This document shows positions 1 through 64,000 of a stretch of DNA of 64,000 nucleotides, in pieces. The position numbers and the translations under genes were made by a program. The DNA is from the human T2T-CHM13v2.0 reference genome, Homo sapiens, in the NCBI RefSeq assembly GCF_009914755.1, contig NC_060936.1. The stretch is one strand, 5' to 3'. Numbering within the stretch: the first letter of the stretch is position 1; each line of letters begins with the position of its first letter. The notes beneath the pieces were generated by a model. The model had not been told where the DNA came from and ran no database searches. It was given only the letters and a program-made list of their open reading frames with translations.

Positions 1-23
1 GGCATGAGCCACCGCGTCCGGCC
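1..23 (-). mobile_element. Alu (5' end only; rest upstream of window)
   Basis: ggcatgagccaccgcgtccggcc is the reverse complement of the Alu 5' end. Confidence 0.85.
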
Positions 24-75
24 TAAATGTCACTTAGTACCTTTGATATAAAGAGAAAATGTGTGAAAGATTTAG

Positions 76-386
76 TTTTTTGTTTTTTTGTTTGTTTGTT
101 TGTTTGTTTGTTTTGAGATGAGTCTCTCTGTCGCCCAGGCTGGAGTGCAGTGTCATGATCTAGCAGTCTCCGCTTCCCGGGTTCAAGCCATTCTCCTGGC
201 TCAGCCTCTGGAGCAGCTGGGATTACAGGCATGCACCACCATGCCCAGCTAATTTTTGTATTTTTAGTAGAGATAGGGTTTCACCATGTTGGCCAGGCTG
301 GTCACGAACTCCTGACCTCAAGTGAGGTCACCCGCCTCGGCCTCCCGAAGTGCTGGGATTGCAGATGTGAGCCACCATGTCCAGCC
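76..386 (-). mobile_element. Alu (AluS-like) with (TTTG)n tail
   Basis: Dimeric Alu consensus; TSD-like aagatttagt/aagaattagt. Confidence 0.92.
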
Positions 387-395
387 AAGAATTAG

Positions 396-720
<325 letters not shown>

Positions 721-856
721 TCAGATTTTTGATACTCTTAAACCTTCTGATCCTTAGTTTCTCTCTCCAAAATACTCTTTCTAGGTTAAAAAAAAAAGGC
801 TCTTATATTTGGTGCTATGTAAATGAAAATGTTTTTTAGGTTTTCTTGATTTAACA

Positions 857-978
857 ATAGAGACAGGGTCTCCCTGTGTTGCCCAGGCTGGTCTCGAACT
901 CCTGGGCTCAAGAGATCCTCCTGTCTTGGCCTCGCAAAGTGCTAAGTAGGATTACAGGCGTTAGCCACCACACCCGGC
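857..978 (-). mobile_element. Alu monomer (FLAM/AluJ left arm)
   Basis: gagacagggtctc...ctcgaactcctgggctcaag...ccaccacacccggc. Confidence 0.85.
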
Positions 979-1450
979 TGTAAAAATGTACTTATTCTCC
1001 AGCCTCTTTTGTATAAACCATAGTAAGGGATGGGAGTAATGATGTTATCTGTGAAAATAGCCACCATTTACCCGTAAGACAAAACTTGTTAAAGCCTCCT
1101 GAGTCTAACCTAGATTACATCAGGCCCTTTTTCACACACAAAAAAATCCTTTATGGGATTTAATGGAATCTGTTGTTTCCCCCTAAGTTGAAAAACAACT
1201 CTAAGACACTTTAAAGTACCTTCTTGGCCTGGGTTACATGGTTCCCAGCCTAGGTTTCAGACTTTTGCTTAAGGCCAGTTTTAGAAACCCGTGAATTCAG
1301 AAAAGTTAATTCAGAAATTTGATAAACAGAATTGTTATTTAAAAACTAACTGGAAAGATTGTTAAGTTCTTTCTGAATTATTCAGAAATTATGCATCATT
1401 TTCCTTCAAGAATGACAGGGTCAGCATGTGGAATTCCAAGATACCTCTTG

Positions 1451-2762
1451 ACTTCCTCTCAAGCTCCGTGTTTGGTCAGTGGAGGCCCATCCGAGCTCAG
1501 CACTGAGAAGTGTTAGTTTCTTTGGGACCCATCTACCCTGACCACATCATGATGTTCATCTGCAGCTGTTGCAAGGTGTTCAGATTGTATAAACATAAAT
1601 GTCACAAAAACTTTAAAAGAAGTGCAATTCTCAAAAGGTTAGGTGGACTAAAGCATTCTGTAAAGCAACTGCTAATAATGAGCTTACAGTGGATTTGAAT
1701 TTGAAAAATATAGTAACAAGCCTGTCAAATATCTGCAAGAACTATGGAATAAAACTACTGATGCAGTGAAGACAGTTGAAAAGATCAAACAAATGCCAAG
1801 CTATATTTATAATGAACAAATTCAAGAAAAAGGACTACGGAAAGTTCAGGACATCAAAGAAGTCAGGCAAAACTCATCTTGACCCCTGTTGCAGGCAAAG
1901 GAACGCAGCTGGAAGAAAAGATGATATAACAGTTAACAGGATGCAGACATGGCAGAGGTTTCCTAAAAATCTCATTATCTATAACCATTTCTATATTTAC
2001 ATTTGAAAATCTCCTTTGGAGACTTAGAACCTCTAAATTATTGACTTATTTTTTATATAAGGTCACTCCGATGAAAGGTGATTACAAAATCATCTACATT
2101 GCTGTCTACAAAACAGATAATATGGATGTTTGATCGCATCTCATTGTTAACTCTTTACTGATATGTTTGTAAATACAGAAGTGAAATGTGGACATAAAAT
2201 AGTTACGCTATTTGGTTAATGGTACTAGACAACATGTAATTAATGACATTCAAAAATTTATGGCTAGTGATATATATAAAGTAAAATTTTCTTTGCAGTA
2301 AAATATGCCCTTTATTATAGAAGGGAGGATATAAGGAACCAACAGTTTGTATGAAAATAGCTCAAATAATATCTTTTATTTTGATTTTAATATTTCTTAT
2401 TTTGGTTTATTAGTGTCTTAGAACAAAATGGCCTTATATAATGAAGCCTAGTTATGCTGGACTGTTTTGATCTCTTTTAATTGTTCTGACAGATAGTTGG
2501 GGATGAGAGCCGAATAAGGTTTGCCTGAAATAACTGACACTATATAATTTCTGCTTTGGCAAATACTAAGTTCTAACTTGTCATTCCTGGTAGAACAAGC
2601 TTTATTTTTCGAGCCTAGCAATGATCTAGAAGCAGATGTTATCTCAGTGCCTTTTGCAATTTGTTGTGTGGGTTTTTTTTTTTTTAAAGCCACACAATAA
2701 TTTTGGAAAACAATGTATGGGTAGAACATGTGTCTGTTAATTGCACACAAAACCACTTTTAA
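1451..2762 (+). pseudogene. Processed pseudogene (retrocopy) of RSL24D1/RLP24: 5'UTR + decayed CDS (~1499-1966) + 3'UTR
   Basis: Across shifting frames the sequence reads [34 protein letters not shown] / [16 protein letters not shown] / EFEK..ELWNKTTDAVKTVEKIK / QAIFIMNKFKK / KVQDIKEVRQN / AGKGTQLEEKMI*Q, colinear with RSL24D1 ([57 protein letters not shown]...ELWNKTIDAMKRVEEIK...KVQDIKEVKQN...AGKGKQLEEKM). No introns, start codon lost, stops and frameshifts present. UTR extent is from recalled parent mRNA and is less certain than the CDS match. Confidence 0.9.
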
Positions 2763-2791
2763 TGGGTACAGAGTTAAATTTGAAGGAATAA

Positions 2792-2895
2792 GTTCTAGCT
2801 GAAGTATTATGAACTCCAAATAATGCTTTGAGGACCTCCAAAGGTAAAAGTACTAATCCCTTTGGCCATTTATTGAGAGAGAGAGAGAGAGAGAG
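2792..2895. repeat. Left arm of non-Alu inverted repeat (ends in (GA)n)
   Basis: Reverse complement matches 3278-3386 with only a few mismatches. Confidence 0.95.
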
Positions 2896-3050
2896 TAGGG
2901 TGACTATAGTTAATGTATTGAATGTTCTTGCTACAAATAAATGATATTTGAGCTGATGGGTGTGCTAATTACACTGATTTGATCAATACCCATTGTATGT
3001 GAAACAGTACATACACCATATTTACAATTATGTATTTAACATTTAAAATT
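2896..3050 (+). mobile_element. L1MA-like 3' end fragment (inside the inverted-repeat loop)
   Basis: agggtgactatagttaa...gctaattacactgatttgatc...tttacaattatgta resembles old L1M 3'UTR. Confidence 0.65.
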
Positions 3051-3277
3051 TCTAATATAAGTATCTCTCAAACTGTGGATTAACTTCTTGATTTATATTT
3101 AAATATGAATCTTAAGCAAAACAGTGAAAATAACCATCTTGATTTAGTGTTTTTCTCCCATATGTGAATTGTATATACTTAGGTGAGGACAATAAAATCA
3201 ACTGAACTGTAAGCTTAGAATAGGACTGAGGTAATTCTGCACAGCAACTTTACTAATGGTACATTGTTGCTTCAAAA

Positions 3278-3386
3278 CTCTCTCTCTCTCTCTCTGTCTG
3301 TCTCAATAAATGGCCAAAGGGATTAGTAGTTTACCTGTGGAGGTCCTCCAAGCATTATTTGGAGTTGATAATACTTCAGCTACAAC
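3278..3386. repeat. Right arm of non-Alu inverted repeat (starts with (CT)n)
   Basis: ctctc..caataaatggccaaagggattagta..tggaggtcctccaagcattatttggagttgataatacttcagctacaac. Confidence 0.95.
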
Positions 3387-3576
3387 CAAGCAGAATCTCT
3401 TTTTTTTGGAGGTCCTCGAAGCATTATTTGGAGTTGATAATACTTCAGCTTCAATTTGGAGTTGATAATATTTCAGCTAGAACCTAGTAGAATCTGTTTT
3501 TTTCCTTTGGAGGTCCTCAAAGCATTATTGGAGTTCATAATACTGAAGCTAGAACCAAGCAGAATCTGTTTTTTTC
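3338..3576 (+). repeat. Three ~70-nt tandem units (unit 2 has an internal ~24-nt duplication)
   Basis: tggaggtcctcNaagcattatt(t)ggagttNataatactNNagct..aaccNagNagaatctNttttttt starting at 3338, 3407 and 3508. Confidence 0.95.
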
Positions 3577-4341
3577 TGAGGAGTATCGGTAGCATAAATG
3601 TGATTATAAACATAGTACACTTGATATATGGAGGCAGTGACAGCTATTTTTACAAAATTTAAATCTGCAAATGGATTCAACATGTTTATGGGTTATTAAA
3701 ATTGTCTGATTTCTTAGGTTCTTTATAGTACACGTGTTGAAAATAAATGATTAAGAATTGTTTCAAGAATGCAATTATTTGATCTTAAATTTTTATGAGT
3801 TGTTAAAATAGAAATTATTTGAATATCATATATTTGGGTAACAAAAGGCACAAGTCTGAATGTGTTTCTTTTTCTGGAATGGCCATGCCTGCCCACTTTA
3901 GAAATACAAATATCACTGGGCAGCTTGAAGCAGTTGGGAGCCTCCAATGAGAGCAACTTGAGAGAATGATGTTGCAAGTTAGTAGGAGTAAGAAATGCTG
4001 TGTTCTCCCTGTCTTCTCTTAGGTCACATGGCAGCCTGGCCTAAGTGATCGTGAATGGTCTATAAGGGAGGTAGCTGGGACAGGGAGGGGAGTTTGGGCT
4101 AGCCACCGTACCACTTGTCAGCGTGAAAAGTAAGATTGTAATTGCCTGTTTAGTTTTCTGCCTCATCTTTGAAAGTTCCACCAAGCTGGGAACCTCTTGA
4201 TTGTGATGCACAAATGTAAGTACATCAGAAAAAAACAAAAAAACTGGCTTTAAAGCAGGAGCTTGTGGGCCCCTAAGCCAGACGGGGACTAGCTTTTGGC
4301 ATTATATAATTAAGATTTTTTAAATCCTTAATAAGGGTTTT

Positions 4342-4646
4342 ATTTTATTTTTATTTATTTTTTGAGACGGAGTCTTGCTCTGTGGCTCAGGCTGGAGTAC
4401 AGTGGTGCAATCTTGGCTCACTGCAACCTCTGCCTCCTGGCTGTGTTCAAGTGGTTCTGCTTCAGCCTCCCAAGTAGCTGGGGTTAGAGCACCCTGTCAC
4501 CACGCCCCGCTAATTTTTGTATTTCTAGCAGAGATGAAGTTTCACTATGTTGGCCAGGCTGGGCTCAAACTCCTGACCTCAAGTGATCTGCCCGCCTTGG
4601 CCCCCCAAAGTGCTGTGATTACAGGCGTGAGCCGCCACGCCCAGCC
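4342..4646 (-). mobile_element. Alu (AluS-like) with TSD TAATAAGGGTTTT
   Basis: Alu consensus; TSD at 4329-4341 and 4647-4659. Confidence 0.93.
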
Positions 4647-4990
4647 TAATAAGGGTTTTAAAGATAATTAGTGTGTAGGTCTGTAGGCTTATGATGGTAA
4701 CCACAAGTTGTTAATGGCATTGTGAAAAGTTTTTAGTTGCGCTTTATGGGTGGATGCTGAATTACATTTTGATTTGATACTTATAAAAAGAAAAAGTATT
4801 TCTTCAGCTTAAAAAATTGTTTAAAAGTTTGTGATCATATTGTCTACCATGTAGCCAGCTTTCAATTATATGTAAGAGGGACTTTTTGACATTTACAAAT
4901 AATACTTTGAGGTAGATATCTGAAAGCACCAGCACTTGGAAGGTGTTCAGAAGTAACAAATTATAAAATGAGCTAACAAACGAAAGGCAA

Positions 4991-4996
4991 AATAAA
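4991..4996 (+). terminator. Candidate MDM2 intermediate poly(A) signal
   Basis: AATAAA; usage not demonstrable from sequence. Confidence 0.4.
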
Positions 4997-5327
4997 ACCG
5001 TAAAGCAAGCAGATGGGAGGCGTGTTCAGTAACTTATTCATAATGCATCTGAAATGATTGCTGTACTCAAATATTTAACGTTAGAGTAATAGTATTTTGA
5101 ATGAAAACCATAGTTGATTGTCTTTAGAGAGAGGAGTGGTACTGAAACATACTTGAATTCGTATTGCTTTCCTTTAAAGCTCTCCTTTAAAGACTTTAAA
5201 AAAAATTCGATAGGCATTTTCATGTTTCAGTCCTACAATCCCACATCTCTGCTGCCTTCAGAATGCTACAACTTAGATGTCCAGCCAACAGCTTAAAGCC
5301 AATTTATAAAAATAGCATCTTTCCTAA

Positions 5328-6002
<675 letters not shown>

Positions 6003-6561
6003 TAGGTGAATTTCATTTATTTCTCAGGGTTAAATTTTAGCGCTTTTGCCTGTGTCTATTTTTGGTTCACACCTCCCCAGCCCACTGTCCTGTATTAAGT
6101 AGGCCTTCCTTCAAGATCACAGTAATATCTCCCTAAATGGATTTCACTACGTTTGGTCCTATTTTTGGTTCAGTTATAGTTTACAGATACCATCATGTTG
6201 CTTCCCTGATTTAAATATTGGGGGAAAAACTTGCTTTTTGGATTTTATCTCTGATGTTCTACTGGATTATTTTAGACTTTTAGAACACTATGAAATGGGT
6301 GCTTGCTTTTCACTTTTCAAACCTTTTTTGCTTAAACAAAGTTCATAAGCTTATTGTAGTGGGAAGTTCAAAGTCACAGATCTGGTACTTACTCGCCTAG
6401 TGACCTTAGAGACAATAAATCTATAGAGCCTAGTATGGGGTCTGGCAGGTAGTAAGCACTTTTAATGAATGGAAGTTTAATATTCTGTTTGCATCCACTC
6501 GACCATAATCACCCCAAATCCAGCTTAGGTAGCCTTGAATTAACCCCTACTCCACCTTGAA

Positions 6562-6920
6562 GTTTTTTATTTGTTTTTTGCTGAGACAGGGTCTCATTCT
6601 GTCACCCAGGCTGGAGTATAGTGGCGCAAACATGACTCACTGCAGCCTCCTGAGTAGCTGGGAACACAGGCCTGTTGCCACCATGCCTGGCTAATATATA
6701 TATTATATATAATATACATATATTACATATATATATATAATACATATGTGTTTATGTATGTATGTGTGTGTACATTATATATATATATATACTTTTTTTA
6801 GAGGCAGAGTCCTGCTATGTTGCCCAGGCTGGCCTTGAACTCCTGGGCTCAAGCAATCCTCGTGTCTTGACCTTGACCTCTCAAAATGCTGGGATTACAG
6901 GTGCGAGCCACTGCATCTGG
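6562..6920 (-). mobile_element. AluJ-like with internal (TA)n-rich expansion (6695-6791)
   Basis: Alu arms separated by an AT dinucleotide tract. Confidence 0.85.
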
Positions 6921-7031
6921 TGAATTAAGCCTTTTTTATACACTCAACTCTGAGGTATTCTGTTCATACCAATATGTTCCTTTGTATCTTCTTGCCATAG
7001 CAGGTTGTAACATCCTTTTGTATCTCCTTTC

Positions 7032-7342
<311 letters not shown>

Positions 7343-7449
7343 TCAAATGTCAAATAAATACATTGTGTATACAGTAGTAAAGGATGTTGATTGGCATTGA
7401 AAGCAACTATCAAGTTCTTGTTGATTTAGAAGACAAAAAGACAATTTTA

Positions 7450-7722
<273 letters not shown>

Positions 7723-7763
7723 TAACAGTATGTTCATTAAACATTAATCTCACTGATTGTGAT

Positions 7764-8045
7764 TTTTTGTTTGTTTTTTTGAGATGGCGTCTCGCTCTGT
7801 TGCCCAGGGTGGAGTGCAATGGCGTGATCTTGGCTCACTGCAGCCTCCACCTCCTGGGTTCAAGTGATTCTCCTGCTTTAGCCTCCCAAGTAGCTGTGTT
7901 ATTTCAGCTAATTTTTTCATTTTTAGTGGAGATGGGGTTTTGCCATGTTGGCCAGGCTGGTCTCGAATTCCTGACCTCATGTGGTCCACCTGCCTCGGCC
8001 TCCCAAAGTGCTGGGATTACAGGCATTGAGCCACTGTGCCTGGCC
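7764..8045 (-). mobile_element. Alu (AluS-like)
   Basis: Alu consensus. Confidence 0.92.
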
Positions 8046-8266
8046 TGATTATGATTTTTTAAAGTCCCCCCCCAAATTATTGTTTGTGCAATAAATGGCA
8101 AAAAAGAAGCATTCTAAGAAAAAAGTAGTCTTAAAAGTTGATATGGTGTCAGAATTGTAAGAGAGAGGGTCTTGGCTGAAAAGCCTTTTTAGAAAAAATT
8201 GCTCCCTACAAAAAAGGCCTTTTCTACCTTTTCTCACATTTGTTTCTTTTTATAGGAGGCATCTGA

Positions 8267-8590
<324 letters not shown>

Positions 8591-8673
8591 CAAAGTTAAG
8601 CATTTTTTAACCACAAGGTGGGAGGTGGAAGTATCTCGTTGGAAGACTAAAGGTGTCCACTAACGGTAGACCC

Positions 8674-9487
<814 letters not shown>

Positions 9488-9559
9488 GGTAGACTCTTAA
9501 CAGCGCTGAGAGACCACTCCAAGAGAGCAGAGAAATAATAGTTCTATTCTCAGTTGTCA

Positions 9560-9986
<427 letters not shown>

Positions 9987-10239
9987 TTATTTTCTAAATT
10001 GAGACGTCACTTTTTAAAAATTGGTACCTGTAATTTAGCCATTTCCTACTCAGCAATGTCTCATTTAAACTATTATTTGTTTAGCGTGTTTCAAAGAGCA
10101 GATGTAAGCTTGAGCCCATCCTCTGTCCTATGACTAAGTCGATATTAGCAGGGGTTAGGACTGTTAGTTTTCCAGTTCCTACTGGAGGCAAATTCTTTGT
10201 TTACCACTGTTCTCTGTATTTCAAAAGCACCTGGAAATC

Positions 10240-10245
10240 AATAAA
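10240..10245 (+). terminator. Distal MDM2 poly(A) signal
   Basis: AATAAA with upstream TGTA and downstream U-rich sequence; matches recollection of the long MDM2 isoform ending close to CPM. Confidence 0.6.
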
Positions 10246-10772
10246 ATTTGTTATTCAGAACAAAAGCCTTCTCTATATATCAGTATTTCCCAAAATGTGT
10301 TTGGAAATATAGGTATGTTAATCCAAAGGGATGGTACGAGGCTGTATTATTTAAGGAAATGGTCCCATAGCTTAGCATGTTTGGGAAATCCATTTCTTTT
10401 CTGCATTTCTCAGATTCTTTATTACATTAATATAAATTGTGAATTTTCAAATATTTTTTCTGACCAGAAGGCATACTTTCCATCCATCATCTTGTCCATG
10501 GAACACACTGCCCCACAACACAAATTAATTTGGAATGTATTATATATAATATATATAACATATAGCATATGTAACTTGTTCTGGAAGAACTATCTGGACT
10601 TTGAAGAGTTGTTGCAATGTTATTGCCTCATAAAAGGTCATTAAGTTTGGTCTTTCCCAAGCTTTATTTGGTGGTAATCAGTTATTTTTAGTGGACTTTG
10701 TTATACTTGCATAAGTACTTATTTTCAGGTAACATAATGGGAAAAAAGCATTATTTATATGGATATTAGTTC

Positions 10773-10778
10773 TTTATT
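10773..10778 (-). terminator. CPM distal poly(A) signal
   Basis: Plus-strand TTTATT; U-rich sequence downstream on the minus strand. Confidence 0.6.
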
Positions 10779-10902
10779 GAGAATCAGAAATATTTTAAAT
10801 TTACTAAATTCAGAGGTAGTCATGGCCTCTCCCCAATAAACTTTACAGTCTTAGACAATTTGTGCATTTTAATAAATTCTTAGTTATAGTATTAAAGAAA
10901 GT

Positions 10903-11404
<502 letters not shown>

Positions 11405-12112
11405 TTAACTAGTCTGGTCATCATAATTTTCTCCCCCTTCCCCCTTCTAAAGTCATGAGGAAAATATAAAGGATCTATCATAAAATATACATCAACTGTA
11501 TTGTTACCATATAGAATAACAACCAGACTTCTCAATAAGCAACTTATCTATTGCAGTAAGACAATATGCTATGCTTATCTTTCTGGATTCCCCAGGAAGA
11601 GATACTTCCAATCTAACATCAGATATTTTTACTTTCTAAACAGAGCTAACTTGTACCATTTTTAGAAACAGATCACAAATGCAAATTTGCTTCTGGAACA
11701 AAACATAACATTGATTTCTTGGAAAGACTTTTGGAAATGTTGAGAAAAAGCTTTTAACATTTCGGATACATCCAACAGTTCATGTCTGAATGTAATTAAG
11801 CATCCAAATCAACACTGTCATTTATCTGCAGGGACTTAATGTTTTTCTAAAATACTCTTTGCCATTTAGATTCAATCATGTCAACATTTACCAACATTTG
11901 AGTAGGTATACTCTTTAAGAAGGTATATTATACTGCCTTCAAAATACTTATTACCTGAGTGTTAACTATCATCTTTCCTCCACCTGAACAAGCACCAAAA
12001 ATGTAGCATCTCTTACCAGTCACAGAATCACCGTTCAGCGTGGCGGGGGGTGGTCTCCATTTTACAGATAAAGAAACTGAATGTGTGGCGGATTTGAATC
12101 CAGGGCTTCTGC

Positions 12113-12439
<327 letters not shown>

Positions 12440-13293
12440 TGCTGCTTTCTAAATATCATTTCACTCCCACATTTTTCTCCCATCATGAAAGTGTGTATCA
12501 GGTTGGTTTCTCTATAAAAGGAATTATAGCTGAACTAGAGCTGGAGGAGCATAACCACCAGCCCAAGAGGGAGGGGAAAAGCCGGAAAGGCGTTGGGCAG
12601 GGAGGTGGCTTGGGTACCTGGTTTGACCACAGTTAGAATATCATGATTGTGTTTTGTTAGTCTTTAAATGATTTTGAGTCTGATAGATAACTAAATTCTG
12701 ATTTTAAAAACTATTTCAGCAAGAGATTTACATTAAGGCTCATGAACTAATTCAGATTTTTGTTCGTGTCTCTTCAAAAATTGCTATCTTAGAAAAGTTA
12801 GAATTCAATGCCCAGTTGAAAAATTGCTTGGGGCTTGATAGCAAATCAAGTTTCATCTTATATACTTTTAATTTGTAATATACCAAAGTCATTTTTGCAA
12901 TACTATATTATGTACTTTCAAGTATATAATTACTGCTTCTTTAAATACAAATGATCAAGATATTCAGATTATTATGAGTTTTTTTTGGTTATCATCTATT
13001 GCTGCTGCACAAATTACCAGATTTCATAATTGGTTTAAATAAGCCTCCGATTTGTTTATATTTATTAACATGTATGATTTTGTGCATGTAGAATAAGCTT
13101 GGCATAGAAATGGCCTAAATGCTCCTGTAGCTCTTCATTCCTTTGTCGTTCTCACTCTCCATGCCAGTATGTCTCATTTCTAGATCCCATAGAACTTTCA
13201 ATTGAAAGTAATAACCAAGGCAACTCACTTTCCATGAGTAATACACCACACTTCTAGAAATCAGCCTATATTACTGTCACACTGGGGATTAAG

Positions 13294-13451
13294 TAAAAAA
13301 AAGAGAAAGAAGGATGGGAAGGGGAGGGAAGGGGAGGGGAGCGGAGGAAAGAAGAAAAGGAAGGGAAGGGGAGGGAAAGGGAGAGAAGGGGAGGAGAGGG
13401 AAAGGAGGGAGGAAGGTAGGAAGAGGAGAAGGAAGGAAGAAAGGAAAGAAA
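13294..13451 (+). repeat. GA-rich polypurine tract with G-runs
   Basis: ~155 nt almost entirely A/G. Confidence 0.92.
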
Positions 13452-14364
13452 TCTGCTCACCAGAGTTGCTATTTTTTTTTTCTTTTCTGTTTAGTGCTTT
13501 ACCCCTTAATTCTTATAGGTAACGGTCTAATACAGGGTAACTCTCATAGTGGAGAACTTGAGAAGCATTAGTACTTCAAATTGAGTCCTAATGGTAAAAT
13601 TTTTTTCTGATAAAAAAAGGTACTTTGTAGTGCTGTTAGGAGGTAACATAATACCTTTACTACCAATCTTAGGATCAATTCAAGGTTCAGTAAAAGGAAT
13701 GTATCTGGAATTCTTGATTATAGACATGAAAACACTCTTCTGTCAGCGTTCATAGTGAGCTGGGAGGTTGCCTACGCATTAAGACCTAGCTTCATAAAAT
13801 GACTCAAAGCCCTAGGCAGTTTCTGGGAAGGACTGGGAGTAGCAGTCTCCTGGCACCCCTTGTTCATTCATTCATTCAGTACCTACTATGTGCTAGGCTT
13901 TGAGGATATAACAATGAATTTTTCAAACAAATTAAATAGACCTTGGCCTCAAAGAGCTCACATTCTACTAGAGAAGGCACACATGGAGAAGATTATAATA
14001 CAATGTTGTAAATCCAATAGTAGAGATAACCAGTTTATTTTGGGGAGCAAAGAGAAAGGGTCCCTAACCCCAGACTGCCTGCGAAGAGGTGAAATGGAAT
14101 TGAATGGGATTATGGTCAGCCAAGGCTTCCTAGTGGAGCTGCTACCTGAACTGAGTTTTAAGAGGGGTAGGAAAGAAAAAATGTAGTGGGTCATAATGGC
14201 ATTCCAGATACAGGGGACACAAACAGCTCTGTGTTTATGAACTACAACCAGTTGTTGACTTTTGTTTCAAGTGGCTCCCCTTCCCCAGTGCTGTGTGGAC
14301 GATGGACTGAAGAGGAGAAGGCTGGGAGCAAGGGACCAGTAAGCTGTTGCAGCAGTGCAGGTGA

Positions 14365-14868
<504 letters not shown>

Positions 14869-15298
14869 CTAGGGGGAACAGGATGAGTATCTCCACATGA
14901 TGGGTTGGAGGTACCTGTGAGTCACATCCAGGTGGATGTGTCCTGTGGGCAGTGGGACGCGAGTCTGAAGCTCAGGCAAGAGGCTAGAGTTACATCTTTG
15001 GAGTCATCAGCCTAATGGAGGACTGTGGCATCCAGGTGCCAAAAGCTAGGGAAACGGCTCTGGAGAGAGAGGGGCTTTCTTAATTGACCTGTATGCTTTG
15101 AAGCTCTATAGAGACACAATCTTATCCCTTCAGGCCTGTATTTTCTTGGGCCACTAAGATGTGGTTACATATTTTCTCTCACATCTCCTAGAACGTTTGC
15201 AAAACAATTCCCAGTCCTATGATCATTTCTCCCTTCTTCTGAGAACTAATTATATATGGCACTTAATATCTATTCACATGTAGCACTCATGGTGAGGT

Positions 15299-15611
15299 GT
15301 TTTTTTTGTTTGTTTGTTTTTGTTTTTTTTTTTTTGAGACAGAGTCTTACTCTGTTGCCCAAGCTGGAGTACAATGGCACTATCTCGGCTCACTGCAAAC
15401 TCCGCCTCTAGGGTTCAAGCGATTCTCCTGTCTCAGCCTCCTGAAAGGCTGCGATTACAGGTGCCCGCCACCACACCCCGCTAATATTTAGTAGAGACAG
15501 GGTTTCACCATGTTGGTCAGGCTGGTTTTGAACTCCTGACCTCAAGGTGATCCGCCCACCTTGGCCTCCCAAAGTGCTGGGATTACAAGGTGTGAGCCAC
15601 TGCTCCTGGCC
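15299..15611 (-). mobile_element. Alu (AluS-like)
   Basis: Alu consensus. Confidence 0.92.
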
Positions 15612-16015
15612 TTATGGTGAAGTCTTGTATGTAGAAGATCAATAAATGTTCATCTTCATTGCTTATATTCATCCGGTTCTCTGTATACAAAATGATCTTC
15701 TTTTTGCAGGCATTTTTTTGCTTCTCAAGTTTTAACTTCTTACACATTTTAAGACTACTTCAAGATTAATTTGAGTGTAAATGAGCAGTACTTGTTAGGT
15801 AAGTGTCTTCCATTCACCGTCAAGACTGAATCATTCTTTTCATTATCACCACATATTGCTTATTGTGGAATTTGGAAACATCCATTTCTCTTCTTCAGGA
15901 AGATCGTGGAGTTTCTCCAGTCAAGGTCCCACTAGAGTGAGTTAGGGTTGCAGTAACCTGGAGTGAGCAATCCCTGATTCCAGGTGGTGATGTGGGTTGA
16001 GTTTCACATTTTACT

Positions 16016-16258
16016 TTATTTGAAGAATATGTGCAAAAGACTCACTAAAAATAAGAACAAACTAGGCTTTGTTGCAGCTGAGTGGTCTGGCAAATTTCTG
16101 TATAGAGGAATCATTGGGCATGAAGGATTTGATACTGGGATAGAATCCAATTGCCCTTGGAATGGAAGTAGAATATCCTTTTTAAGAGCACTGAAGTTCT
16201 GGGATTTCTCCGGAATAATCACCTTTGTGATGTGTGGATCATGTCCAGGGACTGTAAC
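16016..16258 (-). CDS. CPM: Carboxypeptidase M, last exon (exon 9) coding part: end of transthyretin-like domain + GPI-anchor signal
   Basis: [13 protein letters not shown]...[26 protein letters not shown]; acceptor ttcttctcAG at 16259-16260; TAA at 16016-16018; 243 nt. Confidence 0.98.
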
Positions 16259-16715
16259 CTGAGAAGAAACAAGAGACAATTATATGAGTGACTTAAGATG
16301 GTTCGTGGTGCCCACACTGAAAACACTGATATCCATCACTAAAATGTAGCCTTTGTGCAATGCATGTAACAATCTACCAGACCTCTGGGCCAGCAACAGA
16401 TTTGGTCCTGCAGGCTGAGTTATCCAATGCCTGTTGACAGAGACCAGCGTTGTGAATGCTGTTGCCAAGAATTACAAAATGAAATAAGGACAGATGGGTA
16501 CCTCATCTGGCAATGTAAGTCAAGAGAAGGAAGCAGCAGATGTTTCTGCCACCATCCTTTTCGTGGGGCAGAAGGGTAAAGAGATAACTCTTTCCCTTTG
16601 TCCCAAGTGTGTATTTAACATCCTCCTTGGATATCAAGATTATTTTCAAGTAGAATTATTTTCTCAACTTACTAATTTCTTTTCAGCTGACCTACAAGCC
16701 TATTGCTTCTTTTAA

Positions 16716-17041
<326 letters not shown>

Positions 17042-18501
17042 CTCCTTTAAAAGCTTTGATTTTACCTGGTTTTGTTCATATCAGCCTGAATCTTTGGTTA
17101 GGCTTTCTTTTTTTTTTTAGTGGAGGAAATGATCAGGACAAGACAAATGCTAAACTAACTACAGGCAATGTCTACTGAGAAATGCTTTTATTATATATGG
17201 TGGAGAAGGGAAAAAATGGGGAATGACATTTACATAACCACTCATTGGTATGTATTTTACACATTCATTTCAATGTCCAGAGTCTTACCTTCAAATATTA
17301 TCCTAGAACTAATATCTAGGGTCAATGTGTACTGTGTTAGTCTAACTAATGGGAAATGAACAATTCATAACTTTATTCTAAAGGTGTGGCTTATTTATGA
17401 GGTTGCATATAAGTTTAGATTCACTACAGGGAAAATCATATTTTTAAATAGAATAGAAATATCACAGTAAATAGGAGGAAAATAAAGGGCCTTTTTAGAC
17501 AAAGATTCACAGTGAGTTGAGATTTTTCAAGCTCTATCCATTTTCTCGGCAGGAGTAGAAATTCCTAAAAGGATTAGCAATTGATAAGCCTCACATCTAG
17601 GCACCTTGGGGAGAACCCATGGAGCATGGAGGCTCTGAATTCTATAGTTTTATAAACTAAAAACCATGTTTTTTCCATGATGTCCTCAAGATGAAATAAT
17701 AAAATACCAACTCAGTTTTCACTACAGAAGAGATGACTACCTTCTCCCAGGATTAGCTCTATATAGAATGACTGCTATGGTTGGCATAAGCCCCACTAAG
17801 CAAAATAGAAGAATCCTGAATTTCTCAGAGAAATTCACATCAAAGAGAAAGAGGCAAAATCTGGCCAACTATATCAATACTTATTCATTTAGTTCTTTCA
17901 CATAAATCCACTCAGGCTCAAATTAGTCCATGCCTTCCTGTCTTCGGATAAAATGACTCAGAAATATATATTTTATGGAATTAAAGACTGAAATTTTACT
18001 TGCATCGATGAAAAAAGGGCTGCAAAATATGTTTATCATTTGCTGAATATAGTGTTAAAATTTGTGGATCAGATTTCACTTATAAAATGAATTCTAAGGA
18101 ACTTTATCCAATTCATTTTTTATAGTAGAAAGTGTATGCCGTGGAATGGGTGTTGTGTCGTATCCTGGGAAACTATAAACTACCTTTGCTACATTGCTTA
18201 TTCTTTATTATTAATCGGGTTACATTTTAATCATAAAAGATATCACAAGAGATAGGATTTGGCTTCCATTTTTTAAAAATTGCCATCAGGGAAAAAATAT
18301 GAATTTTTGTGGTTTTTTTTTTTTTCATATAATTTCCACCTCTTCCACCTCCTGCCAATTGCAAGTCTGACACTATCCTTTCTTTCTGTCTCGATGGATC
18401 TACTTTTGAACTTCCTAGACTTATTTTGGATTCCTTCTGGGTGAATAAGTATTATGAGTTCTATAATATTTTAATAACAATAACTAGCATTGCATACTTA
18501 C

Positions 18502-18650
18502 ATTTATTATATAAGACCCAGGCAAGAGAAGGAGATAATACTCTCCATATTTGTTGGTTCTATAGGGGCAGATATGTTTTCTGTCTTGGACTTCCACAAT
18601 TACATTGGGTAATGGATTTCCATTCTGATCAAAAACTTGACCCTTTACAC
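18502..18650 (-). CDS. CPM: Carboxypeptidase M exon 8
   Basis: (G)[49 protein letters not shown]; cAG|...|GTAAGT; 149 nt, phase 1 to 0; not in the supplied ORF track. Confidence 0.98.
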
Positions 18651-20029
18651 CTGCAAGACAAAAATAAAATTAAATATTAATACCATATTTTATGGCATAT
18701 AAAAATTATTATAAATATTTAAGAACAATATATGCAATATTTATTAGCTAACTCAATGTTGTGAGTTAATATTAAGTGTTAGAGAGGGAAAAAACTTATT
18801 TTTGATGTAACTTAAAATACAGTCAAAATTACTAATCTGATTTATAGCTTAAATTTGTTCGTTGTTGAATAGCCCATTTATATTAGTACGTATTATCACA
18901 GTGAGAGAACACAGATGACAACCTAAGATCCATTCCTGTCACTTCCAAGTTATTTACTCAGTCACCAAACTGTACTACAACCATTGGTGGATTCCATAAA
19001 ATCCTAAATAAAAACGGTGTCAATGTATTGGTTACAACAAAATATTTACGTGTGCGAGGGACTCAATAGTTTTGTCTTGTAGTGCAACTACATGGGAAGC
19101 AAAATTATAATCACAAGGCTTCTTGGAAGCATGGAATCGATTGGCCAGTAACAGCAGCCAATATTTATTGAGCACTTAGTATATTCCAGGCTCTGTACTA
19201 ACTACCAAATGAGCATTTTCTCATTAAATTCTCATATCAGCTCTGTGTCATCAATTATTATCATGATTTTACAGATGAAAAAAACTAAGGCTCTGGCTTA
19301 TTAAAATAACCTCCTCAAACTCACACAGCCAACGAAGTGGCCCAGCCTAGCCGTCAACCCATGATAGTCTCGACAGCCCCTCTCAAAATTTCAGGAGTAC
19401 AATTTTTAAAAAGCCATTTATATTTTAAGACCTTTCTTATTTTAGATCCTACGTGTCACATCTAGTTTGTTTACTCCAGCGTCAAATCATATTACCTTAA
19501 GGTGAAGCTGCCTAAGTCCCCAATAACATAAATGAGAATGAAGAGCTACAATAGTAAGATGATCTTGAACTCTCCCCAAACAGTTATGCTCAATAATTAT
19601 TTATTAGGGCAGAAAAATACGAGGCACACGTAACAGTTTCCCCCAGAAACGGTTAAAGTGAAAAATAAAAATTTTGGCATTTAGCAAAACAATGTTTATC
19701 TTGAACTTCAACAAACTTCTATCTGACCTAGGTTGCCTTTTATTATACTTTCTGTCCTATTTAGTTCCTGACTCTTCATTTTTTGTCTCCTGAGGAGGAA
19801 AATGCCACATTTCCTTCTCCCTTTCTCTATACAACTGTGTAAACTTCTATTTTCACTTCGTGTGTTCCTCTTTGCCCTCTCTTTTTTAAACACAGTTCCA
19901 TTTATATTTATTCCTACTGCTTGATACATATCCTTTTGATGTTTAGGTAGTACCCAATCATAAATTGGTAATAATTTGGTAACCTGATTACGCATTTATT
20001 CCTTGGGTTTCAGTGGCATTATTTTGTTT

Positions 20030-20172
20030 TATTTAATTAATTAATTAACTTTTTGTAGAGATGGGGTTTCACCATGTTGCCCAGGCTTGTCTTGAACTCC
20101 TGGGCTCAAGCAATCCACCTGCCTAAGCTTCCCAAAGTGCTGGGATTACAGGTGTGAGGCACCACACTCAGC
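20030..20172 (-). mobile_element. Alu monomer (FLAM-like) with TSD caNtggcattattttg
   Basis: Left-arm consensus only. Confidence 0.85.
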
Positions 20173-20397
20173 TTCAATGGCATTATTTTGAAGAGCTATT
20201 TACACTGTGCCCCCCTTAGGAGGTCCTTTGATATGTGATAAATATAGCGTGTACCCATCATCATAGCTTGGTGTGACAGAAAGAACCTAGTCAGGTTTTG
20301 ATTTGAATTCTAGTTCTCAAGTCACTGAACATTCCCAAGCCTCAATTTTATCACCTATGAAATGGGGATAATATACCACCACCCAGGATGGTTGTGA

Positions 20398-20763
<366 letters not shown>

Positions 20764-21112
20764 TTTCTTTCCTTTCCTCTTATTTGGATTAAGAAAAACT
20801 ATGTGGTGTGGCGGGGGGAGAATATATTAGATGAATTTCTGGAGTCTTAATTCAACTTTGTTCCACAAAGCAGGAATATGTGAGGGAAGAAGCTATGCAT
20901 ATTATTTCCTTTTCCAGGGCTCTGAGCTAGTTTACAGTCTTCATGCCACTTAGAAAATCCATGCGTTTCAGCAAGGTAACTTGTGCTGGATGGTGTTGTG
21001 TCTGTTGGCATCTTTTGTATTTTTTGTTGACTTCCCCAAAACCAACCAAATCGAAGAAAATCAAGTGCATAAAAAATGAAGCAGAGCTATCATTGAAACT
21101 GACATTACACAA

Positions 21113-21405
21113 TTTTTTGTTTTTTTTTTTGAGATGGAATTTTGCTGTTGTTGCCCAGGCTGCAATGGCGCGATCTCAGCTCACCGCAACCTCTGCCTCC
21201 CGGGTTCAAGCAATCTCCTGCCTCAGCCTCCTAAGTAGCTGGGATTACAGGCATGCACCATCACGCCCATCTTATTTTGTATTTTTAGTAGAGACAGGGT
21301 TTCTCCATGTTGGTCAGGCTGGTCTTGAACTCCTGACCTCAAATGATCCGCCCGCCTCAGCCTCCCAAAGTGCTGGGATTACAGGCGTGAGCCATCGCGC
21401 CCGGC
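21113..21405 (-). mobile_element. Alu (AluS-like)
   Basis: Alu consensus; TSD acattacac. Confidence 0.92.
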
Positions 21406-21758
21406 TAACATTACACCATTCTTTAACATTGGAGATAATGATGAAATAGAATTCAGGGTACTAGTAATGAGTAGTTGGCAGAAGACACCAAAAAAAAAAA
21501 AAAAAAAAAGAAAAGTCATGGTACCCTTTAAAAAAAGGCAGCAAATTTCTTCTTGGCTAGAAGCAGTTACACTTTAATAGAACAGATTTGACTTTTTTGA
21601 CAGTCACATGACAGTGATTTTGGATGGCCTCAGGGACTTGAACAACACCTACGTATCAGTGTGTGCTGCAGCTGAATCAAGGCTCCAGTCAACCTGCGGT
21701 CTGCCTACCCTCAAAGATAGAAAAAGGAAGAACAATTTGCATTTGAAGAAGTGTCTGA

Positions 21759-22121
<363 letters not shown>

Positions 22122-23604
22122 TAAACCTAAAGATGGTTCTTCCAGCTATGGAAGCCTGGGGTATGCGAATATCACTGTTACTGGGCAAACACAGACCATG
22201 CTTATGTATGGAATTTATATTCAAAGGAAAACCCCTCCCACCAGCCAAATAAAAGCGTGCTTTAGCTTGTATATGTCTTTACAATATTTTGTCTACATAC
22301 CACCAAACCTTTTACTTAAGAGGGAAGTAATTGTTTTACCAGAAAATGTGATTTATTTCTATATGCTGAAGTTGAAACATTGAAAAAAAGACTGGTAGAC
22401 CCTAAGAGACGCAGAGAGAGCCAACACTATATTAAAAAAAAAAAAAGGAAAATTTGAAAAATGCTCAGATACAATACAAATGAGAAGACATAAAATCTGA
22501 GATATAAATTCTGTGGCCAGATGGGGAGATACATGGGAGAAATGTAAAGCTCTTTTTCCCTTGGAAATGGATTAGAGCTTCATGAATGAAAAGTCTTGGC
22601 TGGGCAAGCACTAGAATTCTGCATCTGTTGGCCACAATTTAGAGTCGGAGCTGGGACAGTACTTAGGAGACTGCTTGTTTGTGCCCATGTCCCCACCGCA
22701 TGGTCACAGTTGCCTCCTATTTTGGATGTGATAACAGATCCACATCTGTGGCTCACAGGCTTCTGGAACTCAGCACATACCAGATTCTTTTATGCCCAGG
22801 TTGCTTAGGTTTCTGGATGCTGTGAGCCATTCCCTTGCTCTCTAGGTTCAGATCTGCTTTGAGGAGTCCAGGGGAAAGACAGGGCCGCAGCAGGCAGGTA
22901 ACACCGTGTCTGGCTCATCTTTGCTTCTCCTCAGAGACCGGGACAAGCAAGACATTTTAAGCCTCTAGAATTCAGACTTGCCCTCCTTTGCTACTTTGGT
23001 TTTAATGTCTGCCGACACCCTCATCTCAACTTGAACCTAGTAAATCATCCTCTAAGCAGGACAACACAGCACCAAGGGGCCCGAGTTTCAGTTGAGGTCT
23101 GCAGTGAGTTCTAATTGAAGGAATAACACCACTGAAGCCTTAGAACAGGCTGGTGGGAGGCAAGGCTGATGCTATTACTCTCAACTTTCTGTTGACTACA
23201 CTGAGATTCAGACAAGTGCTTGCTCAAGATTGCAAACATAGCCAGATGACAAAACAGCTTGGGCTCTACCTAAGCCTCTACCCTCTTGGCAAGGCCCTTC
23301 CACTAAAGCAGAAGGCCTTTCCTTCCCAGACAAGGTGGCTCAGAGACTTCCAGATGGGTCAAAACCTCAGAAACTCAGAAGCATCCTAGCAATTGGTAAA
23401 ATGGAACCAGTAAATGCAATGCAGTTTGACGAATATCAATAATGTCTTTAAACCAGAGCAATACCAATAAAGGGGTGTTTGCTGCCATTCTTCACAAACA
23501 AAATATTCATTAGTTTCTTATTGGGCACTAGTAGGGAGAGAACCTTTCTATTAAGTAGTAATAACCACACTGTATTGGTATTTTGAAATATGGTTTCATT
23601 ATTA

Positions 23605-24040
<436 letters not shown>

Positions 24041-24307
24041 CCTAGTGCAAATGGACTGGTAAGCCTTCCAAATTATTAAAAATAATAATAGGTATACTGC
24101 AATTTATATTGCCCTTTCCCTGGCAATATTACATCAACATGATACTTCAAAGCCCACCTTAATTCAGTGCTTGGTAAATAATCTTTACAGCTAGATTGAG
24201 GTTCTGAAAATAGTAGTGCAGTTACACAGAGCATATTTGATGTTCACTTGCACGCCCATACCCATGTTGATACTGGTGAAGAATGAATTTCAGAAAAGGA
24301 TAGGCAG

Positions 24308-24622
24308 AGCCAGTCACGGTGGCTCACACCTGGGATCCCAGCACTTTGGGAGGCTGAGGCAGAAGGATCGCTTGAGCCCAGGAGTTTGGGACTCACCTGG
24401 ACAACATAGCAAGATTCTGTCTCTATATAAAATTGTTTAAAAAATTAGCTGGATGTGGTGCTGTGCACCTGTAGTCCTACTTACTTGGGACACTGAGGCA
24501 GAAGGATCACTTGAGCCCAGGAGTTCAAGGTACAGTGGGCAATGACTGTGCCACTGTACTCCAGCCTGGGTGACAGAGTGAGACCCTGTCTCTAAAATGA
24601 TGATAATGATAATAATAGTAAT
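24308..24622 (+). mobile_element. AluJ-like with (ATG/AAT)n tail
   Basis: Alu consensus. Confidence 0.9.
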
Positions 24623-25181
24623 AGATTAACAAACTAAAGGATCAATAGAGGTAGAAATATAATAGAAATGTTAGACTAATACATGACATGCCTCATGAGG
24701 AAAATCTAGTGGAGAAAGAATTACCAGAATACTAAGCAAGAGAGAACCCAAGACAACGTTTGATGACATAATGAAGAAGGTGAAAGTCCCAATAATAAGT
24801 TTATAATCTTTATTAAGATGCTGGTGAGAAAGAACGATATTTCATAACATCCCCTATCACAGGGAGTCAACCTAGTCCATGAACGACTCAGCCAGTTAGA
24901 CATAGCCCTGTGAGTTTACCAGTAATCTTTGTGTACTTCTCTTCAGGTCAGGGGATGGAGGCTGGGGATACAGGTATGAAAGAGGGCAGGGGCATCCCTT
25001 TTAGGGATGTGTGCCGAGGAAGGGTCCTAATCATCCTTGCACTCAGCCCTCTGGCCCTGTGCTACCTTCCCTCATCCTTCTCCATCTTCTTTGTAGCAGG
25101 AGGAAAGCTTTGCTGTGAATCATGCAGAAAATTCCGGGAATTATGCAGTTATGCAGTAGGCCCATGCAGCAAACCTTTTCA

Positions 25182-25235
25182 ACACCCACACACACCCACA
25201 CACACACACACTCACACTCTCTCTCTCTCTCTCTC
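25182..25235. repeat. Compound (CA)n(CT)n microsatellite
   Basis: Direct observation. Confidence 0.9.
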
Positions 25236-25424
25236 CATGTGGTATCATAGCTATTATGCCAATTCCTGATATGTTTCTCTCCCCAAGCCATTCTGAATGG
25301 AGAAAGATAACTTCACCTCTGTAAATATAGAAGAGCCTTCCACACCTTGCCCAAAGAGACACCACCTGGTTAATAAACTTGAACTGTACAAGATTCCATC
25401 ATCATCTCTAGCAGTGTGTTTCTC

Positions 25425-25578
25425 TAGTGCAATGGCTTTCTAAGTATAGCCGCTGGACCAGCAGCATCAGCATCACGTGGTAAGGTGGTCCAAACAGAAA
25501 CTCCGGGTTGGGGCCTGGCAATCTGTTTTAGCAAGCGCTCCCGGTGAGTCCACTGCACGTTTGAAAGCTATCACTCTC
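25425..25578. mobile_element. MER5-like hAT DNA transposon remnant
   Basis: ggaccagcagcatcagcatcac...cagaaactccggg...gcaatctgttttagcaagc. Confidence 0.65.
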
Positions 25579-25902
25579 TGCCACATTTAGTCTGTCTATC
25601 TGTGATAAGGGCCAGCCAGCCTTCAGCAAACAGGCTGGCAAGATTTCTAGCACCAGGACATCTGGCAGAGTTCGGAGGTGAGAGGGGTTGAAGGTAATGG
25701 TGCTAGCTCACCACCCCAATTCTGGAAAAAATGCAAAGTGGTATGTCCAGTGTTCTCAGGGTCCTTGGTACTGCGTGGTGAGTGACAAGCAAACATAGTA
25801 TTTTTCTAAATGGGAGATGATGTAACAGAGTAGCAGCCTATTTTCCTGATATTTTGCCAGATTTCTAGATCATTCAACATGTAAAATTAGGGGGACTCTG
25901 GA

Positions 25903-26284
<382 letters not shown>

Positions 26285-26473
26285 TGAGTGGGCACTGCAT
26301 TTCTCACACACTGCAGATACTCATGCAGAGAGAATTCTTAACCATCAGATCTGGCACTGAAATGAGGCTATAACTACAAAGCATAAATAAAGGCTTGCGT
26401 TTAGTCAACCCAGAGGTCTTGCCAGATGCTCTATTTTGTATTAATAGGGAATTAATAAGAAAATTTTACAAAC

Positions 26474-26626
26474 CTAGGTGCACCTGCTTTATATATTCAA
26501 TTAATGAGGCTTTGTTATTATTCCAAAAGGATGGAAGCTTCTCCTCACGAGGATATTTACAGCATGACAGCTCCAACGTAATTTCAAAACACTGGGCCCA
26601 GATGTAGTTGTAATCTTGCATTCCAC
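26474..26626 (-). CDS. CPM: Carboxypeptidase M exon 7 (catalytic Glu in FEITLELS)
   Basis: (G)[50 protein letters not shown](G); tAG|...|GTTTGT; 153 nt, phase 1-1; not in the supplied ORF track. Confidence 0.98.
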
Positions 26627-27074
26627 CTAAACACAAGCATATTTAATTTTTGTTAGGGTCTAAAATTGGAGTGGAGCCAAGTATCACGTGCCTCGGGGAC
26701 AAATGAATCAGACAGCTACATGTAAACAGGAAAAAATGAATTTGACATATTAGCTTGTAAAATCAGGGCTTGACATTCTATTACCCAGGCGTGACTAGAC
26801 AATCCTAAATATTCCCATATGGGTAACTGGATCAGAGCTGATTGAAGTTCAACTGTGCATCAAAATTAAGTGACGGGTGAAGGAAGGGTCCTTTTTTGTT
26901 TTTATTTTTTGAAATCCTACATTACAAAAATGATTCTTTGAATTTCATTTCTTTCTTAAATTACATTTTACATGGATATAAGCTAGAATAAGATTCCTTT
27001 AAAATATTTCTACAAATCATTTATAAATACACTTACTAAGCAAAGCTAAGCATGCTAATTTGGGGGAATCATGG

Positions 27075-27235
27075 GCCAACATTCACTATTGCCAGGTACC
27101 ATATGAAGTGCTTTGTATCAGCTCATTTAATCCTCACAGCAATTGCCCCTACTTTACAGATGAGGAAACATGATCACAGATGTTAAAGAAAAGTGCTCAG
27201 GGGTTTTGGCCAGTAAATGACAGACACTGGAGTGC
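27075..27235 (-). mobile_element. MIR fragment
   Basis: ctcatttaatcctcacagc...tttacagatgaggaaac. Confidence 0.7.
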
Positions 27236-28544
27236 AGGCCACCTTCCGCCAGCATCTGTGGGCTTCCCCAATATGCCAGAGTGCTCCTGGGGATCAAAGA
27301 AAGAGTGCTGCACTGCCTCTCAGAGGTGAACGGCCCGGCCCCCTGTGGAGCCCAGGCTGCCACTGCTCATGCTGACTTTCCAGTTCTCTCCTCTGGTCCC
27401 TTACTTTCAAAGGGTTTGTTTTAAATAGCAAAACAGGCAGGCATTATGGATCCCTAGCAGATAGCCAGAACTGAGAATGCCAAGCGTGGAGGGGGCAGTT
27501 CTGGATAAGGCGGGTCAGGCCTGGCCAACAAAACATCCAGGCCAGGCCAGGCACATTCTTCTGGGCTCCTCAAGGCAGCTGGCTTCACCTGTTTTTTGTC
27601 TGAGAAGGATACACAGCTCACACACAGGCACACTGGGGAACAATTCCCAGCAGCAACCGTTTCTAGCTAATTTCCTACACATCTGGATTTGCCTTCGAAA
27701 GTTAGACAGTGAACATGAAGGACAGCTCTGCCACTGGACAGGATGGGCCCTTTCTTAGCTACAAATTGTGGAGAGCAGGGACGATGCAGAAGCCCTAAGG
27801 TAGGAGAGGGGGCTGTATCTTGGACACCAGAGAGAGGTTTGGAATGCTGCCTGGACCTGTTGCCTATCAGTTGTGGTCTATGCTTATTTATATTACCAGG
27901 AAAACTGACAGAGAGCCACCCAGGCATAAAAATACCAGCTTGTGAAAGATTACCTGAAAGCCTGTGCATCCAAAGTGACAATTAGGGAAGGCACCTTTGG
28001 AAGTGGCCTGCACGCAGAAATGCATGCCGCAACTTGCTGTTGGTGGGGTCAGGCTAACGAGTCTAAAAGGGAATGTTTTCCCCTGAGGCATGGAAATCCA
28101 GTTCCAGTCCGTCTCTCCTCCTGTCCTTCCACCCTAGGTCCCTCCTACCCCGGGTTTCTGTTTATATTATTCCCTCTAATAAGAATATCTCTCCTTCCAT
28201 GTTGCCTACATGACAATCTCATCCTGTCCCTTACCCGGCTGTCTTATTCCAAGATTGGAGAACTGGGGGCCCTCCTCCCACTGTATCCTGTCTGAAGAGC
28301 TCTTTTGTTGAGCCCGCAAAATGGCTTTAAAATCATGATACTTCATGTACAAATTCAGCTTCTCTTTACAAACTGCAAGATCTGGCAGTATTGGCTCCCC
28401 AAGGCTGCATGACAATAATTAGCTAGATCTAGTAGCAGCTGTCCCTGTTAGATGGGATGTAAGCATCACATTTCTCCAAGCTCTTCACTACTCCCTATTG
28501 TATTTTGGCTCTGTGCACCCTTGGGGTACACTGCACCTTCTCTA

Positions 28545-28697
28545 AATCTGTTTTTATTCTAATTGCACTGCTATCACAATTACTTATCTGCGTGTCTGTC
28601 TCCCCTATTCAACTCCAGGGTGAGGTGTGTGTCTTGTTCATCTTTCAGTTCCTGGCTCACAGTAGGCAGACACAGAATAAGTACCTGAATGAATGAA
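28545..28697 (+). mobile_element. L2 3' end fragment
   Basis: tgtctgtctcccct...cctggctcacagtaggc...tgaatgaatga. Confidence 0.6.
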
Positions 28698-28902
28698 GAA
28701 GGCCCTTGGTAATGAGGAACATGTCTGAGCATCTCTCAAACAATCAGTCATCTCCACTGCTCTTATGATATTAGCTGATAAGGACAGAGTGAAGGGCCTA
28801 TTGTGCCTAAAGTTCTTTTAACAACTGCTGGATCAAAATAAACCAGCTGGCACTTCTGGGTGAAGGCAATAAGGAGAATGGAAGAAATGAAGAGAAACTC
28901 AC

Positions 28903-29073
28903 CTTGGAGTGGATACCAAGAGTATCCATTTGTAACACCATTAGGAAAGTTCATTTTGTTTTTACACTCGTCTCCTTTCTTCATGTTGGGATTTCTTGAA
29001 GCATAGGTATGTGCAAGATATTGAAAAACATCATCATCAGGCGTTAAGCTTCGGGAGTATAATGCCCCAGTTG
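28903..29073 (-). CDS. CPM: Carboxypeptidase M exon 6
   Basis: (A)[56 protein letters not shown](G); cAG|...|GTGAGT; 171 nt, phase 1-1. Confidence 0.98.
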
Positions 29074-29793
29074 CTGCATTTAAAAGATGAACCAAGACCT
29101 TTAAACTGACTTGAGAGTAAGAGGAAACACAAACACCATATTAGCAAAGACATAATCGCATCACACACACATGCTCTAATTTCCCTAGAGAGAAATCCTT
29201 CATCCACCTCCTCTATTCTTCTTTCTACTTTATAATAAACATATGCAAGGTGATAGCCCCCAAATAAGTCAGATACAAATCCAAACTCCTAAATCAGCTT
29301 AAAAATTAAGTGTCCTCTCAGTCACTCTTGCTAATTTCTGGAGGTAAGGACAATTTCTTTAGGTATTATAGGGGTGAATAAAGCTACTGTAATATTTTGG
29401 GTCCTCATCCCACAGAGTTTTAAGAAGAGTCAACAATTATTGTTCATATATGATTAGCAAAAAAAAAAGTTGAGTTGTTCCAGTTTTATGTTATTTTAGC
29501 CATGTTGTCTCTTGTCAGAGAATCAAAATCTGACTATTTAGATTGTATTTTCTAGAATCTAAATTTCACTAATTCACTGATGCATGTCCAGCTGTGGGTT
29601 GTCAGTTCAGCCACACTGCCCATCTGCTGTTGAAGAATCACAGGAAGGATGGCTAGAGTTGGGAACATGAAGCTCTTTTCACCCTGCCAGAGAAGTTAAG
29701 AGGGGAAGGGAGAGCTGATCCCCATCCAGAGGCAGAGAGTTTTCAGCCCCACTCTGGACTTAAGAAGCCAGAACTGGACCCGCACCTGCTTAC

Positions 29794-29978
29794 CTTGAAC
29801 ACCATTATCAAATGGGTAACTGGCCACGAGGGCACCACCATGGAGGTTTGCAGAGAGGACAAACGTCTCTGTTTTCAGCCACTTCATGACTGCCACAGTT
29901 TCAGGCTGCCTTGAGACATTATTATATTCAAAAGCATCGGGGAAATTTCGATTCAAGTCATACTGGTTATAATTTTCC
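29794..29978 (-). CDS. CPM: Carboxypeptidase M exon 5 (DLNRNF substrate motif, Zn-ligand His in NLHGG)
   Basis: (R)[18 protein letters not shown]...[20 protein letters not shown]; aAG|...|GTAAGC; 185 nt. Confidence 0.98.
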
Positions 29979-30329
29979 CTTTAAAAGAAAGAATATTTTA
30001 GGGCTTATTGATAGGGCATGAGGGAGTGGATTCTTACAGTGTCTTGCCCTTTGGTTTAGGCTCCAGGTGTCTTTCCAAACGTGAGTATGGGTGTGGTGGA
30101 TGGCTGCCCTTGTGGCCTGCCATGACCCACACCTGGCACTTACATCCCATGGCATCCCCTGCCTCGTGATCTGCTCTCACCAATGAGATACTAGCTATTG
30201 TGATGCAGGCAGAGGTTTGATAAGTGTTTGTATTTGGGACTTCTGCTCTTAGATGCTCCCTTTTGGGACCTTGAGATCCCAATGGTCGCCACGTGGAGAG
30301 TCCACGGAGAGTCCATGGCTCCAGGTAAA

Positions 30330-30502
30330 TTGTCTCAGAAAGACCAGAGCTGAGCCCCAGACCTGTGGCACGGACAGTAGCCATCCCTGCTCTGCCCTGC
30401 CCAAATTCCTGACCTATGGAATCAACAGTAAATAAAAAGGCTGTTGCTTTAAGTCGCTAATTTTGGGGTGGTTCGTTAAGTAGCAACTGATAACAGAAAC
30501 AA
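30330..30502 (+). mobile_element. MLT1-like (ERVL-MaLR) LTR 3' fragment
   Basis: ccctgcccaaattcctgacc...aataaaa...tttaagtcgctaattttggggtggt...gcaactgataacagaaaca. Confidence 0.6.
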
Positions 30503-31362
30503 CACTAAACACATTACACAGAAGTACTTGTGAAACGTGGAACAGCCATGTTTAAATATATTTGAAAAACTTAAAATTGGAGGGAATCAAGTGGTGAGAT
30601 TTTGTTCAGCTTTGGTAAAGCAAACACATATATGTAAATTGCATACATATGAATGTATATTAGACATCTGAGAAATTCCAAACCTCCCAAGGCAGCTTGA
30701 AACAAAATAAACTGTTTAAATCAGAGCTCCTTCAAGACCCGTTCTTGCTTATGGTTAGTTCTTGGACTACTGGCCTAATAAATCAACCGGTCATTACCAA
30801 GGGCCTGGGTGCTCTGCCAGGCACTGCGGATCTAACAACGACAAACACAATGGACAGGATTCCTGCCTGCAGGTAGCTTGCAGTGTAGTGGGGGGAGAGA
30901 CATGAAGCAAGAAATTAGATATTAAAAGTTGTGCTCTGACAGTAAAGTGCCAGGTGATGTGAGAGTTTATCAGGGGATCTAGTGTATGACAGGTTGAGAG
31001 AAAGAGTCTTGGAGGAAATGCTATTTAGGCAGGGAAACGGTGTGTGTAAAATGCTGAGGTAAGAAAGCACCTGGTACTTCCAGGAAGGAGGCCTAGAGGG
31101 GAGGAGGCAGGGGAGAGAGAAGGAGTGGCAAATGAAGATGGAGAGGCTAGGTGGGCACCGGGGCAAAGTAGCCTTATTTGCATTTCTTCCTGCAAGCCGG
31201 AGGCAGCCCTGATGTGCCTTGAGCTTTGGCACATCAGCGACATGACACCGGCTCTGAGGGCTCTCACCATGACACATCTCCTCTTGCCAAGGCCAACAGG
31301 TGCCTGTCGGGAGCCTTTGTGTTGTGTTGTTTTCAAGTAAAGATAGACCAGCCCCTCTTTAC

Positions 31363-31535
31363 CTTCCGATGCTGTAGTAACAGTCAGGCTTTTTGACGGC
31401 TTCAAATCCATCTGGGTTCATGGAAGGCATGATGTGTATCCGGGTACTATTGATCAGATTTGTGATTTCAGGGTCTTTGCCATCACTGGTTACGAGATAG
31501 TCAATCAGATGGAGCAGCAGCTCCCGCCCAACAGT
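31363..31535 (-). CDS. CPM: Carboxypeptidase M exon 4
   Basis: [57 protein letters not shown](R); tAG|...|GTAAAG; 173 nt; M14 family NPDG motif. Confidence 0.98.
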
Positions 31536-31830
31536 CTATATGTGTTAAAGAGAAAAGAGGACATTATTAGGTCAGAGGCAATAAGGAAAGCACTCCCTAC
31601 GGTACAAATTCCCCAATAGGGGTCTCTACACATGATATCTCAGACCCAAACTAGTTTGTAAGATCACTCTTTCTCAAGCATGCTTATGCTCTGCCAAGTG
31701 GCCATCAGGTGGCGATCAGTCCTGAGGTATGCTGAAAAATGCTAGTAAGAGTGAAAGTACCTATTTGTAAATAGTTTACATATTGCAAAAATGAATTAGA
31801 GTGGAATAATGCTGCTGCTGCTGCTGCTTC

Positions 31831-32132
<302 letters not shown>

Positions 32133-32975
32133 GCAATAATGATTCTTACAACATTTTTCATTTGGTTGCCTTCCAAAGTATCTTCTGGAGTGGGAGAGCA
32201 AGAGGTTGAGTTACAGAGAAGCACAGGAATCACGTATTTCCATGAGAATGCATGGTGCATATGAAGCTTATCATGTATGTATTGGTGGATAACAGACTTA
32301 AAATCATCACATTGTAGATTTTTTTTTTTTTAAGACAGGGTCTTGCTATGTTGCTAAGGCTGGCTTCCAACTCCTGAGAAACTTCATATCATTATCACTT
32401 TTCTAGATATATATTTCTAATATATATTAAGTAAAAGCATGACTATTAAAATGTTAAAAGCTGTCATATCCACCTAAATTAGCTTGCAGTATCAATAAGG
32501 CTTGGGAAACTGAAGGCCTGTGAGAGAACTTGCTTTATAATCCCTCCCCAGGAGAGAGAGTCATTATTTTTCTTATTTAAAAAAAGTAATTTAAATGTCA
32601 GCCTTATCATAGGAAGATCTGCTTAGACTACATCAAATTCTCCCTATCATTTTAGGTTCAAGGAATCTGCTTCAGAAGAACAGATGTTGTTGAGGGGTTA
32701 GTAAATGAGAACTCAGGGGCAGCAGGTGAGAAAATCAGGAGAGTGCTGCAGGCACATTCATGTAGACACTGTGCAAGAAAAGATTTCATGGAGCCTCAGA
32801 AGAATTTCCAGTCATGATTTCACTGTAGGACTTCAACATTGTGACAAAGGATAAGCGGTCCTTGGATGACCACTTCTCACTTGATTCCCTCACTGGCACA
32901 TAAAGAGACCACATTTTAAACATTTGTTATCCTAATGAACACAGAATAATTGAAATTGGGACTAAGAAAATTTGG

Positions 32976-33278
32976 GGCTGGTGGCAGTGGCTCATGCCTG
33001 TAATCTCAGCACTTTGGGAGGCTAAGGCGGAGCCCAGGAGTTTGAGATCAGCCTGGGCAATATAGCGAGATCCCATCACTACATAAAATAAGAAATTAGC
33101 CAGGCATGGTGACACAGACCTATGGCCCCAACTACTCAGGAGGCTGAGGTAGGAGGATCGCTTGTGCTGCCCAGGAGGTTGAGGCAGCAGTGAGAAGAGA
33201 TCGCACCACTGCATTCCAGCATGGGTGACAGAGTGAGACCCTGTCTCAAAAAAAAAAAAAAAAAAGAAAGAAAGAAAA
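32976..33278 (+). mobile_element. AluJ-like
   Basis: Alu consensus; TSD aagaaaatttggg. Confidence 0.9.
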
Positions 33279-33394
33279 TTTGGGATATATGAATTATAGA
33301 TTCATAGGCAACCATAAAATTTAGAGTCAGATTATGTCCAATCCTGACTTCAACTTTTTTTCCTACTCATTTTTTATCTTCCTCTTCCACTACC

Positions 33395-33684
33395 TTTTTT
33401 TTTGAGACAGAGTCTCACTCTGTCACCCAGGCTAGAGTGCAGTGGCACCATGTTGGCTCACTACAACCTCCGTCTCCTGGATTCAAGCAATTCTCCTGCC
33501 TCACCCTCCCAAGTAGCTGAGATTACAGGTGCCCACCAGCATGTCTGGCTAATTTTGATATTTTTAGTAGAGACAGGGTTTCACCATGTTGGCCAGGCTG
33601 GTCTCGAACTCCTGACCTCAGGTGATCTGCCTGCCTCAGCCTCCCAAAGTGCTGGGATTACTGTGTGAGCCACCGCGCCCGGCC
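33395..33684 (-). mobile_element. Alu (AluS-like)
   Basis: Alu consensus. Confidence 0.92.
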
Positions 33685-33912
33685 AGATTTTTGTTTTTAT
33701 AGTCAAAATTGTCACTGGAAAAAGTCCTTACAAGCTAATAACCAAAAAAGTCACTTGTACACCCCACTGGGTTCCAATTTTAAGATATAATAGGTTTTTG
33801 AAGGTCCAGCACCTTTGGAAGTAACCTTGATGAGCTACTTATGACCTCCCCTAAAGCCAGTGGGGAGGAGCTGGTAACATAAAACTGTGACAGTAACTTT
33901 AAATGTGAAAAG

Positions 33913-34207
33913 GGGCTGGGCGTGGAGGCTTAAGCCTGTAATCCCAGCACTTTGGGAGGCCGAGGTGGGTGGATCACCCGAAGTCAGGAGTTTGAGACCA
34001 GCCTGGCCAACATGGTGAAACCCCATCTCTACTAAAAATACAAAAATTAGCTGGGCATGGTGGCAGGTGACTGTAATCCCCACTACTCAGGAGGCTCAGG
34101 CACAAGAATCGCTTGAACCTAGGAGGCGGAGGTTGCAATGAGCCGAGATCGCGCCACCAGCTTGGGTGACAGAGTGAGACACACCATCTCGAAAAAAAAC
34201 CAAAAAA
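33913..34207 (+). mobile_element. Alu (AluS-like)
   Basis: Alu consensus; TSD aaatgtgaaaa. Confidence 0.92.
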
Positions 34208-34599
34208 ATGTGAAAAAGATCGTTGGTTTAAGAAGCTTTCTCAGAAGGGTTTGGGGAGGAATAGGTACAGGAAGGTGAGGAGGAAGTGACCAGGAGTCCC
34301 ATAGTTCCTTAAATGTCTAAATGCTGGTTAGAGGCCATAGTATGGTTCAATCGGCAAAAATCCCTGGCCTATCTGAGTCCCAAGTCAAGAACAGAGAGGA
34401 AGTGATATCAGAATCCCCATGTGACTCTAAATGTGAATTTGTCTCTTAGCTATCTGAATCATACACTCTCCAGCATGCAAACAATCACGACACGAGTTGG
34501 CAATGAAATTCACCCAACCGAAAGAAAGTGAAAAGGAAGAGTAAAGAAACCATGATTAGGAGGCTAGGTTGAGTTGGTATTCTGTTAGATACAGAATTA

Positions 34600-35400
<801 letters not shown>

Positions 35401-36434
35401 GACAAATGTGATAATCAATTTCTTATTTTGAGAAAGCATCAATTTCACCAGTTATTTTAGTTTCACTTCAGTTTTATTCTTCTGTTAATTCAAATAAAAT
35501 AAAATTTCATACAATATAACATATGAGACATTTTATTTTATATTCTTTTAATTCCTCTCATTCTCTTACTACAGAAATATATAGATGTCTACAATGATGT
35601 CTGACAAATATTAATGATGGCTATTTCTGGGTACAGTATTCTGAATGATTTTTATTTCCTCTTATTCTTTTTAAAGAAAACCTATGTCATTTTTACAAAA
35701 ATAATAAAATCATGATTCTTTCAGGGAAACAAGTATGTAACCAAAGTATTTTTTGTGTGTCTCAATAGTCCACAACAAATCACAAGTTCTCAATTGCAAG
35801 GGTAAATAAAAATCTTGAAAATAAGATAAAGAACCAACTAAGCATCAGATAATTTTTTAAATGCTGAGATAAACAGATGAAATTTCAGAGGCAGTTAAAC
35901 AAAATCCTCCTTTCTTTTTGGGCCATCTTTTCCTGCCTCTGTAACAGCAGATTTATGCCAAATATTATTCAAATTAATTCTTCCCAACCTTAATATAAAT
36001 GTTTCAAACACTCATTCATGTTTTATGTATAAACCTCCCTTCATTGAAAATTAAGTCTTTGACAGGAAACCCTGGAGAGTCCAAATTTTAAAAAAGAATG
36101 TGGTCAAAAGAGTCTCCAATTGCCCAGGCAGCCTTTCACCCAGCATGCTGGCTTCCTTCCTGTGAGAGCACAGACTTCAGGGAGAAGCCCTCATGAAGAA
36201 ACGGGGGCCTGATGGACACACCGGCCTCCGGAGACTCTCACTCCATCTCCTTCATCCGGTGGTTAAAATGGCAATCACCCAGAAAGCAGAAAATACATTC
36301 TCTATCAGCTGCAGTTCAATTCAGTCAAGTTGGAATTTGCCACACAGATACAAATGAGTGTTCTGGTTCTTCACAGAATGTTTATTAAAAAAAACAGAAA
36401 AAAATTTTTGAAGGAACAATCCACAACCCAGGCA

Positions 36435-36470
36435 GTGTTGTGTGGTGTGTGTGTGTGTGCACGCGCATGC

Positions 36471-36510
<40 letters not shown>
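36435..36510. repeat. Compound (TG)n-GCACGCGCATGC-(GT)n-(GA)n microsatellite
   Basis: Direct observation. Confidence 0.9.
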
Positions 36511-37690
36511 ATCTTCAGCTATCCTAACAATGGAATCTGTTTTTGAAATGCTACCCTGTGATGCAGCTTCTGGGGGGAAAGTCATCGGGCTGTGGGGCTC
36601 CACAGTGGTGTGTGTGTTATAGATTTAAGTTATTTGTCTGACCTGCCTAGCTAATCCTTCTTCTTCAAATATCAGCCTAAACATGACATTTATCTAGCAT
36701 ACTTTTCTTGACCTCCCAAGTCTGGGTTCACCATGACACCTGTGTTATCTAATGCGGGTCACACACGTTACAATCACTTGGCTGACCTTGACTGACCTCC
36801 CTTTCTCTAACTCCACCATCGAAGCCCCGAAGTCAGGGACCTTCACGGTTTTTCTCTGTATCCCTGTGTTCTTGGTGTAGCTTGTCCAGCTCCTGGTATA
36901 TCATGTATTCAATAAATAATTGCTAATAAACTACTGTTGAAAATTCATTATAAGATCAAGACTATCCTGAGGAAGAACTTTCTGAAATTCACATGAGGAC
37001 TTAAGGTGCTTTGTAAGGGGAGATGTACAAATGATCAAGCTATTTTATCTGAAGGATTTTTAAATACCGAACACATTTTATAGAGGCACAGGCTAACAAT
37101 TCCGCTCATGACAGGGACTTGGGATATCTGGTCACCAAACAGTTCATTAATTTAAAACATGCTTAAAATGAATTAGATATTTCACCTGGAAAACAATGAG
37201 CTCTGCCTAAATCTAAAAAGAAAGAATTTAATTATTCAAACCACAGAGCGTTACTGAGGACATTTTACTATCACCTGAGGATAGTGGTAGGAAAAGGAGC
37301 TTGGGCAGCGGCATTTAGAAAGACAAGCTTTAATGTTGTGTTTTGGTTTAATGATAAGTTGGGAACCTCTACTGCATGTTGACTGTACTTCCCAGATTTT
37401 CCAGAACGGCCATAATTTCAGATATTGTGTCCCACTGTCTGCGTAAACCATTAAAATACCCCCTAAGTAAAACATTTAGACATGCAAACTACATCTCATC
37501 AACTGTCTCTTATACTTAGAAGGTGTGTGAAAGTCATTTATCCTTTATCTCTTTATTTTCAGGTTGACAAATATGGCCACTATTACCCAGGGAATGTTTT
37601 CTCTTTTCAACCTATATTTCTGGAATACAATAAACTATAAACCAATGCCACAATCATAAAATTCTAAATGTGATGCGAATTTTTCAAAAG

Positions 37691-38365
37691 TGAAACTGCC
37701 TTTGCAAAAATCATAACAGTGAGAAAATTATGGCAATGAAAGAGATCTGATGAAACCAACTCCATCTTGCGTCTAACCTTCAAGCTGTCCTTGTTCATTC
37801 CTGGGCATAGGCTAAACTAACATAGTTCATAGTTTAACTTTGAAACAAAGATGATAATAGCCTTTTCCTGAATGTAGGACTAACAAATTAGCCACAAGAT
37901 TAGAAATTATGGCTTAGGAGTTATGCAGCCAGAGGCCACAAGATTCCAAGCCTCCCCAATTGCTCAGAGGGATAATATCACTATTGTAAAACCTAAGATA
38001 TTTTTTAGACCCTGCACTGGATGGATCTGCTGGCACCACCCACATCGATAAACTGGCTCATCTGGTCTTGTGGCCCCCACCCAGGAACTGACTCAGCACA
38101 AGAGGACAGCTTTGACACCCTATGATTTCGTCTCCGACCTGACCAATCACCACTCCCCACTGTCTCTCCCCCAACCCACAAAATTATCCTTAAAAACTCC
38201 CAGTCTCTGAATTTTTGGGGAGACTGACTTGAGTAATAGTAAAACTCCGGTCTCCTGTTTAGTTGGCTTTGCATGAATTAAACTCTTTCTCTATCGCAAT
38301 TCCCCTGTCTTGATAAATCTGCTCTATCTGGACAACAGGCAAAATGAACCTGTTGGGCAGTTACA
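37691..38365 (+). mobile_element. ERV1 solo LTR, LTR8-like
   Basis: Starts TGAAACTGCCTTTGCAAAA, ends GGGCAGTTACA; 4-bp TSD AAAG on both sides; internal ATTAAA. Confidence 0.85.
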
Positions 38366-38476
38366 AAAGCCCATATTAAGTCTATCTTAGTAAAAATACT
38401 TCATTGCTCTTTAAGAAACTAAGGCTTAAAAAAATTCCTACCCCCCATCTCCCCAAAAAAGCAGAATTGCAATTTA

Positions 38477-38773
38477 GGCTGGGCGCAATGGCTCAAGCCT
38501 GTAATCCCAACACTTTGGAAGGCCAAAGCCAGAGGATCGCTTGAGGCCAGGAGTTTGAGAACAGTCTGAGCAACACTGTGGGACCCCATCTCTACAAAAA
38601 ATAAAAAACTTAGCCTGGTGTGGTGGCACACACCTCTAGACCTAGCTATGTGGGAGGCTGAGGCAGGAGGATTGCTTGGACCCAGGTGTTTGAGGTTACA
38701 GTGAGCCATGATCACACCAATGCATTCTAGCCTGCGTTACAGAGCGAGATCCCAACTCTAAAATAAAAAATAA
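38477..38773 (+). mobile_element. AluJ-like
   Basis: Alu consensus; TSD aattgcaatttag. Confidence 0.9.
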
Positions 38774-38934
38774 TTGCAATTTAGTTAAATTATTTTACAA
38801 GCATATTCAATAGTTACTCCTACAGTACAGTATTTAAGACCCTTGGCACTGAGGTCAAGGAAACCTGGGTTTGAACCCAGGCTCTGACCTATGATACTTT
38901 GCTTAATGTTACTAGGGTTGGCTTAAAACTCTAG

Positions 38935-39251
<317 letters not shown>

Positions 39252-41289
39252 TAAGCACACAGTCATGCCTTGCTTCAATATTTCCATTAGGCAGGAATTA
39301 AAGATGTCTTACCAACCTAGAGATTACCCAAGAAAAGTATTTTTTCTGCAAAATTTGAAAAACATGGGATAGAAGATAAGCACAAAACAAAGAGTAGGGA
39401 GGGCTGGGGAAGATTTTCCCAGGCTTCTCTTCTGCATCCACATTTAGGCTGAGGATGTTAGATGCTCCTGGTTTCAGGGCATGGTCCCAGTTTTCAGTAT
39501 AGCTCTGATTTTAGAGTATTGGTTATAGTTTACTACACACCAAGCCAGGAGCAGAATGAGGTGATGGGGGAAGGTGAGGGGACAAGGATCCTGTTCCCAG
39601 GCAATCTGAATATCTGTAGCATACAGGAATGGCAGAGAACCCCATTCAGCCTGCACTGGCATCAACCCTTCCAATTAAAAAAAAAAAGATTCAACTGTAG
39701 GTATGCCAAGTGATGCCAATTAGGAGCTTGCGTAAATTAAACCTAGAATTGAGGCTTCAATCCAACATGCCAATATGTGTGCAAATAATGTGTGTGCCTG
39801 GATGAACCAGAAAAACACCTACTAGTCTTATTAAAATGAGAAAGAACCCCAGAAATGTTTCTCCCATGCTGCTCCAAAAAATGAATAAACATCGGTGACA
39901 AAGGCTCACCACGAGTGCTATGTCTGTCAGCTCCCCAGCAGTCAAGGAGAGAGAAGTGAAGAGTAGGGGAAAGAAAGGGACAGGTAGGTGACTGGAAGAT
40001 ACTTATTCCAGTGTTGCCCTCTAAGAGCTTGTTACTCTTTTACATAACAGCAAGCCCAAATCCTCTCACCAAATGGTGCTGCAACAACTTAGTATCCATC
40101 CCAGTGAAATTAATTTGAGATAGATCATAGATCTATACTTAAGAATGAAAACCATAAAACAGAACATTTTAAAAACAGAGAAGAGAGAGTAAAGGAGTGG
40201 ATCCACAGCTGGGCAAAGCTTGGTGTTCAGGCTCCGGGTTCCCACAGCTGGTGACCAAGCATAAACCTGGGCCCCCTTCATGGTACATGGGACTAATAAA
40301 CATGCCTTCTGCAGAGGTGATCCAAAGAAACGAGGCCTAAAATGCACTTATTGTCATCTGTGCTCCATAAATGTTAGCTATTGTTATTATTTTCTTGTAA
40401 AGCACTGTTTGAGGAGGCAACTTGCCAGCCTGATTAATGTGGCATAGTGAGCCTGTGCCATAGAAAGCATGTGAGACAATGGAAGGTCACTGAAGACAAG
40501 AAAAATATCTACAGTATGAGCCATGATCCTAGTAGAACAATGACCTTTGCAAGAATAAGAGAATACGTGAAATTCATGCAAAATGAGGAGTGAGTTTAAC
40601 TTTACTTATTTTGTAACAATACTTGGCTGAAAATGGGCCATTTTAAGTTGATTTTGCTACCCGGAGTTTGCTTTTGGCATTCCTGAGTGTAGCCAGGTGA
40701 ATTAGCCTGAACCCTCAGCATCAATCAAATGAACCTATCGTCACAACTCCTAAGATGTGTATTAGCCACATTAAATTCAACAAACCTTTAGATTTAATTT
40801 CCAGTTTGAAGTAAAGTCAGGGACTAGAGGTACAACTGCAGTGATACTATAAAGAAGCAAACCAAAAATCCAGAATATGTGGCATTCTACAGGGCAGACA
40901 ACTGATTGGGCTCTTTATCAAGCCTAGTATCATAATAAAAAGATACTGGATTAAATGAGATCCAAGAGATCCAACATATCCACTAAATGTGATGCATGAG
41001 CCAGGACTGGATCCTGATTTGGGTAATTTTAGAGACATTTGAGGACAATTGGAGAAACTAGAAAGTGGGGGATAAGATAAAGATAGGATAAAGATTTATT
41101 GGTACAAAAAGGTAGCTAGTATTTACTTAAAAGTGTTGCAAATAGCATAGTCTCTTTTGGTAAAAGTACATGCACACACAAATATCTGGAAAAACAAATA
41201 AGAAATTAAGAGCACTAATTTTGGGAAGGTCAGTATATAATGTTTTGTTTATACTTTTTCTAACATGAACATATGTTGATTTTGTAATA

Positions 41290-42422
<1,133 letters not shown>

Positions 42423-43386
42423 CCAGACAATTTCTAATTTAAAAAAAGACCCAATTCTAAAACAAGGCATAAATAAGTAAAATAAAAATACATGGGGGAA
42501 AATGGCAGGTGTAATCAGCAGAGCTGAGTCTCCCTGATTCAGCTGATGCTTCCTGTCATCTAGCCATAGTATTAAGTGTGGAAACACACACACAAACACA
42601 CACACATGCACAGTGGGGGTGGGGTCCCATTTTAAAAATAGTGTGGCCAATTCTGTCCACCCTGCCACTCAGTGTGTATGTGTTCCCTGCTGGGATTCTC
42701 CACCTAAGGTCCATAAACTCCTAGGTAATCCACAGACCCTGAAGTCAGGTCAAATTTATAACAGAATAGCAAGGAATACACCAAAAAAGGTTAAGAATCA
42801 CTGCCCTAAAATGTTAGCTCTGTTGCTTCTTAAAAATGCTTTCAATTTCAAAAGATCTATGGGAGGAAAAAGGGGGTTGTTATATCCTGTATTCAGAAGG
42901 ACTTCTCTGCTCCAATGTTATGCCATCACTTTCTTCAGCTCCTAGCGGCATGGGGAGGGCAGAATAGATAAGGTCTCAAATTCAGAATAATAAATTTCTT
43001 ACTAGCCCCATAGAGCCCCCAGACATTGCCACGAGCTGGGTCACATAAGGGGGTAAAAGTGCTTCAGATTCCCACCCCAAAATACACTGGGACTTTTCCC
43101 CGCTGCCTAGTCTCAGCCCTCAGCATTTCTCAAAGAATCAGAGCGCACTAGCGAGCCCTGATTTGAACGATACACCAGACAACAAGATGCCAGAAATTTA
43201 GGAAAGTGCATGGAAAGAATAAACAAATTCGGGGGTAGGTGACGGAAAGGACTCTTGCTTATCTTTGGGAGTTTCAGTTCTGAGGACTAATTTCTGAGTA
43301 GATAGCTGGAACCTCTGAAATGCCAGCAATAAAAAAACTACTAAAGACAATGAATGCCATATGTCTCTTGTTACAAATGCATTCTG

Positions 43387-43886
<500 letters not shown>

Positions 43887-44510
43887 CTAAACTTGCACCC
43901 ACCCCAAAATCGGGTTCAAAAACTTATTCCTTTGCTAGGGGCAGGTGCTTGCATCTTAGCTGCAGCTGCAAGAAGTATCCTCTCTCAGCAGGACAGGTTG
44001 GGCAGCATGCCTGGCAAGGGCAGGCGGAGTGTACCATGAAGGGTAGATCCAGTTCCTATAGAGTTTGGGGAGGGCTTAAGCCAGAACAGGAAGCTCAGCA
44101 CTGATTAGAGCATGCCACCCATACTATTGCAAATCCAGAAGTGTTTTAACAAGTCAGCAGATAGTACTTATTGGAATATGTATGTAAATGAGAAAGTCCC
44201 TAAAGTTATAAGTTGTGTTTTACAGGGTAATACCCACATTCCTGTGCAAAGTTTCCTTACTGGGATGGCTGGGGACTCTTTGATCGCTCAGTTTTATAGA
44301 GTCCTGGTAAACAGAAAATATTTCAGTTGTCATGGTCTCAAAATATTCTGAGGAAGCAAGGTGAGAAACAGAGGTGAACATCTTCAACTGCCTGGCAAGA
44401 ATGGCTGGGTAGGTAACAGTGGTAAATGGTATTTTGTAGAACCTAAAAATAAAAGGAGAGTTTATCCCTGCTAAGTTGGAAAAGAGGCAAGATATTATTA
44501 AGGAATTTAA

Positions 44511-44826
<316 letters not shown>

Positions 44827-45363
44827 TGAATGGTGAGTAGGAGAGAATCATAAGTGTGATTGTCTAAACTGGAGCACTGAAGACAATGAGTGTTAGATTT
44901 AAGAGAGAGTAACAAAAGCATTTGAAAAGCCAGATCTCAGGAATTTGGGTAGCTATTTGGGAGTTTCTGATGGTTGTGGGTTCGGATACAATACAGCTCC
45001 TTTGCTGGGTCACCTTCATGCTGACCAGGAGGTGGGAAAACTTAACCCAGAAAGGAGATGCAGGGATTGGCTGGCAGAAGTTCAGGGCTGGGGAACTGTT
45101 GTTCTTCCGGCCCCAAACACAAAACAAGCTCCAGCTACTCTGACAGGGTGCTGGGTACACAACCATACAGCTGTGGTGGTTGTTGGACCCTGATTCCTTA
45201 ACCTCCCACAGGCCTCACAGGAAGACCTCTCTGGGCCTTGCTTCTTTGTACAATGCATGCTGGAGACTTCTCCAGGCTTCCTCGGTAGCATTTATACAGA
45301 GCTCAAGAGACCCTAGGGGAAGCTTCTCTGGTGACATTTCAGAAATTCAAGCCACATACGTAC

Positions 45364-45461
45364 CTCATCTCCATGCATATTTGCCACGTATTTGAACTCT
45401 GGAATCCCAATTCTGTGTTCCTTTGGAAACCGCCCCACAACAAGAACCCACAGGTTTCTAC
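45364..45461 (-). CDS. CPM: Carboxypeptidase M exon 3 (Zn ligands in HGDE)
   Basis: (G)[32 protein letters not shown]; aAG|...|GTACGT; 98 nt. The exon with the ATG/signal peptide was not found and lies beyond the window. Confidence 0.97.
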
Positions 45462-45921
45462 CTTTACAGGAAAAGAAGAAAAGATGGAAAAGTAAGTTGT
45501 CTCTTAAAATGACAAATGAACTCTGGTGAGACTAGGAAACAGGATGCTGCTTCCCCCACTTGATCGCCTGTTTCATGGTGACTTAAGTTTGTATGACTAA
45601 CATCTCCATGCTTAAAACACTCATCGTTTACCGTCAGAATTTATGGAAACCCTTTCAATTCAGCACAAATATTTCACTTATTATTTTAGAATGTGATTTT
45701 TAAAAGCTGAAGACTTATTAGGCGATGTAGATCTTACTCTTCTAAAATGTGTATATACATTACCCTGAGATCCTGGAGCCTTTGAGATCCTGGAGCCTCC
45801 TAGGATCTTGCTAATTCACACAATTATATAAAGTTAAATTATAGTTGATGGTTGACTGGGAGGGTGTCATAACTCGCAGTACAAGGAAAGAAAAAAAAAA
45901 ACAGCAATAAAAGTAACTCAG

Positions 45922-46243
<322 letters not shown>

Positions 46244-49117
46244 TCAGAAGGGAGATTGTTTTTAAAGCAGGAGATCCTGAATTCTGTATTTAAATGCTGA
46301 TGTGACACAGCCCCTTGGGAGCATCCTTGATATGTGTGAGTCCTGTCAGGTGAACTGGGAACCACAACCCAAAGAAAGCGTCTAAGTCTTAGCTCTGTGT
46401 GATCTGGGCAAGAAAGGGCAGAGACAAAAGCTCACTGAGGATTTGCTTTGTGCAGATATTATGTGTGCTGCTCTGGCTCAGGTAATCTCAAGTAATCCCT
46501 TGTCGTGACCCACTGAGACGGATTATTAACCAAACTTTACAAATGAAAAAACTGATCTTCAAAAATATTAAGTAAAGGGCTTATGATCACACTGCCGATC
46601 AGAGGCTGTGATTTGAGCCCCTGAGCCAAGAACTGAACTCTGGTCTATTTGACTTCAATTCTAGTGCTCCTCCCACTAACAAAAACTGCTTGTCTCTTAA
46701 GAGGCTTGGTTTCCTAACCAGTAAAAATGACGAAGTCCCTTTCAATTTTAAAATTGTCTGGCACTTTTAATACAGTTTACCTTAGAGATGTGGGTATGTT
46801 TGATATCCGTCATGTATGTACAAAGTTTAAATATCTGTAATAATTAAGCCTCTGTGGAATTTAAGAGCCCAGGAGAGGAATTTCACAGCAACCAATGGGC
46901 AAATGTTGAGCAGGTTTCTGCAGAAGTTCAGATCTAGCTCTTTAAATCAGGAGTCCCACAGACTGGGGAGCATGCAGTTGCCATCAGGGACTCAGGGAAC
47001 AGCAGATACTGGGCTTGTTATTTTCAACATTTATTCATAATTTATTATAACAATATTTTATGGAAATTTGTCATAAGGTGATGCTTTAAATTTAACTGCA
47101 GGAGTTCTCAGAAAACACCCACAAAATGCAGTTTATATGATTTATGTACCCTGTTCAGTGCAGAATTCTTATTCATACATCTATTTAATGAATACTACTA
47201 TATCCAGGCACTGAACCTGGGTCAGATTGCACAAATAAGCCACATGCTCTATGCCCAATGAATTTCTGATCTATTGGATAATAGTAACACACAAGCATAT
47301 ACTAGAGTGTGACATATGATAGATGTGTGTGTAGTGTACTGTTGTGGGCATAGAATAAAAAAAGAAATTTTTTCCAAGGAGGGGGCTGATGAAAAAGCCT
47401 TACAGATGCAGGGTTTTATAGATGATGCCTCTACACAAGGTTCTGAAGAGTGATTCCGAGTTTGCCATGTGGACAAGTACACTACATGTGGTGATTCCCC
47501 ATCAGAAGCATTTGATTAACCAATTTCATTAACCTTCCATTCCCCAACCCTGTCAATTCTTTGTTGTCTGGAGCTTTACTTCTACAAAGTTACCATTTTC
47601 ATATGAAACAAGGAACTTTTCATGAGTGAGCTGTTATACCTGGCTTTTAAAGTTTGTTTCTGAGGAATTCTTTTGTGTTAACTAATTATACAGAATATGA
47701 TCTAGTTCTCTTACAAGCAAGGACAAAATTTCAGTGTCATCTCAATATAATATTTATCAATAGTTATTTATAACTATGCATCTGCAAGCTGGCCTATTAC
47801 ATAAAAGATAATGTAAGATGACATAAACCTGACTTGATATGGATATCCAATATTATTTAAAGAAGGAGGGAAATCACACTGATAAAAATCTAAGTGAAGA
47901 AGTACTTTGATGAGTAACTCAGTCTCAATTTTAGCATAAGTGGTCCCTAAGTGAACTGCAAGATAAGAATCTTACCTTGAACAACCTCAGTGACACAGTC
48001 TGAGAATGAAAACCAACCAACAGACCTGAAGAAAACTATTCTTTGGAATGACAGGCCTCTTGAAGGGTTTTAACTGCCCTCTCCAGCTTACTGGCTATCT
48101 CTGGCCTAGACCAGAGCAAATGCACAAAGGACAAACTATTTACTTTTCACAACCTGACTGTCAGGTAAGTAAAAGTAATCTAAACAAGGTTTTGTTTTTG
48201 TTTTTGTTTTAAATCAAGGTTAGAAAGACCACCTTTATTCCCAAAAGTTCCTGCTATAACAGGTGTTCTAAAGAGTTCTGAAGTACTCAGCCACTCTCTC
48301 TCCACCACAAAGTAAATGAAGTTTGGATTCCAGAGATTTCAGTATTTATATTCAGCAACTCACACAGGGTTTAACACAAATTCTGGGGCTGTGACATGGG
48401 TGCATAACTAGGTTTGGTTGGAGGATCAGGAAAAGTTTTACAATTTAGAAGCATTTGCTAAGATCTCTAAGACAAGAAAGCAGACAAGTGCTACAAAATA
48501 CTACAGGACTTCAGGAGAAAGAAGAAGGAGAAGCTTGGAAAATTAAGTATAGCTTCAACAGGCAGAAATAGGTGAGGTGTCTTTCCCACATCAGAGGCAC
48601 CTGGGATCCTTGTAAAAGTGCCAATTCCTGAGCCCCAGTCTCAGTCAAACTCTTGGGGTAAAGCGTGAAACTGGCATTTAACAAGTTCCTTTGGTGATTG
48701 GGAGGCTCATTAAAGTTTGAAAGTTGCTGAGACTGAGGTAGGAAAATGTCCAGACAGACTTGAGAGGTAGTTGATATGTAGGTACACTCATTTCATTTTA
48801 TACATAATCGTGAACATGTTTATATGTTAAGAAGTATACTTCTAATCCACCTTTTTAAATGGCTGATTAATATTTTATTATATGAATGCACTACCATTTA
48901 TTCAATCAATTCTCTATTGTTAGGTGTCCAATGATAAGGAATTTTATGTAAATTATAGCATGTTCACTAAAATTACGTACAGAATTTATAACATTAAAAT
49001 ATTTTATAGTATGGAAAAAGAATGCAAAATTATATAATTACAACCATGTAAAACAGACTTTCTATTAAAAACCTATAGCTTCGTAGCATATAAAGCCTTA
49101 AATTAAATAATGGATGA

Positions 49118-49812
49118 GGCCAGGTGTGGTGGCTCATGCCTGTAATCCCAGCACTTTGGGAGGCTGAGGTGGGAGGATCACTTGAGGCCAGGAGTTTGAG
49201 ACCAGCTTGGGCAACACAGTGTGATGCCATCTCTACAAAAACTTTAAAAATTAGCTGGGTGTGGTGGCATGTGTCTGTAATCCTAGCTACGCGGTATAAG
49301 ATTCTCCCCGGGGCCTGAAAGCTTAAGGAGATGAATAACTCCTCCCTTCTCAGGCCCAGTCCCAAGGCGCAAGTCCACTTGTGTCAGCAGCGTGTGTCAG
49401 CAAGATAGCAGAAGCAGGAAGAGAGCCGGCAGGAAGACACCTACCCTGGACAAAGACATGTACCCCTGATCGAGAAACAGGCCACCTGGGTACAACATAG
49501 CAGTTACGTCAGACTAGGACACTTCCTGTTTACAAGAGACTATAAAACCTCTGCCCTGTCCTCACTTGGGGCTGATGCCATTTTAGGCTTCAGCCTGCCT
49601 GTACCCAGGTGCTCATTAAAACAGCATGTTGCTTCACACCGCCTCGTGTTTTCTGTTGGCGCGCTCTCAGGGTTCCAACCAATACAAGAACCTTACACTC
49701 AGGAGACTGAGGTGCAAGGATCCCTTGATCCCAGGAGTTTGAGGTTACAGTGAATTATGATTGTGCCACTGCACTCCAGCCTGGGACACAGCAAGACCTG
49801 TCTCTTAAAAAA
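49118..49812 (+). mobile_element. AluJ-like host element, split at 49294/49698 by an LTR
   Basis: Alu consensus stops at cctagctac.. and resumes at ctcaggagactgagg. Confidence 0.88.
49295..49697 (+). mobile_element. ERV solo LTR (~403 bp; tentatively LTR18/ERVL-like) nested in the Alu
   Basis: Termini T(A)TAAG...CTTACA, degenerate 5-bp TSD, TATAAAA 49541, ATTAAA 49615; subfamily name from memory. Confidence 0.8.
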
Positions 49813-51155
49813 TTAATAATAATGAATGCATCCCTACAGGATTGAAAATGGCACACTGTCAGGGATAAGAGGCTAAATGATAGGATGATAAAGCTGAGTA
49901 ATTATTTTCACCTTTCCATCTTTCCAGTTTTTTTAATTTAAAAAAAAAAAAACCAAACCCTATCATTCATTAAGTGCAGATACTATGTGCCAGGCACTCT
50001 GCTAAGCACTTTATGTTATTTGATCTTCACACCTGTGAGGTGTGTGATAGCCACAATGTATAGTTGAGGAAACTTAAGTGGCAGAAACAGGGTTCAAATC
50101 CAAGTCTGTCTGATTCCAAAGATCTGTGCTCTTCTGAGGATCTAAGGCTGCCTCAATGTCCCTGAAAGTACTAGACAGGCCAAAGCCAACCCCACTCTGG
50201 GGAAAAAGTCCCCAGGCAGTTCTTTCAGCAGCATGCTGCTACGGTTTGCTCCTGGAGCAAGACTGGGCTTTCTTCCTGGCTATGACTGATTACAGAACAA
50301 GACAACTGAATCCGAGGCCACCCCACCGGGACATTCCACATTGGGTGTTAATGTCACAACTCCATCAGACTATCTCTATGTGGAGAGTCTCAATGGGACA
50401 TGCCTAGGGAGAAGCAGAGACCTTGGGTGGCCCAGTCATTGGGACAAAGCTGCAGTGATGTGAAGCACATTCCAGTTTTTCGTGAGGCTTGTTGTGTGTT
50501 TGGTCTGATACATAAAGTTCTGGTACACAGAGTAATAGATCAGCTGGTTTCCCAGGCTTGGATGTTTCTCTGTGTGTATCCTTACAAGTCACCTCTGACC
50601 TAAGTCCAAGCTTGAGAGAGTTTCCTCAATGAACTGAGTTTCAGTTTCTTCCACGTAAGTGGGAATAACAGCCCTACTGGCAAGGCTGCACTGTAGTGTG
50701 AGTTCCTTTTATCTTCCCTAACAACGATCCAAAGATCTGACATCAATTTCACGTATGCACATTCCCACTATACCCCACACACAAGAAGTTTATCACATAT
50801 GGCACGCAAAGCCCACATTGAATAATGAGTGAATCCACAGAAGAGTTGAAAATCACATATTATTTAGGTCAGTTTAAACACTCAGTCTCCAAAGTTCACA
50901 CGCCCTCTGTATTTGAAGGAGAGGAAGAGGTACCTGGCTAAGTGGTTTATTACAAACAAAACAAATGGAGGTTAACAAACAAAACAGAGACAAAAGGCAT
51001 GGGCGAAGTTTCCAGACTAGCTATGCTTGCATTTTATTATTCACAGCTCAAAGCATTTTACGTATATTCACTCATTTAACCCTAATAGCCACAAGTGGTA
51101 GGTATAGGGTTATCCTTTCACACACAAGTCAACAGTCTTTGGAAACTTCATAAGG

Positions 51156-51671
51156 CAGAGGTTCTCAAAGTGTGGTCATGGTACCAAGAGTATCAGTATC
51201 ACCTGGGAACTGGTTAGAACTGCACATCCTTGTGTTCCATCCTGGATGTGCTGAATGAGAAACTCTGGGGTTGGGGAGCAGTAATCTGTGTTGTTTTGTT
51301 TTTTTGGGTTTTTTTTTGAGGCAGAGTCTCGCTTTGTTGTTTTGTCCCCCAGGCTGGAGTGCATTAGAGTAATCGCGGCTCACTGCAGCCTCCACTTCCT
51401 GGGTTCAAACGACTCTCATGTCTCAGTCTCCAGAGTAGCTGGGACTACAGATGTGTGCCACCACGGCCAACTCATGTTTGTATTTTTAGTAGAGATGGGG
51501 TTTAGCCATGTTGGCCAGGCTGGTCTCGAACTCCTGACCTCAAGTGATCTGCCCACCTTGGCCTCCCAAAGTGCTGGGATTACAGGCGTGAGCCACTTCA
51601 CGCGGCTGGAAATCTACGTTTTAATAAGCTCTCCAGGTGATTCCCAGTCACCTGAAAGCTTAAGAACCACT
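51156..51671. mobile_element. MER5A-like DNA transposon interrupted by a minus-strand Alu (~51290-51608)
   Basis: cagaggttctcaaagtgtggtc...gaaactctgggg | Alu | tttaataagctctccaggtgatt...agaaccactg. Confidence 0.8.
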
Positions 51672-52084
51672 GTAACAAAGGACAAGACTGGGTAGTCTAT
51701 CCGTGGAGTCCCTGCTCTGTTCTTAACCACTATGCTGTACTGCTAATCACCTCAGAGATGGAAAATGGAAAACATCAAAGAAAAAACATCAAAGAAAAAC
51801 AAAAGAAACGTGAACGTGTGAAGCAAGCTTGCTGTGTACTGGCTTCTGTTGTTGAGGTTATTGTCTGTCTCCCCTCTGGGGAGAACTGGAAATGGAAGGA
51901 GGGAGTCGAGGGGCACAATGAGGATGGTTTGAGAAGTGATGGCTATTGTTTGCTGCCTTGGTTTTATTTGATTAGCTGGTACATCCCAAATTGCTCTCCA
52001 TTTAAGGACTACAGGTGAGCCTTAGTCACTCTGCCCCAGAGCTGTGGAATGTGGAGTAGCTGCACTTCTGGGATCAGGCTGCTA

Positions 52085-52440
<356 letters not shown>

Positions 52441-52454
52441 GAAAGTAGGGTAAG

Positions 52455-52735
52455 CACGTTCTCACTCATAAGTGGGAGTTCAACAATGAGAACACATGGA
52501 CACAGGGAGGGGAACATCACACACCTGGGCCTGTTGGAGGGTTGGGGGCAAGGGGAGGGAGAGCATTAGGACAAATACCTAATGCATGCAGGGCTTAAAA
52601 CCTAGATGACAGGTTGATAAGGTGCAGCAAACCACCATGGCACATGTATACCTATGTAACGAACCTGCATGCTCTGCACACGTATCCCAGAACTTAAATT
52701 AAAAAAAAACAAAAACTGACAAAAAAAAAAAAAAA
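52455..52735 (+). mobile_element. L1PA 3' end (short, 5'-truncated)
   Basis: gttctcactcataagtgggag...gcagcaaaccaccatggcac...cccagaacttaaa + A-tail. Confidence 0.92.
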
Positions 52736-54325
52736 GACAGTAGGGTGGCTGGACTGGCAAGGGAAGGAAAGACATGGACAAAATCCATTTGTACCATACA
52801 CACCCTGTCTCTGGGACACACACCTTTTTTCATGGCAAACCACCTGGCATGCACTGCGATTTCTGTAGAGTTTCAGGTTTGGGCCAGTCCACATGAACAC
52901 CCAGTCTGTTTCTGAACTCGCAAAGCTGAGAGCCTGTACAGATGTGATGCCCTCTAGCCTGCCCCAGGTCAGCCACAGGATCCCAATGAAGCTTAACTGT
53001 CATATTCTGTGTAGTGGGCTGGGAATTCCTGACTTTGTTTATGGACAGGGGAACCTGTCAAGGAAGGGTCTCAGGGAGTCAGGTGTCCCAGGGGTCTTGT
53101 GCTGCTGTGATAAGAGTAAGTGCTCTATTCTGCTCTGAAGTAATGAAGGGGCTGGGCTATTTCTTCTGCCTAGGTCAATTCTAAAGTCTACTTAGAGCCA
53201 TGAGTTTTGCAGTTCAGTTTAATATGGGAATGAGAGGAACACAGAAGGCTTCCCTGTTTAGGCTTCCCAAAATGGAATGAGAAATAGGCAGGCATTTGAC
53301 TCCAACTTCTGCTGCACTGGAATTTCCCGTTGCACAGATTCTGGTGTGGGGTCTAAAATGAGGCCACCTGCTGTGTTAGTATAACCCTGGGCCTTGTTGA
53401 GGTTGTGGAACTCAGTGGTCCCCAGGGGTTCTGCGTGGATCTGGGAACCATGTCCCCTGCACTTTTCTCTCTGGCCAACCTCTTTGGGCCCAGCATTCCT
53501 GGCTCTTCTAACTGATTGCCTGGACAAGGAAGCTTTATTCAGTGGAGTATGCTAACCCTGCAATGGCACTCTGAGGGTAGGGTGTGGAGCGCTGGTTGTT
53601 ACCAGGGACTACCTCATGCTCACCAGTCTTCACAGCTGTCTTGTCCTCCACCCCACCCCTTGGCTGCACCACCACCACCACTGCCACCATATACACCCTA
53701 GTCACTCTCTAATCCTGTGTCATCTTTCTTCACAACTTTTTCACTCTTTGAGATTGTATATTTGTTTATCTATATACTATCTGTCTCACCAAAATGTAAC
53801 CCACAAGGGCACTGCCTGGTGTGTTCACCATTTTGTTTAGGTTGCTGGTTTTGTTCACTGCTAACCTAACGGTGCCTGGCGCACTGTAGGTTTCAATTAG
53901 TATCTACTGTAACATTTCAAAAATTATTGGTGTATCTCCAGGACTGCGTTTTCTTGATAAATATTGGCACATAACATCCAGAGTCTTCCCTCGGTGTTCA
54001 GGGTCCTCCATCACCTGCCCTCCACCCGAATTTCCCACTACCTGCTAACACAAATGCGCCCACAGGAGGCAGGTTCCTTTCTGCACCCTAGTACCCTAGG
54101 CACAGCCCCACCTTATTTACATTGTTTTAGCTTAAAATGGCTTCATTGGATTTTCTGCCTTTTAAAATCCTCTGAATTCCACAAAATCCTGGTTCTAAGA
54201 AGTTTCCCCAGGCTGCTCTGACTCACCTGGGTTTTTCTCTCTTCAGAATATTTCTATAAAGTGGCATCCTAAGATTTGTCACTGTGAAGCATTCTGCCTT
54301 GAAGTTAGTTTTCTAAGGGTGTCAC

Positions 54326-54627
<302 letters not shown>

Positions 54628-54754
54628 TCATGTGGCCAAGTCTTGATTTCATAAAAATATTGTCATATTTTCCTTTTGCTCCCCTGCTGTGTCTACCAGG
54701 TAAATCATGGCCATTCCCTAAGGCCCAGGTCATCTTCTTAGTAAAGACCTCAGT

Positions 54755-55112
54755 GGTGGGTTGTATTATTGGTTGCCCAACATCTGGTGCCCTAATGAAC
54801 TCAGGCATATCATGTGACCTGCTCTGGCCAGTGAAATGTGGGCAGAAATGGTAATGTACCACTTCTGGGCAGAGCTTTAAGGGCTGATGCATGATTTGCC
54901 ATCTCCTTTCCCTCTGACATAAGACAGGCAATGATTGGATAGAGGGTGCTCTGTCAGCTTCGGTCCTGGAGGGAAGGTGACAGGGAGCAGAGTCACAACT
55001 GTTCAATAATGGACATATGAGTGACATCTAAATCTTTATTTTTCTGTTATAAGCCATAGCAATTTGTGGGTCTTCTATTTCTGCAGTACAGTCCAGCCCT
55101 TTTCATATGACA
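54755..55112 (+). mobile_element. MLT1-like LTR
   Basis: tggccagtgaaatgtgggcagaa...cttctgggcagagctttaag...tgttataagcca. Confidence 0.6.
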
Positions 55113-55271
55113 CTGCTTCCATAACCAACCCAAACCAAAATGACTTTCCCTCTAGTGAGTGTTCATTATACTTATTGCTGATACCTGTGCTTTTTCAGAT
55201 AGGGGTTCCCAGAACCATAAAATTTTGTGGAGGTGGCCCAGAAGTAAAGAAATCTTAGAAAATGTGTTTTA

Positions 55272-55393
55272 GGCCAGACACAGTGGCTCACGCCTGTAAT
55301 CCCAGCACTTTGGGAGGCCGAGGCAGGTGGATCATTTGAGGTCAGGAGTTCTCTGCAAAAAGTACAAAAATTAGCTGGGTGTGGTGGTGTGCC
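55272..55393 (+). mobile_element. Partial Alu
   Basis: Left arm with deletion. Confidence 0.85.
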
Positions 55394-57073
55394 ATGAATA
55401 CACTCATTTCTATTTCTGACATCACTTTCATGCTTTGACAAAATGAAGTCCAAATGAAAACATGTTGTTGAGTAAACTTTCCTTTGTTTGGGTGATTGAT
55501 CATATGTGAACTGGATCCCATGGCTCTAACTGCTTTTCCTTCAATGACTCCCCATGGCACTGAGATGGTACCTGATCCCCTCAGCATGCACACCAGACCT
55601 CTTGGGATCTGTCTTCTTCCTGCCTTGGGTTTCCCACCCCAATCCCATACACCAGGCCCTAGCCATTCTTCTTTATGTGTAGTTCCCAAAGGAGGTAACT
55701 CCCTGCCTTGACACCTTTAATACCTGCTCTTTCTTCTGCATGGATAGTCCTTAGCCCACCCCATCAAAGCGGCCAACCTCCCCTTGCCTTTTCAAGGCTC
55801 AGCTAAAAGCCTCCTGCCATCCAACACCTTCCTGATCCTTCTGCTCAGCCCCATCCCCTACCACCCTAAGTTAGATGCTTCCTTTGAACTTTCATAGATA
55901 GTACCCCTGCAACCCCTCTCCTATCATTTATTGAAACCAAAGGTTTTCCTGCAAGCAAGGGATTTTGTATCTCTGTGCTTGCAAAATCTGGTGTAGTGTC
56001 TGGCATATACATAGCAAATGATTGATAAATGTTTGCTGAGTGAATGGATGATTGGATAAATTAACAAACAAACCTGAGGAAGCTCACTTGGAGTCCGAGT
56101 CACCTTTGGTCCGGGGATTAGATGAAACTGTTTTCCAGTATTGATGGAAAAGTCCATAGTTAGTCTATGAGGTGCCATCCTGGGTGGGCTCTGGAAAGAA
56201 CCCAGTTTTCTAGATCAAATCAAGAGTCAATGCACCTTCTTGGAATATTTCCATGCAAGAAAGTGCCAAGATCCAAACCAAATGTCTGGTTTCAAGTTAG
56301 ATTCTTCCAACATTATGGGGAGATAGAGTTGCATTTGCTTACATGTTCATCCCCATAGTATTAAAGTTTTGATATTATACCCAAGAAATGTAGATGTTAG
56401 GTTCCATTTCATTTCTTCCTGAATAGGTGAATGGGGAGGTTTGGGAATTTCAGTTCCTAAATTAGGGACAGTTACGTTTTTAATTGAAAAAAAAAAATAG
56501 AGGAAAAATCTGAAGCTGCATTGGGTTGCAATAAATTTTCTTTTTTTTCTTCAAGACAGTCAAGACTCCCAGAGAAACAGAACAGCTTGTCTCATTAATC
56601 ACTAACCATCAACAAAAAACAGGAAGACGGTAGGAAATTCCTCTGCCTTTCTCCTCTTGCAACCCCACCTTCTCTATTCCTCCCACTCCATTCCCAGGTC
56701 AGAGACTCATAAACCTGTCCTGCTTCCTCTAAACATTTAAATTTTTAACCTATAAATTATAAGACATTTTTAAGAATGGAGTTTTAAAAACTGGACATAA
56801 TTATCATGCCCCAATCATTATAATTCTTCCATGTTCCCCTTTAGGTTTTTTTTTTTTTTTCCTCCATATAGCTACAGGAAACTTGTTTTTAAATCCCCAA
56901 AGTGAAAACCTCTAGGGACCTCATACTATAAAAAGCTGAGAACTTCCCTTTTTGGTCCCTTGAGGAAGAGGTCAAACATAACCAGATCATCTTTTTGAAG
57001 GACAATTCAGCTGTACTAAGAGCGAGATCGAGCATTACCTTAAAGTACAAATGAATACTTAAAGAGATTTCTT

Positions 57074-57384
<311 letters not shown>

Positions 57385-57444
57385 TTACAGTATGTCATGG
57401 ACATTCCGGTTCAGTGTTGAGGTTTTGTTTCTTGCTGCCCTATT

Positions 57445-57726
57445 GGTCTCACTCCGTCAGCCAGGCAGGAATGCAGTGGTGCAATCATGGCTCACTATAG
57501 CCTTGACCTCCCAGGGCTCAAGTCAGCCACCTCAGCCTCCTGAGTATCTGGGACTACAAGCATGGACCACTACGCCTGGCTAATTTGTGTATTTTTTTTT
57601 TTTTTTTGTAGAGATGGGGTTTTGCCATGCTGTCTAGGCTGGTCTTGAAATCCTGAGCTCAAGCAATCCACCCACCTCAGCCTCCCAAGATGTTAGGATT
57701 ACGGGCATGAGCCACTGTGCCTGGCC
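57445..57726 (-). mobile_element. AluJ-like
   Basis: Alu consensus. Confidence 0.88.
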
Positions 57727-58294
57727 TGGTGTTCTTATTTGTTATGAGTGCCTGCAGGTGTCACAGAGCTGTAATTTAAGAAGAGGTTAATTCAGACCCC
57801 TTTTGACCCCAGAAAAGACAGTTTGTTGGAGGTCTGCACAGCCCTATTGTCTATTTATTGCTACCATAAGAACTCATCCTTTAGTGGCAAGGAATAATGG
57901 CAATTAATTTACTAGTTTCCCCATAAGCTACTGTGGAGAAGAAAGGCTTTTCTTTCAGTCATCCTACTTCCTGAGTTTTACCCTAAAAAGCTCTCATTCT
58001 AAAGTGAAGCAAGTGAGAGTCCAGAGTGAAGGATGCTTAGCTCCCAATAGCAGGAGAGGCCTTGAAGTTACCAAAATTAGGTTCCCTAACCGGAACATTT
58101 GGTGGATTAACAAAGGTGGACTACTTCTCACTAGTATCACTGTTTTGAGATTTAAATCTCAAAAATAGATCAGTAGTTTAGTAAAGACATCAAAACCAGC
58201 ATTGAGCAGCACGTCACCTGCCTGAACACAGCATGTGAGATGAGATGATATACAGTATCCTCTTCAGGGCATCTGACATAATGATGAAATGTGC

Positions 58295-58500
58295 AGGTTC
58301 CAGAATCAAAGTGTCAGAGCTAAAACCCAGCTCTGTCACTTACTAGCCATGTGGTATTGGGCAAATTGCTTAATCCCTCTAAATGAATCAGTTTCCTCAT
58401 CCATATTATGGGATTAACGGTACTTACCCTCATGGGGTTGTTGTGCTATCTCATTTAATTCTTACAAGCTTTAAAAATAGTGCCAGAAACATTGTAAGCA
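58295..58500 (+). mobile_element. MIR fragment
   Basis: ccagctctgtcacttactagc...gggcaaattgcttaa...cagtttcctcatc. Confidence 0.75.
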
Positions 58501-59639
58501 CGTGTTTGTTTGAGGGCCTCAGGTGTACAAATTGGCTGATGACAAACTACTGGCCCTAGCAGATGATGTAGTATCAGACCAATTAAAGACAAATTTTCAA
58601 TATAAACAGTGTACATAACATAGGGATAGACTGCCAATTTGTTATGCCAAGAGACAGCAGAAATGTATGTGCCAGAAGATCTGCACATCAGGTCAAATAG
58701 ACTACCACTCACTGAAGTTAAAAAGAAAACTGGAGTGTGGATTCAGAAAGTGGAAGGGGCTATTTTGAGAGAACATGTCCTTCAAAATGTATTAGCACAA
58801 AAACTGTCACAAACATTCACACCACCAAGCATCAGGTAAATTACTTTTTCAACTCCAAGGACTGAATCTCATTCAGAATTCCCAGGCCCTAACAGCAGAG
58901 GACAGTGCTGAACTGGGAAGCCGCATGTTGCCATGAGGGCAGGGCAGAAAGCCAAGTCACCTCTGTTAACTGTGTTGAATCATTAACCATAAACACATTT
59001 TTCACAACATTTTCTTTCATGGCCTGTTCTCAAAATTATTGAGGACATCGTGTAGATTTTGACTATCTCAATGTTAATGAGCCTGGAAAGCATGTTAAGA
59101 ATTTCCAGTCTGGTGCTGTCATGGAGAGACTCCAACTCATCACTGTAAGAGGGCAAGCCAAGAGCTTGTAGACAAGGAAATGGTTCATTAGGAATCAACC
59201 AATGACATAAAATTGGTTCAATATGAATCGGTCAATGCCAAAAAAAGGCAGGGGAACTGTCCTAGATTGTGAGACTGTAGACGATGGGTGAGCCTTGCTT
59301 GATTTGATTCTGGGAACTACTGGAGAACTTTAAAAATGCAGTATGTTGTTGGATATTACTGAGTTATTATTTTTAGTTTAATAATGATGTGTCATGATTA
59401 GGCAGTAAGAAGTCATGCTTAGGAGATGCATATTGGTGTTTTTTGGGATGATGTGACATGCCATTTATCACTTCTAATGGTTCAGTAAAATCAACAGATG
59501 GAGCTCATGAGAGAGATAAAGCAAATGTGGCAAAATATTAACAACTGGTGGATGTATATGAATAATGTGTGAGTGCTTATTTTACTATTTTTGTATTTTT
59601 TTCTATAGGACTGAAAATTTTCTAAATAAAAAGCTGGAG

Positions 59640-60808
59640 GGATCAAGAGAATGAAAAGGTAAGCCACAGACTTGGAGAAAATGTTTGCAAAAGACATGTC
59701 TGATGAAAGAGTTATCCAAAATACAGAAAGAATTCTGAAAACCCAACAATAAGAAAATAAACAACTCAATTAAAAAATGGACAAAAGATGGAAACAGCAG
59801 GCATTTCACCAAAGAAGATAAACAGAGGGCAAATAAGCATATGAAAAGATGTCATCATATGTCACATCATATGTCATCAGGGAAAGGCAAATTAAAACAA
59901 CAATGAGATATCAATGCATTCCTATTAGAATGGCAAAAATTCAGAACACTGACAACACCAAATACTGGCGAGGATGTGGAGCAACAGGAACTCTCATTCA
60001 TTGCTGGTGGGAATGCAAAATGGCCAATTTGGAAAGCAGTTTGCAAGTGTCTTACAAAACTAAACCTACTCTTGCCATATGATCCAGCAAACAAGCTCCT
60101 TGTTATTTAACAAAATAAACTGAAAACTTATGTCCATATAAAAATTATACAGCTATTTACATTTTTATTTATCATTGCCAAAACTTGAAAGGAACCAAGA
60201 GGTCCTTCAGTAGGTGAGGGGATAAATAACCTGTGGTACACTCAGACAATGGAATACGAGTCAGTGTTGAAAAGAAATGATCTATCAAGCCATGAAGATA
60301 CATGGAGGAAACTTAAATGCATATTACTAAGTAAAAGAAGCCAATCTGAAAAGGCTATACTATATGAGTCCAAGCATATGACATTTTGAAACAGGCGAAA
60401 TTATGGAGACAATAAAAAGATCAGTGGTTGCCAAAGGCTAGTGAGGAGGGAAGGATGAAAAGATGGCACATAGGGTATTTAGGGCAGTGAAACTCCTCTG
60501 TATGATACTACAATGTCATTATACATTTGTCCAAACCCCTACTTCAGTGTAGGTTTATTAGTTGTAACAAATGTACCACTCTGGTGGGGGATATTGATCA
60601 TGGGAGAGGCTATGCGCGTGTGGGGATAGGGACAAGGGGTATGTGGGAAATCTCTGTACCTTCCTCTCAATTTTGCTTTAGATAATTTTGCTTTTGGGTA
60701 CTGGTTCTTGGGTTTTAAGTAAATATTTATATTTGTATTGACTTTGCCACAGTAGGTACAGCAAATTTGCTCTAAAACTGCTCTAAGAAAATAAAGTCTT
60801 AAAAAAAA
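59640..60808 (+). mobile_element. L1MC-like fragment (ORF2 end + 3'UTR)
   Basis: gaatgaaaagg.aagccacagac...ggatgtggagcaac.ggaactctcattcattgctggtggg...gaaatctctgtaccttc...aataaagtc+A-tail. Confidence 0.85.
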
Positions 60809-63360
60809 GCTGGTGAGGAGGGAAAGGTTTGAAAAAGGTAAAGGTAAGAAACTATGCCCCCATGCACCGGCTCCTGCGGCTTGTAAGGGTGGGATTTAGG
60901 AGCCAGAGAGGTCAGGTTGTTCACCTGAAAGGTGAGGCCACCTGGAGGGAGAATGGAAGCCCCAAGGTGAGGAATTCACAGTCTGCTTCTCTCTGATGAA
61001 AACACAGAGCTATACTAACCATATTAGAAAGGGGTTAAGAAATTAGTATGTAAACTCTCCAAAACCTGGTCAAGCACATTAGCTTTATTAAACCTCTCTA
61101 TTTGGAAAAAAAATCATGTGAAAATTTTTATTACAACTAGCAAAAGCTACACAAATAGTTTAAAATCATACGATTTATGGGATCATTGAGACTTCTGGTC
61201 ACTCAGTCATTAATCTAGCAAAGGCCAAGTGATTAACATAAGAATAAGCAGTCAGTAAAGTTTGAGTGTTGGGCAAGTTTAATCATAACCTCCATGTCTT
61301 CCTCAGGATTGGACTTTGGATGGAGTGAAGGGGAAGGAAAATAAATGTTCGGACTTATTCAGTCTCAATTAGATCACCACTCACTTCCTTCAGTCTCTGG
61401 GTAGAACAGAGCAAGTAGCAGAAGTATTACAGGAGAAGAAGGGGAGAGAGGAGAGAGAAGGGGAGAGGGGAGGGGATGGCACAGGAGCTGGGAAGGAGAG
61501 TATCAGAAAGAGGCACCTCTGTGTCACCCAGCCTGGGAATGCCAACTGAGGAGCTCTACTTTACTTAATATGCATCAATGCAGGACCAAACCTTTGTTGC
61601 TTTAAGAATCCTTTCAATTTATCCTTTAACGAAATCATAACACATACTTGATAAATGAGAAGCTACATGACAATCACTCAACCTCTTTCCAAGGAGAGGT
61701 AAATATGAGCTTTGTTTACCTTTTTGTTTCTATTCATTTTTAAGACAGCCAAGAAGAATATGAGCATACTATCATTCTACATAATTTAAACCATGAGTGG
61801 TACTAATTAATTTCTGTAGCAAGGTACCATGTGAAATTTGCTGTACCTGCTGTTGCAAAGTCAACACAAATATAAGTATTTTACTTTAAAAAACTCCCAA
61901 GAACTAGTACCCAAGTATTCCACACACTGAAATACCATGCCTCAAGAAATTATCAACAGATTTCTTCAGCTTATCAAAGCACTTGGCAATGATGCTCTGA
62001 GCAGACCCACTAACAATGATCACTAATTGAGGGGCATAATAAGGGGATCTGCTTTAGAAATCTCTATTGGTTTCGGACTTTTCCAGTGTTTCACTGAGAT
62101 TTGGGGTATTAGGATAGCAGAGGGGTGGCATATTTAAGTGATGTCATAATCATGGAATCAGAGGAAAAACTCAAGGATTTCGGGAAATCATACCTGCTTA
62201 AAATACAGATATTTTACATAATTTCCAAAGTGCTTTATCATTTAATCCTCAACAGAAACACCATGAGATAAGTAAGGCAGGTATTATTATCCTCATTTTA
62301 CAAATGACGAGATGGGCTCAGACAGCCTGGGCTTTGAACTGTGTTTTCGTTTGTTTTACTCTAAGGTTAATGTTCCTCCAAAGTAAAACAGACCTTCTTC
62401 TATTACTACCTCAGAGGCAACTGATGTTTACCTTTTTTAGAATAAAGAACTTGAGACATCTCACTTCCCAAATAAAGTAAGAGCTTCATCTCCCATGTCC
62501 CTCTCCCCACTCTACAAAAGTGACAAAAAGTCACTATTAACAAGTTGCTTCTCCAATAGATGAGCATTATTTAGACTCATCAATGAGAAGATGCTTTCTG
62601 GAAGTTGTAAGTTTATTTTCTTTTGTATCTATAAGAGCTCTGAGACATTAACTGCCTACAATGTTATTGTTAACAAACGTTGTTAACAAAGTCAATGTTA
62701 CCTGCAAGTAGGCCTACATGCTCACAAAGAAACTTGAACCTATTTTGGGAATTGCTAAATTTCTCAAGCTGTGCATTTACAGTCGGCTGATCACATGTTT
62801 TTTCCTGAGCTGAAGACAGTAGCTTTAAAAAAGCCATCTTTCTCTTTTTTTCCCCCTTTGGAACTATTGAAGTCTCAGTCAATAATGTCCTCTCATACCC
62901 GTAAACTGTAGCTTATGTTCAATATATCCAAAGGACCAACACTGAATGTTAAGGCTCTGAACTGTCTGTCAGAGTAGGCCCAAGATTACATGGGCACCGC
63001 CACTGAACATTTTCAGGTCAGAAAATCTCCCAAACCCAACTCTTTGGCTTCGACAAACTGTATAATTAACTTGCATCTCAGATCAGCTCCTACCTTAAAA
63101 TGTAAGTTGAGAAATGCCCATTTCAGAAGCAGCATGAGGAAATGAAGGTGTTAATAAGCCATTTGAGTTTACCCGTTCATTAAAGCACATCTTATCTTGA
63201 TCTTAGTTTGTGTATTTTAAATTAATAATTTATGCTCTGCCAGTTTCACAAAGGACATGAGGCACATTGCTCACTGGCAAACTGTTCTCAAGAAAGAGTG
63301 GGCCAGGTGCCATATTCAGAGGCCTAGAACGGATTTCGTGCACATAAATATACAAGTCAG

Positions 63361-63826
<466 letters not shown>

Positions 63827-64000
63827 TAATTACAAGAAGCCATTCCAGAGACACTCTTGACTATAACAGATACCGTCTCATAATGGACTGATGTATCCCT
63901 AGCTCATCTCAAGTCTGCTGGGACAATCACAACTCTGTGCCCATCATTTGCAGTACATAGTGGCCAGTCCTTTCTGATAATGTGCATCTATTTACCTCAA

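What the first reader, a model, noticed from the sequence alone, without database searches (positions are those of the whole stretch)
1451..2762. Whole RSL24D1 mRNA retrocopy embedded in sense orientation in the MDM2 3'UTR
Seen: an intronless, frameshifted copy of the RSL24D1 (RLP24) CDS at ~1499-1966. By recollection of the parent mRNA it also includes the 5'UTR and ~800 nt of 3'UTR. Established: RLP24 is a pre-60S biogenesis factor, and failed ribosome biogenesis signals to p53 via 5S RNP (RPL5/RPL11) binding to MDM2. Inference: every MDM2 transcript extending past ~2.8 kb here carries a captured ribosome-biogenesis mRNA. Retained miRNA/RBP elements could co-regulate MDM2 with RSL24D1, or the two mRNAs could compete. 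The pseudogene may already be annotated; the regulatory link is the hypothesis.
Basis: partly seen in the sequence, partly recalled or inferred. Interest (0 to 1): 0.8.

Follow-up and report, generated by a model that had tools for sequence, protein, structure and literature searches.

The report
Old RSL24D1 retrocopy inside MDM2 3'UTR
A dead, intron-less copy of the ribosome-assembly gene RSL24D1 really does sit inside the tail of the MDM2 messenger RNA, but it looks like an ancient passenger that has drifted freely rather than a regulatory link between ribosome production and p53.

Summary
Window 1451-~2761 (+) is a complete processed copy of the RSL24D1 mRNA: all six exons, 5'UTR to the poly(A) site. 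It lies in the common part of the MDM2 3'UTR. It is dead: start codon deleted, 7 frameshifting indels, 2 in-register stops. It is the most diverged of the 18 copies compared with the parent.

It arrived as part of a larger unit, 1451-3058. The RSL24D1 cDNA is fused directly to the 3' piece of a dispersed repeat that I recall as an L1 3' end. An A-rich tail follows, and 13-nt target-site duplications flank the whole. A spliced MDM2 processed pseudogene on chr2 preserves the empty site. An equally diverged MDM2 3'UTR retrocopy on chr18 already carries the insert. I estimate the insertion at roughly 60-100 My.

The regulatory idea gets no support. Differences from the parent are spread evenly. 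Shared k-mers do not exceed shuffles. Since a chr11 retrocopy of this MDM2 3'UTR split off, the MDM2-resident copy changed more than its dead twin (44 vs 25), while the native 5' flank changed less (7 vs 17).

By-products: a published miR-660 site on the junction, an antisense CPM terminal exon, and a nearby non-Alu hairpin holding all 15 published ADAR1 sites.

The parts
1438..1450 (+). Left target-site duplication (AAGATACCTCTTG)
   Evidence: Its counterpart is at 3059-3071. A single copy, AAAATATCTCTCA, stands at the empty site of the chr2:22.2 Mb MDM2 processed pseudogene.
1451..2761 (+). Full-length processed copy of RSL24D1 mRNA. 5'UTR-derived part about 1451-1501; CDS-derived part about 1502-1966; 3'UTR-derived part 1967-~2761.
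   Evidence: Six parental exons are collinear without introns. RLP24 protein match. Start codon deleted, 9 indels of which 7 shift the frame, in-register stops at parental codons 7 and 151.
2762..2795 (+). First part of the fused dispersed-repeat 3' piece. The name L1 3' end is my recollection.
   Evidence: Dispersed genomic copies start at query base 14 of the uninterrupted chr11 version, which is about window 2761. The first look found 560 candidates, of which 40 were scored. No A-run separates it from the RSL24D1 end.
2796..2893 (+). Later inverted duplication; it forms most of the left arm of a hairpin whose arms are 2790-2895 and 3284-3386
   Evidence: Inverted repeats are 93-94% complementary. 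The fold gives z = -19.7. The segment is absent, with 16 nt in its place, from the chr11, chr2:104.5M and chr18 MDM2 retrocopies, and present in the youngest one, chrX:63.3M.
2894..3040 (+). Rest of the dispersed-repeat 3' piece
   Evidence: Many dispersed hits at 72-89% identity on many chromosomes. Other copies end in A-rich tails, and in 2 of 5 loci the repeat extends at least 540 nt further upstream.
3041..3058 (+). A-rich tail of the inserted unit
   Evidence: Alignment of the window and seven MDM2 retrocopies shows an A-rich stretch just before the right TSD. It is absent from the empty site.
3059..3071 (+). Right target-site duplication (AAGTATCTCTCAA)
2761..2768 (+). Published miR-660 site of the MDM2 3'UTR (positions 3333-3340), lying on the RSL24D1/repeat junction
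   Evidence: The position and the mutagenesis primer are given in PMC4454158. The motif occurs once in window 1-5123 and not in the parent mRNA.
1622..1628 (+). GTGCAAT, a seed match for the miR-25/32/92/367 family (seed recalled), made de novo
   Evidence: The chr11 copy and the parent have GCGCAAT. The site therefore arose by a CpG transition on the chr12 lineage after the chr11 copy split off.
1776..1908 (-). Alternative terminal exon of CPM, antisense inside the CDS-derived part of the retrocopy
   Evidence: The exon coordinates come from the hub annotation. On the minus strand a polypyrimidine tract plus AG abuts 1908, and TATAAA lies about 25-33 nt before 1776-1779. The parent's antisense strand has AA where the retrocopy has the acceptor AG.
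3742..3747 (+). AATAAA of the proximal MDM2 poly(A) site that ends the common 3'UTR
   Evidence: locates the motif. Six of the eight MDM2 retrocopies end at window 3752-3754. The preprint's alternative UTR starts at window 3772.

Best explanation
Window 1451-3058 is a single ancient retro-insertion made by the LINE-1 machinery. It consists of a full-length cDNA of RSL24D1 mRNA (1451-~2761) fused head-to-tail to a 5'-truncated 3' piece of a dispersed repeat, followed by an A-rich tail. A 13-nt target-site duplication flanks the unit. It landed in sense orientation in the common 3'UTR of MDM2, at a TTCT|AAAA site. Shown: its identity, its extent, its disabled state, the empty site and the TSD. 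Inferred: an age of roughly 60-100 My; a single chimeric event (template switch or RNA ligation) rather than two events; and the name L1, which I recall rather than tested. Since insertion the RSL24D1 part has been carried passively in MDM2 mRNAs and has evolved without detectable constraint. The RSL24D1 part makes up about 30% of the roughly 4.3-kb common UTR, and the whole unit about 37%. It works as raw 3'UTR sequence, not as a retained RSL24D1 regulatory module. Its contributions to MDM2 and its neighbour arose after insertion. These are the miR-660 site on the junction, a GTGCAAT seed match made by CpG decay, and an antisense splice acceptor used by CPM.
For: Retrocopy identity.

Disablement and neutral pattern: the start codon is deleted, 7 of 9 CDS indels shift the frame, and there are 2 in-register stops. 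Differences from the family consensus by codon position are 24, 26 and 28 of 154 each.

Age rank: the window copy is 73.1% identical to the parent's last exon and its chr11 derivative 76.2%, against 80.5-93.6% for the 16 other loci compared. Excluding gaps it is 80.5%, against 87.1-93.5% for 7 younger copies.

Insertion unit: the chr2:22.2M locus is a spliced MDM2 cDNA copy, with 11 collinear blocks from window -32198 to -267 and then UTR blocks. In it, window 1448 abuts 3059. It holds one copy of the sequence that is duplicated at 1438-1450 and 3059-3071. The chr18 MDM2-UTR retrocopy, equally diverged (K 0.228 against 0.231), already holds window 2712-2796 plus the repeat piece.

Repeat piece: 560 genomic candidates. 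A-rich tails close the four other copies that reach the homologous 3' part, among the 5 loci fetched. No A-run lies at the RSL24D1/repeat junction.

No constraint: shared k-mers do not exceed shuffles for k = 6 to 12. chr12-specific against chr11-specific substitutions are 44 vs 25 in the retrocopy (chi2 5.2), 24 vs 17 in the 3' flank, and 7 vs 17 in the native 5' flank. Fisher's test of the 5' flank against the retrocopy gives p = 0.004. chr12-chr11 divergence is uniform: 5.4%, 5.6% and 5.2% in the 5' flank, the retrocopy and the 3' flank segment 2896-3400.

Location in the common UTR.
Against: No cross-species alignment, population data, CLIP data or reporter data could be examined, so weak or very local function cannot be seen. 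The relative-rate test covers only the time since the chr11 copy formed (pairwise K about 0.06). It can also be skewed by regional mutation-rate differences; the 5'-flank control argues against that only partly. One recalled seed match, CATCTCA at 2137 (miR-143 7mer-A1), is identical in the window copy, the chr11 copy, the parent and all 7 younger copies. One reporter-validated site (miR-660) lies in the unit, so not all of it is inert. The L1 identity of the fused piece was not established by a tool. Only 1 of 5 other copies had a reverse-transcriptase domain upstream, and it lay farther away than a contiguous L1 would allow. No step-by-step intermediate is available to show a single event. 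The two age estimates differ: K about 0.115 per lineage from the MDM2 retrocopies, against up to 0.197 from the RSL24D1 family consensus.
Confidence: 0.8

Rival explanations
1. The captured RSL24D1 sequence keeps miRNA or RBP elements of its parent, so that MDM2 and RSL24D1 mRNAs are co-regulated or compete (ceRNA-like). This would couple ribosome biogenesis to the p53 brake at the RNA level.
For: The copy is sense-oriented, full-length and sits in the common UTR. 227 homologous 7-mers are still shared, with identical runs up to 19 nt. One weak recalled miR-143 7mer-A1 match is shared by all copies. RSL24D1 knock-down stabilises p53 in human cells (PMC9808572, abstract and section 11), so the pairing is biologically suggestive.
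Against: Shared k-mers are at or below the shuffle expectation. The MDM2-resident copy changed more than its dead chr11 copy, and more, relative to that copy, than the native 5' flank. Codon positions have decayed equally. The two clearest seed matches in the unit, miR-660 and GTGCAAT, are absent from the parent. From general knowledge, not tested here: ceRNA effects need large numbers of shared sites and comparable abundances, and RSL24D1 is thought to be far more abundant than MDM2.
Confidence: 0.06
2. Two separate insertions. An ordinary RSL24D1 processed pseudogene with a poly(A) tail inserted first. A short 5'-truncated L1 then inserted into that tail, which is a preferred endonuclease target. 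The outer TSD would belong to the first event only.
For: Poly(A) tails are known hot spots for L1 endonuclease (general knowledge). The empty-site copy and the oldest filled copy have the same divergence, so there is no temporal resolution between the two steps.
Against: No A-rich remnant lies between the RSL24D1 3' end and the repeat piece, whereas an A-rich tail is kept at the far end. No retrocopy shows an intermediate state: of the copies that reach the site, one is empty and four are filled.
Confidence: 0.2
3. Exapted 3'UTR material. Parts of the insert are now functional for MDM2 regulation in their own right, but not through any relation to RSL24D1. Candidate roles are miRNA sites, spacing for the downstream hairpin, and pairing with the antisense CPM exon.
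For: The miR-660 site at 2761-2768 was validated by reporter mutagenesis in PMC4454158. Two GTGCAAT matches exist in the UTR, at 1622 and 4405. PMC5078576 reports two predicted miR-367-3p sites, of which the first is functional; which site that is could not be checked. CPM transcripts end antisense inside the retrocopy (hub table).
Against: No rate slow-down in the segment. The miRNA evidence comes from over-expression reporter assays. The GTGCAAT site is recent.
Confidence: 0.2

Closest known systems
Processed pseudogenes (retrocopies) of housekeeping and ribosome-related genes
   Same: Intron-less, full mRNA length, on a different chromosome from the parent, TSD-flanked, and disabled by frameshifts and stops. 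It is one of about 20 RSL24D1 retrocopy loci in this genome.
   Different: It lies inside the common 3'UTR of another gene in sense orientation, so it is constitutively transcribed as part of MDM2 mRNA. It has no poly(A) tail of its own. It is the most diverged of the 18 family members compared with the parent.
Chimeric LINE-1 retro-insertions, or 'chimeric retrogenes' (Buzdin et al. 2003, cited in the reference list of bioRxiv 10.1101/2025.02.02.635956; mechanisms discussed there, passages seen)
   Same: A full-length cellular RNA copy at the 5' side, fused directly and in the same orientation to a 5'-truncated repeat 3' end. One A-rich tail, one TSD pair, and an endonuclease-type target site.
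   Different: The partner is an mRNA rather than U6 or another small RNA. The L1 identity of the 3' part rests on my recollection and on its dispersed-repeat behaviour. Neither RSL24D1 nor MDM2 is mentioned in that preprint's main text.
Pseudogene and ceRNA regulation of the PTENP1 type (named from general knowledge; PMC5148010 seen only as a search listing)
   Same: A pseudogene-derived RNA segment shares sequence with its parent's mRNA.
   Different: Here the segment is about 20% diverged with no excess of retained sites. It is embedded in another gene's UTR, and no constraint was detected.
MDM2 3'UTR regulatory architecture: a common UTR and an alternative UTR with inverted Alus (bioRxiv 10.1101/2023.11.30.569399, passages seen)
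   Same: Repeat-derived insertions shape the MDM2 3'UTR. The boundary between the common and alternative UTR at window about 3771 matches the 3' ends of the MDM2 retrocopies.
   Different: That work concerns inverted Alus in the distal UTR. The word 'pseudogene' occurs 0 times in its main text.

Membership tests
Processed pseudogene of RSL24D1 | Collinear with all parental exons, introns absent | tested here: met
   Six exon blocks are contiguous in the window, while the parent on C15 spreads over about 15.6 kb.
Processed pseudogene of RSL24D1 | Parent encodes RSL24D1/RLP24 | tested here: met
   C15 exon 2 has 37 of 38 residues identical to the 163-aa PDB chain 6lss_7, 'Probable ribosome biogenesis protein RLP24'. 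A window frame hits the same chain with E 8.9e-16.
Processed pseudogene of RSL24D1 | Poly(A) tail directly after the mRNA 3' end | tested here: not met
   No A-run follows about 2761. The repeat piece follows directly. An A-rich tail appears only at 3041-3058.
Processed pseudogene of RSL24D1 | Target-site duplication and an empty site | tested here: met
   13-nt TSD at 1438-1450 and 3059-3071. The single-copy site is preserved in the chr2:22.2M MDM2 pseudogene. A plain direct-repeat search around 1451-2762 alone found no TSD.
Processed pseudogene of RSL24D1 | Loss of coding capacity with a neutral substitution pattern | tested here: met
   Start codon deleted, 7 frameshifting indels, 2 stops, and codon-position differences of 24, 26 and 28.
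Chimeric LINE-1 retro-insertion | The 3' partner is the 3' end of an L1 in the same orientation | tested here: inconclusive
   It behaves as a dispersed repeat (560 candidates). Other copies have A-rich tails and a longer upstream extension. RVT_1 was found upstream in only 1 of 5 loci, about 4.8 kb away. The name L1 is recalled; RepeatMasker was not available.
Chimeric LINE-1 retro-insertion | Direct fusion, one tail, and one TSD pair around the whole chimera, at an endonuclease-type site | tested here: met
   The empty site reads TTCT|AAAATATCTCTCA.
ceRNA-type regulatory pseudogene segment | Parental miRNA or RBP elements retained beyond neutral expectation | tested here: not met
   7-mers: 227 observed against 241.6 +/- 20.1 in shuffles. 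8-mers: 172 against 189.3 +/- 21.0.
ceRNA-type regulatory pseudogene segment | Purifying selection on the segment | tested here: not met
   44 chr12-specific against 25 chr11-specific substitutions. The native 5' flank shows 7 against 17.
ceRNA-type regulatory pseudogene segment | Shared occupancy by the same trans-factors, and an effect on expression | not testable with these tools
   No CLIP, expression or reporter data were on hand.

The most novel reading that the evidence does not exclude
The MDM2 common 3'UTR has carried a full-length RSL24D1 mRNA image since early placental evolution. A few surviving identical blocks (up to 19 nt) or structural features might still let one trans-factor, whether a miRNA, an RBP or an antisense CPM isoform, act on both MDM2 and RSL24D1 mRNAs. 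That would give an RNA-level coupling of 60S biogenesis to the p53 brake.
Probability: 0.05. Interest if true: 0.7.

Novelty: new member of a known kind. Interest (0 to 1): 0.3.

Why it matters
It matters in four modest ways.

1. About a third of the MDM2 common 3'UTR, which is used in many reporter studies, is a dead RSL24D1 cDNA plus a repeat piece. Sites found there, such as the miR-660 site, are retro-insertion by-products. They should not be expected in lineages that lack the insert.

2. Identical runs of 15-19 nt between RSL24D1 mRNA and the MDM2 3'UTR are a possible off-target route for RSL24D1 siRNAs, probes or primers. This applies to experiments that read out p53, such as the knock-downs in PMC9808572. 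I did not check any reagent sequence.

3. The genome holds a dated series of at least eight MDM2 mRNA retrocopies. They act as fossils of the 3'UTR. [quoted passage not shown]

4. If the RNA-level coupling were real, it would be a new link between ribosome biogenesis and p53. The constraint tests make that unlikely.

Tried and rejected
- Pfam on five frame fragments gave only one sub-threshold L24e hit. It was replaced by PDB sequence searches.
- A direct-repeat search for a TSD immediately around 1451-2762 found nothing convincing. The TSD appeared only once the true 3' end of the insert (3058) was known from the empty site.
- My first k-mer test counted every gap column as a mismatch and gave a spurious excess (7-mers 227 vs 152.8). 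I redid it with each indel as one event, and the excess vanished.
- I first read the chr11 match as a possible segmental duplication. I rejected that because it starts at window 862 and ends just after the AATAAA at 3742-3747. By eye it is also flanked by a direct repeat, AAAAGTCTCT.... The tool check of that TSD failed on a strand argument and was not repeated.
- I tried to prove the L1 identity of the fused piece by looking for ORF2 domains upstream of five other copies. 44 of 111 stop-free fragments were scanned. RVT_1 appeared in one locus only, and too far away. The result is inconclusive.
- The supplement of PMC5078576 did not contain the MDM2 reporter sequences. The functional miR-367 site therefore could not be assigned to 1622 or 4405.
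- An Rfam scan of window 1-5300 found no family.
- The published miR-339-5p and miR-1827 sites lie in UTR nt 38-1617, which is window -534..1045, upstream of the insert.
- No structure or complex prediction was attempted, since the element is non-coding.
Full report
**1. The observation**

I searched the window's own genome with window 1451-2762. Besides itself, the query matched a multi-exon gene on contig C15. Six collinear pieces covered query 1-1302 of 1312. In window coordinates these are 1451-1577, 1574-1692, 1693-1757, 1759-1818, 1829-1895 and 1893-2752.

The C15 pieces are bounded by canonical AG/GT sites. Joined, they give a 163-codon ORF. Exon 2 of the C15 gene translates to 37 of 38 residues identical to PDB chain 6lss_7, 'Probable ribosome biogenesis protein RLP24'. 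A window reading frame (1682-1882) hits residues 67-130 of the same chain with E 8.9e-16. Pfam alone was weak: 1 of 5 fragments, below the cut-off.

The copy begins within 2 nt of the parental 5' end. It runs to within a few bases of the parental poly(A) site.

**2. State of the copy**

- The start codon is deleted.
- There are 9 indels in the CDS-derived part, of which 7 shift the frame.
- In-register stops stand at parental codons 7 and 151.
- Differences from the family consensus are equal at codon positions 1, 2 and 3: 24, 26 and 28 of 154 each. This is what neutral decay predicts.
- The longest stop-free stretch on the + strand is 78 codons.

About 20 other RSL24D1 retrocopy loci exist in this genome. 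Sixteen of them that I compared are 80.5-93.6% identical to the parent's last exon. The window copy is 73.1% and its chr11 derivative 76.2%. Excluding gaps, the window copy is 80.5% against 87.1-93.5% for seven younger copies. It is the most diverged of the copies compared.

**3. Place in MDM2**

The hub annotation puts the last MDM2 exon at -1146..5123. Three published anchors fix the UTR numbering at window = UTR position - 572:

- The miR-660 site, given as 'position 3333-3340' with its mutagenesis primer (PMC4454158), is window 2761-2768.
- The reverse primer of the '38-1617 nt' reporter fragment (PMC4253422 and PMC4891004) is at window 1023-1045.
- A preprint on MDM2 polyadenylation gives the alternative UTR as hg38 chr12:68844193-68850686. 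With the hub's gene end at 10265, this is window 3772-10265.

The common UTR therefore ends near 3771, just after the AATAAA at 3742-3747. The retrocopy lies wholly inside it and makes up about 30% of about 4.3 kb. It can be strengthened: the main isoforms carry it.

**4. A twin on chr11 and a fossil series**

The best non-self match (92%) is on C11. It extends beyond the retrocopy, from window 862 to about 3752. It stops just after the AATAAA, and a short direct repeat flanks it (read by eye). It is a 5'-truncated retrocopy of MDM2 mRNA that took the nested RSL24D1 copy with it.

Searching with the flanks and fetching the hits revealed seven more MDM2 3'UTR retrocopies. Pairwise JC distances to the window are:

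| Locus | K to window | Notes |
|---|---|---|
| chrX:63.3M | 0.045 | has the inverted-duplication left arm |
| chr11 | 0.061 | lacks the left arm |
| chr2:104.5M | 0.083 | lacks the left arm |
| chrX:24.8M | 0.083 | starts at window 2991 |
| chr2:137.4M | 0.096 | internal deletion of window 1541-3044 |
| chr17 | 0.162 | starts near window 2897 |
| chr18 | 0.228 | already carries the insert |
| chr2:22.2M | 0.231 | empty site |

Six of the eight end at window 3752-3754.

**5. What was actually inserted**

The chr2:22.2M locus is a spliced MDM2 cDNA copy. Eleven collinear blocks match MDM2 genomic positions from window -32198 to -267, followed by UTR blocks. In this locus, window 1448 is joined directly to 3059. 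The junction holds one copy of AAAATATCTCTCA, preceded by TTCT. In the window this sequence is duplicated as AAGATACCTCTTG (1438-1450) and AAGTATCTCTCAA (3059-3071). The inserted unit is therefore 1451-3058, not 1451-2762.

Its 3' part (2762-2795 and 2894-~3040) is a dispersed repeat:
- The first look found 560 genomic candidates, of which 40 were scored.
- The copies start at about window 2761.
- Among the 5 loci fetched, the four copies that reach the homologous 3' part end in A-rich tails.
- In two of the five loci the repeat continues at least 540 nt further upstream.

I recognise it as the 3' end of an old L1, but that name is recollection. My attempt to show ORF2 upstream of other copies was inconclusive: RVT_1 in 1 of 5 loci, too far away.

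An A-rich tail (3041-3058) follows the repeat piece. None separates it from the RSL24D1 end. This architecture is a full-length cellular RNA fused in the same orientation to a truncated LINE 3' end, with one tail, one TSD pair and an endonuclease-type site. It matches known chimeric LINE-1 insertions (bioRxiv 10.1101/2025.02.02.635956, passages). A two-step origin, with an L1 inserting into the retrocopy's poly(A) tail, is not excluded.

**6. Age**

The empty-site copy (K 0.231) and the oldest filled copy, chr18 (K 0.228), bracket the insertion. The chr18 copy holds window 2712-2796 followed by the repeat piece. This puts the insertion at about 0.115 substitutions per site per lineage. The distance of the window copy from the RSL24D1 family consensus is K = 0.197, which includes some parental change. 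HSP-based distances are biased low.

Using recalled figures for human-lineage neutral divergence, I estimate 60-100 My. This is an inference. No other mammalian genome was available.

**7. Tests of the regulatory idea**

(a) Retention. With each indel counted as one event, homologous k-mers shared with the parent are at or below the shuffle expectation. For k = 7, 227 were observed against 241.6 +/- 20.1. For k = 8, 172 against 189.3 +/- 21.0. For k = 12, 54 against 72.0 +/- 17.7. The longest identical run is 19 nt against a shuffled mean of 20.0, from the earlier shuffle that counted each gap column separately.

(b) Relative rate. I used the RSL24D1 family consensus as outgroup and counted substitutions since the chr11 copy split off. 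There are 44 on the MDM2-resident copy and 25 on chr11 (chi2 5.2). There are 9 gaps in the window copy against 1 in chr11.

(c) Controls. With older MDM2 retrocopies as outgroups, the native 5' flank (979-1450) shows 7 (chr12) against 17 (chr11). The 3' flank shows 24 against 17. The 5' flank differs from the retrocopy with Fisher p = 0.004. The native upstream UTR thus shows a hint of constraint, and the insert shows none.

(d) Specific sites, using seeds recalled from memory:
- GTGCAAT at 1622 arose by a CpG transition after the chr11 split. The parent and chr11 have GCGCAAT.
- The miR-660 match is absent from the parent.
- Only a weak miR-143 7mer-A1 match at 2137 is shared by all copies.

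The published miR-339-5p and miR-1827 sites lie upstream of the insert. None of this tests binding or expression, so the hypothesis is made unlikely rather than refuted.

**8. By-products**

The reporter-validated miR-660 site sits on the RSL24D1/repeat junction.

CPM, on the opposite strand, has annotated alternative terminal exons at 1776/1779-1908 (hub table). On that strand a polypyrimidine tract plus AG abuts 1908, and TATAAA lies upstream of the exon end. The AG was created in the retrocopy lineage; the parent's antisense strand reads AA there.

**9. Literature**

I searched for RSL24D1 + MDM2 (18 papers), RSL24D1P (14 papers) and MDM2 + processed pseudogene + UTR (39 papers, 15 listed). 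Judging from titles and abstract starts, none describes this element.

Two detailed MDM2 3'UTR papers do not mention it. 'Pseudogene' occurs 0 times in 10.1101/2023.11.30.569399. PMC12085317 even places its forward primer inside the retrocopy. Pseudogene databases could not be consulted, so an existing annotation elsewhere remains possible.

**10. Verdict**

The object is a new example of a known kind: an ancient processed pseudogene, probably an mRNA/LINE chimera, fixed inside a 3'UTR. The striking functional pairing with MDM2 is best explained as coincidence followed by neutral drift, with a few secondary gains of function.

Noticed in passing
window 2790-2895 and 3284-3386: A non-Alu inverted repeat of about 105 nt, 93-94% complementary, lies just 3' of the retrocopy. 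It folds into a long stem: MFE -244 kcal/mol against -139 +/- 5 for shuffles, z = -19.7. All 15 ADAR1 A-to-I sites of the MDM2 3'UTR listed in PMC12085317 Table S3 map into its two arms. Eight fall at 2803-2872 and seven at 3306-3357. All 15 are A in the window, and the offset used is the only one within +/-3000 that gives this. That paper states there are no Alus near the sites, and its main text does not contain 'hairpin' or 'stem'. PMC4793219 does not mention them either. The hairpin is the likely ADAR substrate.
   Followed up: yes
window 2796-2893 compared with L021, L024, L025 and L029: The left arm of that hairpin is a recent inverted duplication. The three older MDM2 retrocopies that span the spot (chr11, chr2:104.5M, chr18) have 16 nt there instead. 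The youngest copy (chrX:63.3M, K 0.045) has the arm. The ADAR substrate therefore arose between pairwise K of about 0.061 and 0.045, roughly catarrhine age by my estimate.
   Followed up: partly
L030 (G000:C2:22223501-22230500), L021, L024-L029: At least eight retrocopies of MDM2 mRNA exist. One is a nearly full-length spliced processed pseudogene on chr2:22.2M. One, on chr2:137.4M, has an internal deletion of window 1541-3044. Six end at window 3752-3754. [quoted passage not shown]
   Followed up: partly
window 1776-1908 (-): [quoted passage not shown] This gives a 130-133-nt convergent overlap between CPM and MDM2 transcripts. The acceptor AG is a retrocopy-lineage mutation.
   Followed up: partly
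window 3330-3581: Three to four tandem partial copies of a 54-nt unit and a 30-nt unit lie next to and within the right hairpin arm. The chr11 copy has fewer units.
   Followed up: no
window 1569-1586, 2289-2306, 2452-2470: Runs of 18, 18 and 19 nt are perfectly identical between the MDM2 3'UTR and RSL24D1 mRNA. They are long enough to matter for siRNA, probe or primer specificity in RSL24D1 experiments that read out p53. No reagent sequences were checked.
   Followed up: no
window 857-978: An isolated Alu fragment of about 120 nt lies in the MDM2 common UTR. It is present in the chr11 copy and absent from the old chr2:22.2M pseudogene.
   Followed up: no

What the first reader, a model, noticed from the sequence alone, without database searches (positions are those of the whole stretch)
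2792..3386. Non-Alu ~105-bp inverted repeat forming a long dsRNA stem in the MDM2 3'UTR
Seen: 2792-2895 is the near-perfect reverse complement of 3278-3386, including (GA)n/(CT)n inner ends, around a ~380-nt loop with an old L1 fragment. It resembles no repeat family I recognise. All Alus in the first 7.4 kb of the window share one orientation, so this is the only long intramolecular stem visible here for short and medium MDM2 isoforms. Established: such stems are ADAR/STAU1/PKR substrates, and MDM2 3'UTR A-to-I hyper-editing has been reported (recalled, not verified here). Inference: this stem is the edited structure.
Basis: partly seen in the sequence, partly recalled or inferred. Interest (0 to 1): 0.8.

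Follow-up and report, generated by a model that had tools for sequence, protein, structure and literature searches.

The report
MDM2 3'UTR non-Alu editing hairpin
A roughly 100-base-pair hairpin in the tail of the MDM2 messenger RNA, made by an ancient inverted duplication and not by Alu repeats, is the double-stranded structure under a well-known cluster of A-to-I RNA editing sites whose structural basis a 2025 paper left unexplained.

Summary
Window 2792-2895 and 3278-3386 are about 93% complementary and fold into a 99-bp stem around a 382-nt loop. It is the only inverted self-match of 50 nt or more in window 1-5123.

All 15 of 15 amplicon-validated MDM2 A-to-I sites of PMC12085317 map into the two arms, at 2803-2872 and 3306-3357. 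None maps to the loop or the rest of the 1139-nt amplicon. All 15 sit in A-U pairs. That paper found no Alu nearby and proposed other sequences or proteins.

New here:
- The arm sequence occurs only in MDM2 and its 5'-truncated retrocopies.
- Three older retrocopies carry 16 nt where the left arm now sits, and a younger chrX retrocopy has both arms. So the left arm is a derived inverted duplication.
- In the chrX retrocopy every arm transition is A>G (7, against 0 G>A, T>C or C>T). Four of the seven fall on present-day editing sites. This looks like a fossil of an edited mRNA.

The editing is known and the kind of structure is known. The stem, its origin and the fossil were in none of the papers I could search. 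Interest is moderate.

The parts
2792..2895 (+). Left arm of the hairpin. It is a derived, inverted copy of the right arm and ends in (GA)n at 2875-2895. It carries validated A-to-I sites 2803, 2809, 2812, 2813, 2842, 2852, 2855 and 2872.
   Evidence: Searches show the repeat and the pairing. Retrocopies L002, L004 and L022 lack it and have 16 nt in its place. Sites come from PMC12085317 Table S3 and were mapped.
2896..3277 (+). The 382-nt loop. Window 2896-3062 is a fragment of a dispersed repeat (L1 3' end by recall). Window 3063-3277 was found only in MDM2 and its retrocopies. No validated editing site lies here.
   Evidence: 0 of 15 sites.
3278..3386 (+). Right arm, the source copy: (CT)n at 3278-3304, then unique sequence, then the first copy of the ~70-nt tandem unit. 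It carries validated A-to-I sites 3306, 3308, 3318, 3328, 3333, 3351 and 3357. Site 3333 is hg19 69237534, the RESSq-PCR biomarker site.
   Evidence: It is present in six of the seven retrocopies compared; the chr18 copy gave no match between 3253 and 3518.
3387..3600 (+). Further tandem copies of the ~70-nt unit. They are alternative, about equally stable partners for the outer half of the left arm. No validated editing site is reported here although the amplicon covers this stretch.
   Evidence: families D1, D2; pairs I2, I4-I6. One search gives outer-half duplex energies of -84.3, -82.0 and -88.0 kcal/mol for copies 1, 2 and 3. Sites.
3742..3757 (+). AATAAA at 3742-3747 and the cleavage region. 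Six of the seven MDM2 3'UTR retrocopies end here and continue as A-rich tails, so transcripts ending here contain the whole hairpin.

Best explanation
**What it is.** Window 2792-2895 and 3278-3386 form an intramolecular, imperfect 99-bp double-stranded RNA stem. It lies in the part of the MDM2 3'UTR shared by the RefSeq isoforms (exons ending at 5009, 5123 and 10265) and by transcripts ending at the AATAAA at 3742. This stem is the ADAR1 substrate behind the long-known non-Alu cluster of A-to-I sites in MDM2 (hg19 chr12:69,237,004-69,237,073 and 69,237,507-69,237,558).

**How it arose.** The stem came from a single mutation in the primate lineage. A 98-nt inverted copy of the downstream (CT)n-plus-unique segment replaced 16 nt at the 5' edge of an old dispersed-repeat fragment. 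The junctions share 4 nt and 2 nt with the ancestral sequence, as expected for a replication template switch.

**How long it has been edited.** The stem was already being edited in the germline when the chrX retrocopy was made.

**Shown here:**
- the stem exists;
- it is the only such stem in window 1-5123;
- all 15 edited sites coincide with paired adenosines in the arms;
- the left arm is derived;
- the chrX retrocopy carries a one-directional A>G signature in the arms.

**Taken from papers:** ADAR1 dependence and effects on MDM2 expression.

**Inferred:**
- the template-switch mechanism;
- the age, roughly 20-35 million years;
- that the stem, not the distal inverted Alus, is what ADAR1 (and possibly STAU1) reads on the short and medium isoforms.

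Whether the stem is a selected regulator or a tolerated accident is open. I lean to a tolerated accident that cells now use as they use any edited duplex.
For: **Structure**
- The arms are 93-94% complementary.
- The fold has z = -25.7 on the + strand and z = -20 in the wider 2780-3600 context.
- There are 99 inter-arm pairs.

**Editing maps to the stem**
- 15 of 15 validated sites lie in the arms, 0 in the loop or flanks of the 2506-3644 amplicon (P = 7e-13).
- All 15 are in A-U pairs. Their 5' neighbours are U 8, A 6, G 1.
- Sites 2812 (50% G), 2842 (58% G) and 3328 (30% G) lie 1 nt from a helix defect (G% from Table S7).

**Not Alu, not a repeat family**
- The source table labels the sites 'no repeats'.
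- PMC12085317 states there are no Alu elements around the MDM2 editing.
- The arm sequence gave 15 matches genome-wide, all in MDM2 and five retrocopy loci.

**ADAR1 dependence (from papers)**
- Editing at hg19 69237534 (window 3333) rose 2-10-fold with wild-type ADAR1, with only very low levels under a catalytically inactive ADAR1 (PMC4341880 passages).

**Origin**
- L002 (chr11), L004 (chr2) and L022 (chr18) align colinearly across the site but hold 16 nt in place of the 98-nt arm. L003 (chrX) has both arms.
- The left arm is 98% identical to the reverse complement of L002's arm.

**Fossil editing**
- Window against L003, transitions in the arms: A>G 7, G>A 0, T>C 0, C>T 0. Outside the arms: 7, 7, 6, 5 (Fisher P = 0.001).
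- 4 of the 7 fall on validated sites.
- All 7 are derived in L003, judged from outgroup retrocopies or the complementary arm.
- In four retrocopies without a left arm, 1 of 12 derived right-arm changes is A>G.
Against: - **No direct structure data.** I saw no in-cell evidence (PARIS, hiCLIP, SHAPE, J2) for this stem. The pairing is predicted.
- **A competing register.** With the tandem copies included, the minimum-energy fold pairs the outer half of the left arm with the last copy (3499-3555), not the adjacent one. The three registers differ by only about 6 kcal/mol. The contiguous register is favoured only by the positions of the edits.
- **Possible reporting bias.** The 15 sites come from one paper's amplicon. 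Its authors started from predicted sites, so weakly edited adenosines elsewhere may have gone unreported. One of the 9 MDM2 rows in their TCGA table was not seen by me and may lie elsewhere.
- **Small numbers in the fossil test.** It rests on 13 arm differences. The coincidence with modern sites alone gives P = 0.05.
- **No sign of selection on the pairing.** Four right-arm substitutions since the duplication all break pairs. None is compensated and there is no arm homogenisation. The stem's roughly 6% mismatch is about what neutral decay since the chrX copy would give.
- **Contradictory functional literature.** ADAR1 knock-down raised MDM2 protein in PMC5520689. It lowered MDM2 mRNA in PMC6838198.
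Confidence: 0.88

Rival explanations
1. The duplex that ADAR edits is intermolecular. MDM2 3'UTR RNA would pair with antisense CPM transcripts, whose alternative last exon lies at 1776-1908 and whose intron covers this region on the minus strand.
For: The hub annotation shows CPM transcripts overlapping the MDM2 3'UTR in antisense. PMC13445718 lists a region in MDM2 as its one additional GENCODE-derived candidate for cis-antisense editing (passage).
Against: A sense-antisense duplex would be perfect and continuous, so editing should spread over the whole overlap. Instead, 15 of 15 sites lie in the two arms and 0 among the adenosines of the 382-nt loop between them. The same paper concludes that editing in such regions generally follows intramolecular structure (passages). 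The minus strand folds into the same hairpin on its own (-227.7 kcal/mol, z = -14.2), which would explain editing on both strands.
Confidence: 0.03
2. The stem is real, but its dominant form in cells is branched. The inner half (2847-2895 with 3284-3332) pairs as described. The outer half of the left arm pairs with a distal tandem copy (3405-3457 or 3499-3555) instead of 3330-3386.
For: The minimum-energy fold of 2780-3600 chooses the last copy. Outer-half duplex energies are -88.0 kcal/mol (copy 3), -84.3 (copy 1) and -82.0 (copy 2). Copy 3 pairs position 2811, which is a G-G mismatch with copy 1.
Against: Three validated sites (3333, 3351, 3357) lie in copy 1. None is reported in 3387-3644, which the amplicon covers. 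The chrX retrocopy has an arm-type A>G at 3354 and no derived A>G in 3387-3600.
Confidence: 0.1
3. Editing here does not depend on a local long duplex. ADAR1 would be brought to the 3'UTR by proteins of the polyadenylation machinery (CSTF2), or by the distal inverted Alus of the long isoform.
For: PMC12085317 proposes a CSTF2-ADAR1 interaction because it saw no Alu near the sites (passages). PMC5520689 ascribes MDM2 3'UTR editing to an inverted Alu pair (passages). Opposite-orientation Alus do exist at 7443-7725 and 9572-9891.
Against: A 99-bp duplex sits exactly under the sites, and the sites stop at its edges. The retrocopied mRNA that carries the A>G fossil ended at about 3757 and so had no distal Alus. 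Protein recruitment may add to the duplex but is not needed to explain where the sites lie.
Confidence: 0.03
4. The inverted repeat is the pair of terminal inverted repeats of a DNA transposon or MITE that inserted into the 3'UTR.
For: Two inverted arms flank an internal segment, which is the general look of such elements.
Against: Three ancestral-state copies have the right arm and the loop but not the left arm, so the arms did not arrive together. The arm has no genomic copies outside MDM2-derived loci. The internal segment is a fragment of a different dispersed repeat.
Confidence: 0.01

Closest known systems
Inverted Alu pairs (IRAlus) in 3'UTRs, including those in the distal MDM2 3'UTR (bioRxiv 10.1101/2023.11.30.569399; PMC5520689)
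   Same: Both are long imperfect intramolecular duplexes in a 3'UTR that are hyper-edited by ADAR1. The literature links them to nuclear retention and to competition between STAU1 and ADAR1.
   Different: The arms are not Alu and belong to no repeat family. The stem is about 100 bp, against roughly 300 bp for an Alu pair. It lies in the common, proximal part of the 3'UTR, so it is present in short and medium isoforms that lack the Alu pair. It arose by a local inverted duplication, not by two retrotransposon insertions.
Non-repetitive hyper-edited hairpins found by genome-wide screens (class described in Ramaswami et al. 2012, seen only as a citation; dsRNAscan preprint PMC11838218, seen only in the search listing; PMC13445718)
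   Same: Same kind of object: a non-Alu intramolecular duplex marked by clustered A-to-G mismatches. This locus is very probably inside such catalogues.
   Different: None of the texts I could read describes this particular stem, its arms, its origin or its retrocopy record.
Template-switch mutations that create hairpins (four-point model of Loytynoja and Goldman 2017, recalled and not read here)
   Same: An inverted copy of nearby sequence replaces a short stretch in one event and leaves a new perfect stem. There is short shared sequence at both junctions (4 nt and 2 nt).
   Different: At 98 nt copied from about 390-490 nt away, it is much longer than the events of tens of bases that I recall as typical of that class.

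Membership tests
ADAR hyper-edited intramolecular dsRNA in a 3'UTR | Long intramolecular duplex of tens to hundreds of bp within one transcript | tested here: met
   99 inter-arm pairs, longest perfect run 28 bp, z = -25.7. Both arms lie inside the annotated last exon (-1146 to 5123).
ADAR hyper-edited intramolecular dsRNA in a 3'UTR | Clustered A-to-G differences between cDNA and genomic DNA, on the sense strand, confined to the paired segments | tested here: met
   Published sites were mapped here: 15 of 15 in the arms, all A-U paired, 0 in the loop or flanks of the amplicon.
ADAR hyper-edited intramolecular dsRNA in a 3'UTR | 5'-neighbour preference of ADAR, with G disfavoured (preference recalled) | tested here: met
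   5' neighbours are U 8, A 6, G 1, C 0. The sample is small.
ADAR hyper-edited intramolecular dsRNA in a 3'UTR | Editing depends on catalytically active ADAR1 | not testable with these tools
   From papers only. PMC4341880 reports a rise at 69237534 with wild-type ADAR1 and only very low editing with a mutant ADAR1. The title of PMC12085317 also points to ADAR1.
Inverted Alu pair (IRAlus) | Both arms are Alu elements in opposite orientation | tested here: not met
   The arms match none of the window's Alu copies in the self-comparison. Genome-wide, the left-arm query (window 2785-2875) gave 15 matches, all in MDM2-derived loci. The source table says 'no repeats'.
Template-switch inverted duplication | Inverted copy of nearby sequence replaces ancestral bases, and the ancestral state can be seen | tested here: met
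   Three retrocopies (chr11, chr2, chr18) hold 16 nt where the 98-nt arm now lies. The chrX copy and the gene have the arm.
Template-switch inverted duplication | Short shared sequence at the switch points | tested here: inconclusive
   4 nt are shared at the left junction and 2 nt at the right, read. Matches this short are also expected by chance, the right one especially, because it lies in a dinucleotide repeat.
STAU1-binding 3'UTR duplex (Staufen-mediated decay or shuttling) | STAU1 crosslinks to the duplex and the mRNA level responds to STAU1 | not testable with these tools
   PMC6838198 and PMC5520689 call MDM2 an ADAR1/STAU1 target, but neither passage says which duplex.
DNA transposon or MITE | Arms arrive together, many genomic copies, target-site duplication | tested here: not met
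   The ancestral state has one arm only. There are no independent copies.

The most novel reading that the evidence does not exclude
One template-switch mutation, some 20-35 million years ago, created an ADAR1-read (and perhaps STAU1-read) double-stranded switch in the common 3'UTR of MDM2. This would give Old World primates an editing-dependent control of the p53-MDM2 axis that other mammals lack. The chrX retrocopy is a preserved copy of a single edited germline mRNA molecule, with 7 inosines read as G. If so, retrocopies can be used as a fossil record to date when a given duplex became an ADAR substrate.
Probability: 0.2. Interest if true: 0.7.

Novelty: new member of a known kind. Interest (0 to 1): 0.5.

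Why it matters
MDM2 3'UTR editing is widely used. Site 69237534 is a read-out of ADAR1 activity in leukaemia stem cells. Sites 69237004 and 69237010 have been tied to loss of miR-200b/c repression. A 2025 study links the cluster to MDM2 levels in breast cancer and states that the lack of Alu repeats leaves the cause of editing open.

Naming the duplex gives those studies a concrete, testable element: two about 100-nt arms that can be deleted or masked with antisense oligonucleotides. It also warns that microRNA sites inside the arms sit in a stable helix.

The duplex separates two things that the literature mixes. One is the proximal non-Alu stem, present in all annotated isoforms. The other is the distal inverted Alus, present only in the long isoform.

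The retrocopy series gives a dated, stepwise history of how a long double-stranded RNA can arise in a key oncogene without any transposon pair. It also gives an example of RNA editing fossilised in DNA.

Tried and rejected
- **Rfam scan** of 2400-3900 at E<=1. It gave three weak hits at 2617-2709 (mir-308, mir-2797, rivX), all far below their gathering scores and outside the stem. I rejected them as chance.
- **Tandem Repeats Finder** at score 30. It did not report the ~70-nt tandem unit that the repeat finder shows, probably because the copies are truncated and interleaved.
- **Target-site duplication** for the chrX retrocopy. No shared word of 8 nt or more was found between the 75 nt before and the 100 nt after it. 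Its retrocopy status rests on the A-tail and the shared 3' end.
- **Intron-loss test.** It was not possible, because all seven copies are 5'-truncated inside the last exon. The longest, on chr11, starts at window 862.
- **Dating by K2P distance** is noisy. Window against L003 gave 0.029 (loop) and 0.077 (tail), and the other copies gave 0.044-0.103. The characters that order L002 and L004 conflict: tandem copy number against small indels. I therefore claim only that the copies without the arm predate the arm.
- **Earlier findings of this scan** were not open.
Its full list of MDM2 sites, 22 with increased editing according to Table 2, was therefore not mapped.
- **Literature searches for a description of this stem** found none. 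Subscription papers were not readable. One example, recalled by me, is the 2019 Cancer Cell paper on MDM2 hyper-editing and miR-155.
Full report
**1. The observation**

The window is T2T chr12:68,820,001-68,884,000. The finding lies in the last exon of MDM2 (exon -1146 to 5123 of NM_002392.6, from the hub annotation).

- **Inverted repeat.** The repeat finder reports arms 2792-2848/3330-3386 (57 nt, 93% complementary) and 2847-2895/3284-3332 (49 nt, 94%). A global alignment joins them into one repeat of about 104 nt with 1-nt indels.
- **Microsatellites.** The inner ends are (GA)10.5 at 2875-2895 and (CT)13.5 at 3278-3304.
- **Fold.** As RNA, 2780-3400 folds at -242.1 kcal/mol, against -132.5 +/- 4.3 for 20 shuffles (z = -25.7). 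The wider 2780-3600 gives -295.1 (z = -20.3).
- **Stem.** It has 99 inter-arm pairs, none of them G-U. Five single mismatches, a 2-nt/1-nt internal loop and a 6-nt bulge in the (CT)n interrupt it. Perfect runs are 3, 15, 17, 11, 7, 28 and 18 bp.
- **Loop.** The loop is 382 nt.
- **Uniqueness.** In a self-comparison of 1-10265, the only inverted match of 50 nt or more inside 1-5123 is this pair. Alu-like copies in the opposite orientation first appear at 7443-7725 and 9572-9891.

From 3330 to about 3600 the right side is a tandem array of about 3.5 copies of a roughly 70-nt unit. The outer half of the left arm therefore has three nearly equivalent partners, at -84.3, -82.0 and -88.0 kcal/mol.

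**2. Is it the edited structure?**

PMC12085317 (Funct Integr Genomics 2025) sequenced a genomic and a cDNA amplicon of the MDM2 3'UTR. I read passages, the whole of section 18, all of supplementary file 1, and passages of file 2. Table S3 lists 15 A-to-I sites in hg19 coordinates.

- **Amplicon.** The paper's primers lie at window 2506-2525 and 3622-3644. The amplicon covers both arms, the loop, the tandem copies and 286 nt upstream.
- **Coordinate conversion.** Of 7000 offsets tried, only one (69,234,201) puts an A under all 15 sites.
- **Site positions.** The sites are 2803, 2809, 2812, 2813, 2842, 2852, 2855, 2872 and 3306, 3308, 3318, 3328, 3333, 3351, 3357.
- **Location.** All 15 lie in the arms, which hold 62 of the amplicon's 360 adenosines (P = 7e-13). 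None lies in the loop, the upstream flank or the distal tandem copies.
- **Pairing.** All 15 are in A-U pairs of the contiguous stem. Their 5' neighbours are U 8, A 6, G 1.
- **Editing level.** Sites 2812 (50% G), 2842 (58% G) and 3328 (30% G) lie 1 nt from a helix defect (G% in MCF7 from Table S7).

The same paper says that RepeatMasker found no Alu around the sites. [quoted passage not shown] Its source table labels the sites 'no repeats'.

Other papers use these same sites without naming a structure:
- hg19 69237534 (window 3333) is the MDM2 marker of the RESSq-PCR ADAR1 assay. It is listed as '3'UTR', while the other markers are labelled 'Alu' (PMC4341880 passages).
- hg19 69237004 and 69237010 (window 2803 and 2809) are named in the Figure 5 legend of the study that ties editing at three MDM2 sites to loss of miR-200b/c repression. 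The words hairpin, inverted and secondary structure do not occur in that text (PMC4793219).
- PMC5520689 ascribes MDM2 3'UTR editing to an inverted Alu pair (passages).
- A 2023 preprint studies the distal Alu cluster of the long isoform (passages).

Seven full-text searches found no paper that describes this stem. Subscription papers and most supplements were out of reach.

**3. What the arms are and where the stem came from**

*The arm occurs only in MDM2-derived loci.* A search of the whole assembly with the left arm gave 15 matches, all in MDM2 or in five other loci. These five, and two more found through the loop sequence, are copies of the MDM2 3'UTR itself:

| Locus | Place | First window position matched |
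|---|---|---|
| L002 | chr11:74.41 Mb | 862 |
| L003 | chrX:63.27 Mb | 2683 |
| L022 | chr18:69.74 Mb | 2712 |
| L004 | chr2:104.52 Mb | 2721 |
| L021 | chr17:48.30 Mb | about 2897 |
| L007 | chrX:24.77 Mb | 2991 |
| L009 | chr2:137.43 Mb | 3045 |

 Six of the seven end at window 3752-3757, 10 nt past the AATAAA at 3742-3747, and continue as A-rich tails. The chr17 copy loses its similarity to the window before that point. Variable 5' ends with one shared 3' end at a polyadenylation signal are the marks of retrocopied mRNA. No intron-loss test was possible, because all copies start inside the last exon.

*The left arm is derived.* Four copies span the left-arm site. In three of them (chr11, chr2, chr18) the flanks align base for base, but 16 nt stand where the 98-nt arm now is. 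These 16 nt continue the dispersed-repeat fragment that forms the start of the loop. The fourth, chrX:63.27 Mb, has both arms and the same tandem array as the gene.

The left arm is therefore an inverted copy of the (CT)n-plus-unique segment that replaced 16 nt. It arose after the first three copies were made and before the chrX copy.

*Junctions.* The new and old sequences share 4 nt at the left junction and 2 nt at the right. This fits a replication template switch, but the shared stretches are too short to prove one.

*Closeness to the ancestral arm.* The left arm is 98% identical to the reverse complement of the chr11 copy's arm, against 92% to the gene's own right arm. Both the left arm and the chr11 arm are therefore close to the ancestral sequence.

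*Age.* Distances are noisy: window against the chrX copy gave 0.029 and 0.077 in two clean segments, and the chr11 copy gave 0.044 and 0.096. With a recalled neutral rate of about 1e-9 per site per year, the arm would be very roughly 20-35 million years old. This is an inference.

*Decay of the stem.* Since the duplication, the gene's right arm has gained four single-base changes (3329, 3337, 3349, 3381). Two are shared with the chrX copy. All four break pairs. None is compensated, and the left arm shows no change since the chrX copy split off. I see neither compensatory change nor homogenisation. The stem's roughly 6% mismatch is about what neutral decay would give.

**4. A fossil of editing**

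Between the window and the chrX retrocopy, the transitions inside the arms are A>G 7, G>A 0, T>C 0, C>T 0. Outside the arms, over 2683-3757, they are 7, 7, 6 and 5.

| Test | Result |
|---|---|
| A>G against other transitions, arms against non-arms | Fisher P = 0.001 |
| A>G per adenosine, arms against non-arms | 11.3% against 2.4%, P = 0.005 |
| Derived changes that are A>G, arms against non-arms | 7 of 10 against 3 of 14, P = 0.024 |

- **Polarity.** All seven G's are derived in the retrocopy. For the right arm, the other retrocopies and the gene all have A. For the left arm, the complementary position of the right arm is T.
- **Match to modern sites.** Four of the seven (2812, 2813, 3308, 3328) are among the 15 present-day sites (P = 0.05 for the coincidence alone). 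The other three (2822, 2868, 3354) are paired arm adenosines that I could not look up.
- **Control.** In the four retrocopies that lack a left arm and span the right arm, 1 of 12 derived right-arm changes is A>G.

The simplest reading is that the mRNA molecule copied into chrX had been edited at seven arm positions. If so, the stem was already an ADAR substrate in the germline at that time. That molecule ended at about 3757 and carried no distal Alus.

**5. How it most likely works**

*Shown:* a 99-bp imperfect duplex in the common 3'UTR, and editing confined to it.

*From papers:*
- ADAR1 catalysis is needed.
- MDM2 mRNA is treated as a joint ADAR1/STAU1 target, whose level falls on ADAR1 knock-down and recovers when STAU1 or UPF2 is also removed (PMC6838198 passages).
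- Editing has been linked to loss of miR-200b/c repression.
- The direction of ADAR1's effect on MDM2 protein differs between studies. In a reporter assay the MDM2 3'UTR was inhibited only by ADAR2 overexpression, not by ADAR1.

*Inferred:*
- On isoforms ending at 3757, 5009 or 5123, this stem is the only element that ADAR1, STAU1 or other dsRNA-binding proteins could read.
- MicroRNA sites inside the arms are buried in a helix, so editing may act as much by loosening the helix as by changing seed matches.
- The stem's mismatches, and its longest perfect run of 28 bp, keep it a poor trigger for dsRNA sensors. The length thresholds are recalled, not tested.

I found no evidence that selection maintains the stem.

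**6. Rivals**

- **Antisense pairing with CPM transcripts.** This is a real possibility raised by the annotation and by PMC13445718, which lists an MDM2 region as a cis-antisense candidate. The empty loop speaks against it. The minus strand also folds into the same hairpin by itself.
- **A branched register using the last tandem copy.** It is thermodynamically as good. The positions of the modern and the fossil edits disfavour it.
- **Protein-only recruitment or distal Alus.** Neither is needed to explain the site positions, and neither fits the fossil.
- **A transposon with terminal inverted repeats.** The one-armed ancestral copies exclude it.

**7. Verdict**

The editing cluster is already known, and the kind of structure is a known kind. 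The specific stem, its birth by inverted duplication, the series of seven retrocopies that dates it, and the editing fossil were in none of the papers that I could search. Specialists would not be surprised that a hairpin underlies a non-Alu cluster. Still, the stem resolves a question stated in print in 2025 and gives a clean handle for experiments.

**Limits**
- No REDIportal data.
- No in-cell structure data.
- No other primate genomes.

Noticed in passing
L002 (chr11:74.41 Mb), L003 (chrX:63.27 Mb), L004 (chr2:104.52 Mb), L007 (chrX:24.77 Mb), L009 (chr2:137.43 Mb), L021 (chr17:48.30 Mb), L022 (chr18:69.74 Mb): There are at least seven 5'-truncated retrocopies of the MDM2 3'UTR. Six share the 3' end at window 3752-3757, just after the AATAAA at 3742. 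None reaches the coding region. This suggests long-standing germline use of this polyadenylation site.
   Followed up: partly
window 3330-3600; L002, L007, L009 against L004, L003: The ~70-nt unit is single-copy in three retrocopies but present in 3 to 3.5 copies in the chr2:104.5 Mb copy, the chrX:63.27 Mb copy and the gene. Small indels order the chr11 and chr2 copies the opposite way. So either the array expanded twice or it collapsed in some copies.
   Followed up: partly
window 3278-3304; L007 and L009: The two oldest-looking copies carry a long (CA)n run ahead of the (CT)n, where the gene has (CT)n only. The microsatellite sits at the 3' end of the dispersed-repeat fragment and may descend from its A-tail.
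   Followed up: no
window 2780-3400, minus strand (CPM intron): The same hairpin folds on the minus strand (-227.7 kcal/mol, z = -14.2). CPM transcripts with a last exon at 1776-1908 would carry it in an intron. PMC13445718 lists an MDM2 region as edited and expressed on both strands.
   Followed up: partly
window 7443-7725 and 9572-9891: These are the only opposite-orientation Alu-like copies within the long MDM2 3'UTR (to 10265). They can pair with about a dozen same-sense Alus between 88 and 9485. They are probably the inverted Alu cluster studied in the 2023 preprint.
   Followed up: no
window 3329, 3337, 3349, 3381: All four substitutions in the gene's right arm since the duplication are transversions that break a base pair, while the left arm has none. 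The numbers are too small to separate chance from selection against a perfect duplex.
   Followed up: partly
window 3613-3650 and 3756-3771: The gene lineage has a cluster of its own substitutions here: 12 window-specific changes in the 3' flank against 4 in the loop. Compared with all retrocopies, it also has a shortened sequence just after the AATAAA.
   Followed up: no

What the first reader, a model, noticed from the sequence alone, without database searches (positions are those of the whole stretch)
3338..3576. Triplicated miR-155 sites with one masking arm: candidate three-register RNA switch
Seen: the outer half of the right arm is repeated three times. Each unit contains AGCATTA (3351-3357, 3420-3426, 3521-3527), the 7mer-m8 match to miR-155-5p (seed UAAUGCU). 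The left arm carries the complement TAATGCT once (2821-2827). Its outer ~55 nt can pair with unit 1, 2 or 3; unit 3 matches at positions where unit 1 mismatches (cctttgg, ctcaaag, gttcata, ctagaac). Inference: only one site can be occluded and edited at a time, so register choice plus A-to-I editing sets the number of usable miR-155 sites and hence MDM2/p53 dose. Unit number could vary between species or individuals.
Basis: partly seen in the sequence, partly recalled or inferred. Interest (0 to 1): 0.85.

Follow-up and report, generated by a model that had tools for sequence, protein, structure and literature searches.

The report
MDM2 3'UTR editing hairpin, triplicated arm
A primate-specific inverted duplication in the MDM2 3'UTR forms the long RNA hairpin behind the already known ADAR1 editing of this oncogene's microRNA sites, and the evidence points to one pairing register in cells rather than a three-way switch.

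Summary
A 108-nt left arm (2789-2896) is complementary to 3277-3386.

This stretch is the known non-Alu, ADAR1 hyper-edited region of the MDM2 3'UTR. All 15 published editing sites map onto the left arm, the inner right arm and unit 1, including both end A's of the unit-1 miR-155 seed match. None maps to units 2 or 3, although the published amplicon covered them.

Seven polyA-tailed retrocopies of the MDM2 3'UTR act as dated snapshots. The oldest five carry one unit and no left arm. One carries three units without a left arm. The youngest, on chrX, has the full structure.

That chrX copy carries 7 A-to-G changes in the stem and no T-to-C changes. Four of the seven are modern editing sites. It looks like a retrocopy of an edited mRNA paired in register 1.

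Folding puts registers 3 and 1 within 3.5-4.7 kcal/mol of each other, with register 2 worse. Register 1 forms first during transcription.

Verdict: this is a known ADAR1/miRNA system. Its anatomy and origin are newly explained here. The three-register switch is not supported.

The parts
2789..2896 (+). Left arm of the hairpin. It is an inverted duplicate of the right arm, inserted into an old LINE-like fragment. It carries TAATGCT (2821-2827), a (GA)n run (2875-2895) and 8 published editing sites (2803, 2809, 2812, 2813, 2842, 2852, 2855, 2872).
   Evidence: Inverted repeats I1 and I3; tandem repeat finder. Present only in MDM2 and the chrX:63.27M retrocopy; 3 retrocopies have 16-17 nt there instead. 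Editing sites mapped with hg19 = window + 69,234,201, and all 15 fall on A.
2897..3276 (+). Loop of 380 nt. Its first ~155 nt are the end of a multi-copy, LINE-1 3'-end-like fragment that starts near 2712.
   Evidence: About 35 genomic loci match window 2916-3000 at 72-91%. The LINE-1 naming is recalled and was not tested with a repeat library.
3277..3333 (+). Inner half of the right arm. It holds a (CT)n run (3278-3304), an AAAGGGA match to the miR-204/211 seed (3316-3322) and published editing sites 3306, 3308, 3318, 3328 and 3333.
3334..3405 (+). Unit 1, contiguous with the inner arm (register 1). AGCATTA lies at 3351-3357, and its first and last A are published editing sites (hg19 69237552 and 69237558).
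   Evidence: G fraction 15% and 26% in MCF7, 10% and 9% in normal breast (Table S7).
3406..3499 (+). Unit 2, with an internal 28-nt duplication (3428-3455 and 3456-3483). AGCATTA lies at 3420-3426. No published editing site was found here.
3500..3576 (+). Unit 3. AGCATTA lies at 3521-3527. It is the best thermodynamic partner of the left outer arm. No published editing site was found here.
3742..3747 (+). AATAAA signal of an apparently old proximal polyadenylation site. All retrocopies end 10-25 nt downstream of it.
   Evidence: Sequence; alignment of copies with A-rich tails; target-site duplications.

Best explanation
The region is a young, non-transposon inverted repeat inside the MDM2 3'UTR, and it is the double-stranded RNA substrate of the known ADAR1 hyper-editing.

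Origin: the ancestral 3'UTR had one unit, which gained an AGCATTA match to the miR-155 seed in primates. That unit was then tandemly triplicated. Later, about 110 nt of the right side was copied in inverted orientation 480 nt upstream, with 2-4 nt microhomology at both junctions, making the left arm.

In the transcript: the left arm zips up with the first partner to be transcribed, the inner arm plus unit 1. This gives a roughly 108-bp, 93-94% paired stem with a 380-nt loop. ADAR1 edits both strands of that stem. The edits include A3351 and A3357 in the unit-1 miR-155 site, the miR-200b/c site in the left arm and the miR-204/211 site in the inner right arm.

Units 2 and 3 are by-products of the duplication. 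They offer two further, mostly unpaired and unedited miR-155 seed matches.

Shown here or in print: the anatomy, the mapping of the editing sites, the order of origin and the folding energies. Inferred: co-transcriptional trapping in register 1, the replication-type duplication mechanism, and any effect on MDM2 dose.
For: Anatomy.

Not Alu: the Alu-like high-copy intervals do not cover 2796-3404. PMC12085317 (passages) reports no Alu around the sites.

Editing map: the 15 sites of PMC12085317 Tables S3 and S7 all fall on A with one offset. They lie at 2803-2872 and 3306-3357, and ADAR1 knockdown lowered their editing. Sites 69237004 and 69237010 flank the miR-200b/c seed match (PMC4793219). 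Site 69237519 lies in the miR-204/211 seed match (PMC13184275).

No site at hg19 692376xx or 692377xx was found in 2 papers' supplements or in any main text. The amplicon spans 2506-3644.

Origin: the retrocopies share a 3' end and A-rich tails. Target-site duplications of 10 nt or more were found in 3 of 6 copies examined, and one of 8 nt in a fourth. Two copies carry MDM2's own Alu fragments in place.

K2P distance to MDM2 is 0.044, 0.070, 0.086, 0.102, 0.108, 0.27 and 0.39. The left arm is present only in the youngest copy. Copies have 1 unit in 5 cases and 3 units in 2.

Fossil edits: in the chrX copy, 7 of 9 lineage-specific stem changes are A>G and 0 are T>C. Four of the 7 are modern editing sites (p=0.04). 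The stem holds 7 A>G among 67 A's, against 4 among 283 outside (p=0.0012). The 4 copies lacking the left arm show 0 A>G there.

Kinetics: register 1 is the MFE until the 3' end reaches about 3530.
Against: At equilibrium the model prefers register 3, not register 1. MFE is -298.2 against -294.7, ensemble energy -314.0 against -309.3, and P = 0.997. The register-1 reading therefore needs kinetic trapping or model error.

The lack of reported edits in units 2 and 3 comes from site lists and one amplicon study. Similar tandem units can lose short reads, and I could not query an editing database.

The fossil evidence for unit 1 against unit 3 rests on a single A>G (3354).

The order of the one-unit chr11 copy (0.070) and the three-unit chr2 copy (0.086) does not fit a simple 1-to-3 history. 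The informative sites do not resolve it (1 against 0). An 8-nt duplication is also shared discordantly between copies.
Confidence: 0.7

Rival explanations
1. The left arm samples units 1, 2 and 3 as a three-register switch. Register choice together with editing sets how many miR-155 sites are usable, and so sets the MDM2/p53 dose.
For: One arm faces three complementary units. Registers 1 and 3 lie within 3.5-4.7 kcal/mol, and the MFE register flips with context: register 3 in 4 of 5 contexts and register 1 for 2300-4000. All four seed copies are intact in MDM2, whereas 2 of 4 are mutated in the chrX retrocopy and 2 of 3 in the chr2 retrocopy.
Against: Register 2 is 8-11 kcal/mol worse. Published edits and fossil edits mark only unit 1. 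No regulator of register choice is known. The structure formed by recent duplications, and unit 1 has since gained 2 uncompensated mismatches on the MDM2 lineage (3337 and 3349).
Confidence: 0.07
2. A time-ordered two-state shift. Register 1 forms and is edited on the nascent RNA. The arm later relaxes to the more stable register 3. Site 1 is then edited, site 3 is masked, and only site 2 stays usable.
For: The growing-transcript folds switch from partner 3354 to partner 3524 once unit 3 is complete. The equilibrium preference is for register 3. With the 15 sites written as G, the gap widens to about 9 kcal/mol. G is a crude stand-in for inosine.
Against: There is no direct evidence that register 3 exists in cells. 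If it persisted where ADAR1 p150 acts, unit 3 should be edited, and no such site was found. Energy differences of this size are within model error for an 840-nt RNA.
Confidence: 0.12
3. The hairpin matters only as generic long dsRNA: marking by ADAR1 as self, or Staufen or nuclear-retention effects. The miR-155 seed matches are incidental and have no measurable effect.
For: The seed match is not ancient: the two oldest retrocopies read AGCTTTA. The motif is not enriched in the window. Yang 2017 (PMC5520689, passages) reports editing effects on MDM2 that are independent of miRNA targeting, though for the inverted Alus. A short edited fragment alone raised reporter output by 60% in PMC12085317.
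Against: Reviews report that Jiang 2019 showed a miR-155 effect on MDM2 that was lost with the edited 3'UTR. I could not read the primary paper.
Confidence: 0.2

Closest known systems
Inverted Alu pairs (IRAlus) in 3'UTRs as ADAR1 substrates, including those in the distal MDM2 3'UTR
   Same: Intramolecular dsRNA from two inverted copies in one 3'UTR. Editing is clustered, ADAR1-dependent and found on both arms. Effects on mRNA fate are reported.
   Different: The arms here are not transposons. They come from a local inverted duplication of unique 3'UTR sequence. They are shorter (about 108 nt) and 93-94% paired, and one arm continues into a tandem array.
Editing-dependent loss of microRNA sites in the MDM2 3'UTR (miR-155: Jiang 2019; miR-200b/c: PMC4793219; miR-204/211: PMC13184275)
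   Same: It is the same region and the same sites: 2803/2809, 3318 and 3351/3357.
   Different: The papers I could read do not describe the hairpin. One states that the lack of Alu points to other sequences or proteins. None mentions that the miR-155 match exists in three copies of which only one is edited.
RNA structural switches that gate microRNA access in 3'UTRs (for example the PUM1-dependent switch in the p27 3'UTR; recalled, not checked here)
   Same: A microRNA site is hidden or exposed by an alternative local helix.
   Different: No trigger is known here, and there is no evidence that more than one state is populated.
Genomic footprints of RNA editing in retrotransposed copies (concept recalled; my search found nothing)
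   Same: A strand-specific A>G excess in a retrocopy relative to its source.
   Different: Here the excess is confined to a defined hairpin of a single gene, and it coincides with 4 modern editing sites.

Membership tests
Inverted-repeat dsRNA substrate of ADAR1 in a 3'UTR | Two long complementary arms on the same transcript strand | tested here: met
   108-nt arms, 93-94% complementary, 380 nt apart, inside the last MDM2 exon (hub annotation).
Inverted-repeat dsRNA substrate of ADAR1 in a 3'UTR | Clustered A-to-G sites on both arms that depend on ADAR1 | tested here: met
   I mapped the 15 published sites: 8 fall on the left arm and 7 on the right. ADAR1 dependence is taken from PMC12085317 and PMC4341880 (passages) and was not measured here.
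Inverted Alu pair (IRAlu) | Arms are Alu elements | tested here: not met
   The high-copy Alu-like intervals do not cover the arms. The unit plus its downstream tail (window 3305-3752) occurs at only 6 loci in the genome.
Functional miR-155 target site | Seed match of 7mer-m8 type or better | tested here: met
Three AGCATTA matches, none followed by A, so none is an 8mer.
Functional miR-155 target site | Evolutionary conservation of the site | tested here: not met
   The two oldest retrocopies read AGCTTTA. The site appears only in copies with K2P of 0.11 or less. No other species' genome was available.
Functional miR-155 target site | AGO binding and repression by miR-155 | not testable with these tools
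   Reported by Jiang 2019 according to reviews. The primary paper is not held.
RNA conformational switch | Two or more mutually exclusive structures of similar free energy | tested here: inconclusive
   Registers 3 and 1 differ by 3.5 kcal/mol (MFE) or 4.7 (ensemble), and the preference is context dependent. Register 2 is 8-11 kcal/mol worse.
RNA conformational switch | More than one state populated in cells | tested here: not met
   Editing sites, modern and fossil, mark register 1 only. This rests on site lists, not on structure probing.
Processed retrocopy of MDM2 mRNA (the seven related loci) | Common 3' end after a polyA signal, A-rich tail, variable 5' truncation, target-site duplication, and source-specific insertions carried along | tested here: met
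   Target-site duplications of 26, 14 and 10 nt in 3 of 6 copies, and 8 nt in a fourth. None of 8 nt or more was found in 2 copies. The chr17 copy was not examined.

The most novel reading that the evidence does not exclude
The hairpin is a time-ordered register device. The nascent RNA pairs in register 1 and ADAR1 destroys miR-155 site 1. The arm then migrates to the more stable unit 3 and masks site 3. The amount of editing thereby sets whether one, two or three miR-155 sites act on MDM2. This would be a primate-specific rheostat on p53, built within the last ~40 million years by two duplications.
Probability: 0.1. Interest if true: 0.7.

Novelty: new member of a known kind. Interest (0 to 1): 0.4.

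Why it matters
MDM2 3'UTR editing is used as a cancer-stem-cell biomarker, and ADAR1 inhibition is proposed as a way to lower MDM2. A 2025 study could not explain why ADAR1 edits this Alu-free stretch. The inverted duplication explains it.

Only one of three miR-155 seed matches is edited or masked. Editing alone should therefore not free MDM2 from miR-155 unless sites 2 and 3 are inactive, and reporter designs should take this into account.

The structure is predicted to be limited to catarrhine primates, so mouse models would lack it.

The retrocopies give a dated record of how a regulatory hairpin arose. They also suggest that it was edited in the germline tens of millions of years ago.

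Tried and rejected
- LINE-1 family reading. I first read the related loci as 5'-truncated copies of a LINE-1 subfamily. I rejected this because the unit plus its tail occurs at only 6 loci and two copies carry MDM2's own Alu fragments in place.
- Rfam. Only two sub-threshold miRNA-like hits at 2652-2709, outside the feature. There is no known miRNA gene in the hairpin.
- Alternative energy parameter sets. They returned identical energies, so they were probably not applied, and I ignore them.
- G as a proxy for inosine. It creates artificial G-C pairs, so I treat as indicative only.
- Ordering the chr11 and chr2:104M copies by shared derived sites. Unresolved, 1 against 0 sites.
- Papers. Jiang 2019 is not held by DOI or by PMC id. 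Searches for a published description of this hairpin and for edits at 692376xx or 692377xx found none. A search for edited retrocopies found nothing.

Full report
**Observation.** The sequence is as described.
- AGCATTA occurs on the + strand at 3351, 3420 and 3521, and its complement at 2821-2827.
- The repeat finder reports a left arm at 2789-2896. It pairs with 3277-3386 in two blocks: 57 nt at 93% and 49 nt at 94%. The outer half also matches unit 2 (91%) and unit 3 (97% and 93%).
- The array has three copies of the first half-unit and four of the second, because unit 2 holds an internal 28-nt duplication.
- Against the reverse complement of the left outer arm, unit 1 has 4 core mismatches and no gap. 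Unit 3 has 2 mismatches and a 1-nt gap. Unit 2 has 5 mismatches and a 3-nt gap.
- The motif itself is not enriched in the window: 10 found against 12.5 expected. The cluster is one site multiplied by duplication.

**What it is.** The window is chr12 of T2T-CHM13, and the region lies in the last MDM2 exon (hub annotation).

Published hg19 editing sites map to the window with one offset, +69,234,201. I anchored this offset on two published statements:
- Sites 69237004 and 69237010 are the two ends of the miR-200b/c seed match (PMC4793219, passages and legend).
- Site 69237519 lies in the miR-204/211 seed match (PMC13184275, passages).

With this offset, all 15 sites of PMC12085317 (supplementary Tables S3, S4 and S7, read in full) fall on an A.
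- Left arm: 2803, 2809, 2812, 2813, 2842, 2852, 2855, 2872.
- Right side: 3306, 3308, 3318, 3328, 3333, 3351, 3357.
- The last two are the first and last A of the unit-1 AGCATTA.

A further paper reports hg38 68843778 as a regulated site (PMC13671454, passages). It equals 3357 if my recalled hg19-hg38 shift is right.

So the finding sits on the known, ADAR1-dependent, roughly 500-nt hyper-edited region of MDM2 (PMC6817451; PMC4341880). The miR-155 link is attributed by reviews to Jiang et al. 2019. That paper is not held, so I do not know which site they tested or whether they drew the hairpin.

The papers I could read do not describe the hairpin:
- PMC12085317 states that the sites are not surrounded by Alu and turns to protein partners for an explanation.
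- Yang 2017 and the alternative-polyadenylation preprint deal with inverted Alus only.
- Searches found no description.

**Origin.** A search of the whole genome found related loci. I first took them for a LINE-1 family, because they share a 3' end at about 3752 and have variable 5' ends. Several results argue against that:
- The unit plus its tail occurs at only 6 loci, with all 8 candidates scored.
- The copies end 10-25 nt after AATAAA (3742-3747) with A-rich tails, whereas the MDM2 locus has no tail.
- Exact flanking duplications of 26, 14 and 10 nt were found in 3 of 6 copies examined, and 8 nt in a fourth. None of 8 nt or more was found for chrX:63.27M or chr2:137.4M, and chr17 was not examined.
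- The chr11 copy (window 862-3752) and the chr2:137.4M copy (624-1540 and 3045-3752) carry MDM2's own Alu fragments in place.

They are therefore processed retrocopies of a short-3'UTR MDM2 mRNA, and they serve as dated snapshots. K2P distance to MDM2 was measured over 2895-3277 plus 3577-3752; structural states are.

| Copy | K2P to MDM2 | Units | Left arm |
|---|---|---|---|
| chrX:63.27M | 0.044 | 3, with the 28-nt duplication | present |
| chr11 | 0.070 | 1 | absent |
| chr2:104.5M | 0.086 | 3, without the 28-nt duplication | absent |
| chrX:24.77M | 0.102 | 1 | 5' end at 2991; arm site not covered |
| chr2:137.4M | 0.108 | 1 | 1540-3045 missing; arm site not covered |
| chr18 | 0.27 | 1 | absent |
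| chr17 | 0.39 (poorly aligned) | 1 | not determined |

- Only MDM2 and chrX:63.27M have the left arm. Three copies have 16-17 nt of the surrounding LINE-like fragment in its place.
- The two oldest copies read AGCTTTA where the later ones read AGCATTA.
- The left arm's junctions share 4 nt and 2 nt with the flanks. This fits a replication template switch (inference).
- Its reverse complement equals unit 3 of the chr2:104.5M copy over the unit, and it is 98% identical to the chr11 right arm.
- Calibration: the preprint's statement that catarrhine MDM2 3'UTRs are over 90% similar to human and platyrrhine ones 80-90%. On that scale the triplication and the hairpin date to the catarrhine lineage (inference).
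- One conflict remains. The one-unit chr11 copy is not clearly older than the three-unit chr2 copy (37 against 45 differences in 559 sites; informative sites 1 against 0). An 8-nt duplication is also shared discordantly. Unit loss or ancestral polymorphism must be invoked.

**Fossil editing.** I examined the changes specific to the chrX:63.27M copy.
- Within the register-1 stem there are 9 such changes. Seven are A>G (2812, 2813, 2822, 2868, 3308, 3328, 3354) and none is T>C.
- Four of the 7 are modern editing sites (hypergeometric p=0.04).
- The stem rate is 7 of 67 A's, against 4 of 283 outside (Fisher p=0.0012).
- The strand asymmetry has p=0.009.
- The four copies that lack the left arm show 0 A>G in the same stretch.
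- Left-arm changes were polarised by the complementary right-arm bases, because no outgroup carries the arm.

The simplest reading is that this copy was reverse-transcribed from an edited mRNA. Its units 2 and 3 carry no A>G, and unit 1 carries one.

**Registers.** All folds used window 2760-3600 unless stated.
- The MFE (-298.2) pairs the left outer arm with unit 3, with P = 0.997.
- Blocking unit 3 gives register 1 at -294.7. Register 2 reaches -286.8 when the other units are blocked, or -290.0 when it is forced. With no unit allowed the energy is -247.2.
- Ensemble energies are -314.0 (register 3), -309.3 (register 1) and -305.7 (register 2).
- The preferred register depends on context: register 3 in 4 of 5 contexts and register 1 for 2300-4000.
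- On a growing transcript, register 1 is the MFE until the 3' end passes about 3530.
- With register 1 forced, sites 2 and 3 are mostly unpaired (P paired 0.27 and 0.35).

The model therefore allows registers 1 and 3 and disfavours register 2. The cellular data I could reach show only register 1. No editing site was reported in units 2 or 3 within a MiSeq-sequenced amplicon spanning 2506-3644. None appears in the supplements of PMC13184275 or in any main text. Absence from site lists is not proof, and bioRxiv supplements were closed.

**Verdict.**
- The interpretation restates known ADAR1/miR-155 biology and adds a three-register switch that the evidence does not support.
- New here are the anatomy that explains Alu-free editing, the stepwise primate origin read from retrocopies, the fossil-edited retrocopy, and the point that only one of three miR-155 seed matches is edited.

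Noticed in passing
window 3742-3760; loci L010, L012-L017: Seven polyA-tailed, 5'-truncated retrocopies of the MDM2 3'UTR all end just after AATAAA at 3742-3747. This implies long-term germline use of a proximal polyA site that is not among the RefSeq transcript ends listed by the hub (5009, 5123, 10265).
   Followed up: partly
L012 5619-6689 (G000:C23:63276618-63277688): The chrX retrocopy keeps the left arm and three units. It carries 7 strand-specific A>G changes in the stem, 4 of them at modern editing sites, so it looks like a genomic fossil of an edited mRNA.
   Followed up: yes
window 2652-2709: A small local hairpin around a T-run gives sub-threshold miRNA-like Rfam hits: mir-308 at 23.5 bits (E 0.037) and mir-2797 at 21.1 bits. 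Both are far below their gathering scores, so this is probably chance.
   Followed up: no
window 1776-1908 (- strand) and 2789-3576: According to the hub table, alternative CPM transcripts on the minus strand have an exon at 1776-1908. Their pre-mRNA would therefore run antisense through the MDM2 hairpin and could form the mirror-image hairpin.
   Followed up: no
window 2712-3052: The left arm was inserted into an old multi-copy fragment that looks like a LINE-1 3' end. Window 2916-3000 matches about 35 other loci at 72-91%. The family name is recalled and was not tested.
   Followed up: partly
window 3337, 3349, and the 1-nt gap after 3527: Since the chrX copy split off, the MDM2 lineage gained two uncompensated mismatches in unit 1 and a 1-nt deletion in unit 3. 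This gives no sign of selection to keep either register perfectly paired.
   Followed up: partly

What the first reader, a model, noticed from the sequence alone, without database searches (positions are those of the whole stretch)
3338..3576. Triplicated miR-155 sites with one masking arm: candidate three-register RNA switch
Seen: the outer half of the right arm is repeated three times. Each unit contains AGCATTA (3351-3357, 3420-3426, 3521-3527), the 7mer-m8 match to miR-155-5p (seed UAAUGCU). The left arm carries the complement TAATGCT once (2821-2827). Its outer ~55 nt can pair with unit 1, 2 or 3; unit 3 matches at positions where unit 1 mismatches (cctttgg, ctcaaag, gttcata, ctagaac). 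Inference: only one site can be occluded and edited at a time, so register choice plus A-to-I editing sets the number of usable miR-155 sites and hence MDM2/p53 dose. Unit number could vary between species or individuals.
Basis: partly seen in the sequence, partly recalled or inferred. Interest (0 to 1): 0.85.

Follow-up and report, generated by a model that had tools for sequence, protein, structure and literature searches.

The report
Edited MDM2 hairpin with tripled miR-155 site
This stretch of the MDM2 3'UTR is one arm of a young, non-Alu inverted duplication that forms the long RNA hairpin already known to be edited by ADAR1; its outer half is present three times, each copy carrying a miR-155 seed match, but a working three-position switch is not shown.

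Summary
AGCATTA sits at 3351, 3420 and 3521, and its complement at 2821. A left arm (2789-2895) pairs with 3278-3386 at about 93%, and the outer half of the right arm is repeated three times.

Folding puts pairing of the left arm with unit 1 and with unit 3 within -3.0 to +0.6 kcal/mol of each other. Unit 2 is about 8-11 kcal/mol worse. Only the paired unit's site is occluded.

Much of the biology is already published. Eight of nine published editing coordinates I could map fall on A's in the left arm, the inner right arm and unit 1, including two A's of miR-155 site 1. The ADAR1/miR-155/MDM2 link is Jiang et al. 2019, which I saw only through reviews.

New here:
- Nine MDM2 retrocopies give an order of events: the seed match arose by a T>A change, then the unit was triplicated, then the inverted duplication made the left arm.
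- A chrX retrocopy carries 7 A>G and 0 T>C changes confined to the left arm, inner right arm and unit 1. This looks like a fossil of an edited molecule in the unit-1 register.

Any register leaves two of three sites free. No evidence shows selection for switching.

The parts
2789..2895 (+). Left (5') arm of the hairpin. It is an inverted copy of 3278-3386. The outer part is 2790-2848 and the inner part is 2847-2895, including (GA)n at 2875-2895. It contains TAATGCT at 2821-2827.
   Evidence: I1, I3. It is absent from retrocopies L003, L004 and L008, where about 18 other bases lie, and present in L002. Published editing sites map to 2803, 2809, 2812 and 2852.
2803..2809 (+). AGTATTA, the miR-200b/c seed match whose first and last A are published editing sites (hg19 69237004 and 69237010).
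2896..3277 (+). Hairpin loop. 2896-3058 is the 3' end of a high-copy interspersed repeat (L1-like by recall) with its A-tail remnant. 3059-3277 is older MDM2 3'UTR.
   Evidence: Many genome hits to 2916-3060. The old MDM2 pseudogene L013 lacks 1449-3058 but has 3059-3251.
3278..3332 (+). Inner right arm, including (CT)n at 3278-3304 and the AAAGGGA miR-204/211 seed match at 3316-3322.
   Evidence: I3. hg19 69237519 maps to window 3318, an A inside AAAGGGA.
3330..3398 (+). Unit 1, contiguous with the inner arm. miR-155 7mer-m8 match at 3351-3357.
   Evidence: Published editing maps to 3333, 3351 and 3357 (hg38 offset recalled). The fossil A>G in L002 is at 3354.
3399..3499 (+). Unit 2, with a miR-155 match at 3420-3426 and an internal 28-nt duplication (3428-3455 / 3456-3483).
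3500..3581 (+). Unit 3, with a miR-155 match at 3521-3527. It is the best thermodynamic partner of the left outer arm in the present sequence.
3742..3747 (+). AATAAA signal. Seven retrocopies end just after it; no RefSeq MDM2 transcript is annotated as ending here.
1452..2680 (+). RSL24D1 processed pseudogene inside the MDM2 3'UTR. This is context only: together with 2690-3058 it forms an insertion that is absent from the oldest MDM2 pseudogene.

Best explanation
The region is the 3' arm of a long, non-Alu RNA hairpin of about 107 bp in the common part of the MDM2 3'UTR. The MANE transcript ends at window 5123.

Origin. The hairpin was born when about 100 nt of the UTR (the CT-microsatellite, the inner arm and one repeat unit) were copied in inverted orientation about 490 nt upstream. 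The copy replaced about 18 nt. The junctions share 4 and 2 bases, which fits a replication template switch (inferred). A retrocopy that has three units but no left arm indicates that the copied unit had already been triplicated by tandem duplication. That unit had earlier gained a miR-155 seed match by one T>A change.

How it works. The hairpin is the ADAR1 substrate behind the published hyper-editing of MDM2. The duplex hides the seed matches for miR-200b/c, miR-204/211 and miR-155 that lie in it, and editing then alters them. Units that are not paired keep their miR-155 matches largely single-stranded. The hairpin can therefore blunt miR-155 repression only partly.

Registers. Unit 1 is made first and stacks on the inner arm, so it is the register formed during transcription. 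It is also the one recorded in vivo. Unit 3 is an equally stable alternative on paper. Exchange between them is possible but unshown.

Shown: anatomy, energies, mapping of published editing sites, and the order of events. Inferred: template switch, kinetic preference for unit 1, and partial relief of repression.
For: - Anatomy and fold: (z = -18.1).
- Location in the UTR: the stop codon is at window -571, and last exons end at 5009, 5123 or 10265.
- Published editing sites. With hg19 = window + 69,234,201, 7 of 8 hg19 positions fall on A's (2803, 2809, 2812, 2852, 3318, 3333, 3351). Two pairs lie inside the seed motifs named by the papers. One hg38 site maps to 3357 with a recalled offset.
- All 3 of 3 miR-155 7mer-m8 matches in the whole UTR (-570 to 10265) lie in the units. 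There are 0 8mers and 0 7mer-A1 matches.
- History. Three of 3 old retrocopies (L013, L014, L015) have one unit reading AGCTTTA. L004, L005 and L006 have one unit. L003 has three units and no left arm. L002 has three units, the 28-nt duplication and the left arm. Gap-free identity to MDM2 is 75.9% for L008 (the same chr18 place as L015), 91.2-93.4% for L003-L006, and 95.2% for L002.
- Fossil editing. L002 has a 7-nt target-site duplication and an A-tail. In it, 7 of 65 hairpin A's read G, against 6 of 275 elsewhere (Fisher p = 0.0045). A>G versus T>C is 7:0 (p = 0.008). There are 0 A>G changes in units 2 and 3. Controls L003 and L004 each show 1:1. L002's own lowest-energy fold pairs its left arm with its unit 1.
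- Transcript prefixes fold with unit 1 until position 3500, and with unit 3 from 3560.
Against: - The thermodynamic model puts about 48 of the left outer arm's base pairs on unit 3 and about 2 on unit 1 in the full-length RNA. If cells reach equilibrium, unit 3 and not unit 1 would be masked.
- Editing at 3351/3357 could also come from a short unit 1-unit 2 helix seen in the unit-3 fold.
- I found no data either way on editing in units 2 and 3. Supplementary site tables were closed, and Jiang 2019 was not held.
- The fossil is a single molecule and the test was framed after seeing the data.
- The relative order of L003 (three units) and L004 (one unit) is unresolved: 1-2 characters point each way. 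The triplication could have been polymorphic, or lost in L004.
- No AGO or reporter data were seen for the individual sites.
Confidence: 0.62

Rival explanations
1. The three units are a selected three-register switch. The left arm moves between units, ADAR1 edits each masked site in turn, and the number of surviving miR-155 sites sets the MDM2/p53 dose.
For: - Unit 1 and unit 3 registers are nearly equal in energy: u3 minus u1 is -3.0 to +0.6 kcal/mol over 7 parameter settings.
- Masking is exclusive: the paired unit's site is occluded and the others are not.
- The register formed first (unit 1) conflicts with the equilibrium register (unit 3).
- All miR-155 matches of the UTR lie in the units.
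- One possible compensatory pair: 2811 changed to G on the MDM2 lineage and now pairs with the C of unit 3.
Against: - Every register leaves two of three sites free.
- The triplication is present in a retrocopy that lacks the left arm (L003).
- The seed match is derived, not conserved.
- Unit 1's mismatches at 3337 and 3349 arose after the L002 split, which looks like plain decay.
- The fossil molecule carries edits only in the unit-1 register.
- Unit 2 is about 8-11 kcal/mol worse than units 1 and 3.
- No paper held mentions it (0 papers).
Confidence: 0.15
2. Neutral accident with no miR-155 role. The hairpin is just one more ADAR1 substrate, editing is a bystander, and the seed matches are ineffective where they lie, about 3.9 kb into a long UTR.
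For: - The sites are young.
- One match is roughly what composition predicts: 0.56 expected per 5.7 kb. The three copies arose by duplication.
- The motif is not enriched in the window.
- The arms are accumulating mismatches.
Against: - Reviews report that miR-155 lowers MDM2 and that an edited 3'UTR escapes it.
- A seven-site edited fragment raised reporter output by 60%.
- If the AATAAA at 3742 is used, the sites lie about 220-400 nt from the mRNA end, a favourable position (general knowledge).
Confidence: 0.18
3. The spare units act as internal competitors that shorten or loosen the perfect duplex. This would keep the hairpin below the threshold of dsRNA sensors such as MDA5 and PKR.
For: Competing partners of similar strength exist. 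Mismatches are accumulating in the arms.
Against: Pure inference. The triplication is seen in a retrocopy without the left arm. No sensor data were seen.
Confidence: 0.05

Closest known systems
ADAR1 editing of the MDM2 3'UTR that blocks miR-155 (Jiang et al., Cancer Cell 2019). The paper was not held; I saw it only through passages of reviews PMC6817451, PMC10243261, PMC13243261, PMC12187073 and PMC7043046.
   Same: Same gene, same miRNA and same enzyme. PMC6817451 describes a hyper-edited stretch of about 500 nt. That fits the span from the left arm to unit 1 (2803-3357).
   Different: None of the passages I saw mentions that the dsRNA is a non-Alu inverted duplication, that the miR-155 match is present three times, or that the left arm has alternative partners.
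Editing-sensitive miR-200b/c sites (PMC4793219) and miR-204/211 site (PMC13184275) in the MDM2 3'UTR. PMC12085317 describes 15 ADAR1-dependent sites.
   Same: These sites map onto the two arms of this same hairpin.
   Different: Those papers treat the sites one by one. PMC12085317 states that no Alu lies nearby and proposes recruitment through CSTF2. The inverted duplication explains the dsRNA directly.
Inverted Alu pairs in 3'UTRs, including the Alu cluster of the distal MDM2 3'UTR (bioRxiv 10.1101/2023.11.30.569399).
   Same: Long intramolecular dsRNA in a 3'UTR that ADAR1 edits.
   Different: This hairpin is not Alu-derived. It lies in the common (proximal) UTR. It arose by a local inverted duplication. 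One arm has three alternative partners.
Protein-driven 3'UTR structure switch that exposes miR-221/222 sites in CDKN1B/p27 (recalled from the literature, not looked up).
   Same: miRNA access is controlled by local RNA pairing.
   Different: There, a protein opens one hairpin. Here, alternative registers of a repeat are proposed, and no trigger is known.
Hairpins created by template-switch mutations, and retroelements that carry fixed A>G clusters from edited RNA (both recalled, not looked up).
   Same: An inverted local copy with short shared bases at the junctions. Sense-strand-only A>G changes in a retrocopy.
   Different: The copy here is about 100 nt long and sits about 490 nt from its source. 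The edited template was an mRNA 3'UTR and not a transposon.

Membership tests
Canonical miR-155-5p target site | Match to seed positions 2-8 (7mer-m8), using the seed given in the finding | tested here: met
   AGCATTA occurs three times. There are no 8mers and no 7mer-A1 matches in the UTR.
Canonical miR-155-5p target site | Evolutionary conservation of the site | tested here: not met
   Three of 3 old MDM2 retrocopies read AGCTTTA at this place. Orthologues in other species could not be read.
Canonical miR-155-5p target site | AGO binding and repression in cells | not testable with these tools
   I saw only review-level statements that miR-155 targets the MDM2 3'UTR. It is not known which of the three sites was tested.
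ADAR1 dsRNA substrate | Long, nearly perfect intramolecular duplex | tested here: met
   About 107 bp at about 93% pairing. Arm duplex energy is -165.4 kcal/mol. z = -18.1.
ADAR1 dsRNA substrate | Documented A-to-I sites on both strands of the duplex | tested here: met
   Published sites map to 2803, 2809, 2812 and 2852 on the left arm, and to 3318, 3333, 3351 and 3357 on the right arm. The mapping rests on an offset I derived. One further printed coordinate (69237512) maps to a T.
Multi-state RNA switch | Mutually exclusive structures of similar stability | tested here: met
   Unit 1 gives -299.0 and unit 3 gives -301.0 kcal/mol. The difference is -3.0 to +0.6 over 7 settings. This is in silico only.
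Multi-state RNA switch | Both states populated in cells, with a trigger | not testable with these tools
   No probing data are available. The fossil retrocopy and the published sites fit unit 1 only.
Multi-state RNA switch | Selection keeping each alternative helix (covariation) | tested here: inconclusive
   Only paralogous retrocopies were available. One candidate compensatory pair exists (2811 with unit 3). Against it stand two recent helix-breaking changes in unit 1 and three defects in unit 3.
Tandem repeat with variable copy number | Head-to-tail units whose number differs between genomes | tested here: inconclusive
   The units are head-to-tail. Retrocopies show one unit or three. Variation between people or species was not testable.
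Transposon terminal inverted repeats (my first guess) | Many genomic copies with both arms and target-site duplications | tested here: not met
   Only one other locus (L002) has both arms, and it is a retrocopy of this UTR.

The most novel reading that the evidence does not exclude
The hairpin is a kinetic-versus-thermodynamic device. It forms on unit 1 during transcription and later migrates to the equally stable unit 3. ADAR1 would then erase miR-155 sites one after another as an mRNA ages or as ADAR1 rises, making MDM2's escape from miR-155 graded and time-dependent. Human-lineage changes in unit 1 and at 2811 would have tuned this balance recently.
Probability: 0.15. Interest if true: 0.75.

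Novelty: new variant of a known kind. Interest (0 to 1): 0.5.

Why it matters
MDM2 sets p53 activity, and editing of its 3'UTR is used as a cancer biomarker and proposed as a drug rationale. A 2025 study could not explain why ADAR1 edits this Alu-free region. The inverted duplication explains it.

The three copies of the miR-155 match mean that editing one site cannot abolish targeting. This bears on how the published model should be read and tested.

The retrocopies give a dated order of events without other genomes. One of them appears to preserve an edited mRNA molecule from an ancestral germline.

Tried and rejected
- Transposon idea. My first guess was a DNA transposon or MITE with terminal inverted repeats. 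I rejected it because no family of two-armed copies exists.
- L1 subfamily idea. I then thought the other loci were members of a small L1 subfamily sharing this 3' end. I rejected that for three reasons. L010 (chr11) covers window 862-3752, including unique UTR and the RSL24D1 pseudogene. L011 shares Alu-flanked UTR. L013 is a spliced MDM2 pseudogene reaching at least 3720. So these loci are 5'-truncated MDM2 retrocopies.
- Tandem Repeats Finder found only the two microsatellites and unrelated short arrays, not the units.
- Rfam, with permissive E-value thresholds, found nothing in the hairpin. There were two sub-threshold miRNA-like hits, at 2653-2709 and 4384-4442.
- Order of L003 and L004. 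Shared derived states did not resolve it. Five of the 12 characters grouping MDM2 with L002 fall in left-arm columns aligned against unrelated bases, and should be discounted.
- Literature on the registers. Searches returned 0 papers, and one search returned nothing relevant. One search, looking for edited retrocopies, returned nothing usable.
- The soft-mask table lists no repeat of 100 bases or more between 983 and 4305. My 'L1-like' label for 2690-3058 therefore rests on the many genome hits and on recall.
- Not available here: other primate genomes, pangenomes, editing databases, CLIP data and supplementary tables.

Full report
**What is there**

The window's first 10 kb is the last exon of MDM2. 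The stop codon lies at window -571. RefSeq transcripts end at 5009, 5123 (MANE) or 10265, so the finding lies in the common part of the 3'UTR.

AGCATTA is at 3351, 3420 and 3521 on the + strand, and its complement at 2821. A left arm (2789-2895) is the inverted complement of 3278-3386, seen as two segments of 57 nt at 93% and 49 nt at 94%.

The outer half of the right arm recurs with spacings of 69 and 101 nt. Unit 2 holds an additional 28-nt internal duplication.

The heptamer is not enriched in the window: 10 matches against 12.5 expected. All 3 of the 7mer-m8 matches in the whole UTR lie in these units. There are no 8mers or 7mer-A1 matches, and 0.56 matches are expected per 5.7 kb. So this is one chance site that was amplified by duplication.

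**Structure**

The 811-nt stretch folds at -295.1 kcal/mol against -185.4 +/- 6.1 for 20 shuffles (z = -18.1).

| Partner of the left outer arm | Whole-structure energy | Duplex energy |
|---|---|---|
| Unit 1 | -299.0 | -83.6 |
| Unit 2 | -289.6 to -291.3 | -81.8 |
| Unit 3 | -301.0 | -86.7 |
| No unit allowed | -252.1 | n/a |

The lowest-energy structure pairs the left outer arm with unit 3. The model ensemble puts about 48 base pairs on unit 3 and about 2 on unit 1.

The unit 3 minus unit 1 difference ranges from -3.0 to +0.6 kcal/mol over seven parameter settings. That is within model error.

Whichever unit is paired has its seed match fully occluded (unpaired probability 0.00-0.01). The other two are 0.26-0.74 unpaired. 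Prefixes of the transcript fold with unit 1 until position 3500 and switch to unit 3 only once it is present, at 3560.

One correction is needed: every register masks one site and leaves two, so register choice alone cannot set the number of usable sites.

**What is already known**

I derived hg19 = window + 69,234,201 from the miR-200b/c site described in PMC4793219 (figure legend passage). I then checked it against other papers, reading passages only.

| Published coordinate | Window position | Base | Location | Source |
|---|---|---|---|---|
| hg19 69237004, 69237010 | 2803, 2809 | A, A | The two end A's of AGTATTA in the left arm | |
| hg19 69237013, 69237053 | 2812, 2852 | A, A | Left arm | PMC12085317, |
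| hg19 69237519 | 3318 | A | Inside AAAGGGA, the miR-204/211 match | PMC13184275, |
| hg19 69237534 | 3333 | A | Junction of the inner arm and unit 1 | PMC4341880, |
| hg19 69237552 | 3351 | A | First A of miR-155 site 1 | PMC8798912, |
| hg38 68843778 | 3357 (recalled offset) | A | Last A of miR-155 site 1 | PMC13671454, |
| hg19 69237512 | 3311 | T | Printed once, in a Methods section | |

Seven of the 8 hg19 positions fall on A's.

Reviews state that ADAR1 editing of the MDM2 3'UTR prevents miR-155 binding, and that MDM2 is hyper-edited within about 500 nt. The primary paper, Jiang et al. 2019, was not held.

PMC12085317 found no Alu near its 15 sites and proposed protein recruitment instead. 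The inverted duplication explains the dsRNA directly.

Rfam has no family here. My searches found no paper on the triplication or on registers (0 papers; nothing relevant).

**History from retrocopies**

A genome search found other copies of this stretch. Seven of them end just after the AATAAA at 3742 and continue into A-rich sequence. L003 and L002 have target-site duplications.

These copies are 5'-truncated MDM2 retrocopies and not a repeat family:
- L010 (chr11) spans window 862-3752.
- L013 (chr2:22.2 Mb, annotated as an MDM2 pseudogene) is spliced. It lacks 1449-3058.

That missing block is an RSL24D1 processed pseudogene (1452-2680) followed by a high-copy repeat 3' end, L1-like by recall (about 2690-3058).

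| Retrocopy | Gap-free identity to MDM2 | Units | Left arm |
|---|---|---|---|
| L008 (chr18; L015 is the same place) | 75.9% | 1 | absent |
| L003 | 91.2% | 3 | absent |
| L005 | 92.1% | 1 | region not covered |
| L004 | 93.2% | 1 | absent |
| L006 | 93.4% | 1 | region not covered |
| L002 (chrX) | 95.2% | 3, plus the 28-nt duplication | present |

The states seen are:
- Three of 3 old copies (L013, L014, L015) have one unit reading AGCTTTA, so they have no miR-155 match.
- L004, L005 and L006 have one unit. It reads AGCATTA in L004 and L006, and the motif is altered in L005.
- L003 has three units and no left arm.
- L002 has three units, the 28-nt duplication and the left arm.

Shared derived states group MDM2 with L002: 12 characters, of which 5 are unreliable. 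They also group MDM2, L002, L003 and L004 against L005 and L006 (5-7 characters). L003 and L004 are not ordered relative to each other.

The order of events is therefore:
1. The seed match arose by a T>A change.
2. The unit was triplicated.
3. The inverted duplication made the left arm.

The left arm replaces about 18 nt and shares 4 and 2 bases with its junctions. This fits a template switch (inferred).

One passage reports over 90% 3'UTR similarity for catarrhines and 80-90% for platyrrhines. With that, I infer that the hairpin arose on the catarrhine or ape stem. I could not check this in primate genomes.

**A fossil of editing**

L002 differs from MDM2 at 7 of 65 A's in the hairpin (left arm, inner right arm and unit 1), all of them A>G. 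The positions are 2812, 2813, 2822, 2868, 3308, 3328 and 3354.

- Elsewhere, 6 of 275 A's differ in this way (one-sided Fisher p = 0.0045).
- The hairpin has no T>C change (7:0, p = 0.008).
- Units 2 and 3 have no A>G change.
- The controls without a left arm, L003 and L004, each show 1 A>G and 1 T>C in the same columns.

Position 2812 is a published modern editing site. Position 3354 lies inside miR-155 site 1. L002's own lowest-energy fold pairs its left arm with its unit 1 in a 53-bp run.

I read this as a retrocopy of an ADAR-edited MDM2 mRNA in the unit-1 register. It is one molecule, and the test was framed after I saw the pattern.

**Why unit 3 now fits better**

- Of unit 1's four mismatches, 3337 (T>G) and 3349 (A>C) arose on the MDM2 lineage after L002 split.
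- The mismatch near the unit's end predates L002.
- Position 2811 differs in both lineages.
- Unit 3 has its own defects.

This looks like ordinary decay with one possibly compensatory change. It does not look like design.

**Verdict**

The thing is the known ADAR1-edited hairpin of the MDM2 3'UTR. Its anatomy (non-Alu inverted duplication, tripled partner, tripled miR-155 match) and its history seem not to have been described in the papers I could search.

The three-register switch remains an untested possibility. I rate it at about 0.15.

Noticed in passing
window 1452-2680: An RSL24D1 processed pseudogene lies inside the MDM2 3'UTR. About 15-20 other genomic copies match it at 74-77%, and the exons of the parent gene on chr15 match piecewise.
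   Followed up: partly
L010 = chr11:74413001-74423000 (LOC107984356): RefSeq calls this locus a transcribed RLP24 pseudogene. It is in fact a retrocopy of about 2.9 kb of MDM2 3'UTR (window 862-3752, 92%) that carries the RSL24D1 pseudogene nested inside it.
   Followed up: partly
L002/L012 = chrX:63276717-63277526: An unannotated MDM2 3'UTR retrocopy with a 7-nt target-site duplication and an A-tail. It carries sense-strand A>G changes confined to the hairpin, apparently a fossil of ADAR editing.
   Followed up: yes
window 3742-3747: An AATAAA after which 7 MDM2 retrocopies of very different ages end. No RefSeq MDM2 transcript ends here. If it is used today, the miR-155 matches would lie about 220-400 nt from the mRNA end.
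   Followed up: partly
window 3543-3546 (unit 3): A 4-nt stretch reads as the reverse complement of the same place in units 1 and 2 (a tiny inversion or a double substitution). It is shared with L002 and absent from L003.
   Followed up: no
window 1449/3058: The oldest MDM2 pseudogene (L013, chr2:22.2 Mb) joins window 1448 directly to 3059. So the RSL24D1 pseudogene and the repeat 3' end entered as one block, possibly as a chimeric retrocopy.
   Followed up: partly
window 3311: The coordinate chr12:69237512, printed once in the Methods of PMC13184275, maps to a T. The site studied throughout that paper (69237519) maps to an A. The first is probably a misprint.
   Followed up: no
window 1776-1908, minus strand: The terminal exon of non-coding CPM transcripts overlaps the MDM2 3'UTR in antisense, inside the RSL24D1 pseudogene. 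The hairpin lies in the intron of those transcripts.
   Followed up: no
window 4384-4442: A sub-threshold Rfam match to mir-3135 (41.9 bits against a gathering score of 80) lies in a masked repeat.
   Followed up: no
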